The notes under the pieces were generated by a model. The model ran no database searches. It was not told where the DNA came from and saw only the letters and a program-made list of their open reading frames with translations. Source: an uncultured virus (IMG/VR IMGVR_UViG_3300025617_000008) (lineage: Duplodnaviria; Heunggongvirae; Uroviricota; Caudoviricetes). Taken from it: a stretch of 64,000 bases of DNA. Location of the stretch: IMG/VR virus record IMGVR_UViG_3300025617_000008. The stretch is one strand, 5' to 3'. Below, in pieces: positions 1-64,000 of the stretch. The position numbers were made by a program, and so were the translations under genes. The stretch's first letter is position 1, and the number at the start of each line of letters is the position of its first letter.

Positions 1-107
1 ATTGGGAGTATGTAGGCAAACAGCCAGCCAGTGATTATTCTTTTAGTTTGCCTGTAATAAATCAAGAGACAGGTGAAAAATCCATTTACTGGAAATTAGA
101 GAAGTAA
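1..107 (+). CDS. 3' end of a hypothetical protein (partial)
   Basis: Open frame from position 3 (WEYVGKQPASDYSF...YWKLEK) ending TAA at 105-107. Confidence 0.5.
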   Translation, partial: WEYVGKQPASDYSFSLPVINQETGEKSIYWKLEK

Positions 108-121
108 ATAAAACATATTCA

Positions 122-195
122 GCGGGTATTGTGTAATGGTAAGACCTTAGCCTTCCAAGCTAATGATAGGAGTTCGATTCTCCTTACCCGCTCCA
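122..195 (+). tRNA. tRNA-Gly(TCC)
   Basis: Acceptor GCGGGTA/TACCCGC, anticodon stem TTAGC/GCTAA around CT-TCC-AA, T-loop TTCGATT, encoded CCA. Confidence 0.95.
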
Positions 196-271
196 AGATA
201 GTGTGGCGACTTAATACGCTCGCGTGAGCCAACGGTTAGCTCATACCAATAACTTCAGAGGAGATTGTATA

Positions 272-730
272 ATGAATTATTGGGAAAAGTTATTTCATAC
301 CTGTGCTATTGTTTGGGGTATGACTTTTTTAATTGCCGTTAGCGGAGTAGCACACGCAGAAATTAATGATAAAAATGTAATGGGAGTTGTTGAGCACCAT
401 TATAAAACTGTAATTCAACAGCATCCTTATACTGTAGAAGTTTGTAAAGATGTACACGTACCTGGTGACAAAACCGGTGATGCTCTTACAGGGGCAATCA
501 TTGGAGGTGTTATTGGAAACAATGTTACTAAGAATGTTGAAAACGGTGCGGCTGTCGGTGCGTTGCTTGGAGGTATTATTGGTCACAATAATTCAAAAGC
601 AAAGGGTGGCGTGAAAAGACAATGTCAAACCGAAACACGTTACAATGAAACTTCAAATGAAGTTTATAGTCATAGTGTAATTACATTTTGGTATGATGGT
701 AAGCAACAGAAAATGCGGTTTACCAGATAA
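272..730 (+). CDS. Glycine-zipper membrane/secreted protein
   Basis: GAGGAG upstream of ATG 272 (preferred to GTG 224); hydrophobic N-terminus ending AHA; GAIIGGVIG...GALLGGIIG glycine zipper. Confidence 0.75.
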   Translation: MNYWEKLFHTCAIVWGMTFLIAVSGVAHAEINDKNVMGVVEHHYKTVIQQHPYTVEVCKDVHVPGDKTGDALTGAIIGGVIGNNVTKNVENGAAVGALLGGIIGHNNSKAKGGVKRQCQTETRYNETSNEVYSHSVITFWYDGKQQKMRFTR

Positions 731-736
731 AGAATA

Positions 737-828
737 GGATAGGTGGGTGAGTGGCTTAAACCAGTGGATTGCTAATCCGCCGTACGCAGTAATGTGTACC
801 GAGGGTTCGAATCCCTCCCTATCCGCCA
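737..828 (+). tRNA. tRNA-Ser(GCT)
   Basis: Acceptor GGATAGG/CCTATCC, G73, TT-GCT-AA loop, long variable arm, TTCGAAT, CCA. Confidence 0.95.
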
Positions 829-843
829 TTTTAGGAGATGAAG

Positions 844-948
844 ATGTTAATGAATTTTTTTAAAAAACTGTTTGGTGGAACACAACGTTCAATTGACCTT
901 TCTCAACACCGAGCACACAGTCATCGCTACGAAGACATGTGTATGTAA
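844..948 (+). CDS. 34-aa small protein (MLMNFFKKLFGG...HRYEDMCM)
   Basis: AGGAG RBS upstream; fills the gap between tRNA-Ser and the next gene; not in the ORF track. Confidence 0.55.
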   Translation: MLMNFFKKLFGGTQRSIDLSQHRAHSHRYEDMCM

Positions 949-961
949 TTTAGGAGAACTT

Positions 962-1120
962 ATGTCAGACGGAGGCAAAGGTGATGGAAGAAGAAAAAGC
1001 GCAGATGACGCAAAGTATGCAGAAGGATGGGACCGAATCTTTGGAAACAAAGATCGCCGAAATGAAGGGGATACCAACAAAGGACAATCTCCTGACAATG
1101 CTAAAAGAACAGGTAGTTGA
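962..1120 (+). CDS. Small hypothetical protein (GKGDGRR...YAEGWDRIFG)
   Basis: TAGGAG RBS before ATG 962, so the upstream extension to 872 is probably not real. Confidence 0.6.
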   Translation: MSDGGKGDGRRKSADDAKYAEGWDRIFGNKDRRNEGDTNKGQSPDNAKRTGS

Positions 1121-1331
1121 AGTAACTTTTACTAAACTTAACGGAGAGGACAGAGTAATGCCCTGTACTCTTATACCAAGTTATCTACCGCCCGCAAAGA
1201 AAGACGATCCAACAACACAGAAGAAAGTTCGCGAAATCTCTGATAAAGTGATTGTTGCTTGGGCGGTAGAATCTAAAGGATTCCGCAGTTTTCGTTACGA
1301 TAGGATAAAAAATATCAAGCTCTTAGACTAA
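981..1331 (+). CDS. WYL_2/Sm-like SH3-fold protein
   Basis: VTFTKLNGEDRVMPCTL...GFRSFR motif typical of this phage family; exact start uncertain. Confidence 0.7.
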   Translation: MMEEEKAQMTQSMQKDGTESLETKIAEMKGIPTKDNLLTMLKEQVVEVTFTKLNGEDRVMPCTLIPSYLPPAKKDDPTTQKKVREISDKVIVAWAVESKGFRSFRYDRIKNIKLLD

Positions 1332-1346
1332 CAGTTAAATAGCTGT

Positions 1347-1928
1347 ATGTCATATATTGGAAACTGCGCCTCAATCATTGATTGGAATACTGTTGTACAA
1401 GAGTTGGAAAATACTACTGGTACATTTAGAGGGTTTGAAACACCTTACGAAAATCCAGTCACACTCGACCTAGTCGATAACAAAGCACCTTTGGAATATG
1501 ATTATCTACGTGATAATGATGATATAAACAAAGCATATTCAGAAAATGAGGCTCTTCAATTTTATACATACACTGCTGGTAAATCATACAGCAGAAATAT
1601 AGACAACAAATTCGCCGAATGGTTAGGGGTTGATGTTTCTCTAAGTTGGATCAGTAAAGTAGGTGTTGGCAAAGTTGCGGCACCGCACATTGATGACGAA
1701 GAAGTCTACTGGTCAAAAGAACAATTTCCAAATAGAAAACTACTAAGATACCATTGCCATATTTCTTCACCTGAAATGGGTGCAGCATTTATGGTAGAAA
1801 AAGAATGTTATCATATGGCCGAACTTGGTGATGTATATCAATGGCCAAGCGCAGACAGTTTACACTGCGGAGTTAATGGTAGTACAAAAACTAAATTCCT
1901 ATATCATTTTATAGGAGTACAGAAATGA
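1347..1928 (+). CDS. 2OG-Fe(II) oxygenase-like (cupin fold)
   Basis: PHIDD (HxD) and distal LHCGVN...K. Confidence 0.7.
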   Translation: MSYIGNCASIIDWNTVVQELENTTGTFRGFETPYENPVTLDLVDNKAPLEYDYLRDNDDINKAYSENEALQFYTYTAGKSYSRNIDNKFAEWLGVDVSLSWISKVGVGKVAAPHIDDEEVYWSKEQFPNRKLLRYHCHISSPEMGAAFMVEKECYHMAELGDVYQWPSADSLHCGVNGSTKTKFLYHFIGVQK

Positions 1929-2536
1929 ACATATACCATAGGTTTATTGATTTACCTTTTGAAATATCAAAACCCAAACAATTCGATAACAGCATTGACA
2001 GTTTTATTACATACGTTGGACGTGATGCTGTACCTCCAGAACTAGAACCTTGGCTGGATTCATTTGGTCTTACATTAAGTAATGTAATTGAAGGTTTTTA
2101 TTCAGCACCTAACGGCGGTGAAGTTCCTGTACACAATGATACTATAACTAAGCCTGGCGAACACGATGCTATTAAAATTAACATGACGTGGGGTCCACAA
2201 CATAGTGTTACAAGATGGTGGCGAGCAAAATCTGAAGACAACCTTATAGAGATAGTACACGACGAAACGGAAGTGAATAACGGATTTGCCGAAGCAGGCA
2301 TTGTACCTGATATCGAATGTTACAAATGCTATTCAGCACAACTTCATCATTTAGATCTTGTACACGAACAAGTAATTAATCAACCTAGCATACTTAATGT
2401 TGGTCAATTACATTCAACATACAATCCAGACCCAACCGAGCATAGATGGACATTATCTTTTACTCCGCTTAAAGAAGGAAAACTAATTAACTTCGATCAA
2501 GCATTAACTATATTTGAATCATGTATAAAAAATTAA
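1925..2536 (+). CDS. 2OG-Fe(II) oxygenase-like (cupin fold)
   Basis: VHND, LHSTYN, RWTLS; ATGA overlap with upstream gene. Confidence 0.65.
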   Translation: MNIYHRFIDLPFEISKPKQFDNSIDSFITYVGRDAVPPELEPWLDSFGLTLSNVIEGFYSAPNGGEVPVHNDTITKPGEHDAIKINMTWGPQHSVTRWWRAKSEDNLIEIVHDETEVNNGFAEAGIVPDIECYKCYSAQLHHLDLVHEQVINQPSILNVGQLHSTYNPDPTEHRWTLSFTPLKEGKLINFDQALTIFESCIKN

Positions 2537-3048
2537 AAATTATTTTTCCGAAAGACCCTGACAAAAACTATTTTAGTTTTAAAAAGCAGAGATATGTAAA
2601 CGACCTTAATATCTTTATCAACGATTCTCTTTTGTGTTCTCACATTAATGATGCTGAAGAATATTTACCGATGGAGATTGATAAAGAAATAGACCTTGAT
2701 GAGTCTGTTGAAAATAGTATTAAGTTTCAATACAACATGTCTTTTGGTCCGCACACAGAAAAAGTAGACGTTACTTTTAACTTAAAAACAAACGGTGTAT
2801 GTACTACTACAATATACAGATACAACTATGTAAAAGGTGCTGAAGTATTAGACGATGATTATCTAGTAACATTTTTAGTCAATGACCGTAAAACACTATT
2901 AGATAAGACATACCACGAAGGCGATACCAAAGACATTGTTTTTGATAATTATTATTCGTACCCACTAAAAGTAAGATGGTTTAGTTACAAACCATTTACA
3001 GATACTAAAAGCATTTATTGGGATGACATTGAATTCAGGTTAGGTTAA
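2521..3048 (+). CDS. Hypothetical protein within the tailoring-enzyme operon
   Basis: Overlaps both neighbours; no recognisable motif. Confidence 0.65.
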   Translation: MYKKLKIIFPKDPDKNYFSFKKQRYVNDLNIFINDSLLCSHINDAEEYLPMEIDKEIDLDESVENSIKFQYNMSFGPHTEKVDVTFNLKTNGVCTTTIYRYNYVKGAEVLDDDYLVTFLVNDRKTLLDKTYHEGDTKDIVFDNYYSYPLKVRWFSYKPFTDTKSIYWDDIEFRLG

Positions 3049-4154
3049 TGGAATATACAGGATTAATACCAGAAGTACAAAAACCAGTACGTCCAGCATT
3101 GCCTCACTGGCGATACGGAGTCATAGAAGATGGTGTCAAGAAAATTGATCCGTTACTTCATTACGGATGTTTTACTTTGGGTTTTGAAAATCCTAACATC
3201 ATAGACAAAGTTTGCCAAGTAATGAAAAACATCAAACCTGAAATTGCTGAAGTTGTAGGTTATGGTGACATACGACTAAATCAAGTAAGTTATGAATTAC
3301 AAAATAGACTTTATCAAGTAACAGGCGGCTACAATAGTTTTTATGCTTTATCAGGCAGTGACGCAAATGAAGGTGCTGTTAAGTTAGCAAGTGCTTATCA
3401 TCATTCTAGAGGTAACACTAAAAAAACAAAGATCCTAAGTCTAACACCAAGTTATCATGGAAGCACATATCTCACAAGCTCATTAGGCTGTGATACATTA
3501 ATGAACGATCCCTTTTACAACTTTAAAGAGTCCGACAACGTAATACGGGTTCATAGGGATTTTTTACACACAGACCAAGACTGGAACGAGATAGGAGCAG
3601 TCATGGTTGAAACTTGTTCTTATGGAAGTGATCTAACTCCATTTACAACAGACTTTTGGGAAAAAATTACATACATTCAAAATACATATGATGTATTAAT
3701 TATTATTGATGATATTTTTATGGGCGGCGGCAAAACTGGCCATTATGTAGGATGGAAGCATTTACCGGTTAAGCCAGATATCTTTACTATGGGCAAAGCA
3801 ATAACTGGAGGATTCTTTCCGTTAAGCATTACGCTCTATAACCAAAAAGTTAAAGAAGGTCTGCCTTCCAATTTTAGATGGGAGCATGGTTTTACCTATA
3901 ACTTTAGTATTCCCGGTATTGTAAGTGCTATAGAATATTTAGATATTGTACACAATCAAAATCTTGTTGGACAACATACTAGTTTAGTTAATCGTGCTAA
4001 GAATATATTTTTAGATTCAGGTTACACTATTATTAATAATTTTGGATTATATTTTTTAGTACAGAAATATAAGTTTAAAACTATGTATATGATTCCGTTG
4101 AATGCTGATGATATCTATTTTAAAGTATTACAGGAAGAAATAAATCGCAAATGA
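3048..4154 (+). CDS. Class III PLP-dependent aminotransferase
   Basis: SGSDANEGAVK, SYHGST, DDIFMGGGKTG, PDIFTMGKAITGG (PLP lysine), HGFTY. Confidence 0.9.
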   Translation: MEYTGLIPEVQKPVRPALPHWRYGVIEDGVKKIDPLLHYGCFTLGFENPNIIDKVCQVMKNIKPEIAEVVGYGDIRLNQVSYELQNRLYQVTGGYNSFYALSGSDANEGAVKLASAYHHSRGNTKKTKILSLTPSYHGSTYLTSSLGCDTLMNDPFYNFKESDNVIRVHRDFLHTDQDWNEIGAVMVETCSYGSDLTPFTTDFWEKITYIQNTYDVLIIIDDIFMGGGKTGHYVGWKHLPVKPDIFTMGKAITGGFFPLSITLYNQKVKEGLPSNFRWEHGFTYNFSIPGIVSAIEYLDIVHNQNLVGQHTSLVNRAKNIFLDSGYTIINNFGLYFLVQKYKFKTMYMIPLNADDIYFKVLQEEINRK

Positions 4155-4687
4155 TGGATGTTGTTAAAAACTTTTTAACTGATAGTGAATACGAGAAGTT
4201 CTTATCATTAGTAGAAACGTGCTCAGTCAAAGAAGAAGGCGAAGCACACTATAATGATGACAACGCTATCCAAGGTTTTGACAATAGTGCTTATATATTA
4301 ACAACAGAAGAATTTCAAAACTGGTGGCTTGATATATTAAAAAGCAAGAACTACATTAAACATACAGTTACTCCTAAAGATATTATGAGTTTGTATATTG
4401 TAGAATCAAGACCTCCATACCATGCTAACTGGCATCGCGACAGCATGGGCGAACTTGACTTAGGAAGTATAATATTATATTTTGGTAGAGATTTTGATGT
4501 TCACGATGGCGGACTATTTTTAGCAAAGCAACACGAAACTGACATACAAGGACAATGGGTACTTCCATCAGACAATGTTGGCATTATAAATCCAAATGAT
4601 GTTGTACACATAGTAACAAAATTTGAAAACAAAGACATAGTAAGAAAGATGGTTATTATGTTTTTAAGACAGAAAGATTTTACATGA
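4151..4687 (+). CDS. 2OG-Fe(II) oxygenase (prolyl-4-hydroxylase-like)
   Basis: WHRD, DGGLF, VHIVT, distal R. Confidence 0.8.
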   Translation: MMDVVKNFLTDSEYEKFLSLVETCSVKEEGEAHYNDDNAIQGFDNSAYILTTEEFQNWWLDILKSKNYIKHTVTPKDIMSLYIVESRPPYHANWHRDSMGELDLGSIILYFGRDFDVHDGGLFLAKQHETDIQGQWVLPSDNVGIINPNDVVHIVTKFENKDIVRKMVIMFLRQKDFT

Positions 4688-5751
4688 TTTATACAGAATT
4701 CGATCCATTACAAGAAGTAATTGTAGGTGACTCATATGAAGCAAGCGATCTAATCAATCTGCTCCATAAAAGAAATTTAAATGGATTTGATAAAATCCTA
4801 GAAGAAACAAAAGAAGATCTTGATAACTTATCTTCACTGTTACAATCTCACGGTGTAATAGTACATAGACCAGATGTATATAGATTTAGCACAAATATAG
4901 AGATGCCTACGTTTGATATCAGACTTCCTATGAGTCCGCTAGTTCCACGTGACGCTTACATTGTTCGCGGAAAAACTGTGATACAAACTTATACAAGTCT
5001 AACAGATAGATATTTTGACAGCCATTCTTATTATAATATTTTTAAAGACTTATTTGATCAAGGATACAACTGGATTAGTCAACCATCACCTGTACTAAAA
5101 AATCTTAATGAAACAGAAAGATGGTTCTTTGACAAAGATGTATATAATAGAGAACTTAATGATAAAGTACTTTGGCATACTGCTACAATGTTTCAGGCAG
5201 GCGATGCTGTTATTATTAATAACAAAGGACCTGGTACACAATCTGGTCTAGAATGGATGAAAAGAAATCTTCCTGATACTAGATTTATTACTAATGAGAA
5301 TACTGTATTTGAAAACTTTGGACACATTGATCACGGGTTTATCTTAATCGATGACGACACTGTAATCCACGCAGGAATAGAATGGGTTCCGGATGCTATT
5401 AAAAACAAAAAATTAATTGATATCAAAAAATATCTTCCTGAGCTTAAACTAGAAAGATTTAAACAAGATTATTCACAAAGCGGAAGTAGGTACGATGTTG
5501 AATGGGTTGAAAAGTATCTTGAAAACTGGAAGGGATATAATCAAGAAGTATGCTTTGATCTGAATGTAATTATTGTTGACAGTAAAAATATTGTGTGGGG
5601 CCGTGAAATACCTGAACTATTTAGATATCTAAAAACATTTGGCATTGAAAGCACTGTTGCTCCTATGCGACATTCTCTATTTTGGGAGGGCGGCATTCAT
5701 TGTGCTACTTTAGATATTAAAAGAAATGGTGTGTCACGAACAATAATCTAA
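4684..5751 (+). CDS. Amidinotransferase (glycine/inosamine-phosphate amidinotransferase family)
   Basis: EFDPLQEVIVG, PRD, GHID, C-terminal GGIHCATLD with catalytic Cys. Confidence 0.9.
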   Translation: MIYTEFDPLQEVIVGDSYEASDLINLLHKRNLNGFDKILEETKEDLDNLSSLLQSHGVIVHRPDVYRFSTNIEMPTFDIRLPMSPLVPRDAYIVRGKTVIQTYTSLTDRYFDSHSYYNIFKDLFDQGYNWISQPSPVLKNLNETERWFFDKDVYNRELNDKVLWHTATMFQAGDAVIINNKGPGTQSGLEWMKRNLPDTRFITNENTVFENFGHIDHGFILIDDDTVIHAGIEWVPDAIKNKKLIDIKKYLPELKLERFKQDYSQSGSRYDVEWVEKYLENWKGYNQEVCFDLNVIIVDSKNIVWGREIPELFRYLKTFGIESTVAPMRHSLFWEGGIHCATLDIKRNGVSRTII

Positions 5752-6185
5752 TTTCCGTAACTTTTTATTTCTTCCAAATAATCTTTGTCCCACTTATCGT
5801 AGTAATCTGTTTTTTCTAATAGACTTCTAGCAGTAAGTAATTCTTTTTTAGTTTGTACAATTATTAACGGCAAGCATTCATTGCCAGTTTCAACACCGTT
5901 AATGTAATTTTTCTTTTCAGGATGATCGGGTAAAAATATATACTTCTTATGTTTCTTATTAAGTTTACGACACAGCGTTTCAAGCTCATCAAATGTAGAA
6001 TTTACAGCAGTTTCAATGTAAATTGTAATTTGGCTGCCTAAAGGTTCTATATTTTGGATAGATAGTTTTTCCACAGGAATTACGCCGGGCATTCTAGCAA
6101 ACGGACAAATGCTTTTTCCATTTAGTTCTGGTCTAGACTGCTTTACTTTATTAAGCCATTGAGCAATTACTTTAACTGGATTCAT
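5748..6185 (-). CDS. Hypothetical protein (ICPFA motif)
   Basis: 145-aa ORF with TATAAATA 5 nt upstream of the ATG. Confidence 0.7.
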   Translation of the reverse strand: MNPVKVIAQWLNKVKQSRPELNGKSICPFARMPGVIPVEKLSIQNIEPLGSQITIYIETAVNSTFDELETLCRKLNKKHKKYIFLPDHPEKKNYINGVETGNECLPLIIVQTKKELLTARSLLEKTDYYDKWDKDYLEEIKSYGN

Positions 6186-6190
6186 AATGA

Positions 6191-6198
6191 TATTTATA
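6191..6198 (-). promoter_or_regulatory. T4-type late promoter TATAAATA
   Basis: Exact match to the gp55 late consensus, 5 nt before ATG 6185. Confidence 0.65.
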
Positions 6199-6224
6199 AT
6201 TTGTCCAAAATGTACATTTAATAC

Positions 6225-6252
6225 TTGACTTCTAGCACAAAGATGTTATTAT
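6225..6252 (+). promoter_or_regulatory. Sigma70-type promoter
   Basis: TTGACT-16 nt-TATTAT with TGn extended -10; predicted start near 6259. Confidence 0.7.
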
Positions 6253-6258
6253 TAGTAT

Positions 6259-6483
6259 GTTGTGTTAGGCATTGTGTTTAACACAACCGGGAAAGCAAAG
6301 GGTAGATGAGGATAGGCAGTTTTTATTTTACAGCTCATTGAAACAGCATGTAAAGTGATAGTTGTGTGCTCCGACATTAGAAAATTTGTTCTTTGCTGGT
6401 CGGTGATAAGCAAACTATTTGTTTTTTGAAACTTGTAGTTTGACACTTGTTAATTGTTGTGCTTATTACTTGACCTTTTGCGG
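6259..6483 (+). ncRNA. Candidate structured RNA with a 7-nt-periodic UUG tract
   Basis: Hairpin 6259-6287; long-range stems 6295-6303/6473-6481 and 6311-6318/6460-6467; internal hairpins 6327-6354 and 6358-6418; TTG at 6419, 6426, 6433, 6440, 6447, 6454. Confidence 0.65.
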
Positions 6484-6511
6484 ACCTGTTAAACTCATTG
6501 AAAGGATAAAC

Positions 6512-6775
6512 ATGGCGAGAATTACATCTCAAACAGCAATTGAAGCAGTTGGTGGCGACCAATTTTTGTTAATCAGAATGGCCTCATACAGAGCAAGATT
6601 GCTTAGTACAGGCACAGACAAACCGAGGGTTGATCCAAAAGACAATAAATGGGGTGTGATAGCTATTAGAGAAATAGAAGAAGGCAAATATACTGTTGAA
6701 GAATACGAACAGAATTTATTGGTTGGATTTGAAAAAGAAAAAGCAGATGAGGTAGACGATGAATATCAATCTTAG
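6512..6775 (+). CDS. rpoZ: RNA polymerase omega subunit homolog
   Basis: MARITSQTAIEAVGG.QFLLI..ASYRAR...VIAIREIEEG aligns by eye with proteobacterial RpoZ; AAGGA RBS before ATG 6512. Confidence 0.88.
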   Translation: MARITSQTAIEAVGGDQFLLIRMASYRARLLSTGTDKPRVDPKDNKWGVIAIREIEEGKYTVEEYEQNLLVGFEKEKADEVDDEYQS

Positions 6776-7319
6776 AAAAGCTAACGCTATTCAAAATCAA
6801 ATTATTGAAACCATTGCGGAAATTGAAATGCCGCAAACGGTTACTATTAACGAGTTTCAACATGCTGATGTTGAGATAGCAAATGCGAAAGTTACCCTTA
6901 TGGATAACGATCGAAAACGAGCAATGTTGACTACTGCTCTTTATAATATTCGTGGGTTAGTTTCCGAAGCTAATCAGCAAAGTGGAATTAGTCTTCTACT
7001 AACTAAAAGCGCCTTGGCTGAGAAGCGAATTCAGCAAGTTCGCGAACTTGCTAGGATGACTGTAGTAACTCCACTAGAAGTTATCGAAGGACGACTTGAA
7101 AAAATCAAATCACGTAAAAGTGATGAGTTTTACGGTCGTGATGAAATTACTTCAGGAATCGTAGGTGCTAAAGATATTAGCCAGTTTAAATCTGAACTGA
7201 AAAGTATCCAAAAGCAAAAGCGCAAATACGCTGACGAAATTCTAGAGCTTAACATTAAGACCGAAGTACCTCTTTCTGAGGATACTATTAATGTTTTAAC
7301 CGAAGCTGGAATTATTTAA
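6759..7319 (+). CDS. Helical/coiled-coil hypothetical protein (possibly DIP1984/septicolysin-like)
   Basis: 186 aa, long helices, C-terminal ILELNIKTEV; family assignment tentative. Confidence 0.7.
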   Translation: MNINLRKANAIQNQIIETIAEIEMPQTVTINEFQHADVEIANAKVTLMDNDRKRAMLTTALYNIRGLVSEANQQSGISLLLTKSALAEKRIQQVRELARMTVVTPLEVIEGRLEKIKSRKSDEFYGRDEITSGIVGAKDISQFKSELKSIQKQKRKYADEILELNIKTEVPLSEDTINVLTEAGII

Positions 7320-7493
7320 ATGTCAGAGATTGTAAAATATAAAATTACAATCACAAAGGGTAATGATGTGGATGAACAAATTCACATTGCTGATTATCCA
7401 TCAATTGAAAAACTTGTAGAAAATTTTTATAATAACGGTGCTGATGCTGTTGAACTGGAGTTATTAGAAACACATGTCGTCAGAAGCTATTAA
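7320..7493 (+). CDS. 57-aa hypothetical protein
   Basis: ATG immediately after the preceding TAA; overlaps next gene; not in the ORF track. Confidence 0.55.
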   Translation: MSEIVKYKITITKGNDVDEQIHIADYPSIEKLVENFYNNGADAVELELLETHVVRSY

Positions 7494-7722
7494 ACCTTAC
7501 CAACCACTAGCATGGGCATCTACGTTTTGCCTACTTGCGTCAGCGGGACTACTTTCTTTGTACCCTAATGATGTGTATGCTACGTACGGATTTTTTATTG
7601 CCAGCACACTTTGGACTATTGTTGGTGTACTTTGGAAAGAAAAGTCATTGATCTTTCTTAACGGATCGCTTACAATAATATATGTAATAGGAATTTTAAA
7701 GCATTTGGCAACAATGCTTTGA
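7474..7722 (+). CDS. Small three-TM membrane protein
   Basis: Three hydrophobic segments, W..VG.LWKE.SLI.LN motif. Confidence 0.7.
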   Translation: MSSEAIKPYQPLAWASTFCLLASAGLLSLYPNDVYATYGFFIASTLWTIVGVLWKEKSLIFLNGSLTIIYVIGILKHLATML

Positions 7723-7731
7723 TGACGGTTA

Positions 7732-7808
7732 CTGCCCTTAGCTCAGCTGGATAGAGCAACAGCCTTCTAAGCTGTGGGTCAGAGGTTCGAATCCTCTAGG
7801 GCAGGCCA
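7732..7808 (+). tRNA. tRNA-Arg(TCT)
   Basis: CTGCCCT/AGGGCAG acceptor, GCTC/GAGC D-stem, ACAGC-CT-TCT-AA-GCTGT, TTCGAAT, CCA. Confidence 0.95.
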
Positions 7809-7919
7809 AATCGTGCTACTAGAAAGTAGCACAATGTCGGGAGAGAGATGAAAGGTAGCGTTTCTCTTGTATAAGATAGTCGGAGGGGATCTTGTACGTT
7901 TTAACAAAGGAAATTTTCT

Positions 7920-8345
7920 GTGATTAGAACTATTAAAAATAACGAAGCACACTTAATAACAGGAGACCCTGTAAGACCACATATTCCATTTGAAAAAAGA
8001 ATGGGCAATGGACGTAATGTTGTTGTCCTAGATGAAAATGGGGAAGTAGGAGCAGTTGTTTGTACAGCATTGGTAAATACCGTGCCAACAACTGAAGAAG
8101 AACTATTTGAATATGCTGATCCTATGGGGGACATTCTTGTCGCTTATACCGTGTGGAGTTATACAAAAGGTTCTGGGAGATCAATTATTAATCAATTGCG
8201 TGAAAGTGCTATTGATGAAAAATGTTCTCAACTAGTTACACTAAGTCCTAAGACAGAAATGGCGGAGAGATTTCATATTAGCAATGGGGCTAAATGCATC
8301 TCTAGGAATGATAGTTCCAACAACTTTGAATATGATCTAGCCTAA
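7920..8345 (+). CDS. Hypothetical protein, GNAT-like motif
   Basis: AAGGA RBS and GTG start; YTVWSYTKGSGR...VTLSP...AERFH.SNGA. Confidence 0.65.
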   Translation: MIRTIKNNEAHLITGDPVRPHIPFEKRMGNGRNVVVLDENGEVGAVVCTALVNTVPTTEEELFEYADPMGDILVAYTVWSYTKGSGRSIINQLRESAIDEKCSQLVTLSPKTEMAERFHISNGAKCISRNDSSNNFEYDLA

Positions 8346-8370
8346 GATCGACAACTACGGAGACAGATTT

Positions 8371-8979
8371 ATGAATAAAGGCGTTAAGGTACCGAAGGTT
8401 ACCTTTAAATATCGTGTACGCACAGACGGACACCCTATCACCTATGTAAGCAAAGATAACGGCGATGCTAATCCATTTGAATGGAAGGACATTACTACTG
8501 ATGACATTTTCAAAGGTAAGCGAGTTTTAGTATTTTCTCTACCAGGAGCATTTACACCAACTTGTTCAACCTATCAAGTTCCAGGCTTTGAAGAAAACTA
8601 TGAGAAAATCAAAGGTCTTGGTATTGATGAAGTGTATGTTATTTCAGTGAATGACACTTTCGTTATGCGTAAATGGATGATTGATCAAGAGATTAAAAAC
8701 ATTAAATTTATTCCAGACGGATCTGGAGACTTTACTAGACGCATGGGAATGTTAATTGACAAATCACACTTAGGGTTTGGCTTACGTTCTTGGCGTTATG
8801 CTATGGTCGTAAAAGATGGCGAAATTGAAAACTGGTGGGAAGAACCAGGCATCAATGATGATGGTTCAGATAATGATCCTTATGGTGAAACTTCACCGGA
8901 GAACTGTATTAGTTGTTTAATTGATAAAGACAGTGTTAGTGAAACATTTGAATTTATCAAAGAACTAGCAGACGCATAA
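8371..8979 (+). CDS. Peroxiredoxin (Prx5-like)
   Basis: FSLPGAFTPTCS, SVNDTFVM, RSWRYAM. Confidence 0.93.
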   Translation: MNKGVKVPKVTFKYRVRTDGHPITYVSKDNGDANPFEWKDITTDDIFKGKRVLVFSLPGAFTPTCSTYQVPGFEENYEKIKGLGIDEVYVISVNDTFVMRKWMIDQEIKNIKFIPDGSGDFTRRMGMLIDKSHLGFGLRSWRYAMVVKDGEIENWWEEPGINDDGSDNDPYGETSPENCISCLIDKDSVSETFEFIKELADA

Positions 8980-8985
8980 AAACGG

Positions 8986-9014
8986 AAAGACCTGCCTATT
9001 TTGGTAGGTTTTTT
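8986..9014 (+). terminator. Rho-independent terminator
   Basis: ACCTGCC-TATTTT-GGTAGGT followed by a T run. Confidence 0.7.
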
Positions 9015-9015
9015 C

Positions 9016-9044
9016 TTGACTTTATTTTGCATTAATAGTATACT
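9016..9044 (+). promoter_or_regulatory. Sigma70-type promoter
   Basis: TTGACT-17 nt-TATACT. Confidence 0.8.
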
Positions 9045-9074
9045 AATACTGTTAATGTAGATAAAGGTGATACT

Positions 9075-9539
9075 ATGACAATGCATTTAGCTCGTGGCTT
9101 AACGACTCTTAACACTAAGAAACGTAAAAGTAAGACAAAATTTACTAAAAGTCAAATTGAAAAGTGGACTGTTGAAATGCGTGAACACAATAAGCGTATG
9201 CGTAAAATTCACTGCCATGATATGCAAATGACCTTAGAAAATTATATTGATTACATTCACGGTCGTTATAAATCAAAAAAGAAAACTGAAACTGTTATGA
9301 ATATGCCTTGGCATTGTAACGGCCCAGTTAGACGAGAAACTAAAGACATTCCAAGTTACAATTCATCACATAGGTTTGCTCCTTGTACTAAAAAAGAGCC
9401 ACTACAATACACTGGTGAACGTAAACTTGTAGGTATCGCCACTATGCACAAGAGCAACATGGTTCCTGTGTTTGCGGATGACGATGATAAGAACGGACAA
9501 CGACAAGCAACAGAAATTGCTAAAATGCGTAGAGGGTAA
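9075..9539 (+). CDS. Basic phage hypothetical protein
   Basis: AAGGTG RBS; YTG..LVGIATMHKSNMVPVF motif. Confidence 0.75.
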   Translation: MTMHLARGLTTLNTKKRKSKTKFTKSQIEKWTVEMREHNKRMRKIHCHDMQMTLENYIDYIHGRYKSKKKTETVMNMPWHCNGPVRRETKDIPSYNSSHRFAPCTKKEPLQYTGERKLVGIATMHKSNMVPVFADDDDKNGQRQATEIAKMRRG

Positions 9540-9591
9540 ATTGGATAAAATTTACCTTGTGTTTTAGTGATGACTATGTTACAATTAAACT

Positions 9592-9704
9592 GTGGCTGTG
9601 AGTGGAACATGGCAGACCTCCCTCTATTCTCAATGTGTAGACGGGGATGGGGACCAAACATAGTTTTATGTCCTTTGTAGGTTCGAATCCTACCAGCCGC
9701 ACCA
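9592..9704 (+). tRNA. Atypical 113-nt tRNA-like RNA, Leu(CAA)-like, extended anticodon arm
   Basis: Acceptor GTGGCTG/CAGCCGC, A73, CCA; T-arm GTAGG-TTCGAAT-CCTAC; Leu-like D-loop; long variable arm; non-canonical anticodon arm. Confidence 0.75.
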
Positions 9705-9749
9705 AATACTGTAATAAGTATTTTAACTTTATATAAAGAGGAAAATAAT

Positions 9750-9941
9750 ATGTCACAGACAGTAGACCAAATCAAGGAACAAGTAGAAGCGTTCCTTTCA
9801 GAAAATGAAAAGTTCACAAGCGGTAATGCCGCGGCTGGAACTAGAGCTCGTAAGGCTCTTCAAGAAATGACCAAGCTCGCAAAAGCACGTAGAGCAGAAA
9901 TCACAGAAGAAAAAAACGCCCGTAAAGAAGCAAAGGCTTAA
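9750..9941 (+). CDS. Histone H1-like Hc1-family protein
   Basis: EKFTSGNAAAGTRARKAL..K..R motif; GAGG RBS. Confidence 0.8.
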   Translation: MSQTVDQIKEQVEAFLSENEKFTSGNAAAGTRARKALQEMTKLAKARRAEITEEKNARKEAKA

Positions 9942-9943
9942 TT

Positions 9944-10354
9944 ATGGGCAACGATGACTACGATACTTCTTTTACAATAAGTATACCTTCAATAGAAGAC
10001 GGTAGCATCGATGGGTTAACAGTCGGTGGCATCACAACCACCGACAGTTCCTATAGTTACAGTCCTTCGTATAGTGTTGATACTTCAACTATGCCTAGTA
10101 GTATTACATTTGATAGCAACTATAATGAATTTGACTCTGATCTTATAGTATCAGAAGACGCTGATATTAAACTAGGTAACAAAAGTTTAAAAGAATTTAT
10201 AAGCAAAATGGAGGATCGACTTGCTATCCTACAACCAGATCCTAAGAAACTAGAAAAGTTCGAAGCACTACGTAAAGCATACGAACATTATAAAACAGTG
10301 GAGGCTCTGTGCTTAGATGAAGCTGACGACAACGACCAAGAAACCCTTTATTAA
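9944..10354 (+). CDS. Phage hypothetical protein
   Basis: Ser/Thr-rich N-terminus, RLAILQPDP...LRKAYEHYK C-terminus. Confidence 0.7.
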   Translation: MGNDDYDTSFTISIPSIEDGSIDGLTVGGITTTDSSYSYSPSYSVDTSTMPSSITFDSNYNEFDSDLIVSEDADIKLGNKSLKEFISKMEDRLAILQPDPKKLEKFEALRKAYEHYKTVEALCLDEADDNDQETLY

Positions 10355-10910
10355 GATCTACGATGATCTTATCCCTAAGTATCTACAGGACTATGTTGAA
10401 CAAGTTACACTAGGTAGATGCGAAACAGGTGGAGAAGATGATTTAATCTTCCCAACTGTTGAATTTACTTGTAAGTATGAGTCAACAGCAAAAACTATAG
10501 ATAACTCGACACCTATGAGCTTTGTACACATGTTAAAATCATCGTGTAGACTAAGTCCGCACTTAGAAAACTTTGGGTTAATACCACAAGCGATATGCGC
10601 TCATAATGATCTGTTGCTAAAAGATATATTAGTTGGCAGGATCTATATCACTGTACCACATAACACAGATCAAAAAAATTATGAACCTCACACTGACTTG
10701 CCATTTGATCACATGGTAGTACTTTACTATGTAAATGATGCTGATGGCGAGACTGTATTTTTTGACGACAATAATAACATTATTCAGTCAGTAGAACCTA
10801 AGAAAGGACGGGCAGTTTTATTTGATGGAAAAATTTTACATGGCGGCGGCATACCTACAAAAGGTCCTCGCTGTATTGTAAATTATGATATTCAAGTAAT
10901 CAAAGGTTGA
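10317..10910 (+). CDS. 2OG-Fe(II) oxygenase
   Basis: PHTD, LYYVNDADGETVFF, PKKGRAVLFDG..LH, RCIVN. Confidence 0.85.
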   Translation: MKLTTTTKKPFIKIYDDLIPKYLQDYVEQVTLGRCETGGEDDLIFPTVEFTCKYESTAKTIDNSTPMSFVHMLKSSCRLSPHLENFGLIPQAICAHNDLLLKDILVGRIYITVPHNTDQKNYEPHTDLPFDHMVVLYYVNDADGETVFFDDNNNIIQSVEPKKGRAVLFDGKILHGGGIPTKGPRCIVNYDIQVIKG

Positions 10911-10935
10911 CAACCAAGCACAAAGGTACTATAAT
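10907..10935 (+). promoter_or_regulatory. Sigma70 promoter, perfect consensus
   Basis: TTGACA-17 nt-TATAAT. Confidence 0.85.
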
Positions 10936-10962
10936 AAAAATATACTGTTAAAAGAGGAATAT

Positions 10963-11154
10963 ATGTTTACATGGACTTCAAATTTTAATAAGGTAAACAA
11001 ATTTAAAAATTTTGTTACAGAGATGTATTATAGGAATGTTGACGAACGATACACATACAATGAAAAACCTAAAAGTTTTGAAGAGTATGTATCAGAAAAC
11101 AAATGGTTTTTAAAAGAAAGATACAAGCAGGAGACAAAAAGTGGCAACGCCTGA
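10963..11154 (+). CDS. Small hypothetical protein
   Basis: GAGGA RBS directly after promoter. Confidence 0.7.
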   Translation: MFTWTSNFNKVNKFKNFVTEMYYRNVDERYTYNEKPKSFEEYVSENKWFLKERYKQETKSGNA

Positions 11155-11869
11155 AGAAAAGCAAGAATTAGTTGATAACCTTAAAGGTAAACGATATTAT
11201 AGACTAAGTCTATGGGGATACGGCGGCGAGGCCGCTTACATCAATCTTAACAAACAGCAATATGATTTTTGGAAAAATCATACAGACGAGCATGGCGACA
11301 GTGACGCTGTAAACTACATGATTAGCGCAGAAGAACAAGATTACGATTTTGAAAATATAGAATCGATTCCTAAAGAAGCTGACTTTATGATGGATGAAGA
11401 TGGCGATGGTCGACCATGGTATGAACACCATAACGAATTTAGTCATCAATATGGAGTACCATATGACAGTGCTCGACTTACTATTGACGAAGTTGATAGT
11501 ATGGAATGGGATGCCAAGACATTAAATGAAGTTGTTCACGACGGAATAGATCTGTCAGAATACATCGATCAACAACATGAAAAGACTGACTATAATCCAG
11601 AACTAGTAGAAACAGACGAAGAAGATGAATTTGAAAATCAAGGTGATTATGTTTGTCAGTTTTATAGTTCAGAAAAAGGAACATTTTTTGATGGAGTAAT
11701 TGAAACTGTGGGAGAGTTTGATCCTAACAAGTTGAGAGTACACATTAACGAATTCCCTAATGGCGAAGACATTATTACTAGTATAGAATATGACGGTAAC
11801 GATGTCGACAATAACGGCGGTGACACTAACGGAAAAGGTTACTCGGCACACTTCTGGAGTAACATCTAA
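11141..11869 (+). CDS. Acidic hypothetical protein
   Basis: AGGAG RBS, GTG start, 242 aa. Confidence 0.75.
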   Translation: MATPEEKQELVDNLKGKRYYRLSLWGYGGEAAYINLNKQQYDFWKNHTDEHGDSDAVNYMISAEEQDYDFENIESIPKEADFMMDEDGDGRPWYEHHNEFSHQYGVPYDSARLTIDEVDSMEWDAKTLNEVVHDGIDLSEYIDQQHEKTDYNPELVETDEEDEFENQGDYVCQFYSSEKGTFFDGVIETVGEFDPNKLRVHINEFPNGEDIITSIEYDGNDVDNNGGDTNGKGYSAHFWSNI

Positions 11870-11874
11870 AATAT

Positions 11875-12198
11875 ATGTATTATAGACAACAAGCAGTCGA
11901 ACGATTTGTCGCTCGAGCAAAAGATATTAAATTTGTAGCGGAAGATACGCTTACAGGAGAAACCCTATTAGGTATATACCTAGTAGGGGATATTCTACAA
12001 GATGATAAGTTTAACGACTTCTCAGAAGTTGAAGTAATATTTCATATTGACGGAGATGGGGAAGACGATCCTTATTTGAGCGATCAGCTTACAATCGACT
12101 TAGAATTAGCAAGTATACCTGATATTGAAAACTTTAAAGCAATAGTACAGTACAGTCAACCTAATCAACCAAAGATTACACTTTGGTGCCAATCATAA
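11875..12198 (+). CDS. Hypothetical protein, degenerate minimal nucleotidyltransferase-like
   Basis: GIYLVGD...FSEVEV resembles the hG[GS]...DhD pattern with substitutions. Confidence 0.55.
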   Translation: MYYRQQAVERFVARAKDIKFVAEDTLTGETLLGIYLVGDILQDDKFNDFSEVEVIFHIDGDGEDDPYLSDQLTIDLELASIPDIENFKAIVQYSQPNQPKITLWCQS

Positions 12199-13709
12199 TT
12201 ATTTTTATTTTTTGTGCTGATTAGTTTGTGTTTTTTGTATGAATGCTCTAGTTCTAAACGTCCAACATCTAATAGATCTTGATCAACAGTAACATCAATA
12301 TTAATTTTAAAATGAGATGCTAACTGTATCCACATATAATCTGGAAACATACTATAATTTGTTCTAGCATAAATCATAGTATTCTTAATGTTATAGTATT
12401 TTTCTTTTACTAGATCGATATGTTTATTTCTTTGACCTATGCCGCGCATATCATTCCAAAAATCAGTATCTGTTCTTTGGCTTAATGTGTAATGTACTAA
12501 TAAAAAGTCAGCAATATCATCTATAGTTTCAGTTAGTCTTTCGTTATATGTTGACCAATCTAATACTTTATTTTTTTGATAGTTGTTAACTGTTTGACTC
12601 AGTAACTGTACTCCTGTAATTATAGTGAAAAGAGCATTTGCTTCTAAAGGCTCAACAAATCCAGAACTAAGTCCAATAGCAACTGTGTTGCCCACGCCAG
12701 GTAAATTTAATCTTTCAGGTATCCATGAAATTTCTCTAGGGTCCGTTTTCTGATTGTCTACAAAAGAATTAAATTTTCTAACAGCATCTTGTTCGTGAGC
12801 ATCGCTGAAACAATATCCATTGCCCATTCTGTTAAACAATCCAATTTTAAACTGCCAGCCGTTTGTTCTGGCAATACTTTGTGTATAGTTAACCATTTCT
12901 GTTTGGGGATTTATGTAGTCAGACTGAGCAACTATGCTTTTATCAATAGGATTGTCTTTGTATCTATGAAGTTTCGTCGGATATTCGTTTATTAGCAATC
13001 TTCTAAAACCTGTACAATCCACGAAAATATCGCCTTGAACTGATTTGCCATTATCAAGCATTAGTTGTGTAATATTGTTATCGGGCTTTATAACACGCTG
13101 TACGGTGCCCTGTGTGTGCTTTACGCCGTTGGGTAGGGCAACATACTGCTTAATGTAATTACCCACCTCTTCGGCGTTTATATGCTGACTAACAGCACCT
13201 AATTGATTTAAGCAGTTAATATTGTCTTTGTAATGACTAGTATTTCTTTCCATATAAGAAAACTGAGGATTAAAATATCTATCAAATCGATCCAATTTAT
13301 TATCTTTAATCAGTTTGTATACTACGTCAGTGGTTCTTTGATCTGTGCTATCACTTAATTGTGTTTTATCATAAAACTTAGAAACATCGTTATAAAAGCT
13401 GTTAGCAGGTAAAGTATAGTTAAAACTAAAGTATTCTGACTCTCCAGTGTTTGTTACCCAATTAGTAAATTTGTTTGCTAACTTATACACACTGTTGGTA
13501 TGTCGCATCCAATGATGCCTATCAATACCAAGTTCGGTAAGAAAGAAATCTACGTGTGGTGTGACACTTTCGCCCACTCCAATAATAGGAATCTTGTCAG
13601 ATTCAATCACTTCAATTTCGCAATCTCGATGAAACTTACTGAGATAACCAGCAGTAAGCCAACCGGCACTGCCGCCGCCAACAATAACTATTTTGGTACT
13701 CTTACTCAT
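12165..13709 (-). CDS. Flavin-dependent tryptophan-halogenase family protein
   Basis: GGGSAG, GVGES, YKLANKF (Lys), DCTGF, GWQFKI, SGFVEPLEA, HY...FW. Confidence 0.9.
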   Translation of the reverse strand: MSKSTKIVIVGGGSAGWLTAGYLSKFHRDCEIEVIESDKIPIIGVGESVTPHVDFFLTELGIDRHHWMRHTNSVYKLANKFTNWVTNTGESEYFSFNYTLPANSFYNDVSKFYDKTQLSDSTDQRTTDVVYKLIKDNKLDRFDRYFNPQFSYMERNTSHYKDNINCLNQLGAVSQHINAEEVGNYIKQYVALPNGVKHTQGTVQRVIKPDNNITQLMLDNGKSVQGDIFVDCTGFRRLLINEYPTKLHRYKDNPIDKSIVAQSDYINPQTEMVNYTQSIARTNGWQFKIGLFNRMGNGYCFSDAHEQDAVRKFNSFVDNQKTDPREISWIPERLNLPGVGNTVAIGLSSGFVEPLEANALFTIITGVQLLSQTVNNYQKNKVLDWSTYNERLTETIDDIADFLLVHYTLSQRTDTDFWNDMRGIGQRNKHIDLVKEKYYNIKNTMIYARTNYSMFPDYMWIQLASHFKINIDVTVDQDLLDVGRLELEHSYKKHKLISTKNKNNYDWHQSVIFG

Positions 13710-13728
13710 TTTTAGGTTCTTTTTTAGG

Positions 13729-13757
13729 TTGACGGATATATAAAAACATCATATAAT
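13729..13757 (+). promoter_or_regulatory. Sigma70-type promoter
   Basis: TTGACG-17 nt-TATAAT. Confidence 0.8.
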
Positions 13758-13791
13758 TATTTACATTGTTAGATTTTAGGAGCATCCAATC

Positions 13792-15084
13792 ATGGCATTA
13801 CCGAAAGCAACACGTAAGAAAAAAGTCCGTGCCACCGCTCGTGTTCGAGCAGGTGCTAAATTATCCTCACCAAAATGGGACGATTGGGATAAATGGGACG
13901 GAGCAGAGTATCACCGTTTTAAAGAAAGCGCACGATCTTGGTATTACGAGAATTATAAACATGCTGATCTAATGCCTCATGTTTTTAAATGGATGGAAAG
14001 AGAAGGCTATGGAAAACAACAAATTGCCTGTGCTAAAAAAGCAGACTCTTCTAAAATTAGTGTAACTGGTGCTATTGTAGCAAAACTATTGTTAGACGGA
14101 ATGCCTGACTTTAATCAAAAAGAAGCAGATTATTGGACAGCTTTGCCCGGAACTGGTGATGTGTTAAAACCTAATTCTGTTTTTCTTAAAAAGAGAATCG
14201 AAGAGGCAATTGAAGAAGGCAGTAAAGTAGTCGAAGAAAAGAAAGCCGAAGAAAAGAAAAACGACAATATACGTGTTCCTACAATACAAGAAAGATTGCG
14301 CCATGCCGCTTGTCAGATCATGGAACCAATTGATGTACATTTCGAAACATTTGTACAAGATCCTAGTAAATTTAATCCTAAAGGTATTGATCCACTTAAA
14401 GAACTACGTGCTAAAGAAGCAAAAGGTGCTCATGCTAGGATTATCAAAGCAGAGTTTCAGCCTATATATGATGAATACACAATGCTTACTAACTTTCCAA
14501 CAAGTTCAAAACTTAAATTAATGAGTGAGAAAGAACAAGATGAATGGGAACAATTAAAAGAAGGATACAGTCATCTTGACAAAAAGCAAGTAAAAGCTAT
14601 TATGACTTATCTACAAGATGTCCTTGGTGCTTGTGATATGATTATGCAAGAAGGTAAAGTTAGCCGGAAGCCCCGCAAGCCTAAAGAAATTAACAAAGAA
14701 AAAGTTGTTGCTAAAATGAAGTATCGCAAGAGCGATGAGGATCTCAAGTTAGTTAGCATTAGTCCTGCGGATATCATTGGTGCGAGCGAACTTTGGGTAT
14801 ACAATATAAAAACACGTAAGATCGGCAAGTATGTTGCTGCAAATATTGATCCTTTGGGAGCTGGACGTGAAGGCAGTGGATTAAGTGTTAAGGGTACAAC
14901 TATTATTGGGTTTAAAGAAGAAGAAAGTGTTCAAAAAACACTGCGTAAGCCTGCGGAACAGTTGAAAGAATTTGCCGGCTGTGGTAAAGTCAAACTGCGC
15001 AAGTTCTTAGATGAAATTAAGACCACTGATATTAAACTCAACGGACGTACTAATCTAGATACTGTGTTACTCAAGGTTCAATAG
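13792..15084 (+). CDS. Conserved large-phage hypothetical protein
   Basis: AGGAG RBS; LWVYNIKTRK...LSVKGTTI...KTLRKP...NGR.N C-terminus. Confidence 0.8.
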   Translation: MALPKATRKKKVRATARVRAGAKLSSPKWDDWDKWDGAEYHRFKESARSWYYENYKHADLMPHVFKWMEREGYGKQQIACAKKADSSKISVTGAIVAKLLLDGMPDFNQKEADYWTALPGTGDVLKPNSVFLKKRIEEAIEEGSKVVEEKKAEEKKNDNIRVPTIQERLRHAACQIMEPIDVHFETFVQDPSKFNPKGIDPLKELRAKEAKGAHARIIKAEFQPIYDEYTMLTNFPTSSKLKLMSEKEQDEWEQLKEGYSHLDKKQVKAIMTYLQDVLGACDMIMQEGKVSRKPRKPKEINKEKVVAKMKYRKSDEDLKLVSISPADIIGASELWVYNIKTRKIGKYVAANIDPLGAGREGSGLSVKGTTIIGFKEEESVQKTLRKPAEQLKEFAGCGKVKLRKFLDEIKTTDIKLNGRTNLDTVLLKVQ

Positions 15085-16532
15085 CGAACATATAAATTGT
15101 AAACTCGTCCCACTGAACTAAAAATCGGTCCGGTTCCCGTATCACCTTTTTCAGCAAGTACTACCAGTTGGGGCGGATTATCATTGCTGTAATCCAAAAA
15201 TTCATTCCTGCTAGGAACAGCAACAGCAAAACCAAATCTATCATTCATGCCACCGCCCGAAACAGGTTCAGGTGCTTCTATAATTGATCTGAGCTCTCCG
15301 GTTTGTGGGTTCACTACATACACCCTTCCTTGTCCTTCAGTAACAATGGCGGATGGATTAAATGGCGGGTCATATGTGGGTGATCCTATATAAAGAACTG
15401 TGCTGTCTCGACTATCAATCGCCAATGAATGTCCAAACCACCCCTGGTCGTCAAGTGTTGGTGATACACCTAGATCGCTTTTTTCAATCTGTATATATCC
15501 GTTAGGGTTGATTCCGTTATACAATAAATCAAAATTCCACGCCCTAACAAATTCAGTTCTTCCCGTTCCTGTGATCGCAGGACTAGAAACAGCAAATACT
15601 CCAAATTTTAGATCCATTGCCCAGCCCCAATATCCGTTGGATTGTGTTCCTTCCTGTACTAGCACCTCACTCCAAGAGCTGGCTGAAACATCAAATCTGT
15701 GTAGGCTAATTCTTCCTCGATTATCATTGTTTCCTTGGTATGGATCTCCGACAGCCAACTGATATGTAAAATCAAATCCTGTTTCATATCCCCATTGTAT
15801 GCCCATGCTGTGGCCCCAACTGCCTCTGCCCAATCTTTTTGTTCCGGTAATGTAACTGGGATTGGCTGGGCCGTCAATGGTGGCTAGTAAAGTCCAATCG
15901 CCGTTGCCGTTCGCGGCTGGTCTTCTATAGTGGTAGATTCTTCCAACAGCACCTGTTGTGGCATTACCGTAAAAGGGTGCGGCAATGAATAATTCTAATT
16001 GTCCGCCAACATCGCCCGAGCCATCATACATCATGATGTATTTTCCGAACCCGTCTGGTACGCCGGCTGTATCAGTATCATAATCATATCCTGATGTGCC
16101 TGAAGTATCTGGGTTAGTAATTGTTTGGGTAGTAGATGACGGATTATAATAATTGTATACCCGAACTTCGCCCGAGTCATTTGTACCAGCGCCAGGTCGA
16201 CTGTGAGCCACATAATACCAACCATTGAGTTGTCCGTCATCTAGCACCGCTACACTTTCTCCTTCTCGATCATCGGCATCGACGCCTGTGGATTGGCCGC
16301 CAACTATTTGATAAGAACCATTTACGATTGGGTACACTCTTCCACGGTCAGTATTGGGAGAAAGACCATATGTAGGATTTCCAGCATACACAGTTGTACC
16401 GTCGCCTTTAACGGCAATTCTTTGTAATCTTCCATCTAGGCTATTAGGATTGGCCAACGTCCAGTCTACAAAGTAGTTGACTTTTCGTCCTGTTGTGAGT
16501 AGATCTTTTGAAGTCCTATTAATAAACGGCAT
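15078..16532 (-). CDS. FG-GAP/integrin-alpha-like beta-propeller protein (probable virion adhesin)
   Basis: Repeated FG..hAh / IAAP / VGDP / GRVY units. Confidence 0.7.
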   Translation of the reverse strand: MPFINRTSKDLLTTGRKVNYFVDWTLANPNSLDGRLQRIAVKGDGTTVYAGNPTYGLSPNTDRGRVYPIVNGSYQIVGGQSTGVDADDREGESVAVLDDGQLNGWYYVAHSRPGAGTNDSGEVRVYNYYNPSSTTQTITNPDTSGTSGYDYDTDTAGVPDGFGKYIMMYDGSGDVGGQLELFIAAPFYGNATTGAVGRIYHYRRPAANGNGDWTLLATIDGPANPSYITGTKRLGRGSWGHSMGIQWGYETGFDFTYQLAVGDPYQGNNDNRGRISLHRFDVSASSWSEVLVQEGTQSNGYWGWAMDLKFGVFAVSSPAITGTGRTEFVRAWNFDLLYNGINPNGYIQIEKSDLGVSPTLDDQGWFGHSLAIDSRDSTVLYIGSPTYDPPFNPSAIVTEGQGRVYVVNPQTGELRSIIEAPEPVSGGGMNDRFGFAVAVPSRNEFLDYSNDNPPQLVVLAEKGDTGTGPIFSSVGRVYNLYVRY

Positions 16533-16537
16533 TGCTA

Positions 16538-19500
16538 TTATCCAAATGTACTAATCGAGCCCAGCACTTGATATGCGCTGTTGACCCTAACAATGGTGAA
16601 AGATAGGATTTCAACTTCGTTGGCAGTTCCTGTATGGGTAATGCCTCCCAACCATTTGACGGTAACACTGCTACCATTAACTTCGACACCAGTGATATCT
16701 CGACCTATTCCTCCTTGTTCAAGCACTACAGCAACGGATACAGTTCTATTGTTTGTTGTGGGTACATTTGTAAAGTTGGCCACAAAATCACCGCTGATAG
16801 AGCTATGATAGAATACTGTGGCAACATCTAAATCGTGATTGATTGTTCCTGTGGCCCCTGTCTTGGTATCAATTTGTTCTGTAACGCCTGCTGTGGTTAA
16901 CCAACCAGTGGATGCTAGATCAGTAAATGTTCCAGCCACCGCTGTTGTTCCACCTATTACAACATTGTCCATATTACTTGAAGTAGCAGGATTAATTGTA
17001 ACTGTTCCAGTTCCTGTTGGAGAAATAGTAACTGTGGTGTCTGCTGGACTGAGTCCAACTGTGTTGTTAGCATCAAGTGTTGTAAATTTACCAGAGGATC
17101 TTGTGTTGTCACCGATTGCTGTATTATCAATACCGTTTGACGCTGTTAAAGCGGTTACGGTTAGACCTTTATTTGTTACAAACCTATCAACGGCGCTGTC
17201 ATATACAATCGTAGCATTTGCTCCGTCGATAGTAAGGCCAGCTCCGTTTGCCGCTGTAGCATCTGCCGCGCCTTTAGCAAGTGTGATGTTTAGATCTTCA
17301 ACATCTAGTGTTGATGTGTTAAGAATAGTTTGTGTGCCTTGAACAGTGAGGTTACCTGTAATTACAGCGTCACCGCCTACAGTTAAATCGTTGCTGATTG
17401 TAGCATCATTCGTAACACCTAAACTGTCTGTGCCAAAGGATCCGTTGTTTGTTATAGAACTAGTTGTTAAATCTGTAATTGTTGCTTTGGGCGAAGTGAT
17501 ACCGGATGTAACAATCAGTGTTGGAACAGTTATGTCGTTCCCAACTGAGATATCACTTTCAAATGTTACTGCTGGCGTAAATGTAATACCGCTCGAATCA
17601 TCTGTTGTAATAGTATTACCTGTGTAAATTAAACTACCAAAATTAATTGTAGTAGCATCACCAAAAGCATTTACTGTTGTTGCGGTATCATTAAGTAGAT
17701 TAAATTCTGTTTGATCAGTAGTTAAATCGCCGCCTTGGATTTGAAGATCTTTTGCTAGGACAACATCGTGTCTAAATGTCGTATTACCCGTAGTCGCTCC
17801 AACTACTATAGTTGAAGTTGTAGGTAATATATTAAAGGTTGGTTGGCCTGTTAATAGATCACCGTTAATTGTAACATTTTCAGTAATCACAGCATTTGCT
17901 GATAATTCTAAATCAGTAGCTGATATTTTATGAGCCACAGTTAAATCGTTTTCGACTGTTAAATCACTTTGTGTTATCACACTAGGAGTAATAGTAATTG
18001 CTGTACTATCATTAGTGTTAATAGTATTTCCGTTAACATCAATATTACCTAAGTTAATATCGGTGTTTGCGTTACCAATGTTTAATGTTGTTAGGTTAGT
18101 GTCGACCAGTAGATTAAATGTTGACTGGTCAGTAGTTAAATTTCCACCTTGTATTTCAACATCATCAACGACTCTTAAATTGTCATTTACAGTTGTTAAA
18201 CTTGTTGTACTACCAATATAAATTTCATCTACTTGGCTGTCAGTGAACACATTTACATATGATTGGTTAGTGCTTAACCAGTTTGTTCTAATTTGTACTG
18301 CGCCAGCGCCAGCAGGTTCTAGATTAATATCTGTATCACTGTTTAGAGCGATAATGTTATTGTTAAAAATTGTTAATTGGTCTGTGCTTATTTCATCTGC
18401 TAGAGTAATAGCACCGCGTATGTTTACAGTTCCACCTAGTGTACCTAGTGTTAGAACTTCGGTATCGGTGTCGGTCAGTATGATCTCTGTACCGGGTACA
18501 TTTTCAACTTCGTAGGTTACCCTAATTCTGTAGGTAACAATGTCTGAACTACCTGTCCATGAAAATAATATTCTATAGTCTATAGTTGCTGGATCAACTT
18601 CAGCATAATTGCCGTTAATTTCGTAGGATTGGTCAACTGTTGTTCCACTGACATTATCGATGGTTACCCAACCACCGCCATCATTTCTCTGTAGAATAAC
18701 ACTGCCTGTTGTTAGTGTACTTTCTGAAGTATAAACTGCTGTATAACTTAGTGTCCCTTGTGCCGCTGGACTTTGGAAATTAACATAAACATCTTTTGCA
18801 GCTTCTGTGCTGGTCGCATAATCTGGAGAGAATAGTAATTCGTTATCAAGTGTACCATTGCCAGTTAGAGCTATTGCTGTTCCAGTGGTGCCAGTTGTTG
18901 TATAATTTTGAACTCCGTCTATACCTGGTGTAGATTCTATCTTAGCAACCAACAAGTTATCCATGATTAGTTTGTTGTTGGTAATATTTCCTCTTTCGCT
19001 TATGCTTTGTAGGGTATCAGTTTCAGTAACACCGAAACTTTCAAATTCTACTTCTTGTGATCCTATTCTTGTGATTGCTATACCACGAGCGGGTGTAAGA
19101 ATAATACTTTGATCATCGCCGCTGTCACTGAATAGTCGTAAATTAGTTGTTCCCACCGGAACTTCAAAGTCATACTGTGTAGCACTCAGGGTAAAACTTT
19201 TTGAATCGTTGTTGATGCTTGTAAAACTAACACCGCTTCCACCAATAATATTAAGTGTATCACTTACTGTTTCTGCTGTTAATGTTTCACCATCTGGATC
19301 AACAACAGCACCGCCTGTTAGTCTAATATTTTGAAATATATTGTGTACCGCTGTTTCTTTTGGAAATATTGTGGTAAATTCTAGTGAATGAGTTGTGCCA
19401 GATCCAGTTGTTAATAGGTCAACTGCTGTACTGCTTCTAGCATTTATTTCAGTGGTTGCTAGTTTGATATTATCAACATCGACCACAATAACGTAATATT

Positions 19501-19651
19501 TTGTATTATGTACTAATCCCCCGATCGAACTACCGTTTCCGTTACGATATATTACACCATCAATAGTTCCAAAACCGTGTGTTGGAATATTAATAGTATC
19601 AGTGGCGATATCAACGTCAGTTGACGGATTAAATGATTTAATAAGAGGCAT
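16538..19651 (-). CDS. Tail-fibre-like structural protein (1037 aa)
   Basis: Thr/Gly/Asn-rich beta repeats; HGF...YYVIVVD..IKLA module; GNLTVQGT...VED.NITL. Confidence 0.8.
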   Translation of the reverse strand: MPLIKSFNPSTDVDIATDTINIPTHGFGTIDGVIYRNGNGSSIGGLVHNTKYYVIVVDVDNIKLATTEINARSSTAVDLLTTGSGTTHSLEFTTIFPKETAVHNIFQNIRLTGGAVVDPDGETLTAETVSDTLNIIGGSGVSFTSINNDSKSFTLSATQYDFEVPVGTTNLRLFSDSGDDQSIILTPARGIAITRIGSQEVEFESFGVTETDTLQSISERGNITNNKLIMDNLLVAKIESTPGIDGVQNYTTTGTTGTAIALTGNGTLDNELLFSPDYATSTEAAKDVYVNFQSPAAQGTLSYTAVYTSESTLTTGSVILQRNDGGGWVTIDNVSGTTVDQSYEINGNYAEVDPATIDYRILFSWTGSSDIVTYRIRVTYEVENVPGTEIILTDTDTEVLTLGTLGGTVNIRGAITLADEISTDQLTIFNNNIIALNSDTDINLEPAGAGAVQIRTNWLSTNQSYVNVFTDSQVDEIYIGSTTSLTTVNDNLRVVDDVEIQGGNLTTDQSTFNLLVDTNLTTLNIGNANTDINLGNIDVNGNTINTNDSTAITITPSVITQSDLTVENDLTVAHKISATDLELSANAVITENVTINGDLLTGQPTFNILPTTSTIVVGATTGNTTFRHDVVLAKDLQIQGGDLTTDQTEFNLLNDTATTVNAFGDATTINFGSLIYTGNTITTDDSSGITFTPAVTFESDISVGNDITVPTLIVTSGITSPKATITDLTTSSITNNGSFGTDSLGVTNDATISNDLTVGGDAVITGNLTVQGTQTILNTSTLDVEDLNITLAKGAADATAANGAGLTIDGANATIVYDSAVDRFVTNKGLTVTALTASNGIDNTAIGDNTRSSGKFTTLDANNTVGLSPADTTVTISPTGTGTVTINPATSSNMDNVVIGGTTAVAGTFTDLASTGWLTTAGVTEQIDTKTGATGTINHDLDVATVFYHSSISGDFVANFTNVPTTNNRTVSVAVVLEQGGIGRDITGVEVNGSSVTVKWLGGITHTGTANEVEILSFTIVRVNSAYQVLGSISTFG

Positions 19652-19699
19652 AGTTTAATTTTGTTCCTTATACAATGTATTTATTGTTTTCCTTTTCTG

Positions 19700-19707
19700 T
19701 ATAAATA
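19700..19707 (+). promoter_or_regulatory. T4-type late promoter TATAAATA
   Basis: Exact consensus in a divergent intergenic region. Confidence 0.6.
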
Positions 19708-21152
19708 TGAGTACTATGAAACATTCTGATATTGACCAAATTACACAATCACTTAGCGTTGCCCTCAAAACGTTGGAGGACAAGGCCCGCACAGGCGAGA
19801 ATATTGATCTCACTGAGAAACAGATATCCAAGATTATCCGTAAGATTCCATACAACGGTTTAACTGGAGATCAAATTAGTGGCGGAAGGATCAGTAATTT
19901 TAGTAGTACAGGTATTAGTGACGATGCTAATAATACTATACTAACCGTAACTAATGAAGGCATTGTTACACATAATGCCAGTATTAATACGATCAAAGGT
20001 AATATAAATGTTGAAGAACAATTAACAGCAGGGTCTGCTGTTATTGTAGGAGACTTAACTGTATCAGGAGTGCTACGAGCAAACGTAGACGTTGATACTA
20101 AAAAGTTTTTGAGGACATTACCTGATAGAAGTATTTCAGGTAACAAGATTAACGGTGGGCTAATTAGAAACTTTAATACGCCAGGTATTAAAGATGAATC
20201 AAATTCAACCACAAAACTAATGGTTACCGATGATGTAGTATCTATCGATAATCTTAGTGTAGAAAATATCAAAGGCGATGTTGTTGTTGAGCAAAAACTA
20301 ACTGCTCATGATGTTCATGTAGAGGGAGAAATTACAGCAACACGAATTAGAACAGACGAGTTGTTCGCAGACATTAGGATCGAAAGAACATCTCCTCTAG
20401 AATTTACTCAAAGCGCAGGAAATCCAATCATAGGAAAGGGACTCTTATGGACCGGTGCTGGTGTAACCAGACAGTTTATTCTGCGAGATAATGACCAACT
20501 GTTTTCGACTGAAAATATTAACCTAAACAAAGGTCGTTCATATCAAATTGATAATATTCCTGTTCTAAACTTTGACTCTTTAGGCTCAACTATAACAAGA
20601 AGTAGACTAAGGGAAGTAGGCAACTTACAAAAACTCACAGTACTAGGCAATTTAAACTTAGACAATCAACTATTCTTCTTTAATGAATCAGGAAGATTAT
20701 CTTTTGGACATGAAGAACCAAACGGAAAATTTAGCATCTATGACAAGGAAGTCGAATTTAAAATAGATACAAAGGATAACGGATCTATTATTGGTACTCA
20801 TGGTTACAATTCACTATCTATAATAACCGACAATACAGAAAGGTTAAGTGTTGGCGCTAATGGGCACATTACGCTAGGACACAAAAATAGTCCGCCGACA
20901 CAGGTAAGTGTACACGGTAGGGTGTCTATTGGGGTATCTAATCCGGATCAAAATGTTGACTTACATGTTAACGGACCGGTAAGATTTAATGACAAATTAC
21001 AAAGTCATGGAACCAGTGCTCCTCGTACTGGATCATTTAATCGAGGTGATATATTTTGGAACACCGAACCACGTACTGGTCAGCCTATTGGCTGGGTTTG
21101 TATTGTACAGGGCACACCAGGGGAATGGCGACCGTTCGGCATTATAGGTTAG
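19707..21152 (+). CDS. Probable virion structural/fibre protein
   Basis: Internal repeat (SGDQISGG.I / SGNKINGG.I); C-terminal GDIFWN.EP...IGWVC...GTPGEW..FG. Confidence 0.75.
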   Translation: MSTMKHSDIDQITQSLSVALKTLEDKARTGENIDLTEKQISKIIRKIPYNGLTGDQISGGRISNFSSTGISDDANNTILTVTNEGIVTHNASINTIKGNINVEEQLTAGSAVIVGDLTVSGVLRANVDVDTKKFLRTLPDRSISGNKINGGLIRNFNTPGIKDESNSTTKLMVTDDVVSIDNLSVENIKGDVVVEQKLTAHDVHVEGEITATRIRTDELFADIRIERTSPLEFTQSAGNPIIGKGLLWTGAGVTRQFILRDNDQLFSTENINLNKGRSYQIDNIPVLNFDSLGSTITRSRLREVGNLQKLTVLGNLNLDNQLFFFNESGRLSFGHEEPNGKFSIYDKEVEFKIDTKDNGSIIGTHGYNSLSIITDNTERLSVGANGHITLGHKNSPPTQVSVHGRVSIGVSNPDQNVDLHVNGPVRFNDKLQSHGTSAPRTGSFNRGDIFWNTEPRTGQPIGWVCIVQGTPGEWRPFGIIG

Positions 21153-21156
21153 GGCA

Positions 21157-21507
21157 TTGAAAAAAACATTTTTAGAAAAACAGATCTACTTCTGGAAGAC
21201 TTATGGCTTATTGAGTCCTTTAGTATTCGCTGTAGGATTAATTATAGCATATTGGCTGAACTGGTTTGATGTAGAATTATGGATGTTGATAGCTGGTATA
21301 GTTGCTGGCTGTACAGCAGTTGTTTGGTGGTGGTGGACCATGTTTACTATAGGCAAACTAAACAACACACTAACTAAAAATGTAGAGCAGTTCTTAGAAT
21401 TGTTAAACATTGTTAAAGATCTAAATCATGAATTCAAAGAACAATCATCTAATAATCGGAAACGGGGAAAGCCGGAAGCCGATAAAAATAAATCTATTAA
21501 AGAATAA
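21157..21507 (+). CDS. Two-TM membrane protein
   Basis: Two hydrophobic helices and a WWWW motif; TTG start. Confidence 0.65.
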   Translation: MKKTFLEKQIYFWKTYGLLSPLVFAVGLIIAYWLNWFDVELWMLIAGIVAGCTAVVWWWWTMFTIGKLNNTLTKNVEQFLELLNIVKDLNHEFKEQSSNNRKRGKPEADKNKSIKE

Positions 21508-22030
21508 ATTTACTTTATTTGGTTGTAATGCTATTTGTCGTGATTATGAAATAGATCACCTAATATGTGTCGACCGACGCATGGTAAAAGAAGCATTAGC
21601 ATACAAAATTAAAAACGTTTATACCAGACAGGATTGGAAGAAATATTTTCCAGGCCCTGAAGTACAAGTTGTTCCCGAACTTCCTTATCAAGGTGATAAT
21701 CGATGGGATAATCCTTTCCATTGGGGTAGTGGTCCGTATGCTTTATTATTAAGTGCTATAATGGAGCCAAATGAATGTCATCTTGTTGGTTTTGATTTAC
21801 ACAGTTCTACCAGCACTGTAAATAATATCTACAAAGGCACTGATAACTATGTCGATAAAAATCACAGACCTGTTGATCCAAAGTATTGGGTACAGCAAAA
21901 TGCTAAAATATATGAGCTATTTCCAAATATAAAATTTGTAATCTACAATACACCTGAATGGGAATTACCGGAAAATTGGAAACTTCCTAACGTTACCAAA
22001 AAACAAATAAAAGACTTGACATACTCATAA
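21428..22030 (+). CDS. Maf/GT29-like Rossmann-fold sugar-transfer protein
   Basis: IIGNGESR, GCNA.CRD, SGP.A, LVGFDL. Confidence 0.6.
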   Translation: MNSKNNHLIIGNGESRKPIKINLLKNKFTLFGCNAICRDYEIDHLICVDRRMVKEALAYKIKNVYTRQDWKKYFPGPEVQVVPELPYQGDNRWDNPFHWGSGPYALLLSAIMEPNECHLVGFDLHSSTSTVNNIYKGTDNYVDKNHRPVDPKYWVQQNAKIYELFPNIKFVIYNTPEWELPENWKLPNVTKKQIKDLTYS

Positions 22031-22044
22031 ATATCCTGTATTAT
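22016..22044 (+). promoter_or_regulatory. Sigma70-type promoter for queD
   Basis: TTGACA-17 nt-TATTAT. Confidence 0.75.
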
Positions 22045-22057
22045 AAGTGTATTAATA

Positions 22058-22093
22058 AAGGACTTGGCGTCACCCCTTCTAATTCTGCCGCCA
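22058..22093 (+). promoter_or_regulatory. Candidate pseudoknotted cis-regulatory RNA in the queD leader
   Basis: AAG/CTT and GAC/GTC stem; TGGCG can pair with downstream CGCCA. Confidence 0.4.
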
Positions 22094-22116
22094 TTATTAA
22101 AGTATAGGAGATAATA

Positions 22117-22566
22117 ATGGGAAAACATTACAGTACAAAACACTACGGACACAACATTGGCTTATCGGCAGTATTCCGTCAACCAAACGCAGATCATTCA
22201 CACTGCCATTTGCTACACGGTTATAGTCTAGCATTTACATTTACATTTGGTTGTGATGAACTAGACAACAAAAACTGGGCAGTTGACTTTGGTGGACTTA
22301 AACCGTTGAAGGCATGGCTCGAAGATAGTTTCGATCATAAGGTAGCAGTTGATATTGCTGATCCACACAAACAAGATTTGTATGAATTACAAGATAAAGG
22401 ACTTTGTGAAATTAGAGAGTTTGATGGAGTCGGCGCAGAAAAGTTTGCTGAACACGCATTTAACTTTGCTGACAAACTTATTAGAGAAGCAACAAACAAT
22501 CGTTGTTATTGTGTTAAAGTAGAATGTGCTGAACACGGTGCCAATTCAGCAATCTACGAGGCATAG
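22117..22566 (+). CDS. queD: 6-carboxytetrahydropterin synthase (QueD/PTPS family)
   Basis: SHCHLLHGY, VDFGGLK, FDH, GAE, E...NSA. Confidence 0.88.
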   Translation: MGKHYSTKHYGHNIGLSAVFRQPNADHSHCHLLHGYSLAFTFTFGCDELDNKNWAVDFGGLKPLKAWLEDSFDHKVAVDIADPHKQDLYELQDKGLCEIREFDGVGAEKFAEHAFNFADKLIREATNNRCYCVKVECAEHGANSAIYEA

Positions 22567-22568
22567 TA

Positions 22569-22901
22569 ATGAAATATGCTAATTGGAATATAGGCGGAGA
22601 AATAGTTAAACAAGATAGTCGTTATATTGTAAAAGATAATAACGAACTTAAAAATCTTGTGGTTAGTTCTACTAGTTTAAATCCCAATAAAAGCACAACT
22701 GGTCACAGACATGCTGGACAAGAAGAAGTCTATATCTTCACAAAAGGAAAAGGACAGATGGAGCTAGATTATCAAATTTTTGATGTTTGTTCTGGCGACA
22801 CTGTCCTTATCAAAGATAACGTATTTCACAAAGTTCATAATAACAGTGATTTTATGTTAGAATTTATATGTGTATTTGATGGTCGAAGAGAACAAAAGTA
22901 A
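22569..22901 (+). CDS. Cupin-domain protein
   Basis: GHRH...EEVY...G.G.M, FHKVHN. Confidence 0.85.
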   Translation: MKYANWNIGGEIVKQDSRYIVKDNNELKNLVVSSTSLNPNKSTTGHRHAGQEEVYIFTKGKGQMELDYQIFDVCSGDTVLIKDNVFHKVHNNSDFMLEFICVFDGRREQK

Positions 22902-23603
22902 ATGCTTAATATTATATGCTTGAAGTCAGGAACAAAATACTCACCGGATTATGTAAACAAACTGTATAATATGATACAGAGGCATCTTACATTGCCTCAC
23001 CGCTTTGTTTGTTTTACAGAACTTCCGGAAGGCATCAATCATAATATTGAGATTAGACCGTTACCGACTAATAAACCTCATCTTCAAGGTTGGTGGTATA
23101 AACCTTACATTTTTAAGGCAGATCATTTTGATAAAGGCGATGTAAATTTCTATATAGATCTTGATATGGTTATTGTTAATAACATAGACAGATTTATGGA
23201 CTACATGCCAGGACACTTTGTCGGTCTCAGAGATGTTGGTAGAGTGTTTAGACCTAACTATCAAAAACTAGGAAGTGCTGTACTGCGGTGGAACGCAGGG
23301 ACATTCAGTAATGTATGGGACGACTTTGAAAATCATCCCAGTGTTATTAAAAGATTCCATGGCGACCAAGACTGGTTATGGCATTTGAATAATCCCTCTA
23401 TTAAATTTTTTCCAGATGATTGGATTAGAAGTTATAAATGGGAAATAAGGTCACGAACAGAACTCAATGGCTTTGGACGAAACAGTACATTCAAAGAAGT
23501 TAAAGATCCTAAGATACCTGAAAATACTAGTATATTAGCATTTCATGGATATCCAGACGTTCACGATGTACAAGATCCGGTTATTGTAAACAACTGGGTA
23601 TAA
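22902..23603 (+). CDS. Glycosyltransferase (GT-A, DxD)
   Basis: CLKSGTKYSPDYVN, GWWYK, YIDLDMVI, GDQDW, FHG.P. Confidence 0.8.
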   Translation: MLNIICLKSGTKYSPDYVNKLYNMIQRHLTLPHRFVCFTELPEGINHNIEIRPLPTNKPHLQGWWYKPYIFKADHFDKGDVNFYIDLDMVIVNNIDRFMDYMPGHFVGLRDVGRVFRPNYQKLGSAVLRWNAGTFSNVWDDFENHPSVIKRFHGDQDWLWHLNNPSIKFFPDDWIRSYKWEIRSRTELNGFGRNSTFKEVKDPKIPENTSILAFHGYPDVHDVQDPVIVNNWV

Positions 23604-23649
23604 AATACTACTTTAATAACTATGTCTATAGACATTAAATAATTCTGCT

Positions 23650-23835
23650 ATGATTACCAAATATGTAATCCGCAATAGCAATGATAGCCAAACGATCGAA
23701 GTTGATAATTTGGATGAAGTACAGAATACTATCATGCTGTTAAAGGAGCAGAACCCACACATAGAATACAGTGTTGATGAAAAACAAGTATCAAGTGTAA
23801 AACCAGGTTTCGGAAGAGATCCGGATCTACACTAA
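23650..23835 (+). CDS. Small hypothetical protein
   Basis: ORF ending GRDPDLH, TTAAATA upstream. Confidence 0.6.
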   Translation: MITKYVIRNSNDSQTIEVDNLDEVQNTIMLLKEQNPHIEYSVDEKQVSSVKPGFGRDPDLH

Positions 23836-24683
23836 TACGTTTTCAATTTTTGAAAGATTAAGTCTTGCGGAATACCATCAAGCATTTCTTGTTGTGTCCA
23901 TTCCGTCCAGGCTAGATCATTTCCCCACTGTGTCCTATCAGGCCGTAACGGCGTTTCAATCATTGAGTAATCAGTGTTTGCGACCGGCGCGGCTAAACTG
24001 ATCTGACTCACAAACGCTGGGACACCATTAATAACTGCTTCAATGCCAGGATTACTACAATGGTTAACTACTGCCCAAGCAGTGTTTAAGTCTGCCATAA
24101 AAGGTACATGACTTAGAATACTGTTTTGTTGTTTAAAAGGTCGTCTTAACGGAAATCTAGGATGTGATCTTATTCTGATTGGCCGATCGGTATGCTCACG
24201 AATTTGTTCAATAGTTTGATTAACCCATACATCGCTAGGAGGCATTGTCCTCCACTGTTCACTTCTTTCGTGTTGAGAACATAAAAGTATATGTTCACCA
24301 GTATTTTTCCAAGGGGCAAATGATAACCCTAATTTTTTAAATCTCTCTTGGTCTTTGTTGCTAACAAAGTAGTTAGGAAGATTAATTCCGTTTATACCAA
24401 TTTTCCAAGTAGCTCTAGGATCATCACCATTAGGTGATGTGTCTCTAATTAAGTTTCCTATTTCTAAAACAATAACCGGTTTACCTTTCTTTCGGTAAGA
24501 ATCAAACACCTGTTGATTATTTCGCATTCTTCCAAACCAAAGTACACTCCAAATTACAGCAACATCGCCTGTTCCTGAATGATATTCAATAGTGTGACCG
24601 TGTTTCTTTAAACCATTCTCAAAATTTTGAAATACAGGTTTACTGTTTAATGCTCCAAATTGGTTATAAAAATCAAAGATCAT
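23832..24683 (-). CDS. Capsule-synthesis/GT-B-like glycosyltransferase
   Basis: ILLCSQ, IRIRSHPR, AVVNHCSNPGIEAVINGVP. Confidence 0.7.
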   Translation of the reverse strand: MIFDFYNQFGALNSKPVFQNFENGLKKHGHTIEYHSGTGDVAVIWSVLWFGRMRNNQQVFDSYRKKGKPVIVLEIGNLIRDTSPNGDDPRATWKIGINGINLPNYFVSNKDQERFKKLGLSFAPWKNTGEHILLCSQHERSEQWRTMPPSDVWVNQTIEQIREHTDRPIRIRSHPRFPLRRPFKQQNSILSHVPFMADLNTAWAVVNHCSNPGIEAVINGVPAFVSQISLAAPVANTDYSMIETPLRPDRTQWGNDLAWTEWTQQEMLDGIPQDLIFQKLKTY

Positions 24684-24695
24684 ACAATATATATG

Positions 24696-24724
24696 TTGAT
24701 TTATGTTTCGTATGAGTGTATAAT
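24696..24724 (+). promoter_or_regulatory. Sigma70-type promoter
   Basis: TTGATT-17 nt-TATAAT. Confidence 0.7.
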
Positions 24725-24747
24725 GAATTTACAGTTAAGGAACTATC

Positions 24748-25470
24748 ATGACAGTAGTAAACAAGTTTATATTTGATGTAGATGGCACACTAACACCAAG
24801 CCGTCAAAAGATTGACGATAAATTTCAACGTTGGTTTTTAGAATTTACATACAGCAATTATGTTTATCTTGTAACTGGTAGTGACTATGATAAAACAGTA
24901 GAGCAATTAGGCAAAACTATATGTGAAAACGTAGAACTAGTTTATAATTGTAGCGGTAGTGATGTTTGGCAGGCTGGTAAGAATATATTTACTACTGACT
25001 GGACACTACCAGAAGATGCTCATAAATGGTTAAGTGAACAATTAACCGAAAGTCGATTTTATCGAAAAACTGGTTTACACTTTGAACATCGCCCAGGCAT
25101 GGTGAATTTCAGTATCGTGGGCCGTAATTGTAATTTAGAAGAACGCATGATGTATGTAGAATGGGACGAACACAAAAACGAACGATTTAAAATTGCTGAA
25201 CAGTTCAACTTATTGTTCCCAGACCTAAATGCCGTGATAGGCGGCGAAACTGGGTTAGATATTTTTGAAAAAGGTTTTGACAAGAGTCAAATTGTAAAAG
25301 ACTTTGATCCAAAAAATGACATCTTACATTTCTTTGGTGATGCTATGCGGCCAGGTGGAAACGATTATGCTCTAAAAAAAGTAATCATTGACAACGATCT
25401 CGGTCACTGTTATAATATAAAAGACTACAAAGAAACATGGAAAATATTAAAAGATGAATTCTCAGTATAA
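24748..25470 (+). CDS. HAD-type (eukaryote-like) phosphomannomutase
   Basis: FDVDGTLT, VTGSD, EHRPGMVNFS..GR, GG..G.DI, FFGD...GGND. Confidence 0.85.
   Translation: MTVVNKFIFDVDGTLTPSRQKIDDKFQRWFLEFTYSNYVYLVTGSDYDKTVEQLGKTICENVELVYNCSGSDVWQAGKNIFTTDWTLPEDAHKWLSEQLTESRFYRKTGLHFEHRPGMVNFSIVGRNCNLEERMMYVEWDEHKNERFKIAEQFNLLFPDLNAVIGGETGLDIFEKGFDKSQIVKDFDPKNDILHFFGDAMRPGGNDYALKKVIIDNDLGHCYNIKDYKETWKILKDEFSV
25388..25416 (+). promoter_or_regulatory. Sigma70 promoter inside the PMM gene, upstream of uvsE
   Basis: TTGACA-17 nt-TATAAT with TGn. Confidence 0.8.
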
Positions 25471-26527
25471 ACGTATAGGTTTCGCATGTAAGTACATGCA
25501 TCCTGATCAAACACAAAAGAAAAAATTACTGGAAGAAATTCAGCGGCCACTAAACACTCGAAGCACAACAGTTCAATGGTTAAATAGACAAACTAAAGAA
25601 GTTGCTGAAGAACGTCTTTGGGATATCATGGTTCATAACATTCAATCGTACATGAATCTTATCAGTTATGTAGGAGGTTTGCCTAATGAATTACGAATGG
25701 TTAGACTCGGCAGTGATGTACTTCCTGTATACACTCAGCATGAGTGGAGTTATTTTTGGAAGTTGCCTGATGTTATCAACTATTGCGAGAAAAACTTCGC
25801 TAACGTCGGCAAACGTGCTAAAGCGTTGGACGTTAGGCTCAGTATGCACCCTGGTCAGTTTACTGTGCTGGCTAGTGATACACCGGACATTGTAGAGAGG
25901 AGCATAGAAGAATTTGAATATCACACCGATGTCATCCGCTGGATGGGCTATGGACAGTCATTCCAAGATTTCAAATGTAATGTCCACATATCGGGCAGAC
26001 AAGGTCCAGCCGGTATCAAAGCAGTCCTCCCAAGATTATCTCAAGAAGCGAGAAATTGTATTACCATCGAGAACGATGAAATGTGCTGGGGGCTCGACGC
26101 AAGTCTCGAACTTGCCGATCACTGCGCACTCGTTCTTGACATACACCATCACTGGGTCCGTACAGGTGAATACATTCAGCCCACCGACGATAGATTTGCT
26201 CGCGTGATTGATTCGTGGCGTGGTGTGCGTCCTGTTATACATTATAGTGTAAGCAAAGAAAATTTACTCACAGAATGGCCTAACAACAAATTACCTGATA
26301 TGGAATATTTGTTAATAGATGGATTTAAAAAACAAAAACTTAGAGCTCATTCCGACTATATGTGGAATACAGCCGTTAATGAATGGGCTCTGAGTTTTAG
26401 GGAAAGTGCTGACATTATGGTAGAATCTAAGATGAAGAATCTTGCCAGCATTAAACTTTATGAAGAATCTATGAATTCTTCTTTGGACGACCACGCTTCT
26501 TCGGAGCCGTCGATGCTGGCTTCTTAG
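25454..26527 (+). CDS. uvsE: UV-damage endonuclease
   Basis: RIGFAC, RLSMHPGQF.VL, NVH, TIENDE, VLDIHHH, HYS, AHSD, DIMVESK.K. Confidence 0.92.
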   Translation: MNSQYKRIGFACKYMHPDQTQKKKLLEEIQRPLNTRSTTVQWLNRQTKEVAEERLWDIMVHNIQSYMNLISYVGGLPNELRMVRLGSDVLPVYTQHEWSYFWKLPDVINYCEKNFANVGKRAKALDVRLSMHPGQFTVLASDTPDIVERSIEEFEYHTDVIRWMGYGQSFQDFKCNVHISGRQGPAGIKAVLPRLSQEARNCITIENDEMCWGLDASLELADHCALVLDIHHHWVRTGEYIQPTDDRFARVIDSWRGVRPVIHYSVSKENLLTEWPNNKLPDMEYLLIDGFKKQKLRAHSDYMWNTAVNEWALSFRESADIMVESKMKNLASIKLYEESMNSSLDDHASSEPSMLAS

Positions 26528-26651
26528 TAGCTGGTGTTTTCTTTTTGGCTGGTGCTTTCTTAGCGGCTGGCTTTTTAGCAACTGCTTTTTCTGCGATTAC
26601 CGGAGTATCCGGTGTATTAAATCCAAAAAGTTCTTTTAACCATGTAAACAT
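26469..26651 (-). CDS. Small Lys/Ala/Pro-rich basic protein with AT-hook-like end
   Basis: GGAGG RBS; KKPAAKKAPAKKK...KKRGRPKK. Confidence 0.7.
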   Translation of the reverse strand: MFTWLKELFGFNTPDTPVIAEKAVAKKPAAKKAPAKKKTPATKKPASTAPKKRGRPKKNS

Positions 26652-26716
26652 AATTTTACCTCCTGTCGAATATTTAATAAATACCTCTACAAACTATAAT
26701 AAAATTGGAGACTAAT

Positions 26717-26890
26717 ATGTTAAACAAATTTAAAGGTTGGGTATCAGAGCGTTTTACTGAAAGAACTTCGTGGGACGGAGCAATGCTTGTATTAATCGGT
26801 ATTATTGTTCTTATAGCAGGACCATTTGCTAAACTAGCGGCTTATGCGGCTATTGGTTACGGTGCCTGGACTATTTACAAATCAGAATAA
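26717..26890 (+). CDS. Small membrane protein
   Basis: GGAG RBS before ATG 26717; ERTSWDG followed by two hydrophobic segments. Confidence 0.7.
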   Translation: MLNKFKGWVSERFTERTSWDGAMLVLIGIIVLIAGPFAKLAAYAAIGYGAWTIYKSE

Positions 26891-27055
26891 GTTGAAAGAT
26901 ATTAGACTTAAAAATCAAAATCTATTAGTTAAAAGGTGGAGCTCTAATGGTATTAGAGAACACTACAATATGTGTTTTAAAAATCAAAAAATTCAGTCTC
27001 CACCTAAGTCTATTTCTTTTAATAGTGTAAAAGTAAAGCGTAGGAGTAAGCCAAA

Positions 27056-27253
27056 TTGACTATGATCGAAAGCAAAGTAGCTAATATCAAAGAAAGGATT
27101 AAATTACTACAAAATATGATAGAGATCGGCGAAGACGAAATCAGTAATGGAAAAGTAAAAGATCGCTATTTAGAAGAAAAATATAAAGAATTAAACATAG
27201 CTTACACAGAGATAAAAAAATATGATCCAGATTACACAATTAGCAAAGAATAA
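27056..27253 (+). CDS. Small coiled-coil hypothetical protein
   Basis: AGGAG RBS; overlaps iscA. Confidence 0.55.
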   Translation: MTMIESKVANIKERIKLLQNMIEIGEDEISNGKVKDRYLEEKYKELNIAYTEIKKYDPDYTISKE

Positions 27254-27542
27254 AATACAAGAAAAAGTTAATAGTAGAGAAAATACTCTGGGCGTTCGTA
27301 TTGGTGTAAAGACCACCGGCTGTAACGGGTTGTCTTATGTACTAGAATATGCTGAAAAGCAAGACGAGTACGATGAACTACACGAAGTAGATGGTGTAAA
27401 GGTGTTTGTTAACCCTAAAGATCTTGTATATCTTAGCAATATTACAATAGATTACAAAAGTGAAAAGTTTCAAGAAGGGTTTGATTTTATTAATCCTATC
27501 GAATCAGGTCGCTGTGGATGTGGAGAAAGTTTCCATATCTAG
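27222..27542 (+). CDS. iscA: A-type Fe-S carrier (IscA/HesB family)
   Basis: GVKTTGCNGLSY, F.NP...CGCGESF. Confidence 0.9.
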   Translation: MIQITQLAKNKIQEKVNSRENTLGVRIGVKTTGCNGLSYVLEYAEKQDEYDELHEVDGVKVFVNPKDLVYLSNITIDYKSEKFQEGFDFINPIESGRCGCGESFHI

Positions 27543-27826
27543 TACTTACTGACTGGTAAGTTACTGCTTGCTGGCATATCCCATATTTTCTTACGCTCTA
27601 CACCTTTTCTTTGAGCAAATCTTTTAGCATCACAGTTACTACAAACATGGAAATAGTTGTTGCTCATACGTCTATAATCCATTTTACTTCTAGATCTTTC
27701 AAATTCTGTGTCACAGTTATCACATCTTAATACAACCATAGCAACATCTCTGTAGTATTGGTGTACTTTACCATGCTTACTGCGTCTTTCGTACAGTTTT
27801 TTAAGAATGTATTCTTTAATGAACAT
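27539..27826 (-). CDS. Small Zn-finger protein
   Basis: CDNC...CSNC; GTAAATA 4 nt upstream. Confidence 0.7.
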   Translation of the reverse strand: MFIKEYILKKLYERRSKHGKVHQYYRDVAMVVLRCDNCDTEFERSRSKMDYRRMSNNYFHVCSNCDAKRFAQRKGVERKKIWDMPASSNLPVSKY

Positions 27827-27858
27827 ATAGTATTTACATTCGGCTTTTAAAACATTTC

Positions 27859-27866
27859 GATAAATA
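27859..27866 (+). promoter_or_regulatory. Late-promoter variant GATAAATA
   Basis: Same octamer recurs upstream of late genes at 39671, 44346, 50469, 58040, 58416. Confidence 0.6.
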
Positions 27867-27907
27867 TCATTACAAGAAGCAGATTATCCTTATTTTGGAG
27901 TTTATAA

Positions 27908-30900
27908 ATGGCAAGAAAAGAGATTAATATCGGTGTTGAGGGCAATGACGGCACCGGCGATAGTATTCGCGATTCGTTTGGTAAAGTAAACGATAACTTT
28001 CAAGAGATTTATGCTGTATTAGGACTAGGTGGCGCACTTAGTTTTATCGGGCTAGATGATGTAGCCGCTAGCAGTTATCAAACAGCAGATAACAACAAAA
28101 TTCTTACAGTTGACGCAAACAACGAAAAAATTCAATTTACAAAACTAGATAGTAACGAAACTATTGTTATTGATCAAAGTGTACCTGGTGTAATTAAATT
28201 TAGTTCGCTTGCTTCTGCGCTGATTAATGATCCAGATCCAACACTTGCCGCGGATATGGATGCCAATAATAAGCGTTTAACAAACGTTGCCGACGCACAA
28301 TTAGATTCAGATGGCGCAAATAAAGGGTATGTAGATACAAAACTATCGCTTGCTGGTGTTGATGCTATTGACGAAAACGGAAATATTGAACCTGACTGGG
28401 GTACAATGTCAGGTCCTCTTATCCTTTCACGTAATCCGATTGACTCGGACGATGTTAACTACGGCGGTTTGGTTGCTTCTACTAAAGCATACGTAGATAG
28501 TAAAACATTTATATCAGCTAATAACTTGTATGTTGCTACTAACGGACAAGACACAAGAACAGATATTCCTCTAAGTCAGCAAGGGCGTTCACCTTCTACA
28601 GCATTTGCTAGTTTAAGCAAAGCGGCTCAAGTAGCCGAAGAGTTAGTTAAGGCGGCACCAGTTGAACTTGGACCTTATCAGAAAACATTAACGTATAACA
28701 ACGGTACACAAAATTGTACACTTGAATCATTAATTCAATCTCCACTATCAGGTAACGGTGCTACTGGTACTGTTGAGATGCAACTTGACGAAACACAAAC
28801 TATTCAAATTGTAAATGGTGGTACTGATTATGAAATTGGTACTGAACTAACACTTACTGGCGGTCTTGTTGTAGTTCCGGCAGTGTTAAGAGTTGTTGCT
28901 AAAGATTTTGCTGGTTCAATTACACAGGTAGTTATTGTAGATCCAGGTGTGTTTAGTACACTGCCTACAGACATTACAGATGTAGGACACGTTTCAGCAG
29001 TTTCAGGAAGCGGTACTGCTAAATTTAGTCTTAAGTTTAGCGTAAACAGAGTTCTAGTTGCTACTTCTGGTAGCAATTATGGTAGTGCTTCTGTTATTTT
29101 TAACGGTGGTGGCGCTACAACACAAGCTGAAGCAAACACAGTTGAGATTGCTGGCGAAATTAAAGAGATTGGAATTCTTAGAAACGGTACTGGATACACT
29201 AGTATTCCTACAGTTGATATTTTCTTACCAAGAATGTTGCTTAGAACAGAAAACTTAGGTACTGATTTTACTGACGATTTGCGTGAAGGACAATTACTGC
29301 GTGGTGTTGATAGTGATGCTATTGCTAAAATTATTTCACACTCGGCACAGCGTGATGCTCAGGGTAGAGAAATTTTTGAAGTAGAATTATTACAAGGTGC
29401 TTTCCAAGTTGGAGAAGTAATTCAGTACGGTGATCCAGCACAGAATATACAAATTACAATTCAAGTTGAAACTGGAATATATTATGAACATTTTCCAATT
29501 AGACTTTCACCTAACGTATCATTAAGAGGTGACGAATTTAGACGTACAATCATTCGTCCAAAACAAGGTGAATCAGAATCGCCATGGGCTAGGGTATTCT
29601 TCCGTAGAGATCCAATTATTGACGGATTAAGAGTTACTGAATATGAATTTGGTTATCAATACTTAACCGATCCATTAGACTTCTCAAGTCAACCTAAAAA
29701 CAATGACGAAATGGATGTGTTTTTATGTGCTGATGCTACTATTGTAAGAAACGTTAGTGTTCAAGGACACGGCGGGTTCATGATGGTATTGGATCCAAAC
29801 AACCAAGTAAATTCTAAATCACCATATTGTCAAACTGGATCGTCTTTTTCAAAGAGTATTAACGTTAAAAACTTTGCTGGTGGACAGTTTGTTGATGGAT
29901 TTATGGGTAACCTAGATGGTATCTTATTATACAAAGCAGACGAAACTGGCGAATTAACTAGAAACCCATCAGGTGGTGATGATAATAAAATTGTTATCGG
30001 TGGCTTACAACGTGAACCACAACTACCGACGTCATTTAACATTGGCGAAGACATTTATAGAATTACAATTACTAACAGAGTTGAAAGTGCGTTCTTTGAT
30101 GCTAAAGTTCTTATTGAACAAAATAGAACTTTTATTCAAGAAGAAACTATTCAATGGCTTGCTACACAAAATTTAGGATTTACATTTGACGAAGTTAAAT
30201 GTCGTAGAGATGTAGGTCTAATTGTTGATGCTGTTGTAAATGATGTATTGTACGGCGGTTACGAAGAATCAACAAGAGCAGGTCGATTATATTTCTCAGG
30301 CGGATTAACAGTTGTTCCAGGACAAGTTGTTGCTACTTCAGGAGCAATTACAAAAGCAAAAGAAATTGCTACTACTTGTGTAAGACAAAACACATGGCCA
30401 GCACTAGGAACCGTAGCACAAACTAAAATTGCTTCAATTACCAACGCAGAACAAGGCGGAGCAGAACAAGAAATTATCAATGCTTTTGATATTGTAGCAA
30501 ACATTATTCGCTATGGCGAGAAAATGTATATTGCTAAAAAACTATTACAAGAAAACAAAGAGTTTATTCAAGCAGACACAATTGGATACCTTTCTGTAAA
30601 CTATCCTAATCTAGATTACAATGTAGCAACTTGTTTTAGAGACAGTGGTTATATTGTAGACGCTTTAAGTATTGACCTATTTGGTAATGCTCCTAATGCC
30701 GGCGCAAGTGATTTAAATCAGGGTAACTTTAATAACTCCATTAGAGCGGGTTATAGTTATTATAGAGCAGGTAAAAAACTTATTCCATCGTCAGGTGATC
30801 CGCAAACTGTTAACCAGTTGCCTGCCACGCTAGATGCTGTTGAGCATATTAGAACTAGAGTTGGGGAAATTCTAAATAATACGCCGCCGGCAAGTGTGTT

Positions 30901-33900
30901 TATTGGACAAACATTTGATCCTACAACAACACTTGATATTACTTCAAACGAATTTACAATTACTAATCACGGATTTAATACAGGATCCAGAGTTGTTTAT
31001 ACAAACGGCGGAGGCACAAGCATTGGTATTGCTGGCGGAGGAACACTAGCAAACAGTGGTGTGTATTATACATACAAAGTCGACGATAATAGATTTAAAA
31101 TTTATACATCTATAGAGCTTGTTAGAGCTCAGGAAAGAAACCCAGGATCAGAATTTGAAGTTGATTTTGCTGATCAAGGAACAGGCACAGCCCATGTATT
31201 CGACTGGAATGTAACGCAAGATGTAACTCTAACAGCGCAAGACCTAAATGACGCAGGTATTAATGATGCTATTACTACTTCAGTAGGATATATGAAAACA
31301 TTAATTGCCGGCGACAGTGCTCAAGCAGGCGAAGCATACGCTTCATTCGGTGACTCAACAGGAGTTCCTGTTGTTTACCCACTTTATGAGTGTGTACTAG
31401 ATAATCCATACGATAAGATGACAGCAGGTAAAGTTACACTTGCTACTCCTGGTAATAAATCAATGCTAGGAAATGACTTTACACAGGTCAACGATATGGG
31501 CTACGGTGTGTTTGCTACCAACAACGGATTGGTAGAATCGGTATCAATGTTTACGTACTATTGTTACACTGCGTACTTTGCTAACAATGGTGCTCAAATT
31601 AGATCACTAAACGGTTCTTCGGCACATGGTTTCTATGGTATTAGAGCTAACGGTGCTGATCCAAACGAAGTACCAGATAGAGTCGGATTGAAATTTCCTC
31701 TAATTCAAACAGGTACAGTGTTTGAAGATAGACCTCTTGATATTGTTAACGATAAATCTACTGCTAAAATATTTGTTCAGAACGTTTCTTATCCTCCGTT
31801 CCCAGGTTGTTTTGTTGAGATTGATCACTCTAATGATGTCCAGCAAGATGCTAGTGTAAACACTAAAGTTGGATTAAGATCCTATAAGATTACATCAATA
31901 GCAACAAGTGGATTACCAAGTGGTGCTTATGAATTAGCTATTGATACAGATATTAGTGAAGGCGGACTAGCCGTCGATGTTCCAGCAGGTAAAAATGTTG
32001 TTATTAGAGCATTTGAAGAATTTACAATTTCTGACAAAGTTCAGGTTGTTAGTACAAGACCTTCAACTGCGTTAATATTTGATGAGAGCACAGGATTAGA
32101 TGATGCTGTTATTAGAGTATTATCATTTAACGGTTATACTGGAGTTGATGCCCAAGAAGGTGATCAAACAATTACAACCAAAGATGGTTTCTCGTATGTA
32201 AATTTAAATGTTAAAAAAGCCGATGCTGGATATACTCCTCCGACATTTGCTAACAACGTAGGCGATGATGCGATTGTTGTACAATCTCTTGTTCCAGAAC
32301 AGTCAGCACGTTTAACAAAACAAAGCACAGGATTTGCTATCTATGACGGTAGTAGTACCTCAACAGGCGGAATGCTATTTGGTTATCAAGATAGCATTTA
32401 CGAAGTTACTGGCTACGATGATGTTGATGTTTTAGACGGACTTGGACAAAAGGTCGGTAGTTATGGTTTGCTTAGTTTTAAGAACATTACTGATACAAAC
32501 GAATCACTAGTAAACAGAACTTATACTATTTCAGGTGCTACTGCGGCAAGTACAATTACTGTTACAGCTAGCCCATCACCACTTGCTACCATACGTCCAG
32601 GTAGACAAATTAGAATTACAGGTGCTGATAACGCCGCGTTTAATGGTTTATATTACGCAGGAAATACTACAGCAACTACATTTGATCTTTATAGCGATGC
32701 CGCATTAACAACTCTTGTTGACGGTAGTTCGTTTGGAGCGGCAGCCACATCAGGTAGTGTAGAACTATTTGGTGGAGCAACTGTTGACTTCAATGCTTCG
32801 TTAGAAAATTTACAACTTAAAGCAGGTATTAGAGCAGGTGCGCAAGGTGAAGTAACTGTTAATATTTCAACCATGAGAGCAACAGGACATGACTTCCTAG
32901 ATATTGGTACAGGATCATATGCTGATACAAACTATCCATCCAACATCTTTGGACCACCGAATAATCAACCATTACAATCAAATGAAGCAGTTGAGCAAGG
33001 AACTGGACGTGTGTTCTGGGTATCATCAGATCAATCAGGTAACTTCCGAGTTGGTGAATTCTTTAGTGTAGACCAAGGAACAGGTAAAGTAACACTTGAT
33101 GCTAAGATCGACTTACAAGGTATTACAAGTTTAAGACTTGCGGCTGGCGAAACTGTAAGTGAATTTACAGGTGATGTTACACTCGGCGGCGCAGGTGAAG
33201 CAAGTAACCAAGCTCTTCCAACTGAAGCGGCTGTTAGAGGATACATTGATAGACGTTTAGGTCTAACACACGAAGGTGGAATTCAAACTGTACTGATTGG
33301 TCCAGGCTTCTTACCACGTGATGGTTCCCGTGTAATGACTGGTCCAATTGATATGAGTAACAATGCTGTTACAGGTTTACCAGATCCAGATGTTGGCATT
33401 GAAGGCGAAACTGAAGCAGTAAGAAAATCATATATGAAGATCGGTAATCTTCAGGATGCTCCAGAAGGTTGGATGTTTGAAGAAGATCCGGCAGATCCTA
33501 ATGCTAAAAGACAGCCTGATTACAGTTATGTTGATAGTGCTGACATATTAGCATTCACAACAAATGGATCAAGCGAATTTACAAATGCTACTGTAGTAGG
33601 CGCATTGACATTTTCATTCCAACAGAACGCCGCAGGTGTTCCAGATGCTGTAGCACCCACAGTAACAAACTTCCCTGATCCACAAATTGTTGCTACTATC
33701 AATGATAATGTTATTGTTGACGCAGATGTTAACTATGACGCAGGAATTCAACATCATAAATTATCTTTAAACACTGCTAGAACAACAGAACCAAACGGGA
33801 TTGCTGTTAATGCTTACAATTACGTAGCAGAAACTTCACCCGGAGCTGGAGATGATTACACGGTAATTACAGCCAATATTGATCATAAGTTAACAGATGG

Positions 33901-35278
33901 CGATGCTGTTGTTATTAGTGATGAAACTGGTGTAACTGCAATTAACGGTGACTGGAAAGCAACTGTTATTTCTAATAGACAATTTAGTATTCCAGCAGAC
34001 ACATCAGCAGGCGGAGTAATATCCGGCGGAGTTATTAGACAGTATGGCTTAATCAGTGGTGCTCAAGAATTAGAATTTACTCTTGTAAACGGTTTCTTAG
34101 AATTACTAGATTCTACAAACTCAACAAGAGCTGGCGCATACTACGACGGTATTGGTTTTGAAAAGCTAAGACACATTGATGTCGCAGTAGTTGATACAAC
34201 TGATGACACTAATTTAGCAACTGGCCCGAATACCAAAGTACTTGCTAGAAGATCAAGTCCGGGGGGATTTGGATCGATTGATGGGCCTCCTGTTCCAATT
34301 GATGCTAACACCATTGTCGAAGACGGTTTAGGATGTAGACGTCCAGACTTCGGCGACATCGGCGTAATGGTAAGAACTGATACTGGAAATACTGCGGGAG
34401 ACTTTGGTACTATTGAATTTACAAGTTCAAACACAGCTAATACAATAGTAAGAAGAAGTGGTACAGGTAGCGCAGACTTTGCTGGCACATCGAACTTTGA
34501 AAATATTACGAGTGATGGTAGCATATTCCTCGATGTTAGTGACGGTGTAGAAAGTGGAAATTTAGCAGACTTAGAAGGGCTGTGGATGACATACGGTGCT
34601 TCAAATGCTCCTGTTATTACTAAACATGAACAAAGTGCAGCAGATAATTCTTACTATGTAAACTATCGAAATGGTAATGGTGGTGTTGCTATTAGAGCGC
34701 AATTTAGTAATGTTTCAGCAAACAACTACACAGAATATAGAGCAGGAACTCATAAGTTTAGAACTGATACTGGAACTTCTGGTTATGTAGAAGTAGGTAA
34801 TGGAGGATTCCTAACTGCTGAAAGAGGCAATGCGGCTCAGAATGGTTCTATTGAAGGTAACTGGACATTAACACCAGGAAGTAGAATGATGGCTACCTGG
34901 GCTGACTTGGCAGAATATTATGAGGGTGATAAAGAGTACGAAGCAGGAACTGTTGTACAGTTTGGCGGAGACAAAGAAGTATCTATTTCAGGTGAACTCG
35001 GAACTCATAAAGTTGCTGGAGTTGTTAGTACAGAAGCGGCATACATCATGAATAATGATTGTCCTGGAGAAAAAGTTCTTGTAGCACTACAGGGTAGAGT
35101 TCCTTGTAAGGTTGTAGGAAAAGTTGAAAAAGGTGATCTAATTATTGCTAGTGGTATTCCAGGTGTTGCTACGAGCGCAGGTGGAGATGCTAAACCAGGA
35201 ACTATTATTGGTAAAGCAATTGAAACTTATGATAGTGATCGAATAGGAATAATTGAAGTAGCGGTGGGGAGACTATAA
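27908..35278 (+). CDS. Giant tail/baseplate fibre protein (2456 aa)
   Basis: T4 gp9/gp10-like N-terminus INIG..GNDGTGDSIR..F.KVN.NF; beta-rich body; C-terminal ADLAEYY...GRVPCKV autoproteolytic chaperone-like domain. Confidence 0.85.
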   Translation: MARKEINIGVEGNDGTGDSIRDSFGKVNDNFQEIYAVLGLGGALSFIGLDDVAASSYQTADNNKILTVDANNEKIQFTKLDSNETIVIDQSVPGVIKFSSLASALINDPDPTLAADMDANNKRLTNVADAQLDSDGANKGYVDTKLSLAGVDAIDENGNIEPDWGTMSGPLILSRNPIDSDDVNYGGLVASTKAYVDSKTFISANNLYVATNGQDTRTDIPLSQQGRSPSTAFASLSKAAQVAEELVKAAPVELGPYQKTLTYNNGTQNCTLESLIQSPLSGNGATGTVEMQLDETQTIQIVNGGTDYEIGTELTLTGGLVVVPAVLRVVAKDFAGSITQVVIVDPGVFSTLPTDITDVGHVSAVSGSGTAKFSLKFSVNRVLVATSGSNYGSASVIFNGGGATTQAEANTVEIAGEIKEIGILRNGTGYTSIPTVDIFLPRMLLRTENLGTDFTDDLREGQLLRGVDSDAIAKIISHSAQRDAQGREIFEVELLQGAFQVGEVIQYGDPAQNIQITIQVETGIYYEHFPIRLSPNVSLRGDEFRRTIIRPKQGESESPWARVFFRRDPIIDGLRVTEYEFGYQYLTDPLDFSSQPKNNDEMDVFLCADATIVRNVSVQGHGGFMMVLDPNNQVNSKSPYCQTGSSFSKSINVKNFAGGQFVDGFMGNLDGILLYKADETGELTRNPSGGDDNKIVIGGLQREPQLPTSFNIGEDIYRITITNRVESAFFDAKVLIEQNRTFIQEETIQWLATQNLGFTFDEVKCRRDVGLIVDAVVNDVLYGGYEESTRAGRLYFSGGLTVVPGQVVATSGAITKAKEIATTCVRQNTWPALGTVAQTKIASITNAEQGGAEQEIINAFDIVANIIRYGEKMYIAKKLLQENKEFIQADTIGYLSVNYPNLDYNVATCFRDSGYIVDALSIDLFGNAPNAGASDLNQGNFNNSIRAGYSYYRAGKKLIPSSGDPQTVNQLPATLDAVEHIRTRVGEILNNTPPASVFIGQTFDPTTTLDITSNEFTITNHGFNTGSRVVYTNGGGTSIGIAGGGTLANSGVYYTYKVDDNRFKIYTSIELVRAQERNPGSEFEVDFADQGTGTAHVFDWNVTQDVTLTAQDLNDAGINDAITTSVGYMKTLIAGDSAQAGEAYASFGDSTGVPVVYPLYECVLDNPYDKMTAGKVTLATPGNKSMLGNDFTQVNDMGYGVFATNNGLVESVSMFTYYCYTAYFANNGAQIRSLNGSSAHGFYGIRANGADPNEVPDRVGLKFPLIQTGTVFEDRPLDIVNDKSTAKIFVQNVSYPPFPGCFVEIDHSNDVQQDASVNTKVGLRSYKITSIATSGLPSGAYELAIDTDISEGGLAVDVPAGKNVVIRAFEEFTISDKVQVVSTRPSTALIFDESTGLDDAVIRVLSFNGYTGVDAQEGDQTITTKDGFSYVNLNVKKADAGYTPPTFANNVGDDAIVVQSLVPEQSARLTKQSTGFAIYDGSSTSTGGMLFGYQDSIYEVTGYDDVDVLDGLGQKVGSYGLLSFKNITDTNESLVNRTYTISGATAASTITVTASPSPLATIRPGRQIRITGADNAAFNGLYYAGNTTATTFDLYSDAALTTLVDGSSFGAAATSGSVELFGGATVDFNASLENLQLKAGIRAGAQGEVTVNISTMRATGHDFLDIGTGSYADTNYPSNIFGPPNNQPLQSNEAVEQGTGRVFWVSSDQSGNFRVGEFFSVDQGTGKVTLDAKIDLQGITSLRLAAGETVSEFTGDVTLGGAGEASNQALPTEAAVRGYIDRRLGLTHEGGIQTVLIGPGFLPRDGSRVMTGPIDMSNNAVTGLPDPDVGIEGETEAVRKSYMKIGNLQDAPEGWMFEEDPADPNAKRQPDYSYVDSADILAFTTNGSSEFTNATVVGALTFSFQQNAAGVPDAVAPTVTNFPDPQIVATINDNVIVDADVNYDAGIQHHKLSLNTARTTEPNGIAVNAYNYVAETSPGAGDDYTVITANIDHKLTDGDAVVISDETGVTAINGDWKATVISNRQFSIPADTSAGGVISGGVIRQYGLISGAQELEFTLVNGFLELLDSTNSTRAGAYYDGIGFEKLRHIDVAVVDTTDDTNLATGPNTKVLARRSSPGGFGSIDGPPVPIDANTIVEDGLGCRRPDFGDIGVMVRTDTGNTAGDFGTIEFTSSNTANTIVRRSGTGSADFAGTSNFENITSDGSIFLDVSDGVESGNLADLEGLWMTYGASNAPVITKHEQSAADNSYYVNYRNGNGGVAIRAQFSNVSANNYTEYRAGTHKFRTDTGTSGYVEVGNGGFLTAERGNAAQNGSIEGNWTLTPGSRMMATWADLAEYYEGDKEYEAGTVVQFGGDKEVSISGELGTHKVAGVVSTEAAYIMNNDCPGEKVLVALQGRVPCKVVGKVEKGDLIIASGIPGVATSAGGDAKPGTIIGKAIETYDSDRIGIIEVAVGRL

Positions 35279-36537
35279 TGGCATTAACAACACTTTACAA
35301 TTCAACCAATCACCCACTTACTTGGGACAAGGTAAACGAAACACTAAAAGCAGTTGACGATAATTTTACATTTGTTAGCTCACAAGCAGTAACAGGTGTA
35401 CTGCAAGATTTATCACAAGATATTACGCCAAACAGTGTTGGAACATTTGACTTAGGTACTCCAACACAACGATGGGACAACGTATACGCAAACAATATTT
35501 CAGTTGGTTCGTTAATAGCAGATGTAACTGGCGACTTAAAAGGTTCAGTATTTGCTGATGACAGTTCAATTATTGTTGATGCTACCGAAGGAACACTAAC
35601 AGGAGACCTTACTGGTAATGTTACAGGAAACTTAACAGGTAATGTTACAGGAAACTTAACAGGGGATGTAGTTGCTACAGATATTGAGATAGACGGAGCA
35701 ACCAGCAGACTTACATTTGATAGTTTAACTGCTCCAGAAATTCGTAATACTGATGGTACAGTCAGAGTTGTAATGTTTGGAGAAGATTATAGTCCAGGCA
35801 CAGCACAACTATATGTAGAAGCAAATGATGTTTGGTTGTATTCGGACTTACTTGTAGAACAAAATACAATAGTAAAAGGCGATGTAACGGCACAAGGCAC
35901 ATTTGTCGGTAACACACAAGGAACACACACAGGTGGTGTTGTTGGTAATGTTTTAGGAAACATTGATGGTGATGTTACTGGTAGTGTTTATTCAGAAGAC
36001 AGTTCCGGTGTACTAGTAGACGGGTTACACGGAGTACTTAATACACATAAACTTGATCAAATAGGAGCAGCCGACGGCGAAGCTCTTGTATGGAGTGCTT
36101 CAGGAGATCGGTGGGAGCCAGGAGTTGTTGCTGGCGGTGGTGGCGGTACTGGATTAGGTTCTAGAACTACAAAGTCTGGGTCTACATCAAGTATTGCTGA
36201 TGGTGACATCGGAAATACAACTATTACAGGTGCGTTTAGTGCTTACATGGTTTTAAAATTACAAGTAGATGCCGCATCATGGGTAAGAATTTATACAGAC
36301 GTAGCAAGTAGAACTGCTGATGCTAGTAGACTAGAAGCAGTTGACCCTTCCCCGGGCGCAGGCGTAGTTGTCGAAACAATTACAACCGGCGCTGACACAA
36401 TATTAATTAGTCCGGCAGTGATTGGTTTTAATAATGAATCTCCAGTTACTGATGTTATACCAATTTCGGTTAAAAATAAATCCGGTACTACACAGGCAAT
36501 CACTGTTACACTTACATTAATTCAGTTAGAGGCATAG
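35278..36537 (+). CDS. Tail fibre-like protein
   Basis: DLG....RW, GDLKGSVF.DDS, G[DN][LV]T repeats. Confidence 0.75.
   Translation: MALTTLYNSTNHPLTWDKVNETLKAVDDNFTFVSSQAVTGVLQDLSQDITPNSVGTFDLGTPTQRWDNVYANNISVGSLIADVTGDLKGSVFADDSSIIVDATEGTLTGDLTGNVTGNLTGNVTGNLTGDVVATDIEIDGATSRLTFDSLTAPEIRNTDGTVRVVMFGEDYSPGTAQLYVEANDVWLYSDLLVEQNTIVKGDVTAQGTFVGNTQGTHTGGVVGNVLGNIDGDVTGSVYSEDSSGVLVDGLHGVLNTHKLDQIGAADGEALVWSASGDRWEPGVVAGGGGGTGLGSRTTKSGSTSSIADGDIGNTTITGAFSAYMVLKLQVDAASWVRIYTDVASRTADASRLEAVDPSPGAGVVVETITTGADTILISPAVIGFNNESPVTDVIPISVKNKSGTTQAITVTLTLIQLEA
35614..35661 (+). repeat. 2 x 24-bp tandem coding repeat (GNVTGNLT)
   Basis: GGTAATGTTACAGGAAACTTAACA twice. Confidence 0.85.
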
Positions 36538-36541
36538 TAAC

Positions 36542-39500
36542 ATGAATAAAGATGTTTCCCAGAAACGTTACGTTATAACCGCTAAGACCAAGGAAGGCAC
36601 AGAACGCCTTTATGATGAATTGTGTTCAGCAGGTATTACTCCGTCGAATACCACTATAAGTAGATCAGTAATGATGGCTGAAAAAAGGCCAGCTAGTAGA
36701 TCTACAATATATTATCTTACTAGAAAAGAAGCTATTTCTTTAAAGCTACATCCTGATGTAAAATCAGTACAGCCGTTGCCTAGCGATATGGGAATATCTT
36801 TAGAAACACATGCTGTATCGCAGACATCAAACTTTAGTAGAACTGCTACACAAAATTCAAACCATAAAAATTGGGGACTGTTACGATGTGTTGAAGGCGG
36901 AGTAAACGAAGACTGGAATGGAGATAATACACAAACAATTACCTTAACAGAAACAGGAAAAAATGTTGATTGTGTTATTATGGATGCCGACGGGCAGGTG
37001 GTTGGTCATCCAGAGTTTGCTGTTAACGTAGATGGTACAGGAGGATCAAGAGTTAATCTTATTGATTGGTATGATCTATATAACGATGAAGTAGGTGGCG
37101 TAGAAGGTAATACTTATAACTATGGACAATACACTAGTGGTAACTATCATTCTGTTCACGTAATGGGAACTGTGGGTGGTAACACACAAGGTTGGGCAAG
37201 AGATGCTAACCTCTATACTATATTTTATTATGCTGGCGATGTAGGCAATACTAATTTTCCGTATGTTTATGATTATGTAAAAGAGTTTCACAAACAGAAA
37301 GCAATCAATCCAGATACCGGAGTAAAAAATCCAACTATTGTAAACAGCAGTTGGGGCATGAGTATATTCCCAAACCAATGGAGCTTTAATGATATTACGG
37401 CCGTTACTTATAGAGGAACACGATATACAACTACTGAGGGTGCTTCATCTCCTAAAGGCTTTAACGGAATATATCCCTCAACTGGAACTTCTCAACTAGA
37501 TGGATTTAACTATAATGAAGGTGGTGTCATCAAGGGCGATTGGGTAACTTATGATTGCTCAACTTCAGGAACTGAAAATCCCGGCGATAGAGAAGGAACT
37601 CTTACTCCGTTCCCATCTGGTGGGTTAGTTGGAGGTAGCGGATGGACTGTTTCAGGGGGAACTAGAGCATATCTAAACGATACTAAAAAAGTACAAACAA
37701 CTAATACAGTTTACGTAGGAACTTTGCCATTAGCTGGTACAAGATACGGCGATTTTACCGTTGATATCAAACACGATATTTCATACGGCACACCAACAGA
37801 TACTGTAGATCTTGATATTCAAGTACAAATTACAGATCCTGATGGTATAGTAGTAGCAACATATACTGACGGTATATACACCGGTGCTTCTGTAAATGCT
37901 GTCATTGAAGAAAGTTTTACTGTAAACAAAGACGGTACATACACCATAGTGCTTACAACCAATTATGGTGCCGAGCCTAATCCCAACTGTACATTTGATA
38001 CAGATATTGACATTATATTAAACGTTACAGAAGATACAACTCCGGCGGCAACCGCAACAAGAACTGCTAACGGTGAAAGCAATGTTAGCATTGGTAGTAT
38101 TGCTAACTTAACTCCTTATACAAGTCCTACTACCGGAACCAACGATGACGGTCATTGGACATTTAATTTGCCATTCACAGTTAATTTTCTAGATCAAGAC
38201 TATACTGAACTATCTGTTGGCACAAATGGTTACATAACATTTGGCGGGGGATCAAGTGTAGAACCTAATTTAGCGGCTTTTGCTGTTCCGTATCCTAAAA
38301 TTATGATAGCCAGTGGTAATGCTAATACTGGTGGTGCGAGCAGTAACACTAGTTGTCAAAGAATATATACCGGTGTAGAATCTAAAGGAGTTTACACTAC
38401 TCCTGTTAACACATATACATTTGATGCTATTAACAACAGTAATGTAGCATACAATATAGACGGCACTGATAGAAACGGAACAGTAGACGGAGATGGTGCT
38501 ACAATTAATATATTAGTAGGTGACACAATAGAAATAACTAACAATTCAAACTTTGCTCACCCATTATATCTTAAAATTGCTCAAGTTTCAGGCACAGGAA
38601 GTCAGGTAAGCGGGGCAACAGGTCAAGGAGCATATGGCGGAAGCACAGTAAGTTGGTCTCCAGCTACGCCAGGAACGTATTATTATCAGTGCTCTAGTCA
38701 CTCTAATATGAATGGACAAATTATTGTTGGCGCGAATTCAAGTTTTAGCTATTACAAAGTAGTGTTTGAAGGAAATGCAGCAAGCAGTGGTACACTAGGA
38801 GATCCTGGAATACGCTGGGAAGTAAGATTTGATGAAGAAAATCCAGCGGATTTTAGAGTCACTATCGAACAAAACAACAATGTATATACTAGCATATCAC
38901 CTTTCACAACAGCGCAACTTAACGACTTTGGATTTATTTCTAATAAACGTATTCCAGTACCGGTAGATGCTTTAGACGGAGACATTGAAGATGCCATTAA
39001 TGAAGGTATCATTAACATAAGTTCCGCAGGTAATGGAGATTGGTATCATGCCGCTCCTGGTGATCAAGATTGGGATAATACATTTGAAATGGCTAATCGA
39101 TATCCCGACTCTGTTGATTTTCCTTACTACTATATGAGAGGAAGTTCTCCAGGGCGTTACGATACTACAGCAACAGGTGGATTTGAGTTGCCTACGATTG
39201 TTGTTGGTTCAATGGGTAACTACGGAGCAGTAGACGATAAACCTGCTGATTACAGTGACAGAGGCCCGGGAATAACTATTTGGGCGCCAGGCACGTATAT
39301 TCAAAGTGCATTTACTAACGCAGTATCAATTACTGACCCAAGAAGTGCTACGTATAGGCTTTATAAAATATCAGGAACTTCAATGTCTAGTCCGCAAGTA
39401 GCAGGTGTAATTGCTTGTCTAGCAGAAACATATCCAGAAATGACCTGTCAAGAAGCTAAGGATCTTATTGTAAGTTTAGCTGAAAGAGATGCAATACAAG

Positions 39501-39670
39501 ATTCAGGATCCGATGATTACGAAGATGTTGAAGCATTGTTAGGATCTCCAAATCTATTATTGAGATACGTACAACAGAGAAAAGCACAAGGAACTACTTT
39601 TCCTAAGCGAAACTTTAAATCAAGGCCGGACTCAGGGCAAGCGTATCCAAGGTCACGAATCAGAAGATAG
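36542..39670 (+). CDS. Subtilisin-like S8 protease with large inserted domains, in the virion gene block
   Basis: GKNVDCVIMD (Asp), HSVHVMGT (His), NSSWG, SAGNG, SGTSMSSPQVAG (Ser). Confidence 0.85.
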   Translation: MNKDVSQKRYVITAKTKEGTERLYDELCSAGITPSNTTISRSVMMAEKRPASRSTIYYLTRKEAISLKLHPDVKSVQPLPSDMGISLETHAVSQTSNFSRTATQNSNHKNWGLLRCVEGGVNEDWNGDNTQTITLTETGKNVDCVIMDADGQVVGHPEFAVNVDGTGGSRVNLIDWYDLYNDEVGGVEGNTYNYGQYTSGNYHSVHVMGTVGGNTQGWARDANLYTIFYYAGDVGNTNFPYVYDYVKEFHKQKAINPDTGVKNPTIVNSSWGMSIFPNQWSFNDITAVTYRGTRYTTTEGASSPKGFNGIYPSTGTSQLDGFNYNEGGVIKGDWVTYDCSTSGTENPGDREGTLTPFPSGGLVGGSGWTVSGGTRAYLNDTKKVQTTNTVYVGTLPLAGTRYGDFTVDIKHDISYGTPTDTVDLDIQVQITDPDGIVVATYTDGIYTGASVNAVIEESFTVNKDGTYTIVLTTNYGAEPNPNCTFDTDIDIILNVTEDTTPAATATRTANGESNVSIGSIANLTPYTSPTTGTNDDGHWTFNLPFTVNFLDQDYTELSVGTNGYITFGGGSSVEPNLAAFAVPYPKIMIASGNANTGGASSNTSCQRIYTGVESKGVYTTPVNTYTFDAINNSNVAYNIDGTDRNGTVDGDGATINILVGDTIEITNNSNFAHPLYLKIAQVSGTGSQVSGATGQGAYGGSTVSWSPATPGTYYYQCSSHSNMNGQIIVGANSSFSYYKVVFEGNAASSGTLGDPGIRWEVRFDEENPADFRVTIEQNNNVYTSISPFTTAQLNDFGFISNKRIPVPVDALDGDIEDAINEGIINISSAGNGDWYHAAPGDQDWDNTFEMANRYPDSVDFPYYYMRGSSPGRYDTTATGGFELPTIVVGSMGNYGAVDDKPADYSDRGPGITIWAPGTYIQSAFTNAVSITDPRSATYRLYKISGTSMSSPQVAGVIACLAETYPEMTCQEAKDLIVSLAERDAIQDSGSDDYEDVEALLGSPNLLLRYVQQRKAQGTTFPKRNFKSRPDSGQAYPRSRIRR

Positions 39671-39696
39671 GATAAATAGTTAGTAGGAGCATTTTA

Positions 39697-40374
39697 ATGG
39701 CAATACAAGAAATTAATATTGGTAACTTAGTAAACGACGGGACTGGTGATGACATCAGAACCGCTTTTCGCAAGGTTAATGAAAACTTCACTTCGTTAAG
39801 TAACGAGCTAGCAGTTACTGGATTAAATTTAGGTTCTGGATCAGGAGTATTTGTTGAAAAAGAAAACAACATACTTAAGATGAGATCTATTGTCGCCGGG
39901 CCAAACATTTCAGTTTCTGAAAATGCTCAAGATATTACAATAGGTACAACTCTACAAAATGTTTTTGGTTCTGTTGTAACTAACAATGGAACAGTAGTAG
40001 CAACAAGCGATAATGATTCATTACAACTTATCGAAGGCAGTAATGTTAACATTCAAGCTTCAGGTAAACAAATTACAATTAGTGCTGATCTTGTAAATGC
40101 TCAATTAACAGGACCTTTAGATCTAAACGGTCAAAGCATCATAGGCACTGGAACAATTAATATTAATGGGGCAATAACTGCTTCAAACTTTATAGGTAAC
40201 TACGGGGGTGCTAGTCAAGAAAGTATTCTTAACGCACTCTTTGATAATGATTTTGGAGGGATTAACCAAGACCCTCAAAACGCAGTTCAAGCACTTTATC
40301 AGATTTCAGACTACGACTACGGTACAATTTTAGCACCGTCTGATAATAGCGTTGACCTAGGAACAATAATATAA
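39697..40374 (+). CDS. gp9/gp10-like baseplate/fibre connector protein
   Basis: INIGNLVNDGTGDDIRTAFRKVNENF N-terminus. Confidence 0.8.
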   Translation: MAIQEINIGNLVNDGTGDDIRTAFRKVNENFTSLSNELAVTGLNLGSGSGVFVEKENNILKMRSIVAGPNISVSENAQDITIGTTLQNVFGSVVTNNGTVVATSDNDSLQLIEGSNVNIQASGKQITISADLVNAQLTGPLDLNGQSIIGTGTININGAITASNFIGNYGGASQESILNALFDNDFGGINQDPQNAVQALYQISDYDYGTILAPSDNSVDLGTII

Positions 40375-40389
40375 CGGAGATATAAACAA

Positions 40390-41811
40390 ATGGCCTTAAG
40401 AATTAGAAGAGGAACTGACGCAGAGAGATTAACAATCACTCCAGATGCCGGTGAACTCATTTACACAACAGATACAAAAGCACTATATGTCGGTGATGGG
40501 ACATTAGTAGGAGGAAAACTTCTTGCTAGTGGTACTACTATTATTAGCGACATTATATTAAACAGCAACGATATTACAGGAACAGGTAATATTGATATTA
40601 CAGGTAATATTGATGTAACTGGTAATATTCACGCACAAGGTAATATTACAGCAGACGGTAACTTAACATTAGGTGATGCTGATACTGATGGTATTACTCT
40701 AAACGCAGAGCTAACTTCAGATATCATACCAGATGCTACTGATACGTATGCTCTCGGTTCAACTAACAACAGATGGAACTTAGCAGTAATTAATAGTGTA
40801 CAGGCCAGTACTATTACAACTGACACAATCGCAGGAACATTAGATGGCGATGTTAAAGGTTCTGTTTTTGGTGAAGATTCTACTCCGTTAATCGACGCCA
40901 TTGCTAGTAAAATTATTGGTCCTATCGAAAACGGTAACACTGCTACGTTTACAGGCACCGTTGATATGACAGGTGCTACAGTAACAGGTGATGTTACAGG
41001 TGATGTTACAGGTAATTTAACTGGTGATGTTACAGGTGATGTTACAGGTAATTTAACTGGTAAGATTGTCGATAACAACGGTCAGGATGTTGTTATTATT
41101 AACGAACCAACTCTAGATAACGGCAATGGAACATTGTTTATTGGTGCGTTCTTAGGCGACCTAAGAGGATCTATTTTTGGAGATGATTCTACTATACTTG
41201 TTGATCAAACAGAATCACAAATTAACTTAGATGGAACTATTAGAGATAATGTTAGACCCGATACAGACGGAACTTACGAGTTAGGTGGTTCGCTTAACGG
41301 ATTCTCTGATGCCCATATTAGAGGAAAGATCTATCTTGGAACTTACGACAATGTCAATTTAAGAACTGAGAATGTTCTTAGCGTTGATAGACTTAGCGTT
41401 AAAGGCGGAATTGTTACACGACCTCCGGTACAGACAACCTTAAACGGCAATGTACAAACTGGAGTATCAAGAACAACTGTTGCTATTAATAATGATTCAA
41501 ATATTCAAAACGGTGCTATCTTTAGACTCCCGGGCACAGACGAACTTGTAGTACAAAGTGTTGCCGCTGGCGTTGTAACAACTACAACATCGTGGACAGC
41601 ATCAGGCGGTAACGGCGGCGATACTATTACGTTTTATAATCCTGCGGTAGGAAACAGTGTATACACTGATTCAGCACCAGCAAGCGGTGTTGGAAAGCCT
41701 GGTGATACTCCAGGACTTATGTTTGCCGATGCTTCTTATACTTACATGTGTCGAGGTACATATGACGGCGTTACAGAAATTTGGACCAGATCAGCGCATG
41801 TTGCTTGGTAA
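40390..41811 (+). CDS. Tail fibre with Mtd-like N-terminal domain
   Basis: LRIRRGT...GELIYTTDTK.LYVGDG; G[DN][VL]T repeats. Confidence 0.8.
   Translation: MALRIRRGTDAERLTITPDAGELIYTTDTKALYVGDGTLVGGKLLASGTTIISDIILNSNDITGTGNIDITGNIDVTGNIHAQGNITADGNLTLGDADTDGITLNAELTSDIIPDATDTYALGSTNNRWNLAVINSVQASTITTDTIAGTLDGDVKGSVFGEDSTPLIDAIASKIIGPIENGNTATFTGTVDMTGATVTGDVTGDVTGNLTGDVTGDVTGNLTGKIVDNNGQDVVIINEPTLDNGNGTLFIGAFLGDLRGSIFGDDSTILVDQTESQINLDGTIRDNVRPDTDGTYELGGSLNGFSDAHIRGKIYLGTYDNVNLRTENVLSVDRLSVKGGIVTRPPVQTTLNGNVQTGVSRTTVAINNDSNIQNGAIFRLPGTDELVVQSVAAGVVTTTTSWTASGGNGGDTITFYNPAVGNSVYTDSAPASGVGKPGDTPGLMFADASYTYMCRGTYDGVTEIWTRSAHVAW
40987..41061 (+). repeat. 2 x 36-bp tandem coding repeat built from 12-bp units
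   Basis: (GGTGATGTTACA)2-GGTAATTTAACT repeated twice. Confidence 0.85.
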
Positions 41812-41822
41812 GGAATTAATTA

Positions 41823-44387
41823 ATGGCAATTACATGGAATACTCCATCAGGCTCATTAGGAACAATTAATGAGCGAGAAAAACAGGATATACCTTTAGAT
41901 GTAAGTTCTGATACTGGTGATTATTCCATTGAAATAATTGCCGGACGTATTCCTAAGGGTCTTAGAATTGAAAATAGAAGTATTGTAGGAACACCTCTAG
42001 AAGTAGCAAAAGAAACAATTAGTAAATTTGTTGTTAGAGCTAGAGACGCTGATGATATAGGCGATAGAACATTTACTATAACAGTTCTAGGGGCAGACGA
42101 ACCAACTTGGGCAACACCCGAGGGATTACTTCCTGTAGGTCCAAACGATACATATTTTGTACTAGATAACGACAAAGTAGATTTTCAACTACAAGTATTA
42201 GATCCAGATATTCCAGCAGGCGATACTATTGAGTATTACATTCCATTTAATGGCGGTAGTTTGCCTCCAGGTCTATCTTTATCTAAGACAGGAAGAATAA
42301 GCGGATTCACTGATCCTATTTTCAGCTTAGACTATAAAATTCTAAGCGGTAACTTTGATTTAAATTTATTTGATTCAGAGCCGTATGATCTAGGTACTCG
42401 ACCATCTAGTGGTTTTGATACTTTTGATTTTGACGGTGCTACTTTTGATTACTTTGAAGAAACTAATTTTCCTCGAAGGCTAACACGTTACTATCAATTT
42501 GTGATTGCCGCTACAGACGGAATACATGAAATACGCAGAACATTCCAAATATATGTTGTAAGTGAAAGTTTCTTAAGATCCGATAACACTATTATGCAAG
42601 TGGCAACTGGAATTTTCCGTGCTGACAACACCTTCTATAGAAATCCTGTTTGGCTTACAGATCCCGAGTTAGGTATTAAAAGAGCAAATAACTACGTAAC
42701 AGTTTTCCTAGATGTATATGATCCGCCAACAATGGCTGGACTAATTACGTATCAGTTTGAAACTGTTAATCCAGAGATTAATGCCAAAACAATATCAATT
42801 AGTCTTGTTGATAGAACTTATTTAGATATTGAGGTTGAAGTAGATAGCAAAGGCAAATGGAGTATGCCAAAGCGTAATCAAAAAGTTGCTATTAAAGATG
42901 TATATGATTTTACAGATAGTACTCTGGGCACATATACTATTAACAGAGTTGAAACTCTTAATGAACCAAAAAGACAATTTAGGATTCATCTAGATCCTCA
43001 ACTTGTAGAAAAGATTGGAAAGAATGTTGAGATAATAATTGGCACGCCAAGCGAGTTGCCGCCAGGGTTAACTGTTGATACACTCAACGGTGAACTTACT
43101 GGACAGATACCTTACCAGCCTAGAATTACAACTGAGTATAATTTTACTGTAACAGCAAAAGCATCGTATGAAGGTGTAGTAAAAGCAAGTACTCCTAGAA
43201 CTTTTAATATAAAGATTATTGGCGAAATTGAAAGTGGTATTGAATGGATTTCAGATCTAAACTTAGGTTCTCTAACTCCCAATACTAATAGTAATCTGTT
43301 TGTTGACGCAACTAGTAAATTGAGAGGCGGAACAACTGTATTTGTTTTAGAATCAGGTAAACTTCCTCCGGGGCTAACACTTATAACTAGCGGAGAAATT
43401 GTAGGTAAAGTAAATCAAATCGGTAACAACGAATTAGACGGTATTACAAGATTTTATAACAACGACGGTAGCAGTGCTTTAGATTATACATCAACTACTT
43501 ATGATAGTGATCTAACTAGTTTTGATAGAACTTATACATTTGTAGTGGCTGCCAGAGATATCTTTAACTATACCGAAAGTTCCAAAACTTTCCAAATAAC
43601 TATTAATAGTGCAGCAGACACTAGTTACAGTAATTTATTTTTTAAAGTATTACAGAAGCAAAGTAAGAGAAATAAATTTAATAACTTTATAAACGATACA
43701 GGAATATTTGATCCTAGTAAAATTTATAGATACGGCGACCCAGCATATGGTATTCAAAATGAATTAAAAATGTTAATGTATGCCGGGATTGAATCAAAAG
43801 ATGCTTACACTTTTGTTAATGCCATGACCCGTAATCATTATAATAAAAGATTAAAGTTTGGTGCTATTAGAAAAGCATTAGGCAAAAATCAAATAACACA
43901 ACAAGTCGAATACGAAGTTGTTTATGTTGATATAATCGATTCGTTACAAAAGAATGGAAAATCAATATCTGGAATTATAGAATTGCCAGATAAAATTAAT
44001 AGTCCTGTAAGAATTAGCATGGACGATATAAGCGTTGATAGTGATATTCAGCTAGCAAGTGATAGAGATCATCAACGTATTTGGCCAAACAGCATTAAGA
44101 ATATGCGTAAAAGACTTAAAAATATTGGCAAAAGAGATAGAACTTTTTTACCATTATGGATGCGTAGTATTCAAGAAGATAGTTTTGTAGAGCCTGGGTT
44201 TGTAAGCGCAATGCCAATTTGTTACTGTAAACCTGGTATGGCTGACGATATTGTATTAAATATAAAGAATAGCGGATTTGATTTCAAAATAATGGATTTT
44301 GTGGTTGATAGGTATCAGATTGACAATCTAGACACTATAGCAGGCGATAAATATCTTGCATTTCCGCAACGTGGAGAAAAAATATAA
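41823..44387 (+). CDS. Ig-like (He_PIG-type) repeat baseplate/virion protein
   Basis: Repeated G.LPPGL.L...G.I.G units. Confidence 0.8.
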   Translation: MAITWNTPSGSLGTINEREKQDIPLDVSSDTGDYSIEIIAGRIPKGLRIENRSIVGTPLEVAKETISKFVVRARDADDIGDRTFTITVLGADEPTWATPEGLLPVGPNDTYFVLDNDKVDFQLQVLDPDIPAGDTIEYYIPFNGGSLPPGLSLSKTGRISGFTDPIFSLDYKILSGNFDLNLFDSEPYDLGTRPSSGFDTFDFDGATFDYFEETNFPRRLTRYYQFVIAATDGIHEIRRTFQIYVVSESFLRSDNTIMQVATGIFRADNTFYRNPVWLTDPELGIKRANNYVTVFLDVYDPPTMAGLITYQFETVNPEINAKTISISLVDRTYLDIEVEVDSKGKWSMPKRNQKVAIKDVYDFTDSTLGTYTINRVETLNEPKRQFRIHLDPQLVEKIGKNVEIIIGTPSELPPGLTVDTLNGELTGQIPYQPRITTEYNFTVTAKASYEGVVKASTPRTFNIKIIGEIESGIEWISDLNLGSLTPNTNSNLFVDATSKLRGGTTVFVLESGKLPPGLTLITSGEIVGKVNQIGNNELDGITRFYNNDGSSALDYTSTTYDSDLTSFDRTYTFVVAARDIFNYTESSKTFQITINSAADTSYSNLFFKVLQKQSKRNKFNNFINDTGIFDPSKIYRYGDPAYGIQNELKMLMYAGIESKDAYTFVNAMTRNHYNKRLKFGAIRKALGKNQITQQVEYEVVYVDIIDSLQKNGKSISGIIELPDKINSPVRISMDDISVDSDIQLASDRDHQRIWPNSIKNMRKRLKNIGKRDRTFLPLWMRSIQEDSFVEPGFVSAMPICYCKPGMADDIVLNIKNSGFDFKIMDFVVDRYQIDNLDTIAGDKYLAFPQRGEKI

Positions 44388-44995
44388 TGACAAGTAATGT
44401 AAACGCAACACAAATTGACGAAACTTATCCAATCGCAGGACAGGATAATGATACACAAGGATTTAGAGATAATTTTAATTACATTAAATCTGCTTTAACA
44501 ACTACCGGTACTGAAATTACCGCACTACAAAATAAAACAGCTGGACTAAATGTTAGTTCAATCAGCGACGGCGGCGATTTTAATAATCAAATTATAAGCA
44601 ATGCTGTGCTAAAAGAGAATAGTAAAAGTATTATTAACGGTGGCGGCGTAACACAAGCGGCTGTTGAACTCAATCACGGTAATGGTGACTACCAAGTTTT
44701 TCAATTAAAAACTGATGTGACTTTTAATTTCCAAGTTAGTAACTTTATCGATGACGGAAACTTACAAGAATTTGAAATTGAATTGCGCGGCGATGGAACT
44801 CAAAGAAATGTTGCGTTTTCAACAAACGGTGATTATGCTTTACTTAAAGATAATAATTGGCCTGGTTCATTTACTGTACAGCAAACAGATGTTATTCACA
44901 TTGTAAAAATTAAATTCCGTAAAAGACAAGACGGGTCAGCATTTCCTTTACCCGCAACTGTGCTGTTAAAGTACGAAGGCTCATACCAGGTTTAA
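44387..44995 (+). CDS. Virion structural protein
   Basis: ID.TYPIAGQDNDTQGFRDNF N-terminus. Confidence 0.75.
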   Translation: MTSNVNATQIDETYPIAGQDNDTQGFRDNFNYIKSALTTTGTEITALQNKTAGLNVSSISDGGDFNNQIISNAVLKENSKSIINGGGVTQAAVELNHGNGDYQVFQLKTDVTFNFQVSNFIDDGNLQEFEIELRGDGTQRNVAFSTNGDYALLKDNNWPGSFTVQQTDVIHIVKIKFRKRQDGSAFPLPATVLLKYEGSYQV

Positions 44996-44996
44996 T

Positions 44997-45245
44997 ATGA
45001 TACATCCATTTTCAGAGGATCTATCTAAACTTAAAGATCAAGAGATTGAGTTAAAAATCTCTGAGCTATCTAACAAATATCTGGTAGCTCAGCGAATTGG
45101 TAATCATGAACTATTGACACAAGTACAAACATTTGTTACAATATACAGAGAAGAAATGGCTCGTAGGTATAGACAAACAATGAAAAACTCTGCTCAAGAA
45201 ATGGAGAAGGGTGACTTGGATCAATTAGTAAATGTTAACAAATAA
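44997..45245 (+). CDS. Small hypothetical protein
   Basis: Tightly coupled ORF. Confidence 0.7.
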   Translation: MIHPFSEDLSKLKDQEIELKISELSNKYLVAQRIGNHELLTQVQTFVTIYREEMARRYRQTMKNSAQEMEKGDLDQLVNVNK

Positions 45246-45711
45246 ACACAAAGACTTAATTACAGGCATTTTAACACACGGCCCAGATGTGTTAGAAACA
45301 GCATACACGAAAGATATCAGTGATGATATCCAAAAATATGTTGATCGCTGTATTCAAGAAAAATTAAATTATCCTATGCCAATGGTTGATATTCCATCAA
45401 CCAGAGAATGGTTTATTCCAAAAGAATATAAAGAAATAGATATTCGTGATTGGTTATTATCAAAATGTAGCACACAAGATCAAATAGATCGTGTTAATAT
45501 CGAACTAGATTTGTTTGACAAACAGGGCATGACTGACATTTTACCAGTTATGATATATGTTGTTGATACATTAAGATCTCAAGATATTGTGTGGGGAGTA
45601 GGCAGAGGCAGTTCCGTTTCTTGCTACTGCTTATACCTAATAGGGATACATAAGATTGATAGTTTAAAATACGATCTACCAATTAACGAATTCTTTAAAG
45701 AAGGAGACTAA
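45232..45711 (+). CDS. Stand-alone fragment of DNA polymerase III alpha subunit
   Basis: RV..EL, WGVGRGSSV...LYLIGI..ID.LKY.L; ends before the PDIDxD motif. Confidence 0.85.
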   Translation: MLTNKHKDLITGILTHGPDVLETAYTKDISDDIQKYVDRCIQEKLNYPMPMVDIPSTREWFIPKEYKEIDIRDWLLSKCSTQDQIDRVNIELDLFDKQGMTDILPVMIYVVDTLRSQDIVWGVGRGSSVSCYCLYLIGIHKIDSLKYDLPINEFFKEGD

Positions 45712-45712
45712 T

Positions 45713-45952
45713 ATGTCAAAAGTAGTAAGAACAATGCAAGGTAAAGAAATTGATATGGAAAAACTTCAGATGGCTAACGAATTAACGCCAGCTGTAGGAA
45801 ATGTCAAAGTAAACGCTAGAGGCGATGAGATTGGCCCAGGCGGAAAAATTGTAAAAACTCGTGAAGAAGTAATGAAAGAGTTTTACGATAAGCGTAATAA
45901 AAACGCTGTACAGCCTGATAATAAAATGGTTCCAGATAACGACGGAGAATAA
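45713..45952 (+). CDS. Small conserved phage protein
   Basis: GGAG RBS; AVGN.KVNARGD.IG.GG. Confidence 0.75.
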   Translation: MSKVVRTMQGKEIDMEKLQMANELTPAVGNVKVNARGDEIGPGGKIVKTREEVMKEFYDKRNKNAVQPDNKMVPDNDGE

Positions 45953-45954
45953 GA

Positions 45955-46356
45955 ATGCCCACACTTCGTAATCAAAAAATTCGTCCCATCAAAGACAGAG
46001 TTCTTGTTTCAGACATGGATTTTGGTGAACAAAAAACTGCCGGAGGCATTATCATTAACAGTGATGATGGCAAGGCACACGGTGTTTACCCTCGTTGGGG
46101 TAAAGTATTCGCAGTAGGCCCTGATCAGAATGATGTTAAAGTTGGAGAATGGGTTCTAATCGAACACGGTCGTTGGACACGTGGTATTGATTTAATCGAT
46201 GATGTTGACGGTAAGGAAGTTAAAACAACTATTAGAATGGTTGAGAATAAAGCAATGTTAGCAACATCAGATGAAAAACCTTCTGGACATAGTATCGGAA
46301 AAGAATTTAGTGACGGACCGGCAACAATCCGGCCAGAAGAATTTGGCGCAAACTAA
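45955..46356 (+). CDS. groES: Co-chaperonin GroES-like
   Basis: IRPIKDRVLV, TAGGII, GKVFAVGP, VKVG. Confidence 0.85.
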   Translation: MPTLRNQKIRPIKDRVLVSDMDFGEQKTAGGIIINSDDGKAHGVYPRWGKVFAVGPDQNDVKVGEWVLIEHGRWTRGIDLIDDVDGKEVKTTIRMVENKAMLATSDEKPSGHSIGKEFSDGPATIRPEEFGAN

Positions 46357-46365
46357 GAGGCAACA

Positions 46366-46719
46366 ATGACAAATCCATTTAAAGATATTGACACGTTTCA
46401 AACAGCGTGTGACCAAGAACCAAGCGAAGCAAACTATAAAATGTATCTAAGTCTTATCGACGAAGAGTGCTTAGAATTACAAGAAGCAGTTGATACAAAC
46501 GATCGTGTAGAACAGCTCGACGCACTTGTTGATATTCTTGTTGTTACTATGGGTGCTATTCGTGCCGCGGGTTGGGACGGCGAAGGTGCTTGGAAAGAAG
46601 TGATGGACACAAACTTTGCTAAGATTGATCCTGCGACAGGTAAAGTACGTAAACGCGGAGACGGTAAAGTTCTAAAACCAGAAGGCTGGAAAGCACCTGA
46701 ACTAGAAAAATTTTTGTAG
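46366..46719 (+). CDS. MazG-like all-alpha NTP pyrophosphohydrolase
   Basis: LIDEE..E...DAL.D...G...EV...N..K...GKVLKP. Confidence 0.82.
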   Translation: MTNPFKDIDTFQTACDQEPSEANYKMYLSLIDEECLELQEAVDTNDRVEQLDALVDILVVTMGAIRAAGWDGEGAWKEVMDTNFAKIDPATGKVRKRGDGKVLKPEGWKAPELEKFL

Positions 46720-46725
46720 TAAGTT

Positions 46726-47442
46726 GTGAAATTCTTTCACCCGCATATACCCAAATCTACTATTGCTCGTCCTGAGATTGAAAAGCATATAGGAAAGATG
46801 TGTCGGAGTGTAGGTGAAAATGATGATCCTTATGAATCAAAAAATTCAGATCCTAGTATAATCTATAACATAAATTCATACGGATATAGAGGATTTACAT
46901 ACAAAGACCAATACGACCATGTAATATTAAACTTCGGAACAAGTTTTACATTCGGCATTGGCATTAGAGAAGATCAAACATACCCCAGCGTTGTTGAGAG
47001 TCTAACTGGTATTCCAAGTTTAAACTTTGGAATTCCTGGTGGAAGTGTTGATACTTCAGCACGTATGATTGCCTGTGTTGTTCCTTATTTTAAACAAATT
47101 TCAGACAGGGTTACTGTAACAGTTCCTTATGTTCATCCCATTCGTAGAGAAATTATATTAGACAACTATTCAGCAAGTATAAATGCTCATACTGAACCTC
47201 CTACAAAAGACTTTTTTAATTTAATTGATGATACATCAAACACATACAATATTGAAAAAAACACTATTCTAATTAGAAGTCTTTGTTGTATACTTGATAC
47301 AAAATTAATCGAGTTAGATACATCAAAATGGGAAGACAAAGAGAGCTGGCCGGATACAAATCGACAAGGAATAAGTCCTGGGCCAAAATGGTGTTACAAT
47401 ATCGCTGAAGAGATTCAAGATAAAATAATACTTGACAAGTGA
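46726..47442 (+). CDS. SGNH-like hypothetical protein
   Basis: NSYGYRG, FGTSFTFG.G, NFGIPGGS. Confidence 0.6.
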   Translation: MKFFHPHIPKSTIARPEIEKHIGKMCRSVGENDDPYESKNSDPSIIYNINSYGYRGFTYKDQYDHVILNFGTSFTFGIGIREDQTYPSVVESLTGIPSLNFGIPGGSVDTSARMIACVVPYFKQISDRVTVTVPYVHPIRREIILDNYSASINAHTEPPTKDFFNLIDDTSNTYNIEKNTILIRSLCCILDTKLIELDTSKWEDKESWPDTNRQGISPGPKWCYNIAEEIQDKIILDK

Positions 47443-47460
47443 ACCTTTTAATGTTATACT
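47432..47460 (+). promoter_or_regulatory. Sigma70-type promoter
   Basis: TTGACA-17 nt-TATACT with TGn. Confidence 0.8.
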
Positions 47461-47487
47461 AACTGTATAAAATAAAAGGAACCTCGC

Positions 47488-47682
47488 ATGTGGGTATTAG
47501 TTTTTATAAATTTAATGTTAAACAACGACTCGGGTTATAAAGAGCCTGTAATCGAAGCATGGTACGAGTTCGAGACTATGGACGAATGCTTTCAGGCAAG
47601 AGAGTTGTTGATTGATCAATTAGGTGGATCTAATGGCTGGCCGCCAAAAGGAACACAGGCAGTATGTATTCATGACGAATAG
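47488..47682 (+). CDS. Small hypothetical protein
   Basis: AAGGA RBS; MW.LV...C...C pattern. Confidence 0.65.
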   Translation: MWVLVFINLMLNNDSGYKEPVIEAWYEFETMDECFQARELLIDQLGGSNGWPPKGTQAVCIHDE

Positions 47683-48085
47683 TATCGGAATTACATTTTC
47701 ATCTTTTGACTTATTCCATAGTGGTCATGTTGCTATGCTTAAAGAAGCACGAAGCAACTGTGATTATCTAATGGTAGGATTACAAACAGATCCGACTATT
47801 GATAGACCCAAAAAGAACAAACCAATTCAAAGTGTATTTGAAAGATATGTACAACTAGAAGGTTGTAAGTACATTGATGAAATTATTCCATATGCTACAG
47901 AGCAGGACTTAATTGACATACTGCTAACATATGATATACACAAACGATTTATTGGCGAGGAATATCGCCATAATGACTTCACAGGCAAGCAATTATGTGT
48001 TGACAAAGGCATAGAATTATACTATAATAAACGTCAACATTCATTTAGTACAAGTGGCTTAAGAAAAAGGATAGAACAGGCATGA
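47672..48085 (+). CDS. Cytidylyltransferase (TagD/RfaE-like)
   Basis: FDLFHSGH (HxGH), VGLQTDP, R...FSTSGLR; ATG 47672 preferred. Confidence 0.88.
   Translation: MTNSIGITFSSFDLFHSGHVAMLKEARSNCDYLMVGLQTDPTIDRPKKNKPIQSVFERYVQLEGCKYIDEIIPYATEQDLIDILLTYDIHKRFIGEEYRHNDFTGKQLCVDKGIELYYNKRQHSFSTSGLRKRIEQA
48000..48028 (+). promoter_or_regulatory. Sigma70 promoter inside the cytidylyltransferase gene
   Basis: TTGACA-17 nt-TATAAT upstream of the clamp loader. Confidence 0.8.
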
Positions 48086-48996
48086 AAAAATTATGGGTAG
48101 AAGCATACCGTCCTAAAACAGTAGATGGGTATGTGTTTAGAGATCAAGGTCAAAAGAAACAGATTGAAACTTGGATTAAAGATAAAAGTATTCCGCACTT
48201 ACTGTTTAGTGGTTCAGCAGGCATTGGCAAGACAACACTTGCTAAGATGCTTATTAGCGAACTAGATATTCAAGAATTTGATGTATTAGAAATAAACGCT
48301 AGTCGTACAAACTCAGTAGATGATGTTCGTGATAAAATTACAAACTTTGTACAGATGATTCCGTTTGGTGACTTTAAGGTTGTACTGCTTGATGAGGCGG
48401 ATTATCTATCGCCGAACGCACAAGCCGCACTACGTGGCGTAATGGAAGAATATCATAACACAGCAAGATTTATTTTAACCTGTAATTATCCTAACAGAAT
48501 TATTCCAGCTATTCATTCACGCTGTCAAAACTTTCACTTTGAAAAAATTGATCAAACAGAGTTTACAGCTCGCGTAGCAACTATCCTTGTTGAAGAAAAT
48601 ATTGAATTTGAGCTAGATGTACTTGACACTTACGTAAAAGTAACTTACCCTGACTTGCGTAAATGTATTAATATGGTACAACAAAGTGTAGTAGAAAATA
48701 AACTTATTGCTCCTAATCAAAGCGATGTGGGAGAAAGCGAATGGAAGTTCGCTATGGTTGACTTGTTTAAAGCAGGCAAGATCAACGAAGCTCGTAAAAT
48801 GCTTTGTGGTAAACTACGTGCTGAAGAAATGGAAGAAGTATATCGTTGGTTGTATGACAATGTATCCATCTTCGGTGAAGATGAACATCAACAAAAGGCA
48901 ATTCTGATTATTAAACAGGGCCTTGTTGATCATACGTTAATTAGTGATCCAGAAATTAACCTTTCGGCTACACTAATTAAGTTAGGAAGAATTTGA
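48082..48996 (+). CDS. Clamp-loader AAA+ subunit (RFC small subunit/T4 gp44-like)
   Basis: WVE.YRP, GSAGIGKT, INAS, LDEAD, SRC. Confidence 0.92.
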   Translation: MKKLWVEAYRPKTVDGYVFRDQGQKKQIETWIKDKSIPHLLFSGSAGIGKTTLAKMLISELDIQEFDVLEINASRTNSVDDVRDKITNFVQMIPFGDFKVVLLDEADYLSPNAQAALRGVMEEYHNTARFILTCNYPNRIIPAIHSRCQNFHFEKIDQTEFTARVATILVEENIEFELDVLDTYVKVTYPDLRKCINMVQQSVVENKLIAPNQSDVGESEWKFAMVDLFKAGKINEARKMLCGKLRAEEMEEVYRWLYDNVSIFGEDEHQQKAILIIKQGLVDHTLISDPEINLSATLIKLGRI

Positions 48997-49241
48997 AGAT
49001 AAGATATTATCATAAGATCGATGGTTGGAGATGGATAGGTTTTGTATTAGCAATGGTCGGCGCTTTCATTCTAAGCGGTGGCGATGCTGACAATCAATGG
49101 ATGGGCTGGACAGTAGCCTGTTTTAGTTGTAGTATATGGATCTATATGGGATGGAAGGATAAAGATATTCCAAGGGCACTAATGGAACTGTTTTACTTAC
49201 TATTGGCGTTACGTGGAATTTATAACTGGATAGGACAATGA
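48993..49241 (+). CDS. Small three-TM membrane protein
   Basis: Three hydrophobic segments ending GIYNW. Confidence 0.65.
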
Positions 49242-49567
49242 CATACTTAGTAAACGATAAATGTATTAAATGTAAACACACAGACTGTGTAGAAGTTTGT
49301 CCAGTGGACTGCTTTTACGAAGGCGAAAATATGTTAGTAATTAATCCAGAAGAATGTATTGACTGCGGCGTATGTGTTCCTGAATGTCCTGAAGAAGCAA
49401 TTATTTCAGACAACGATGATAGCCTCAGTGATTCGTCCGTGGATTGGTTTCAGTACAACGAACAAAAGTCTGCGGTATGGCCAAATATTACTGAGAAAAA
49501 AGATCCGTATCCTGAATACGAAAAGTTTCAGCTGGTAGACGACCGTATTAAATTTTTAGAAAAGTAG
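49238..49567 (+). CDS. fdxA: 7Fe/8Fe ferredoxin
   Basis: [34 protein letters not shown]. Confidence 0.92.
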
Positions 49568-49587
49568 TGCTGAGTTAACAGCACTAC
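49564..49587. terminator. Hairpin between convergent fdxA and phoH
   Basis: GTAGTGCTG-AGTTAA-CAGCACTAC perfect 9-bp stem. Confidence 0.6.
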
Positions 49588-49601
49588 ATTGTATTATTAG
49601 T

Positions 49602-50336
49602 CTATTTTTCTAATTCTCCATAAATTGCTAACACTTCTTTGACAGCTTCGTGTCTTTCAATGTCATCTGCGGTAAAGCGACAAACGTCAACTCGCTTGTG
49701 TGATGTAAAATCATTATAAAGATTTAAAAACTCTAACAAACCATTTTTCTGTGGCCTATCTGCTTGTTGTAAATCTCCCGTCACAATCATAGTCGAACCT
49801 GTGCCTAGTCTAGTCAATAGCATTTTCATTTGACTAGGTGTGGCATTTTGCATTTCGTCTGCTATAATAATACTGTTCTTAAATGTTCTACCACGCATAT
49901 ATGCTAGTGGTGAAATTTCAAGAACACCTTCAGCTATAAAACCTTGGATTTCTTTAGCATAAAAGTACTCCTCAAAAACGTCAAAAATTGGTCTTGTCCA
50001 TGGAGCCATTTTTTCATTTAGATCTCCAGGTAAAAAACCATGTTGTTCATCCACACTTACAGCGGGCCTTGTAACAACTACCTTTTCTACTTCACCTTCT
50101 TGGAACATTTTTACTGCTTGTTGACAAGCAATCATTGTTTTACCCGTGCCCGCAGGGCCGATAGCAAATACAATATCTTTTGATTGATCTTGTAACTTCA
50201 GCAAATAATCTTCTTGATTTAGGTTTTTAGGATATATTGTTACTCGGTTTTTCTTTTGTGGAAGGAATTTATTAATTTGTACTACGTTTTGGTTTTGGTT
50301 TACAGCCATTTTAGCCGCTTTTTTTCTTTTTCTCAA
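49602..50336 (-). CDS. phoH: PhoH-family ATPase
   Basis: GPAGTGKT, TRPAV, GFLPGD, AYMRGRT, DEMQN, GD..Q.D; AGGAGG RBS before TTG at 50336. Confidence 0.93.
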   Translation of the reverse strand: MRKRKKAAKMAVNQNQNVVQINKFLPQKKNRVTIYPKNLNQEDYLLKLQDQSKDIVFAIGPAGTGKTMIACQQAVKMFQEGEVEKVVVTRPAVSVDEQHGFLPGDLNEKMAPWTRPIFDVFEEYFYAKEIQGFIAEGVLEISPLAYMRGRTFKNSIIIADEMQNATPSQMKMLLTRLGTGSTMIVTGDLQQADRPQKNGLLEFLNLYNDFTSHKRVDVCRFTADDIERHEAVKEVLAIYGELEK

Positions 50337-50503
50337 AGGATAGCCTCCTATTTTGAATAATAGTGCTGGCATGAATCTTCCTAACATTTAGTTGTATTCA
50401 TATCCGAACACAAAATTATTTACAAAGGTTATCATCATCATAAAAACTAACTATAAAGATTCGTGTCGGATAAATACATATAGCAAAATTAAGTGAGAAC
50501 ACA

Positions 50504-51016
50504 ATGGCCGATATTAAAACAATTATTAGCACAGTAGAAAACGTGTACAACGATAACAATGCGTTAAACATGCTTAAAGACTATGAGCGTGTATTAGACG
50601 AATTAGGAGTATATGTATACGAAAACTGGGAAGATGGTGAACTAGTTTCTGGTCCAAACGAACAGAAATATTTTGTAACATGCCAATGGATGTGGACTGA
50701 AAAAGACATGCCTAATCCCAAAGGTGGCCAAAGACTATTAGATTACGGTTGTAAAGTTACATTCAAAAAAGACGAAATTAAAAAAGTAAGAAAGATTAAA
50801 ACTCCAGATGATATTCGTCCTGGTACTAAAAAAGGTAAGATCGATTTAGAAACTATCTGGATTGTGGAAATCGCAATTCCTAAAAAACTTATGTTCGACA
50901 TCAATAAAGGTTATAGAGGACTTAGTGTTAATACTAAAGACTACTCAGCACCGACACCAAAGATCGATTCTTCCGATGATCAAATTCAAGCACCAGAAAC
51001 GGCAGGAGCAGAATAA
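50504..51016 (+). CDS. Conserved phage hypothetical protein
   Basis: ERVLD...YVYENW..GELV.GP, MP.P.GG.RL; late motif upstream. Confidence 0.75.
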   Translation: MADIKTIISTVENVYNDNNALNMLKDYERVLDELGVYVYENWEDGELVSGPNEQKYFVTCQWMWTEKDMPNPKGGQRLLDYGCKVTFKKDEIKKVRKIKTPDDIRPGTKKGKIDLETIWIVEIAIPKKLMFDINKGYRGLSVNTKDYSAPTPKIDSSDDQIQAPETAGAE

Positions 51017-51729
51017 TGGGATTACGAGCAGGCGACCTCAACGATTTAATTCTAGATACGTTTGAAATTGATAGCTTTCAAAGTAAGATGGGCGAAGATA
51101 GAGATGTGTGTACTATTTCTTTTATAGCAAAAGAAAGAGCTCCAGCAAGAGATATGATGGAGTTTATCGAAAAAGGTTACAACTTTGTACTTGATAGTGA
51201 TGTAAGCGCAGGCGAAGATCGCGATGGCAACTATCATGTGTTTGTAGAACTAGAAAGAGATCCTAGTTTGCCACAAAATATTAAAGAATTAACCGACGGC
51301 GTATCTAAGCTATGCGGTTGTGAAGAATGGAAATTTAAACATTATAAAAATAATAAAGTATTCGGATTAGATTCTCTTAGTGAAGTTATTACTAAATCAG
51401 CTATTGAATACGATTCTATGATGGAAAACATTAGAGTAGAAAGTATTAATAAGTTCTTTAGTAAAACTTATAAAGATAATTTAATTGTAGAAGGTAATAA
51501 AATAACAATAACAAAACCTTTTGGAGTAGGTATCAATTTTAGTATTGAATCATTTGGTAATAAAAAAGATATCCAGACTGATCTATCTGAAACTATTAAG
51601 ATGGATACTAAAAGCGCCGCAGAAGTACTTTGGCTTACAAAACTGCTAGGCGAAATGAACATTACCAAATACGGTGATGACTTTGTTCTTGAAAACGGAA
51701 ACAAAGCAATGAAAATTAAAATCTTTTAA
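51016..51729 (+). CDS. Conserved phage hypothetical protein
   Basis: ID.F.SKMG...FIEKGY..VLD.DVS.GE...VFVE.ER. Confidence 0.75.
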   Translation: MGLRAGDLNDLILDTFEIDSFQSKMGEDRDVCTISFIAKERAPARDMMEFIEKGYNFVLDSDVSAGEDRDGNYHVFVELERDPSLPQNIKELTDGVSKLCGCEEWKFKHYKNNKVFGLDSLSEVITKSAIEYDSMMENIRVESINKFFSKTYKDNLIVEGNKITITKPFGVGINFSIESFGNKKDIQTDLSETIKMDTKSAAEVLWLTKLLGEMNITKYGDDFVLENGNKAMKIKIF

Positions 51730-51746
51730 ACAGAAGGGAAATATAA

Positions 51747-52616
51747 ATGAGTTTTGAATTTGATTTTACTAAGGAGCATTTAGCAGAAATCATTTCTGAT
51801 GATGCCGACAATTGGTATGACGCATTATGCGAACTACTACCTAAGTATGGCATTACTACAGAACGTAGAGTAGCACACTTCCTAAGCCAGTGCGCTCACG
51901 AATCAGGCGGCTTTAAGCGCCTAGAAGAAAATCTAAACTATTCAGCAAAAGCATTGCGTGCAGTATTTGGTCGTTACTTTGGTGACAGCCCAAAAGCGGA
52001 CGCAGATGAATATGCTCGCAACCCAGAAATGATTGCTAATCGTGTGTACAATGATGAATATCGTAAGTACAAGATGGGCAATACAGAAGAAGGTGACGGA
52101 TGGCGTTTCCGTGGTCGTGGACTAAAGCAACTTACTGGACGTGACAACTATACACGCTTTGGTAAGAGTGTAGACATGACAGCAGAAGAAGCCGCAGAAT
52201 ATGTAGCAACTCCAGCAGGTGCTATTGAATCAGCTTGCTGGTTCTGGGACACAAACAACCTAAACGACATTGCTGACACAGACAATGTTGTTAAGATGAC
52301 TAAGAAAATCAACGGTGGTAACATTGGACTAGAAGATCGTCAGAAGCGTTACAAACATGCTATGGAAGTACTAGGCATGGACGCAGACGATTTAGGCACA
52401 GACGAAGACGGTGTAGTTGATGTTGATGACATTGGTGTACTACGCAAAGGATGTAAAGGCGAAGGCGTTAAGATGATGCAAGAAGCATTAGGCATTGGCG
52501 CAGATGGCGACTTTGGTCCTGGTACAGAACGTGCTCTTAAAGAATGGCAAGAATCAAACGGCTTAGTTGCTGATGGCATTGCTGGTCCGTCAACACTTGG
52601 CAAATTACTAGGATAA
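51747..52616 (+). CDS. Endolysin: GH19 domain plus C-terminal peptidoglycan-binding domain
   Basis: AHFLSQCAHESGG, GRG..QLTGRDNY, TKKINGG; DG.FGP.T...WQ..NGL..DGIAG. Confidence 0.9.
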   Translation: MSFEFDFTKEHLAEIISDDADNWYDALCELLPKYGITTERRVAHFLSQCAHESGGFKRLEENLNYSAKALRAVFGRYFGDSPKADADEYARNPEMIANRVYNDEYRKYKMGNTEEGDGWRFRGRGLKQLTGRDNYTRFGKSVDMTAEEAAEYVATPAGAIESACWFWDTNNLNDIADTDNVVKMTKKINGGNIGLEDRQKRYKHAMEVLGMDADDLGTDEDGVVDVDDIGVLRKGCKGEGVKMMQEALGIGADGDFGPGTERALKEWQESNGLVADGIAGPSTLGKLLG

Positions 52617-52624
52617 TTATTTTT

Positions 52625-53056
52625 ATGTTTAGTTCAATTAGAATAGCATTAATTTTAGTTTTGCTCGCTGGCGCAGGCGGCGGCATCTTGTATGTTAAAA
52701 AATTACAAAGCGATTTAGAAACAGCAAGGGCAAATGTAGCAAAGATGGAAGTTGCTGTTCAAACTAGTGAAAACAGTTTAAAACTTGTTCAAGAGGAAAC
52801 TTTAAAACTAGCAGAACTAAACAAAAACCTTAGTGCTGATTTACAAAAGGCAGAGCAGTACGGAGATGAACTTCGTGCTACTCTACAGAAACATAACTTA
52901 ACACACCTGGCAAACAAAAAGCCAGGTTTAATTGAAAAGAGGATGCAAAATGCGACCAATGAACTTTGGGACGATCTTGAGTCTATCACTGATCCTAATG
53001 CTAACAACGGGATGCAGTCTACTGACTCCGGAACCAAAACTAGTAACAGTAACTAA
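52625..53056 (+). CDS. Inner-membrane spanin (Rz-like)
   Basis: N-terminal TM followed by coiled coil, immediately after the endolysin. Confidence 0.7.
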   Translation: MFSSIRIALILVLLAGAGGGILYVKKLQSDLETARANVAKMEVAVQTSENSLKLVQEETLKLAELNKNLSADLQKAEQYGDELRATLQKHNLTHLANKKPGLIEKRMQNATNELWDDLESITDPNANNGMQSTDSGTKTSNSN

Positions 53057-53336
53057 TACCGTTAAAACAACTGTACCTATTGTTGCTCATCCAAAAGCAG
53101 TTCAGTTAAACGATGTTAAGATCTATGTGGTTTCAAAAGAGAACTACGAAGAATTTGTAAAAGAGTTTGAAGCAAAGAACGGTGCTGATGCTTATATTGC
53201 TATCAGTGTTAAGGACTATGAAAATTTAGCACTTAACTTTTCTGAACTAAGACGTTACATAGAACAGCAAAAACAAATCATTGTTTACTATGAAAACGCT
53301 GTTAAACCAGAAAAACCAAAAGAAGAAAATAAATAA
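52950..53336 (+). CDS. Outer-membrane spanin lipoprotein (Rz1-like)
   Basis: GAGG RBS, signal peptide with lipobox LTTG-C, overlapping the i-spanin in another frame. Confidence 0.7.
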   Translation: MRPMNFGTILSLSLILMLTTGCSLLTPEPKLVTVTNTVKTTVPIVAHPKAVQLNDVKIYVVSKENYEEFVKEFEAKNGADAYIAISVKDYENLALNFSELRRYIEQQKQIIVYYENAVKPEKPKEENK

Positions 53337-53361
53337 TTTTGGCTAATAAGGAGCGATAAAA

Positions 53362-53694
53362 ATGTCAGAAGAAGAGATCAAACAAACAGGTCATCATCCA
53401 GCAGATACTAACGGCGACGGAAAAGTATCTAAAGAAGAAGAAAAGATGTACCTTGAGTTCAAACGTAAAGAACTTGAAGACGCAGATGCTATGAGAGACG
53501 CACAAAGAAACATGGCTTGGTTTGCCCTATTTGGAATGCTACTATATCCATTTGCGGTAGTCATTGCTGTATGGGTAGGACTAGACCAAGCAAGTAAAAT
53601 TTTAGGCGACATGGCGGCTACATACTTTGTTTCAGTAGCGGCGATTGTGGCGGCATTCTTTGGTGGCCAAGCATTTAGCGCAAAAAAGAAATAA
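53362..53694 (+). CDS. Two-TM holin-like protein with N-terminal EF-hand loop
   Basis: DTNGDGKVSKEE followed by two TM helices and a basic C-terminus; adjacent to lysis genes. Confidence 0.55.
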   Translation: MSEEEIKQTGHHPADTNGDGKVSKEEEKMYLEFKRKELEDADAMRDAQRNMAWFALFGMLLYPFAVVIAVWVGLDQASKILGDMAATYFVSVAAIVAAFFGGQAFSAKKK

Positions 53695-53737
53695 TCAAGA
53701 AATAAAATCTTAAATACCTAGAGTGCTAAGTAAGTAT

Positions 53738-54565
53738 ATGGACCACTATAGTACTTTAGGTGTTTCTAAGAACGCCTCTGAAAAAGATATTAAAACTGCT
53801 TTCCGTAAACTTGCGGCAAAGCACCATCCTGACAAAGGTGGTGATCATAAAAAGTTTGTAGAAATTAAAGAAGCCTACGAAACACTTTCTGATCCTCAAA
53901 AGAAGCAGATGTATGACCAATTTGGAACCGCAGATCCTAGACAGCGTCAATATAACTCACAAAACTATCAAGGTAGTTTTGATAATATATTTGATCAAAT
54001 GTTTGGAAACTTTGGATTTCAAGGAAGGCATCAAGCTCAACGAAATGGCACTATTCAAGCAGAAGTTCAGATTCAACTAGAAGATGTGCTGTACGGAAAA
54101 GCAATCGATGCCGAAATTGGTTTTAGAAACGGACAAACTAAATTAGTAACTATTAATATTCCAAAGGGGGTTTATCATGGATCGCAGATTAGATATCCAG
54201 GAATGGGAGATCATAGTAATCCAAAATCACCCCCTGGTGATTTGATTGTTCGAGTAAATGTAACTCCTCATCACACATTTAAAAGAACCGAAGATAACTT
54301 AACAATTGAGCATAATGTAAATGTATATGATGCTATACTAGGAACTGAGATCAAAGTAACAACATTAGATCGTAAAACGTTCACAGTATCTGTGCCGGCA
54401 GGGTCGCAACCCGACACTGTTCTTAGTTGTAAAGGTGAAGGATTACCCAATCCTCACACAAATGTACGTGGTAATTTACTAATTAAAGTTAAGGTTAAAG
54501 TTCCAAAGAACTTAAACAAAAAACAAATAAGAACTATAGCAGAGTTAAGAGATGGAAAAATTTAA
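53738..54565 (+). CDS. dnaJ: DnaJ-class co-chaperone lacking the Zn finger (CbpA-like)
   Basis: J domain with HPD, G/F region, C-terminal GDL/G.GLP domain. Confidence 0.9.
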   Translation: MDHYSTLGVSKNASEKDIKTAFRKLAAKHHPDKGGDHKKFVEIKEAYETLSDPQKKQMYDQFGTADPRQRQYNSQNYQGSFDNIFDQMFGNFGFQGRHQAQRNGTIQAEVQIQLEDVLYGKAIDAEIGFRNGQTKLVTINIPKGVYHGSQIRYPGMGDHSNPKSPPGDLIVRVNVTPHHTFKRTEDNLTIEHNVNVYDAILGTEIKVTTLDRKTFTVSVPAGSQPDTVLSCKGEGLPNPHTNVRGNLLIKVKVKVPKNLNKKQIRTIAELRDGKI

Positions 54566-55064
54566 ATTAGGACAACACGATTCACTTTACCAAACAAGTG
54601 AACCTTGGGACTTTTCTAAAGACGGCGATGCTGTACAACTAGAAAAGGACATGTGTGAATTTATGATTGAAAGCAAGGGCATCGGACTTGCCGCAAATCA
54701 AATTGGATTACTAAAAAGAGTTTTCGTAATGGGAAGCACAAACATTACTGGTTTTCCTAAACCTTTTGCTGTTTTTAATCCAGAAATTACAGACCATAGC
54801 GAAAATACTGTACTAGATGAAGAAGGGTGTTTGAGCTTTCCGGGTTTGTATTTTAAAGTTTCTCGTCCAGAATGGATAGAAGCAAAGTTTCAAGATAGAG
54901 ATGGTAACATACACGAAGTGAAAATGGATGGATATGTTGCTAAATGTTTTCAACATGAGCTTGATCATTTAAACGGAATATGTTATACTGATAGAGTAAG
55001 TAAATTAAAGTTAGATCTTGCTATTAAAAAAATGAGGAAAAATAAAAAACATGCTAGAACCTAG
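54552..55064 (+). CDS. def: Peptide deformylase
   Basis: GIGLAANQIG, EGCLS, QHELDH. Confidence 0.95.
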   Translation: MEKFKLGQHDSLYQTSEPWDFSKDGDAVQLEKDMCEFMIESKGIGLAANQIGLLKRVFVMGSTNITGFPKPFAVFNPEITDHSENTVLDEEGCLSFPGLYFKVSRPEWIEAKFQDRDGNIHEVKMDGYVAKCFQHELDHLNGICYTDRVSKLKLDLAIKKMRKNKKHART

Positions 55065-57381
55065 TGATAAACTACAGGCAATTTTTGAACATGCGATTAA
55101 TACTGCTCGTAAATTAAAACACGAGTATGTTACAATCGAACATCTAATGTTTAGTATTATGTGCGACAATGATACATACAGATCACTAGAAGAGTTCGGA
55201 GCAAATTCAGATTATATTAAAGCTAATTTAGAACATTATCTAAAAAATAATTTAAACGACTTAATAACTGAGAGTACTGATAAACCAAAACGTACACACA
55301 GCGTTGAACGTGCTTTGAATAGAGCGTTTACTCAAACACTGTTTAGTGGACGTAATCGTATTGAAATTGAAGATATGGTGTTGTCAATCTTAGGTGAGAA
55401 GAAAAGTTTTGCGTTTTACTATCTAACTAAAGGTAATGTTAATAAAGATAAGTTTTTAGAATTCTTTACTGATAGATACGAAGGCGAAATATTAGAACAA
55501 GAGGATGAACAAAAACTATCGCAAGGACAGCTAGATAAAATTCTAAATGCTTACTGTGATAACTTAACTTTAAAAGCAAAACAAAAGAAAATTGATCCTT
55601 TAATCGGACGCTTAGAAGAACTAGAAGATATCCAATTAGTATTAGCAAGGCGTACAAAATCAAACGTACTGCTAATTGGTGAGCCGGGTGTGGGTAAAAC
55701 TGCCCTTGCTGAAGGCCTTGCCTTAAAAATTGTACAAGGAAAGGTTCCTACATTCATTAAAGACCACGTTGTATGGACGTTAGATATCTCAGCACTATTG
55801 GCTGGTAGTAAGTATCGTGGAGATTTTGAAGAAAGATTAAAAGCAGTATTAAAAGCCTTAGAGAAAAAAGGCAATGTAATTCTGTTCATTGACGAAGCAC
55901 ATATGATGGAAGGTGCTGGTGCGGCAAACGGTAGTTCAAACGATCTAGCTAATATGCTAAAACCAATGCTAACAAAAGGCACAATGAAAGTAATTGCTTC
56001 AACTACTTGGGAAGAATACCGCAAGCACTTTGAAAAGGATCGTGCGCTAATGCGTCGATTCCAACGTGTAACTGTAGACGAACCAAGTTCAGAACTTACA
56101 GTAAAAATTATAAGAGGCCTTAGACGCTACTACGAAAAGTTTCATAGTGTTAAAATCACAGACGGTGCTATTGATCAAGCCGTTAAGATGTCTGTAAAAT
56201 ACATGACAGATAAAAAACTTCCGGATAAAGCAATCGACATTATTGATTGTGCGTGTGCTAGATACAAGGTGCTAGATGAAGATGTTGGACAAGAAACTAA
56301 CTTTGTAGATATTGAACAAGTAATGTTTGAAGTTAGTAAGATGACAAAAATTCCAATGGAGAATGTTTCGCAGAAAGAAAGTGAAACACTTGCTAATCTA
56401 GAAAGTAGTCTTAAGAATAGTGTATTTGGTCAGGACGAAGCAATTGGAAAATTACTTGACAAGATTTTTGTAGCACAATCTGGTATGAAGGCGAATGATA
56501 AACCAATTGGGTGTTTCTTGTTTGTAGGACCAACCGGTTGTGGTAAAACAGAAACAGCAAAACAACTTTCCGATAAAATGAGTATGCCGCTAATACGCTT
56601 TGATATGAGTGAATATCAAGAGAAGCATAGTGTAGCAAAACTTATCGGCGCTCCTCCAGGATATGTAGGATACGAAGATGATGCTGGACAACTTATCACT
56701 AAACTACAAGAAAACCCAAACTGTGTACTGCTTCTAGACGAAGTAGAAAAAGCACACAAAGATGTTTCAAATGTATTACTACAAATCATGGATAATGGAT
56801 TTGTTACAGGCGGTAACGGTAAAAAAGCAGATGCTCGTAATGCTATTGTGCTTATGACATCAAACTTAGGTGCCGCTGACAACGAAAGAAACAGTATTGG
56901 TTTTGATGACTTAGAAGTTAGTGACGAGGATGTTAAAGCAGTTAAAAAATACTTTGCTCCAGAGTTTCGTAACAGACTAGATGCTATTGTAAGGTTTGAA
57001 AAACTTAAACCAGAAATTGTTAGAGTAATTGTAGATAAGTTTATTAAAGAACTTAACGATCAAATTAAAGATAAGCATGTAGAAATTGTGCTTGATAATA
57101 ATTCAAGAGAATGGTTAGCAGATCGCGGATACAGTTCTAAAATGGGTGCTAGACCGTTAGGCAGAATTATTGACAAAGACATTAAGTCGCCACTTAGTCG
57201 ACGTATGCTGTTTGGAGATTTAAAAGAAGGCGGCAGAGTATTTGTTTCACTTAAAGATGATAAACTTTATTTTAATGTTGTTAATCTAGGTGACGAATTA
57301 GATAAATTTCAGAAGAGAGCATTAAAAGCTCATAATAGAATTCAGAAAGGAAATCTGTTACCAAATGAATCCAACGCTTAA
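55051..57381 (+). CDS. clpA: Clp ATPase, ClpA type
   Basis: Clp N domain, two AAA+ modules (GEPGVGKT, GPTGCGKT), IGF loop, no M-domain. Confidence 0.9.
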   Translation: MLEPSDKLQAIFEHAINTARKLKHEYVTIEHLMFSIMCDNDTYRSLEEFGANSDYIKANLEHYLKNNLNDLITESTDKPKRTHSVERALNRAFTQTLFSGRNRIEIEDMVLSILGEKKSFAFYYLTKGNVNKDKFLEFFTDRYEGEILEQEDEQKLSQGQLDKILNAYCDNLTLKAKQKKIDPLIGRLEELEDIQLVLARRTKSNVLLIGEPGVGKTALAEGLALKIVQGKVPTFIKDHVVWTLDISALLAGSKYRGDFEERLKAVLKALEKKGNVILFIDEAHMMEGAGAANGSSNDLANMLKPMLTKGTMKVIASTTWEEYRKHFEKDRALMRRFQRVTVDEPSSELTVKIIRGLRRYYEKFHSVKITDGAIDQAVKMSVKYMTDKKLPDKAIDIIDCACARYKVLDEDVGQETNFVDIEQVMFEVSKMTKIPMENVSQKESETLANLESSLKNSVFGQDEAIGKLLDKIFVAQSGMKANDKPIGCFLFVGPTGCGKTETAKQLSDKMSMPLIRFDMSEYQEKHSVAKLIGAPPGYVGYEDDAGQLITKLQENPNCVLLLDEVEKAHKDVSNVLLQIMDNGFVTGGNGKKADARNAIVLMTSNLGAADNERNSIGFDDLEVSDEDVKAVKKYFAPEFRNRLDAIVRFEKLKPEIVRVIVDKFIKELNDQIKDKHVEIVLDNNSREWLADRGYSSKMGARPLGRIIDKDIKSPLSRRMLFGDLKEGGRVFVSLKDDKLYFNVVNLGDELDKFQKRALKAHNRIQKGNLLPNESNA

Positions 57382-58048
57382 AGAAACTAAAAAACTTTTT
57401 TATAAGAAATGGATCTATAAAATTGGACTGAACATTGCGGGTGTGGGTGTACTTAGAGACAAGTCGGGAGAAGAATTAGAATATTTTCTATCCGAACTAC
57501 CTTTTAGTTTTCCAGCAAACCGATACCCGCAAAGTGTCCAAGCAAGAGCAGTAAGTTCAAAAAATACATTAATTAAACTTACTCTGTTATTACAATCATA
57601 TGATAAGAGTACCTACTCTAAAAGAATAGAGTCGGATTTCTTTGACGTATACACAAATAATAAAATGCTACTAGATGAAATCCAAACTGAGTTTAGTAAG
57701 TATGTTAGATTAGTATCAAAGCCAAAAACTAAGAATATTGATCTTTTATTAAAAAATGAACATTCGATATTTGTTAAGACCTTGCCTAAAAACAAATACG
57801 AATATCGAGTTTATTTAAAACCACACAGAGTACCAAATGATAAAAAAGACGGGTTTATTACTTGGCTTGCTGATCAGGGAGATAAGACTTCACTGTCCGA
57901 AAGTCTTATTGATTGGTTTATCAAATGTACTATGAATTGGGACAGACGCTATATTTTAGTCGATAACGAAAAAACATTGTTAATGATTAAGTTACATACA
58001 CCTGAAGCAATAGGCACAGTGTACAAATACGAAGTTGTGGATAAATAA
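57365..58048 (+). CDS. Hypothetical protein
   Basis: 227-aa ORF coupled to clpA. Confidence 0.7.
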   Translation: MNPTLKETKKLFYKKWIYKIGLNIAGVGVLRDKSGEELEYFLSELPFSFPANRYPQSVQARAVSSKNTLIKLTLLLQSYDKSTYSKRIESDFFDVYTNNKMLLDEIQTEFSKYVRLVSKPKTKNIDLLLKNEHSIFVKTLPKNKYEYRVYLKPHRVPNDKKDGFITWLADQGDKTSLSESLIDWFIKCTMNWDRRYILVDNEKTLLMIKLHTPEAIGTVYKYEVVDK

Positions 58049-58052
58049 CACT

Positions 58053-58403
58053 ATGCCGACAAGAAGTATTACACTATTAACAAACGAATCAACAGAAGCA
58101 GTAAACAACACTACATTTGCTTATACAGATAAGCAACAAGGTGATGGATACTACAATCTTGGTGACGGGTTACACACTGTAACTTACCGCACTGACTCCT
58201 TTGAAGGAACCATTAAAATGCAAGGTACGCTTGCTTTAGAACCTACTGAAGATGATTGGTTTGATATTGCTAACACTGACTTTGGTGCTGATAGTACATC
58301 ACAGAGTTCAGCATACCGTAACTTTACAGGCAATTTTGTGTGGGTTAGAGCCGCATACAACATTGTCGATGGCACAATTTCAGAAATCCGTTATAATCAC
58401 TAA
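58053..58403 (+). CDS. Probable virion protein
   Basis: ATG 5 nt after GATAAATA; GDGYY...GLHTV...NFTGNFVWVRA. Confidence 0.7.
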   Translation: MPTRSITLLTNESTEAVNNTTFAYTDKQQGDGYYNLGDGLHTVTYRTDSFEGTIKMQGTLALEPTEDDWFDIANTDFGADSTSQSSAYRNFTGNFVWVRAAYNIVDGTISEIRYNH

Positions 58404-58456
58404 CTGCGCAACGACGATAAATATAGTATAACATAACCTTAGGGGACTTTTATACA

Positions 58457-59752
58457 ATGCGCGATATTATCAATAAACTCAAGCAACTTGAGGAATCACA
58501 AACAGAACCGTCCGGCCCACAGGTAGGCGACGAGTTCGGAATCAGCTTCTCAGAAGATTTAGAAATTTCAACCACTATTACAGACGTCTTAGAAGACGGT
58601 ATTGTTGTCGAAATGGATGACGATGCTATTACACACATGACAGAAAATGGTGTACACCTGTATGACGGCGAAATTGTAGAATCAGACGAACTAGACGAAA
58701 CAGAAGCACAGAAGGGTCTAGATGGAAAGCGTTGCTGGAAAGGTTACAGACGTCAAGGCACTAAAATGAAAGGCGGCAAGCGTGTTGATAATTGTGTTAA
58801 GGTAGGCGAAGGTATTGAAGAAGCAGGTTTCGCAGGAGATCCACAAAATAGAGATGGATTAAAGCCATGGTTAAGATTATCCCAGTTAATGGATCAAGAA
58901 ATAACAAAAATTAGTTTAAAGTCAGACGAAGGTATTGAACTGTCAACTTCGTTAGAAGCAGTTACCAATATGATTCAATCAAATGATAACCTTTTAAATG
59001 CCTTATCAAAAACTGGTGAACCTAAAGCAGGTTCTAAAGTTGTAAGACAATTAGTCGATCTAGTAAAAGGTCAACTTAATAAAGGCGAATCTATACCAGT
59101 TAAGGCCGATTCAGAAGATATGATAAAGTTTATTAATGCTACTATTGATAAATTCAATGCTGGCGCAGAATTTGATCGTACTAAAATTAAAGACCCTAAC
59201 CCAGAACCAGAGATGGAAAAAGAAGATTCTGAACTAGACAGAATTAAATCGCTGTCGGGTGTACAAACAGAAGGTCATGGTCCTGAAGTTGATAGTTTCT
59301 TAGAAAAAGTTGCGGCAATGCCGGCCAGCCAAGAAAAAATGGACATGGCAGAAAAGGCATACCGTGGAGAGTTTGGACCTGATATTCAAAAAGCAATCGA
59401 AGACATGTATAACGAAGCAAAAAAATCTGTAGGCGATATGGATGATGTCATGGACGATGTACTAGATATGATCGAAAAAGATTATGGTCCAAAAGAAGAT
59501 ATTGGTGTCGACGAAGCAGAATATCAAGGACGTAAAGTAAGCCTTGGTAAGCCAACAAGAGGCGATGTCAAGAAGTTTAAAGTATATGTTAAGAATCCAA
59601 AGGGTAACGTAGTTAAAGTTAACTTTGGTGATCCTAACATGAAGATCAAAAAGTCTAACCCAGCAAGACGCAAGAGTTTCCGTGCTAGACATAACTGTGC
59701 TAATCCTGGTCCAAGACATAAAGCACGTTATTGGTCATGCCGTAAGTGGTAA
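58457..59752 (+). CDS. Modular acidic protein, probable head-internal polyprotein
   Basis: CWKGY...NCV module, ELDRIKSLSG motif, basic C-terminal domain (VNFGDP...SFRARH.C...YWSC..W), Glu-rich linkers. Confidence 0.75.
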   Translation: MRDIINKLKQLEESQTEPSGPQVGDEFGISFSEDLEISTTITDVLEDGIVVEMDDDAITHMTENGVHLYDGEIVESDELDETEAQKGLDGKRCWKGYRRQGTKMKGGKRVDNCVKVGEGIEEAGFAGDPQNRDGLKPWLRLSQLMDQEITKISLKSDEGIELSTSLEAVTNMIQSNDNLLNALSKTGEPKAGSKVVRQLVDLVKGQLNKGESIPVKADSEDMIKFINATIDKFNAGAEFDRTKIKDPNPEPEMEKEDSELDRIKSLSGVQTEGHGPEVDSFLEKVAAMPASQEKMDMAEKAYRGEFGPDIQKAIEDMYNEAKKSVGDMDDVMDDVLDMIEKDYGPKEDIGVDEAEYQGRKVSLGKPTRGDVKKFKVYVKNPKGNVVKVNFGDPNMKIKKSNPARRKSFRARHNCANPGPRHKARYWSCRKW

Positions 59753-59761
59753 GGAGAAGTT

Positions 59762-60109
59762 ATGCGTTTAATGGAATTATTCTCATCGGATCCAACTAGT
59801 CAAGATCCACGTTTAAGCAAAGACATCAACTATCTTGATGATCTTAAATTCTATATGGATAATGATAATGAGGGCTTGACAAATGTCTTATTCCCTGCTA
59901 TAAAAGCACATAAAGAAAATATCGATGACGAAAGTGCTTTTAGACATTATATGAAACCTATTAAAATTACAGTTGAAAAATATTGTAATCAATACGATCT
60001 CGATGATGTAAAAGATGACATATTTTCAAACGAAGATTTGATTCATTTAGCAAAAAGAATTGCCGAAGAGCAAAAAAGTCATATTAAAAATAAGGATTAC
60101 GAAGGATGA
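59762..60109 (+). CDS. Hypothetical protein (MRLMELF start)
   Basis: AGGAG RBS. Confidence 0.75.
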   Translation: MRLMELFSSDPTSQDPRLSKDINYLDDLKFYMDNDNEGLTNVLFPAIKAHKENIDDESAFRHYMKPIKITVEKYCNQYDLDDVKDDIFSNEDLIHLAKRIAEEQKSHIKNKDYEG

Positions 60110-61932
60110 GATTATTCGACCTTTTTGAAAATGAACAACTAAAAACAGCCGTAATTGGATTCGGAAGATTTAATCCACCTACTACAGGTCATGGTGTATT
60201 AGTTGATGCCATTAACAAAAAGGCAAAAGAGTATAGTGGAGATCCTATGTTATTCTTAACATTGTCACACACTCCATTCTTAACTGATAAAACTCAAAAA
60301 CTTAGACCTTGGGACAAAATTAAAAATCCGCTTACGTGGAAACAAAAATTATTTTACGCACAAAAGTTTTTTAATATTCCTATCAGTACAGATCCTAGCC
60401 TAAACACTATTATGGCTGTTATGAAAAGTTTAGAAACAAAAGGCTACGAAAAAGTAGTTCTTGTTTGCGGATCTGACAGAGTACAAGAATTTGAAAGTCA
60501 AGTTCTTCCTTTTAATAATACGCCTGACAAAGCTGGAAAGATTAACTTTAATATTAAAGAAGTTAGTGTAGAAGAAGGCGGTTTTAGAGACGAAGAAGCA
60601 GACGATGCTAGTGGCATGAGCGCAAGTAAAATGCGTGAAGCGGCCGCTAATAATGACTTTGAAAGTTTTAAGAAGGGTGTACCTGTAGAAGGTTTAGCAC
60701 AGAAGATGTTTGATGAAGTACGTCAAGCACTTGGTATGAATCATCAAAAACAAACAGAAGATTTAACAGTAAAACAACAACGACCTAAACTAGAAGTTAT
60801 ATACAACATAGCAGATCGTAAAGACAACAAGCCTTTTCCGTTAAGTTATAAAGATACAGGCGGCGCAAGTTCAGGTGGTATGGTATACCTTACACCCGAT
60901 GTTGCTAGAAAGTTTATTTCTTTTTATGAGAAAAGAGCAGACGACGAACAACAGTTAATGCAGAAAGCACTTAAAAGTGTAAGTGGTCTTAGAAACCTAT
61001 TTAAAAATATTGGACTAGGTGATGTTGAAGTTAAGATGGATCCAAAAGCAGAACCTTCAATGCCTAAGAATCCATTAGACGCTCTACTACAAAGTGAAGC
61101 AACACTTGTAAAGCCTATGGGTGGTGCTCCAATTAAAAGACCTAATCCTGTTGCTAAAAATGCTAATGCTACTATTGGCGGCGGCGGTGCTGGCGCACAT
61201 AGAGATAAAAAGAAAGATTCTAAAAAAGGTTACGAAAAACATAAAGGTAAGCAATTCGAAGCACAAGAACCGGGTGAATACAGAGAAATTAGTGGTGTAA
61301 GATATTACATTGTTAAAAACAAAAGCGGAAAGTCAAAAGCATTTAGCGGACCTACTCCGGCGGCAAAGAAGTACGCACAGTCGGGAGGTAACTGGTATAA
61401 TGAAGTAGCAGAAGGTTATCAAGATTTAGAAGTCATGGGCCATACATATATGCCCGACGAAGACAGAGAAGACGATAACGTAAAGATCTGGCATACTATT
61501 ATTACTCCACAAGGTAAGACCATTGACGCAGACTTTACTCCATACAGTTATATGGATAAAGAAGATCTTAAACTTTATATTAAGTTAAAGTATCCTAAAC
61601 GTATTACAGCAGGTCCTTTAGATAAAGAGGATCTACAAAAACTAGCACAAACACACGGACTAATTAATTTAGATTCTGAAATGGCAAACGCAGGAAAGAA
61701 AGAAGCGTATGGTGACGAAGAAGATTGGGGTTCAATGTCTAAGAGAGAATTCAAAAGACGTGAACTTGATCATGAACTAGGACACGAAAAAAATAATTAT
61801 GCTGTTAGTATTAATGGCAAGCAGTGGAAAGTATTTCCGAACAAACAACAAGCAATTAAAGCTGCATCTACTATCCAAATGAAATATGGAAAAGACACTA
61901 AGGTGTACGCTACTATGGAAAATCCTTCTTAA
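60106..61932 (+). CDS. HxGH-type nucleotidyltransferase domain plus modular C-terminal extensions
   Basis: FGRFNPPTTGH, GSDR, MSASKMR, then about 390 aa of short modules. Confidence 0.8.
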   Translation: MRLFDLFENEQLKTAVIGFGRFNPPTTGHGVLVDAINKKAKEYSGDPMLFLTLSHTPFLTDKTQKLRPWDKIKNPLTWKQKLFYAQKFFNIPISTDPSLNTIMAVMKSLETKGYEKVVLVCGSDRVQEFESQVLPFNNTPDKAGKINFNIKEVSVEEGGFRDEEADDASGMSASKMREAAANNDFESFKKGVPVEGLAQKMFDEVRQALGMNHQKQTEDLTVKQQRPKLEVIYNIADRKDNKPFPLSYKDTGGASSGGMVYLTPDVARKFISFYEKRADDEQQLMQKALKSVSGLRNLFKNIGLGDVEVKMDPKAEPSMPKNPLDALLQSEATLVKPMGGAPIKRPNPVAKNANATIGGGGAGAHRDKKKDSKKGYEKHKGKQFEAQEPGEYREISGVRYYIVKNKSGKSKAFSGPTPAAKKYAQSGGNWYNEVAEGYQDLEVMGHTYMPDEDREDDNVKIWHTIITPQGKTIDADFTPYSYMDKEDLKLYIKLKYPKRITAGPLDKEDLQKLAQTHGLINLDSEMANAGKKEAYGDEEDWGSMSKREFKRRELDHELGHEKNNYAVSINGKQWKVFPNKQQAIKAASTIQMKYGKDTKVYATMENPS

Positions 61933-62153
61933 TGGACTTAGATAGACTTAAAAAATTAGCGGGCATCAACGAGTTCAAAGGTTACACTCCGTACGAAGGT
62001 TCAAACATATCCGTAACTGGAACAGAAAAAAGAAAAATAGAAAAAGAGAAGAATTTGCGTCCTGGAGACAACGACTGGTTTAAACTTTGGTTTAGTCGTC
62101 CGTACTGGAAAGGACAAGAATATCCTCCCGGACTAAGAGGACGTAAACAATGA
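61932..62153 (+). CDS. Small hypothetical protein
   Basis: LDRLKKLAGINE, SNIS.TG.EK, PG...WFKLWF. Confidence 0.75.
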   Translation: MDLDRLKKLAGINEFKGYTPYEGSNISVTGTEKRKIEKEKNLRPGDNDWFKLWFSRPYWKGQEYPPGLRGRKQ

Positions 62154-62479
62154 TTACCTTGACTGACTCTGCTAAAGAAAAGATTACCAGCTTATTACAA
62201 GATGAAAATGAGCCTGGTTTAGCTGTCAGAACTTTTGTTGAGGGCGGAGGCTGTCAAGGTTTTCAATATGGCTTTACCCTTGATAAAGACATTGAAGAAA
62301 CTGATACAGTAATTACTATTAATGAAAATGCTAGTATGGTAATAGATAACATGAGTTTGTTATATCTTTCAGGATCAACAATTGACTACAACAACGATTT
62401 AATGAGTAGTGGATTTAATATTACCAATCCTAATGCTCAAAGTTCATGTAGTTGTGGTAGTAGTTTTGCGTGTGGATAA
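62150..62479 (+). CDS. erpA: A-type Fe-S carrier (ErpA-like)
   Basis: GGGCQGFQYGF, NPNA.SSCSCGSSF. Confidence 0.85.
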   Translation: MITLTDSAKEKITSLLQDENEPGLAVRTFVEGGGCQGFQYGFTLDKDIEETDTVITINENASMVIDNMSLLYLSGSTIDYNNDLMSSGFNITNPNAQSSCSCGSSFACG

Positions 62480-62482
62480 ACG

Positions 62483-64000
62483 ATGAGAGCAAGTGAGTTT
62501 GGATTACCAGAAGGAATGAAAGTCTATTTAGATATGGACGGCGTCATTGCCAATTTCTTTGAAGAGTATGCTAAACTTGCCGGGGTAAAAAGTTACAGAG
62601 ATGTTCCTGCCGCTAAAGTAGATCCCACACTAGACAAAATGATAGGAACAGACTTTTTTAATAAACTTCCTAAATTTCCAGTATCGGATAAGATTGTTAG
62701 TATTGCTATACAAGCCGGCGGCGGATATGGTATTATTTCAAGTCCGTTACGTAATGATTTTAAGAATTCAGAAAGATGGAAACGTGAATGGATTAAAAGA
62801 GAATTAAACCCACAACCAGAAGAAATTTTTATTACACCAAACAAAGCCGTACATGCTGTTACAAATGGCGTTCCTAATGTATTGATTGATGACAGAGGGG
62901 ACAATATCAGTAAGTGGGAGGCTGCTGGCGGAATTGGTATTAAGTTCCAAGCAGATGAGGATTCACTTAAAGTAATACTTGATGGATTGAAAAGAGCAAG
63001 ACGTATCGGCGATGGTGATGAGAAATTAGAGCCGCAAAAATTAAAAAGTCGTAACTTGGGTAGTATGATTGCTACAGATAAAGAAGAAAGCATTAACAAC
63101 GAAAGTAATTTAGTATTACCCGTAAGTTCTGTTAGAGGGGTTGTTGTTGATCTTATTAAAGATAAAATTGAAAAAGAAAGAGATCTACAAAAAGTTTCAA
63201 CCTGGTTAAAATTTATCGTAGGAAAAACTATTAAAGCCAGAGGAGATCGATATACGATCACAAGTGAAGATGTACTACAAGCATTAACAGTAATCAAAGA
63301 AAGCATCGACGAAGATTTTGAAAATGTAGCAGATATTGATTTGACTAAAGCACTTGATACAATGGCTCAAAACGCAGTTAGCGGAGAACGATTAAAAGAT
63401 GTTTTTATTATGCGTAACAAACATAATATGACATTTAAACAAATTGGGGATGAGATTGGTACAGGACTTGATCGTGCTAGACAAATTTATCAAAGAGCAT
63501 TACGTAACCTAAGATTTCTTTTAAAAGACTATGTAAAAGAAAACTTTGCTGATGGTAAAGTAAATGAGGTTTTAGACAAGCCTGCGCCTTATACTTGGAG
63601 TAAAGATGAATTTGGATTTCCAACAGCAACAGCCAAAGACCTAGGATTACATATTGCGTTCGATGGCAGGAATCAACCGGATTGGGAAGTATCGTTTTAT
63701 AGAGAACAAGATAACGGCAATGTTGTTATGAATCGTCCAACAGGACAAGGACGAGAATTTCAAGTGTTTGCTACAGTTAATGCCGCGATTAAAGATTTTA
63801 TAAAAATGCACCCTGATGCAGAGGGTCTTACGCTTGATGCTAGAAAAGACGGTGGCGTAGATGGCCAGGGCAGAGTAAGTTTATACAGAAGAATGATGGA
63901 CAGCTATGCTAAAAAACTAGGTTGGGAATTTAAAGAATGGGACCAAGGACAAATGGTTATGATGGGAATATACAAGCCTAGAACTAACGAAAACTTTGCT
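62483..64000 (+). CDS. Multidomain protein (partial): HAD 5'-nucleotidase-like, sigma70 region-4-like HTH and further modules
   Basis: Open from ATG 62483 to the window end (absent from ORF track); YLDMDGV, LIDD...N...W..AGG; MTFKQIG...RARQIYQRALRNLR; ENFA twice. Confidence 0.85.
   Translation, partial: MRASEFGLPEGMKVYLDMDGVIANFFEEYAKLAGVKSYRDVPAAKVDPTLDKMIGTDFFNKLPKFPVSDKIVSIAIQAGGGYGIISSPLRNDFKNSERWKREWIKRELNPQPEEIFITPNKAVHAVTNGVPNVLIDDRGDNISKWEAAGGIGIKFQADEDSLKVILDGLKRARRIGDGDEKLEPQKLKSRNLGSMIATDKEESINNESNLVLPVSSVRGVVVDLIKDKIEKERDLQKVSTWLKFIVGKTIKARGDRYTITSEDVLQALTVIKESIDEDFENVADIDLTKALDTMAQNAVSGERLKDVFIMRNKHNMTFKQIGDEIGTGLDRARQIYQRALRNLRFLLKDYVKENFADGKVNEVLDKPAPYTWSKDEFGFPTATAKDLGLHIAFDGRNQPDWEVSFYREQDNGNVVMNRPTGQGREFQVFATVNAAIKDFIKMHPDAEGLTLDARKDGGVDGQGRVSLYRRMMDSYAKKLGWEFKEWDQGQMVMMGIYKPRTNENFA

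Follow-up and report, generated by a model that had tools for sequence, protein, structure and literature searches.

What is made from the short stretch of DNA that precedes an RNA polymerase omega-like gene in this uncultured member of the Caudoviricetes, and with what might that product interact? The window, i.e., the whole 64-kb stretch of DNA that was analysed (64,000 nucleotides), had been supplied with a first-pass annotation that read this locus as a structured RNA bearing a periodic run of UUG triplets, potentially a ‘scaffold’ for the repeated binding of an oligomeric protein encoded nearby. An autoregulatory leader, an RNA-held toxin, and a set of DNA iterons had been offered as other readings of the same locus. 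These are considered here in turn, along with two further possibilities, with the features under discussion collected in Table 1.

Table 1. Coordinates within the window of the RNA, its parts, and its neighbours
Feature	Position	Strand	Remarks
Sigma-70-type promoter (TTGACT, 16 nt, TG-TATTAT)	6225..6252	+	upstream TG present
Whole structured RNA	6259..6488	+	covariation (63 sequences); metatranscriptome contigs; no Rfam family
P1, 5' hairpin (6259-6271/6275-6287, loop TTG 6272-6274)	6259..6287	+	8/8 consensus-counted pairs changed on both sides
P2, 5' strand (partner 6486-6488)	6288..6290	+	compensatory change in 3/3 pairs
P3, 5' strand (partner 6473-6481)	6295..6303	+	99.8% of cells paired
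AGA bulge, within invariant GGTAGA	6304..6306	+	columns invariant 63/63; present in CcrColossus too
P3b (6307-6310/6469-6472) and P4 (6311-6317/6461-6467), 5' strands	6307..6317	+	P4: compensatory change in 6/7 pairs
P5 region, variable: one or two hairpins, length differing in relatives	6318..6359	+	
P6' (6360-6365/6410-6415; the window forms only 4/6 pairs) around P6 (6371-6375/6399-6403)	6360..6415	+	
UG units a and b (TTG 6386, TTG 6393)	6386..6395	+	just 5' of the P6 3' strand; UG 63/63
UG units 1-6 (TTG 6419, 6426, 6433, 6440, 6447, 6454)	6419..6456	+	UG 63/63 each
Closing stem: 3' strands of P4, P3b, P3, and P2	6461..6488	+	
RNA polymerase omega-like gene, 87 aa	6512..6775	+	optional module member
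186-aa all-helical protein gene	6759..7319	+	constant neighbour of the RNA

A structured RNA of the + strand

The region encodes a structured + strand RNA of approximately 230 nt. Among 63 distinct relatives, compensatory change is seen in 33 of the 42 consensus pairs, and 96.6% of alignment cells pair in the consensus versus 31-47% when partners are slid. On each of five measures, the observed value was matched by none of 500 shuffles. The helices that had been proposed from the one sequence are backed by this covariation as well. That is, the 13-bp hairpin beginning at 6259 is P1, the helix joining 6295-6303 to 6473-6481 is exactly P3, and that which had been placed at 6311-6318/6460-6467 is P4, if with the limits found in Table 1. 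Helices needing G-U pairs were taken at the outset to point to the + strand, and indeed G-U pairs are common (e.g., in 28, 31, 42, and 40 of the 63 sequences at four pairs) while folding z-scores are -3.53 for the + strand but -0.62 for the - strand.

The periodic tract itself had been described as mostly unpaired. This description holds for the 63-sequence consensus, in which zero pairs are predicted within the tract, but not for the window's own subclade, where RNAalifold, applied to eight sequences, puts the tract partly into two small hairpins that display a few compensatory changes. P7, P7b, and P8, local hairpins of that eight-sequence alignment, were considered as family features and rejected, as they are lost in the 63-sequence set: P7b there pairs in 18-30 of the sequences, and the counts are lower still for distal P7 (7-14) and for the inner pair of P8 (9). 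Some UG units of the window's subclade may sit within small hairpins, an observation that runs against viewing those units as docking points for protein.

This folded phage RNA, which occurs in many large bacteriophages, is previously undescribed and is absent from Rfam 15. A scan of the whole window at gathering threshold gave no match overlapping the RNA, and a permissive scan of 5900-6900 (E ≤ 10) gave just four rows, all far below threshold and falling on either 6259-6344 or the - strand of an ORF. Relatives of the RNA likewise showed zero overlap with Rfam matches, at E ≤ 1 in 10 loci and at E ≤ 0.01 in 8 further loci. The families covered, none of which matches the RNA, include 6S, tmRNA, RNase P, GOLLD, ROOL, and riboswitches. 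A full-text search of the literature did not find a description of it, and ARAGORN, as applied to a second conserved element, did not find a tmRNA.

The heptad UG register

Six TTG triplets begin at exact 7-nt intervals (units 1-6), with spacers of TTTT, AAAC, TAGT, ACAC, TTAA, and TTGT, and additional TTGs start within the RNA as a pair 7 nt apart (units a and b) as well as at 6272 and 6338. All of these coordinates, which had been noted previously, were verified. Chance would seem to be a poor source of such a run. When the 326-nt spacer was shuffled 20,000 times with its dinucleotides preserved, a run of six TTG at any period from 4 to 12 was never reached, the best being five, in 8 shuffles. 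Within the 64-kb window TTG runs at the other periods of 4-12 reach four at most, and over all 64 trinucleotides at those periods the sole other run of at least six is a sevenfold GGT, of period 12, at 40987.

The register is found at homologous loci too. Eight units can be recognised, arranged as blocks of 2+4+2 with a G-to-G spacing of 7 inside each block, and at every one of the eight the UG dinucleotide is invariant (63/63 relatives). The spacers between units vary (0.2-1.1 bits in the 63-sequence alignment), and in most relatives a linker or hairpin is found between units 4 and 5. Where that hairpin insertion is missing, six units remain in strict period 7, as is seen across separate subclades (L036, L113, L116, L118, and L126). 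A UG run of at least four at period 7 occurs in 99 of 104 distinct family RNAs versus 25 of 2,696 background windows drawn from the same loci. Even GC-rich cultured phages keep the heptad register, with six UUG in both CcrColossus and CcrPW, and a CUG followed by five GUG in Kikimora. As the base preceding UG varies among U, C, A, and G, it is UG itself that is read. The local pairing of the units, moreover, differs from clade to clade, so a shared secondary structure does not account for the invariance of UG. The heptad UUG register, that is, is under strong selection.

Could these repeats instead be 7-bp DNA iterons, serving a repressor or a replication protein? Such iterons would account for an exact periodic repeat in DNA, but only for that. 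Just two bases in every seven are conserved, a 7-bp period does not keep to one face of B-DNA, and the repeats lie inside a covarying element with many G-U pairs, pairs which are meaningful on one strand only. Along with the strand-asymmetric folding and the existence of metatranscriptome contigs covering the RNA alone (below), these considerations render the iteron reading exceedingly improbable.

Linkage to the gene of a helical protein

In 134 of 160 phage loci the RNA is found beside, and on the same strand as, the gene of the 186-aa protein. These loci consist of 80 that were kept from 220 close relatives and 80 kept from 393 divergent relatives. Within the close set the RNA is upstream of the gene, same strand, in 77/80, with the three misses being loci that end short on their 5' side. 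Within the divergent set it is present at E < 1e-5 in 57/80 loci, upstream of the gene in 9 and downstream in 48, and 17 more loci have weaker matches at that same downstream place. The remaining six of these 80 gave no nhmmer match, but three of the six end soon after the gene and in L183 the RNA can be seen by eye. Three gene orders result: RNA-gene, RNA-omega-gene, and gene-RNA. One single contig even holds two diverged RNA-plus-gene cassettes.

This module is not limited to uncultured viruses, as cultured Caulobacter and Brevundimonas jumbo phages carry it, with the RNA 3' of the gene in 4/4 of those examined. The gene family as a whole spans T4-like aquatic myoviruses and the cultured jumbo siphoviruses of Caulobacter and Brevundimonas, and a profile search returned 1,381 representatives (clustered at 50% identity) at E ≤ 0.001, with 798 of them at E ≤ 1e-10. 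Among one genome per prokaryote species, no relatives of the protein were found. The cultured-phage relatives were reached only with P0083 and CcrColossus gp272 as queries; tblastn against cultured phages from the window's own 186-aa protein and from P0299 gave no match, and blastn of 5700-7800 against cultured phages gave matches to tRNA-Arg only. Pattern scans added little. An exact pattern hit six loci, four of them chance matches (L003, L004, L005, and L007) and two of them already-known relatives, while a degenerate pattern hit 28 loci, with true matches that were new at just L036 and L045, and known ones at L042 and L047.

The 186-aa protein had been put forward as the best local candidate for a partner of the RNA, and it would still appear to be the best candidate, since the two co-travel in 134/160 loci and do so in several gene orders. 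Gene linkage by itself nevertheless is no proof of physical interaction.

Promoter, transcription, and the leader alternative

The promoter that had been predicted ahead of 6259 is present, and 8/8 close relatives keep the same hexamers and 16-nt spacer. In some relatives it is instead the 3' end of a tRNA that abuts the RNA, in place of a promoter. The region is transcribed, as parts of it are found in 4/4 metatranscriptome RNA runs. Two marine metatranscriptome studies each contain one contig covering only the RNA (6283-6490 and 6280-6485, ~207 nt), both of which end at the foot of P2, and these RNA-only contigs may be taken as a weak hint of expression. A further contig, 6275-6751, spans the RNA through the omega-like gene. 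In one run, X17, the contigs are limited to ORF pieces (6528-6849 and 7399-7549) and leave the RNA uncovered, though uncovered parts of any run carry no evidential weight. No terminator was found in the window between the RNA and the next gene. A count of terminators 3' of the RNA gives 3/134 loci but is too crude to be informative, and by eye terminator-like hairpins are seen in L142, L154, and L207.

From a different perspective, this RNA might be viewed as a cis-acting 5' leader, that is, as a protein-mediated autoregulator or a riboswitch which controls the omega-like and 186-aa genes. The RNA in the window and in those 77 close loci is directly 5' of these genes, with no intervening terminator, and the contig that continues through the omega-like gene also speaks for a leader. 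An autoregulatory leader is disfavoured, however, because the RNA is downstream of the gene in 48/80 divergent loci, and the same is so for all four of the cultured phages. The existence of several gene orders speaks for an RNA-protein pair rather than for a simple 5' leader. In addition, the alignments show no conserved pairing that masks a ribosome-binding site, nor any with a terminator, the RNA-only contigs of two studies stop at P2, and the 5' end in some loci abuts a tRNA. A leader function consequently is judged to be very unlikely.

The protein, and the possibility of a sponge

An AlphaFold model of the 186-aa protein is all-helical. Polar residues R6, K7, N9, Q12, N63, R65, N72, K89, R90, and K152-K156 are invariant in the family, which speaks for docking on the RNA. 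Members of the family are near neutral (median pI 6.0 for close relatives, 6.6 for divergent ones). Neither Pfam, PHROGs, nor a PDB sequence profile recognised an RNA-binding domain, with Pfam and PHROGs returning weak coiled-coil noise only and the PDB profile three weak coiled-coil rows, without a sequence-level match to 3kdq. Searches by fold of the PDB returned 3kdq, a protein of unassigned function that is the only solved look-alike, together with generic helical hairpins. For 3kdq, Foldseek gives E 0.02, probability 0.99, and TM 0.39-0.46, and VIA-align superposes 142 residues with Z 10.8 and rmsd 7.4, which is in the range that is usual for helical proteins. Fold relatives are found as well in the giant eukaryotic viruses Catovirus and Yasminevirus (TM 0.65-0.66). 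There is also a fold match to a protein of Vibrio phage Vp_R1. That the protein is near neutral, lacks a recognised RNA-binding domain, has 3kdq as its sole solved look-alike, and has fold relatives in giant eukaryotic viruses are observations which stand against its docking on the RNA.

A protein that is not basic and has no RNA-binding domain suits a different possibility, that the RNA serves as a decoy or ‘sponge’ to which a host reader of U/G-rich single strands every 7 nt (e.g., cold-shock-type, Hfq-like, or RNA-polymerase-associated) is drawn, with the 186-aa protein working in the same pathway rather than binding UG. The structure and the UG register fit a sponge equally well, and so may the early sigma-70 promoter, the tRNA arrays, and the omega-like gene that often is near. 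What a sponge does less well with is the tight linkage of the RNA to one phage gene, maintained down to protein identities of ~27%, in both myovirus-like and siphovirus jumbo phages, and across differing hosts. With linkage that is this wide and tight, a phage-encoded partner is the easier explanation than a host-protein sponge, which we hold to be unlikely.

The omega-like gene, the tRNA arrays, and RNA acting alone

The omega-like ORF matches Pfam RNA_pol_Rpb6 (PF01192) at 32.4 bits versus a cut-off of 26, and over residues 1-58 it is 46.6% identical to enterobacterial omega. Seven ORFs in relatives score 26.3-52 bits for PF01192. A single-sequence scan of viral contigs with omega did not find relatives. 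Judged by these matches to PF01192 and to enterobacterial omega, the rpoZ-like gene does encode a true homologue of omega, yet is optional, as it is found in 59/80 close loci and in 10/80 divergent loci. The earlier placement of the RNA ‘upstream of rpoZ’ is incidental.

Arrays of tRNA genes are seen in 128/160 loci, and GOLLD itself occurs in two of the loci, ~1 kb from the RNA in L113 and, in L152, at the edge. This niche matches that of GOLLD, and one may ask whether the RNA acts alone, with the UG units engaged in RNA-RNA contacts, tertiary or intermolecular, like those of the RNA-only assemblies of GOLLD and ROOL, and with the protein gene merely co-located. In favour are the strong conservation of the scaffold and the unvarying count of UG units; RNA-RNA or tertiary contacts could equally be responsible for that count. 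Invariant partner nucleotides for UG (such as CA), however, were not found in the alignment. The protein gene, too, is a constant neighbour in several orders, and 230 nt is far smaller than GOLLD or ROOL. An RNA that functions by itself accordingly appears to be rather improbable.

Comparison with known systems

The closest known ‘grammar’ (XAG-N4) is the one by which HutP recognises the hut terminator RNA of Bacillus subtilis. Each face of the HutP hexamer takes up three XAG triplets, one to a subunit, which are separated by 4-nt spacers, and a linker of 12-17 nt connects the two sites; within a triplet just the A and G are recognised, and some triplets lie within a hairpin (PMC2425495). Relative to HutP sites, the present RNA is similar in its free first triplet base (XAG there, NUG here), its 4-nt spacer and period of 7, and the presence of repeats in separate blocks with a linker, here 2, 4, and 2. 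It differs in that the conserved letters are U and G, not A and G, in possessing eight units (2+4+2) versus 3+3, and in holding these units within a large covarying scaffold rather than a terminator. The RNA furthermore is seemingly discrete and can be 3' of the gene. The HutP arrangement of terminator overlap upstream of an operon is not found here, there being no such terminator in the window and a downstream RNA in most divergent loci. A HutP family protein was found by Pfam neither in the window's ORFs nor, at E ≤ 1, in 18 members of the protein family.

TRAP also reads an array of repeated triplets, in that this ring-shaped homo-oligomer binds 11 (G/U)AG repeats as part of an attenuator in the trp leader (PMC3064811). 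The array here instead has eight NUG units with a 4-nt spacer and is without a terminator/antiterminator pair. TRAP repeat spacers are 2-3 nt. GOLLD (RF02032) and ROOL resemble the present RNA as phage-borne structured RNAs among tRNA genes (10.1101/2024.12.08.627333). They are several hundred nt in length versus ~230, and the constant protein-gene neighbour and heptad UG register are found here.

Phage T4, in its T4-type genome, likewise has small stable RNAs beside tRNA genes, namely rnaC and rnaD (NC_000866), which are 139 and 119 nt and for which no partner gene is known. By nhmmer, similarity of these to the present RNA is absent, and in them a period-7 UG run is never more than two. Sponges of the CsrB/RsmZ type carry a short motif in many copies on a structured RNA, as is the case here, and so hold several copies of a protein. 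That motif, though, is GGA in hairpin loops at irregular spacing, and CsrA is a small beta-rich dimer. Lastly, type III toxin-antitoxin systems (ToxIN-like) consist of tandem RNA repeats of ~34-36 nt beside an endoribonuclease toxin. The suggestion of an RNA-held toxin of this kind was set aside: long tandem units are absent, there being a 7-nt register only, and the neighbouring protein is all-helical.

A proposed phage ribonucleoprotein particle

The chances seem to us evenly balanced that the phage makes a stable RNA here and that several copies of the helical protein dock on its UG register. Under this docking reading, a stable and independently functional RNA of ~230 nt would be made from the region. 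After its 5' hairpin would come a closing stem, P2-P3-AGA-P3b-P4, that is long and bulged and holds a multi-helix core along with the loosely structured tract. The eight UGs, in their 2+4+2 arrangement and 7-nt register, would then be sites at which a protein of several subunits docks repeatedly, with one protomer to each UG-N5. That protein most likely would be the neighbouring 186-aa helical protein, in which case the two would function together as a phage ribonucleoprotein particle. Of the original scaffold proposal, the structured RNA, the selected register, and the best partner gene all stood, while binding, stoichiometry (~eight protomers or four dimers), and any downstream role are what we infer. 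The frequency of the omega-like gene and the tRNA-array setting weakly suggest that the particle might act on host transcription or translation machinery early in infection.

A more encompassing proposal, toward which we lean slightly less than half way, is that of a new and widespread class of phage ribonucleoprotein. In it, about eight protomers (or four dimers) of the helical protein would sit on the heptad UG register of a 230-nt RNA dedicated to scaffolding. The resulting particle would be produced early, out of tRNA-array transcripts, and would reprogram the host's transcription or translation machinery, often with a phage omega.

This RNA is strongly conserved, is expressed in the sea, and is found beside the gene of a large protein family. 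Its eight invariant dinucleotides, heptad register, and covarying scaffold represent an unusually clear and testable candidate for a binding ‘grammar’. If RNA and protein do form a particle, then this would be a new RNA-protein machine in phage biology, would supply a function for a common yet uncharacterised protein, and would perhaps explain why the tRNA arrays of phages contain protein genes next to GOLLD and other such RNAs.

A conserved RNA on the + strand

The first-pass annotation, a model's reading of the sequence alone, had described an exact 7-nt register of TTG together with a promoter, and both are present. TTG starts at 6419, 6426, 6433, 6440, 6447 and 6454, with 4-nt spacers that all differ, and an additional pair is found at 6386/6393. 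Such a six-TTG run arose in 0 of 20,000 dinucleotide-preserving shuffles of the 326-nt spacer in which the RNA resides (see the table), and at other periods of 4 to 12 the longest TTG run across the whole 64 kb is of four. The window's only other periodic trinucleotide run of at least six is of GGT (seven copies, period 12, at 40987), a codon-compatible glycine-rich repeat within ORF 40390-41811.

Coordinates of the RNA, of its helices (P1 to P6) and of the flanking genes
Feature	Position	Strand	Remark
Divergent ORF	5748-6185	-	PHROG 10325
Intergenic spacer holding the RNA	6186-6511		326 nt
Sigma-70-type promoter	6225-6252		predicted start ~6259
P1	6259-6271/6275-6287	+	
P2	6288-6290/6486-6488	+	
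P3	6295-6303/6473-6481	+	
AGA bulge		 	invariant; listed between P3 and P3b
P3b	6307-6310/6469-6472	+	
P4	6311-6317/6461-6467	+	
P5 region			variable; listed between P4 and P6'
P6	6371-6375/6399-6403	+	enclosed by P6'
UG pair	6386, 6393		just 5' of the P6 3' strand
UG block of four	6419-6442		
Last two UG units	6447, 6454		
Omega-like ORF, 87 aa	6512-6775		Pfam Rpb6, 32.4 bits (cut-off 26)
186-aa ORF	6759-7319		start overlaps the end of the omega-like gene

Relatives were gathered in three ways, i.e., with the 186-aa protein, with an alignment of the omega-like protein (metagenomes), and with an alignment of the 186-aa family (IMG/VR). An initial consensus fold, built on eight close copies that all retain the promoter and its 16-nt spacing, contains 13 compensatory pairs. 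An nhmmer profile of those eight, used to scan 80 loci kept from 220 IMG/VR relatives (the close set), found the RNA in 77, always upstream of the 186-aa gene and on that gene's strand; the three loci lacking it are contigs that end 40-327 nt 5' of the gene.

The fold predicted by RNAalifold for an alignment of 63 distinct RNA sequences has 42 pairs, of which 33 vary on both sides. On this fold 96.6% of cells are paired, a value that falls to 31-47% if the 3' partners are displaced by 1-3 columns. On none of five measures did any of 500 shuffles match the observed value. The three helices drawn in the first-pass annotation correspond to P1, P3 and P4 of this fold, and its claim of a structured + strand RNA is borne out by the covariation, by the G-U pairs and by folding that is biased towards the + strand (z of -3.53 against shuffles, versus -0.62 for the - strand). 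Because many of the pairs are G-U, the functional strand is the + strand. The TTG repeats might instead be read as DNA iterons, a reading to which, alongside a fold of this kind, we give hardly any credence.

The UG register

Invariant columns in the 3' half of the RNA are almost exactly the UG dinucleotides of eight units, i.e., of the pair, the block of four and the last two. UG is present at every unit in 63 of 63 sequences, with a G-to-G spacing of 7 inside each block, while the spacers between units hold only 0.2-1.1 bits; the base 5' of UG is mostly U, with C, A and G occurring as well. In most relatives, units 4 and 5 are separated by an inserted hairpin that is self-contained and variable in length, and where this hairpin is absent (the window's clade along with loci L036, L113, L116, L118 and L126) the six units are strictly of period 7. 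The tract shows no consensus pairing over the 63 sequences (RNAalifold). Small hairpins which form there in the window's subclade are not conserved elsewhere, and therefore one and the same invariant UG can be paired in one clade and unpaired in another. Runs of at least four UG at period 7 are found in 99 of 104 distinct family RNAs versus 25 of 2,696 background windows of equal length from the same loci. It is the UG register, that is, which is the conserved feature.

Genomic setting and linkage

Elsewhere the window resembles a T4-like marine myovirus, encoding a baseplate wedge, clamp loader, PhoH, peptide deformylase and tail fibres, along with four predicted tRNAs, at 37% GC. An ARAGORN call of tRNA-Ser(AGA) at 34538-34620, within a 2,456-aa tail-fibre-like ORF (27908-35278), is probably false, because the Rfam tRNA model does not report it at gathering threshold. 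Following the 186-aa gene, 7320-7722 holds two small ORFs, one of 57 aa with a RelB-like match below threshold (E 0.0055; 17 bits versus a cut-off of 27) and one of 82 aa encoding a DUF6552 membrane protein (31.4 bits versus 27), with tRNA-Arg(TCT) found 3' of these at 7732-7808.

A divergent set was built from family members at 28-48% identity (80 loci kept from 393 IMG/VR relatives), and the RNA is once more on the gene's strand. It is upstream of the gene in 9 of these 80 loci, no more than 250 nt past the stop codon in 32 and ~450 nt past it in 16, with weaker matches at the same downstream place in 17. Six loci gave no match; three of these end soon after the gene, and in L183 the RNA is visible by eye. 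An RNA that so often follows its gene is at odds with the autoregulatory leader which the first-pass annotation had offered as an option, and the defining features of a fixed 5' leader or riboswitch are absent; that the RNA is a cis leader is accordingly improbable, its upstream place in the close set notwithstanding.

The same strand carries the omega-like ORF, 46.6% identical to enterobacterial omega across residues 1-58, in 59 of 80 close loci, where it is found between RNA and gene, downstream of the gene or, in L110 only, upstream of the RNA; among divergent loci just 10 of 80 have such an ORF. The RNA co-travels with the 186-aa gene, neither with omega nor as a leader. In L076, a 6.9-kb contig, two diverged RNA copies (596-867 and 3126-3391) are each followed by their own copy of the 186-aa gene, representing either a duplication or a chimeric assembly. 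As an observation in its own right, T4-like aquatic phages encode an RNA polymerase omega (Rpb6) homologue whose order relative to RNA and gene varies; a word search shows its family to be narrow, at 22 clusters.

tRNA arrays surround the module: at least one tRNA is present in 128 of 160 loci, and the 1,012 tRNAs share the strand of the module without exception. Of 134 RNA matches, 39 start no more than 60 nt from the end of a tRNA, and some loci have a tRNA 3' end immediately next to the RNA 5' end where a promoter would otherwise be. GOLLD (RF02032) is seen within the same arrays, ~1 kb from the module (L113, 490-952, 214.9 bits; also L152, 3362-3561, incomplete at the locus end). A second conserved non-coding element of ~220-380 nt begins directly at the 186-aa gene's stop codon (L166, 2065-2409; L141, 2062-2439; L110, 3075-3417; L125, 3066-3422; and others), with 71 nhmmer matches in 70 loci (52 of 80 close, 18 of 80 divergent). 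Often followed by tRNA-Met(CAU), it is absent from the window, has no Rfam match and no ARAGORN tmRNA call, and may be another RNA of the module.

The 186-aa protein and cultured phages

Pfam and PHROG searches assign the 186-aa ORF to no family. Its own family is large: a word-indexed search gives 787 matches and an exhaustive profile search 1,381 representatives with an E of 0.001 or less, the best 150 of which are nearly all of 182-199 aa. No relative was found in a search of one genome per prokaryote species. Members are near neutral (median pI 6.0-6.6) and retain many invariant polar residues. AlphaFold2, given 18 aligned members, yields a confident all-helical model (pLDDT 88.6), and the ESM Atlas holds a similar one. 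Among solved structures the best match is to a Corynebacterium protein of unknown function, 3kdq (Foldseek probability 0.99, E 0.02; VIA-align Z 10.8 over 142 residues), other solved matches being generic helical hairpins. Predicted viral structures give nine matches at E up to 0.001, including CcrColossus gp272 (TM 0.88) and proteins of Vibrio phage Vp_R1 and Erwinia phage pEa_SNUABM_47 (TM 0.80). Also among the nine are two proteins of giant eukaryotic viruses that share the fold, A0A1V0SA40 (Catovirus) and A0A5K0UAD2 (Yasminevirus), with TM 0.65-0.66 and probability 1.00 (BFVD).

With family member P0083 as the query, tblastn finds full-length relatives in the Caulobacter phages CcrColossus and CcrPW as well as in phages of Brevundimonas, with identities of 27-28%; with gp272, 11 records match. 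In all four phages examined an unannotated spacer of 284-313 nt lies 3' of the gene. That of CcrColossus, in DNA of 55% GC, has six UUG at period 7, a pair that precedes a CCGG stem, and the AGA bulge, with the order of the helices unchanged. Six UUG are likewise present in CcrPW, one CUG and five GUG in Kikimora, and five NUG in Domovoi; across all four, UG is invariant in five columns.

Transcription

Parts of 5900-7700 are represented in six public RNA runs, four of which were compared, all as contigs, which give neither levels nor true transcript ends. Two, from different studies, each supply one RNA-only contig (6283-6490 and 6280-6485) ending at the foot of P2, while DNA runs cover the whole stretch. 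In a third run, one contig starts at 6275, immediately preceded by adapter letters, and extends past the omega-like gene, and the fourth run contains ORF pieces only. The region is therefore transcribed, as the first-pass annotation had supposed. The end shared by two studies is a weak hint, which a discrete RNA of ~210-230 nt fits as well as do read-through transcripts.

Identity and proposed mechanism

Neither in the window nor in the loci of 18 relatives does the RNA match an Rfam 15 family; there is no similarity to T4 rnaC or rnaD either, and no description was found in the literature, of which coverage was incomplete. A HutP site would have other letters, a HutP protein and a terminator; defining features of TRAP sites and of type III antitoxin repeats are likewise lacking.

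Either an early sigma-70 promoter or tRNA-array transcripts would supply the RNA, which would then be trimmed to its closing stem, with stem and core presenting the flexible tract. The eight UG would act as recurring contacts, each for one protomer, much as in HutP, which, according to PMC2425495, reads XAG-N4 with three per hexamer face and two blocks joined by a linker. Those contacts might alternatively be made with a host protein for which the RNA serves as a decoy, which we regard as unlikely, and an RNA-only assembly like GOLLD or ROOL, dispensing with a protein, seems somewhat less likely still. Co-inheritance points rather to the 186-aa protein. As the first-pass annotation had proposed, it is the best candidate partner, at roughly even chances, and would bind the RNA through the UG register, perhaps with one subunit at each unit.
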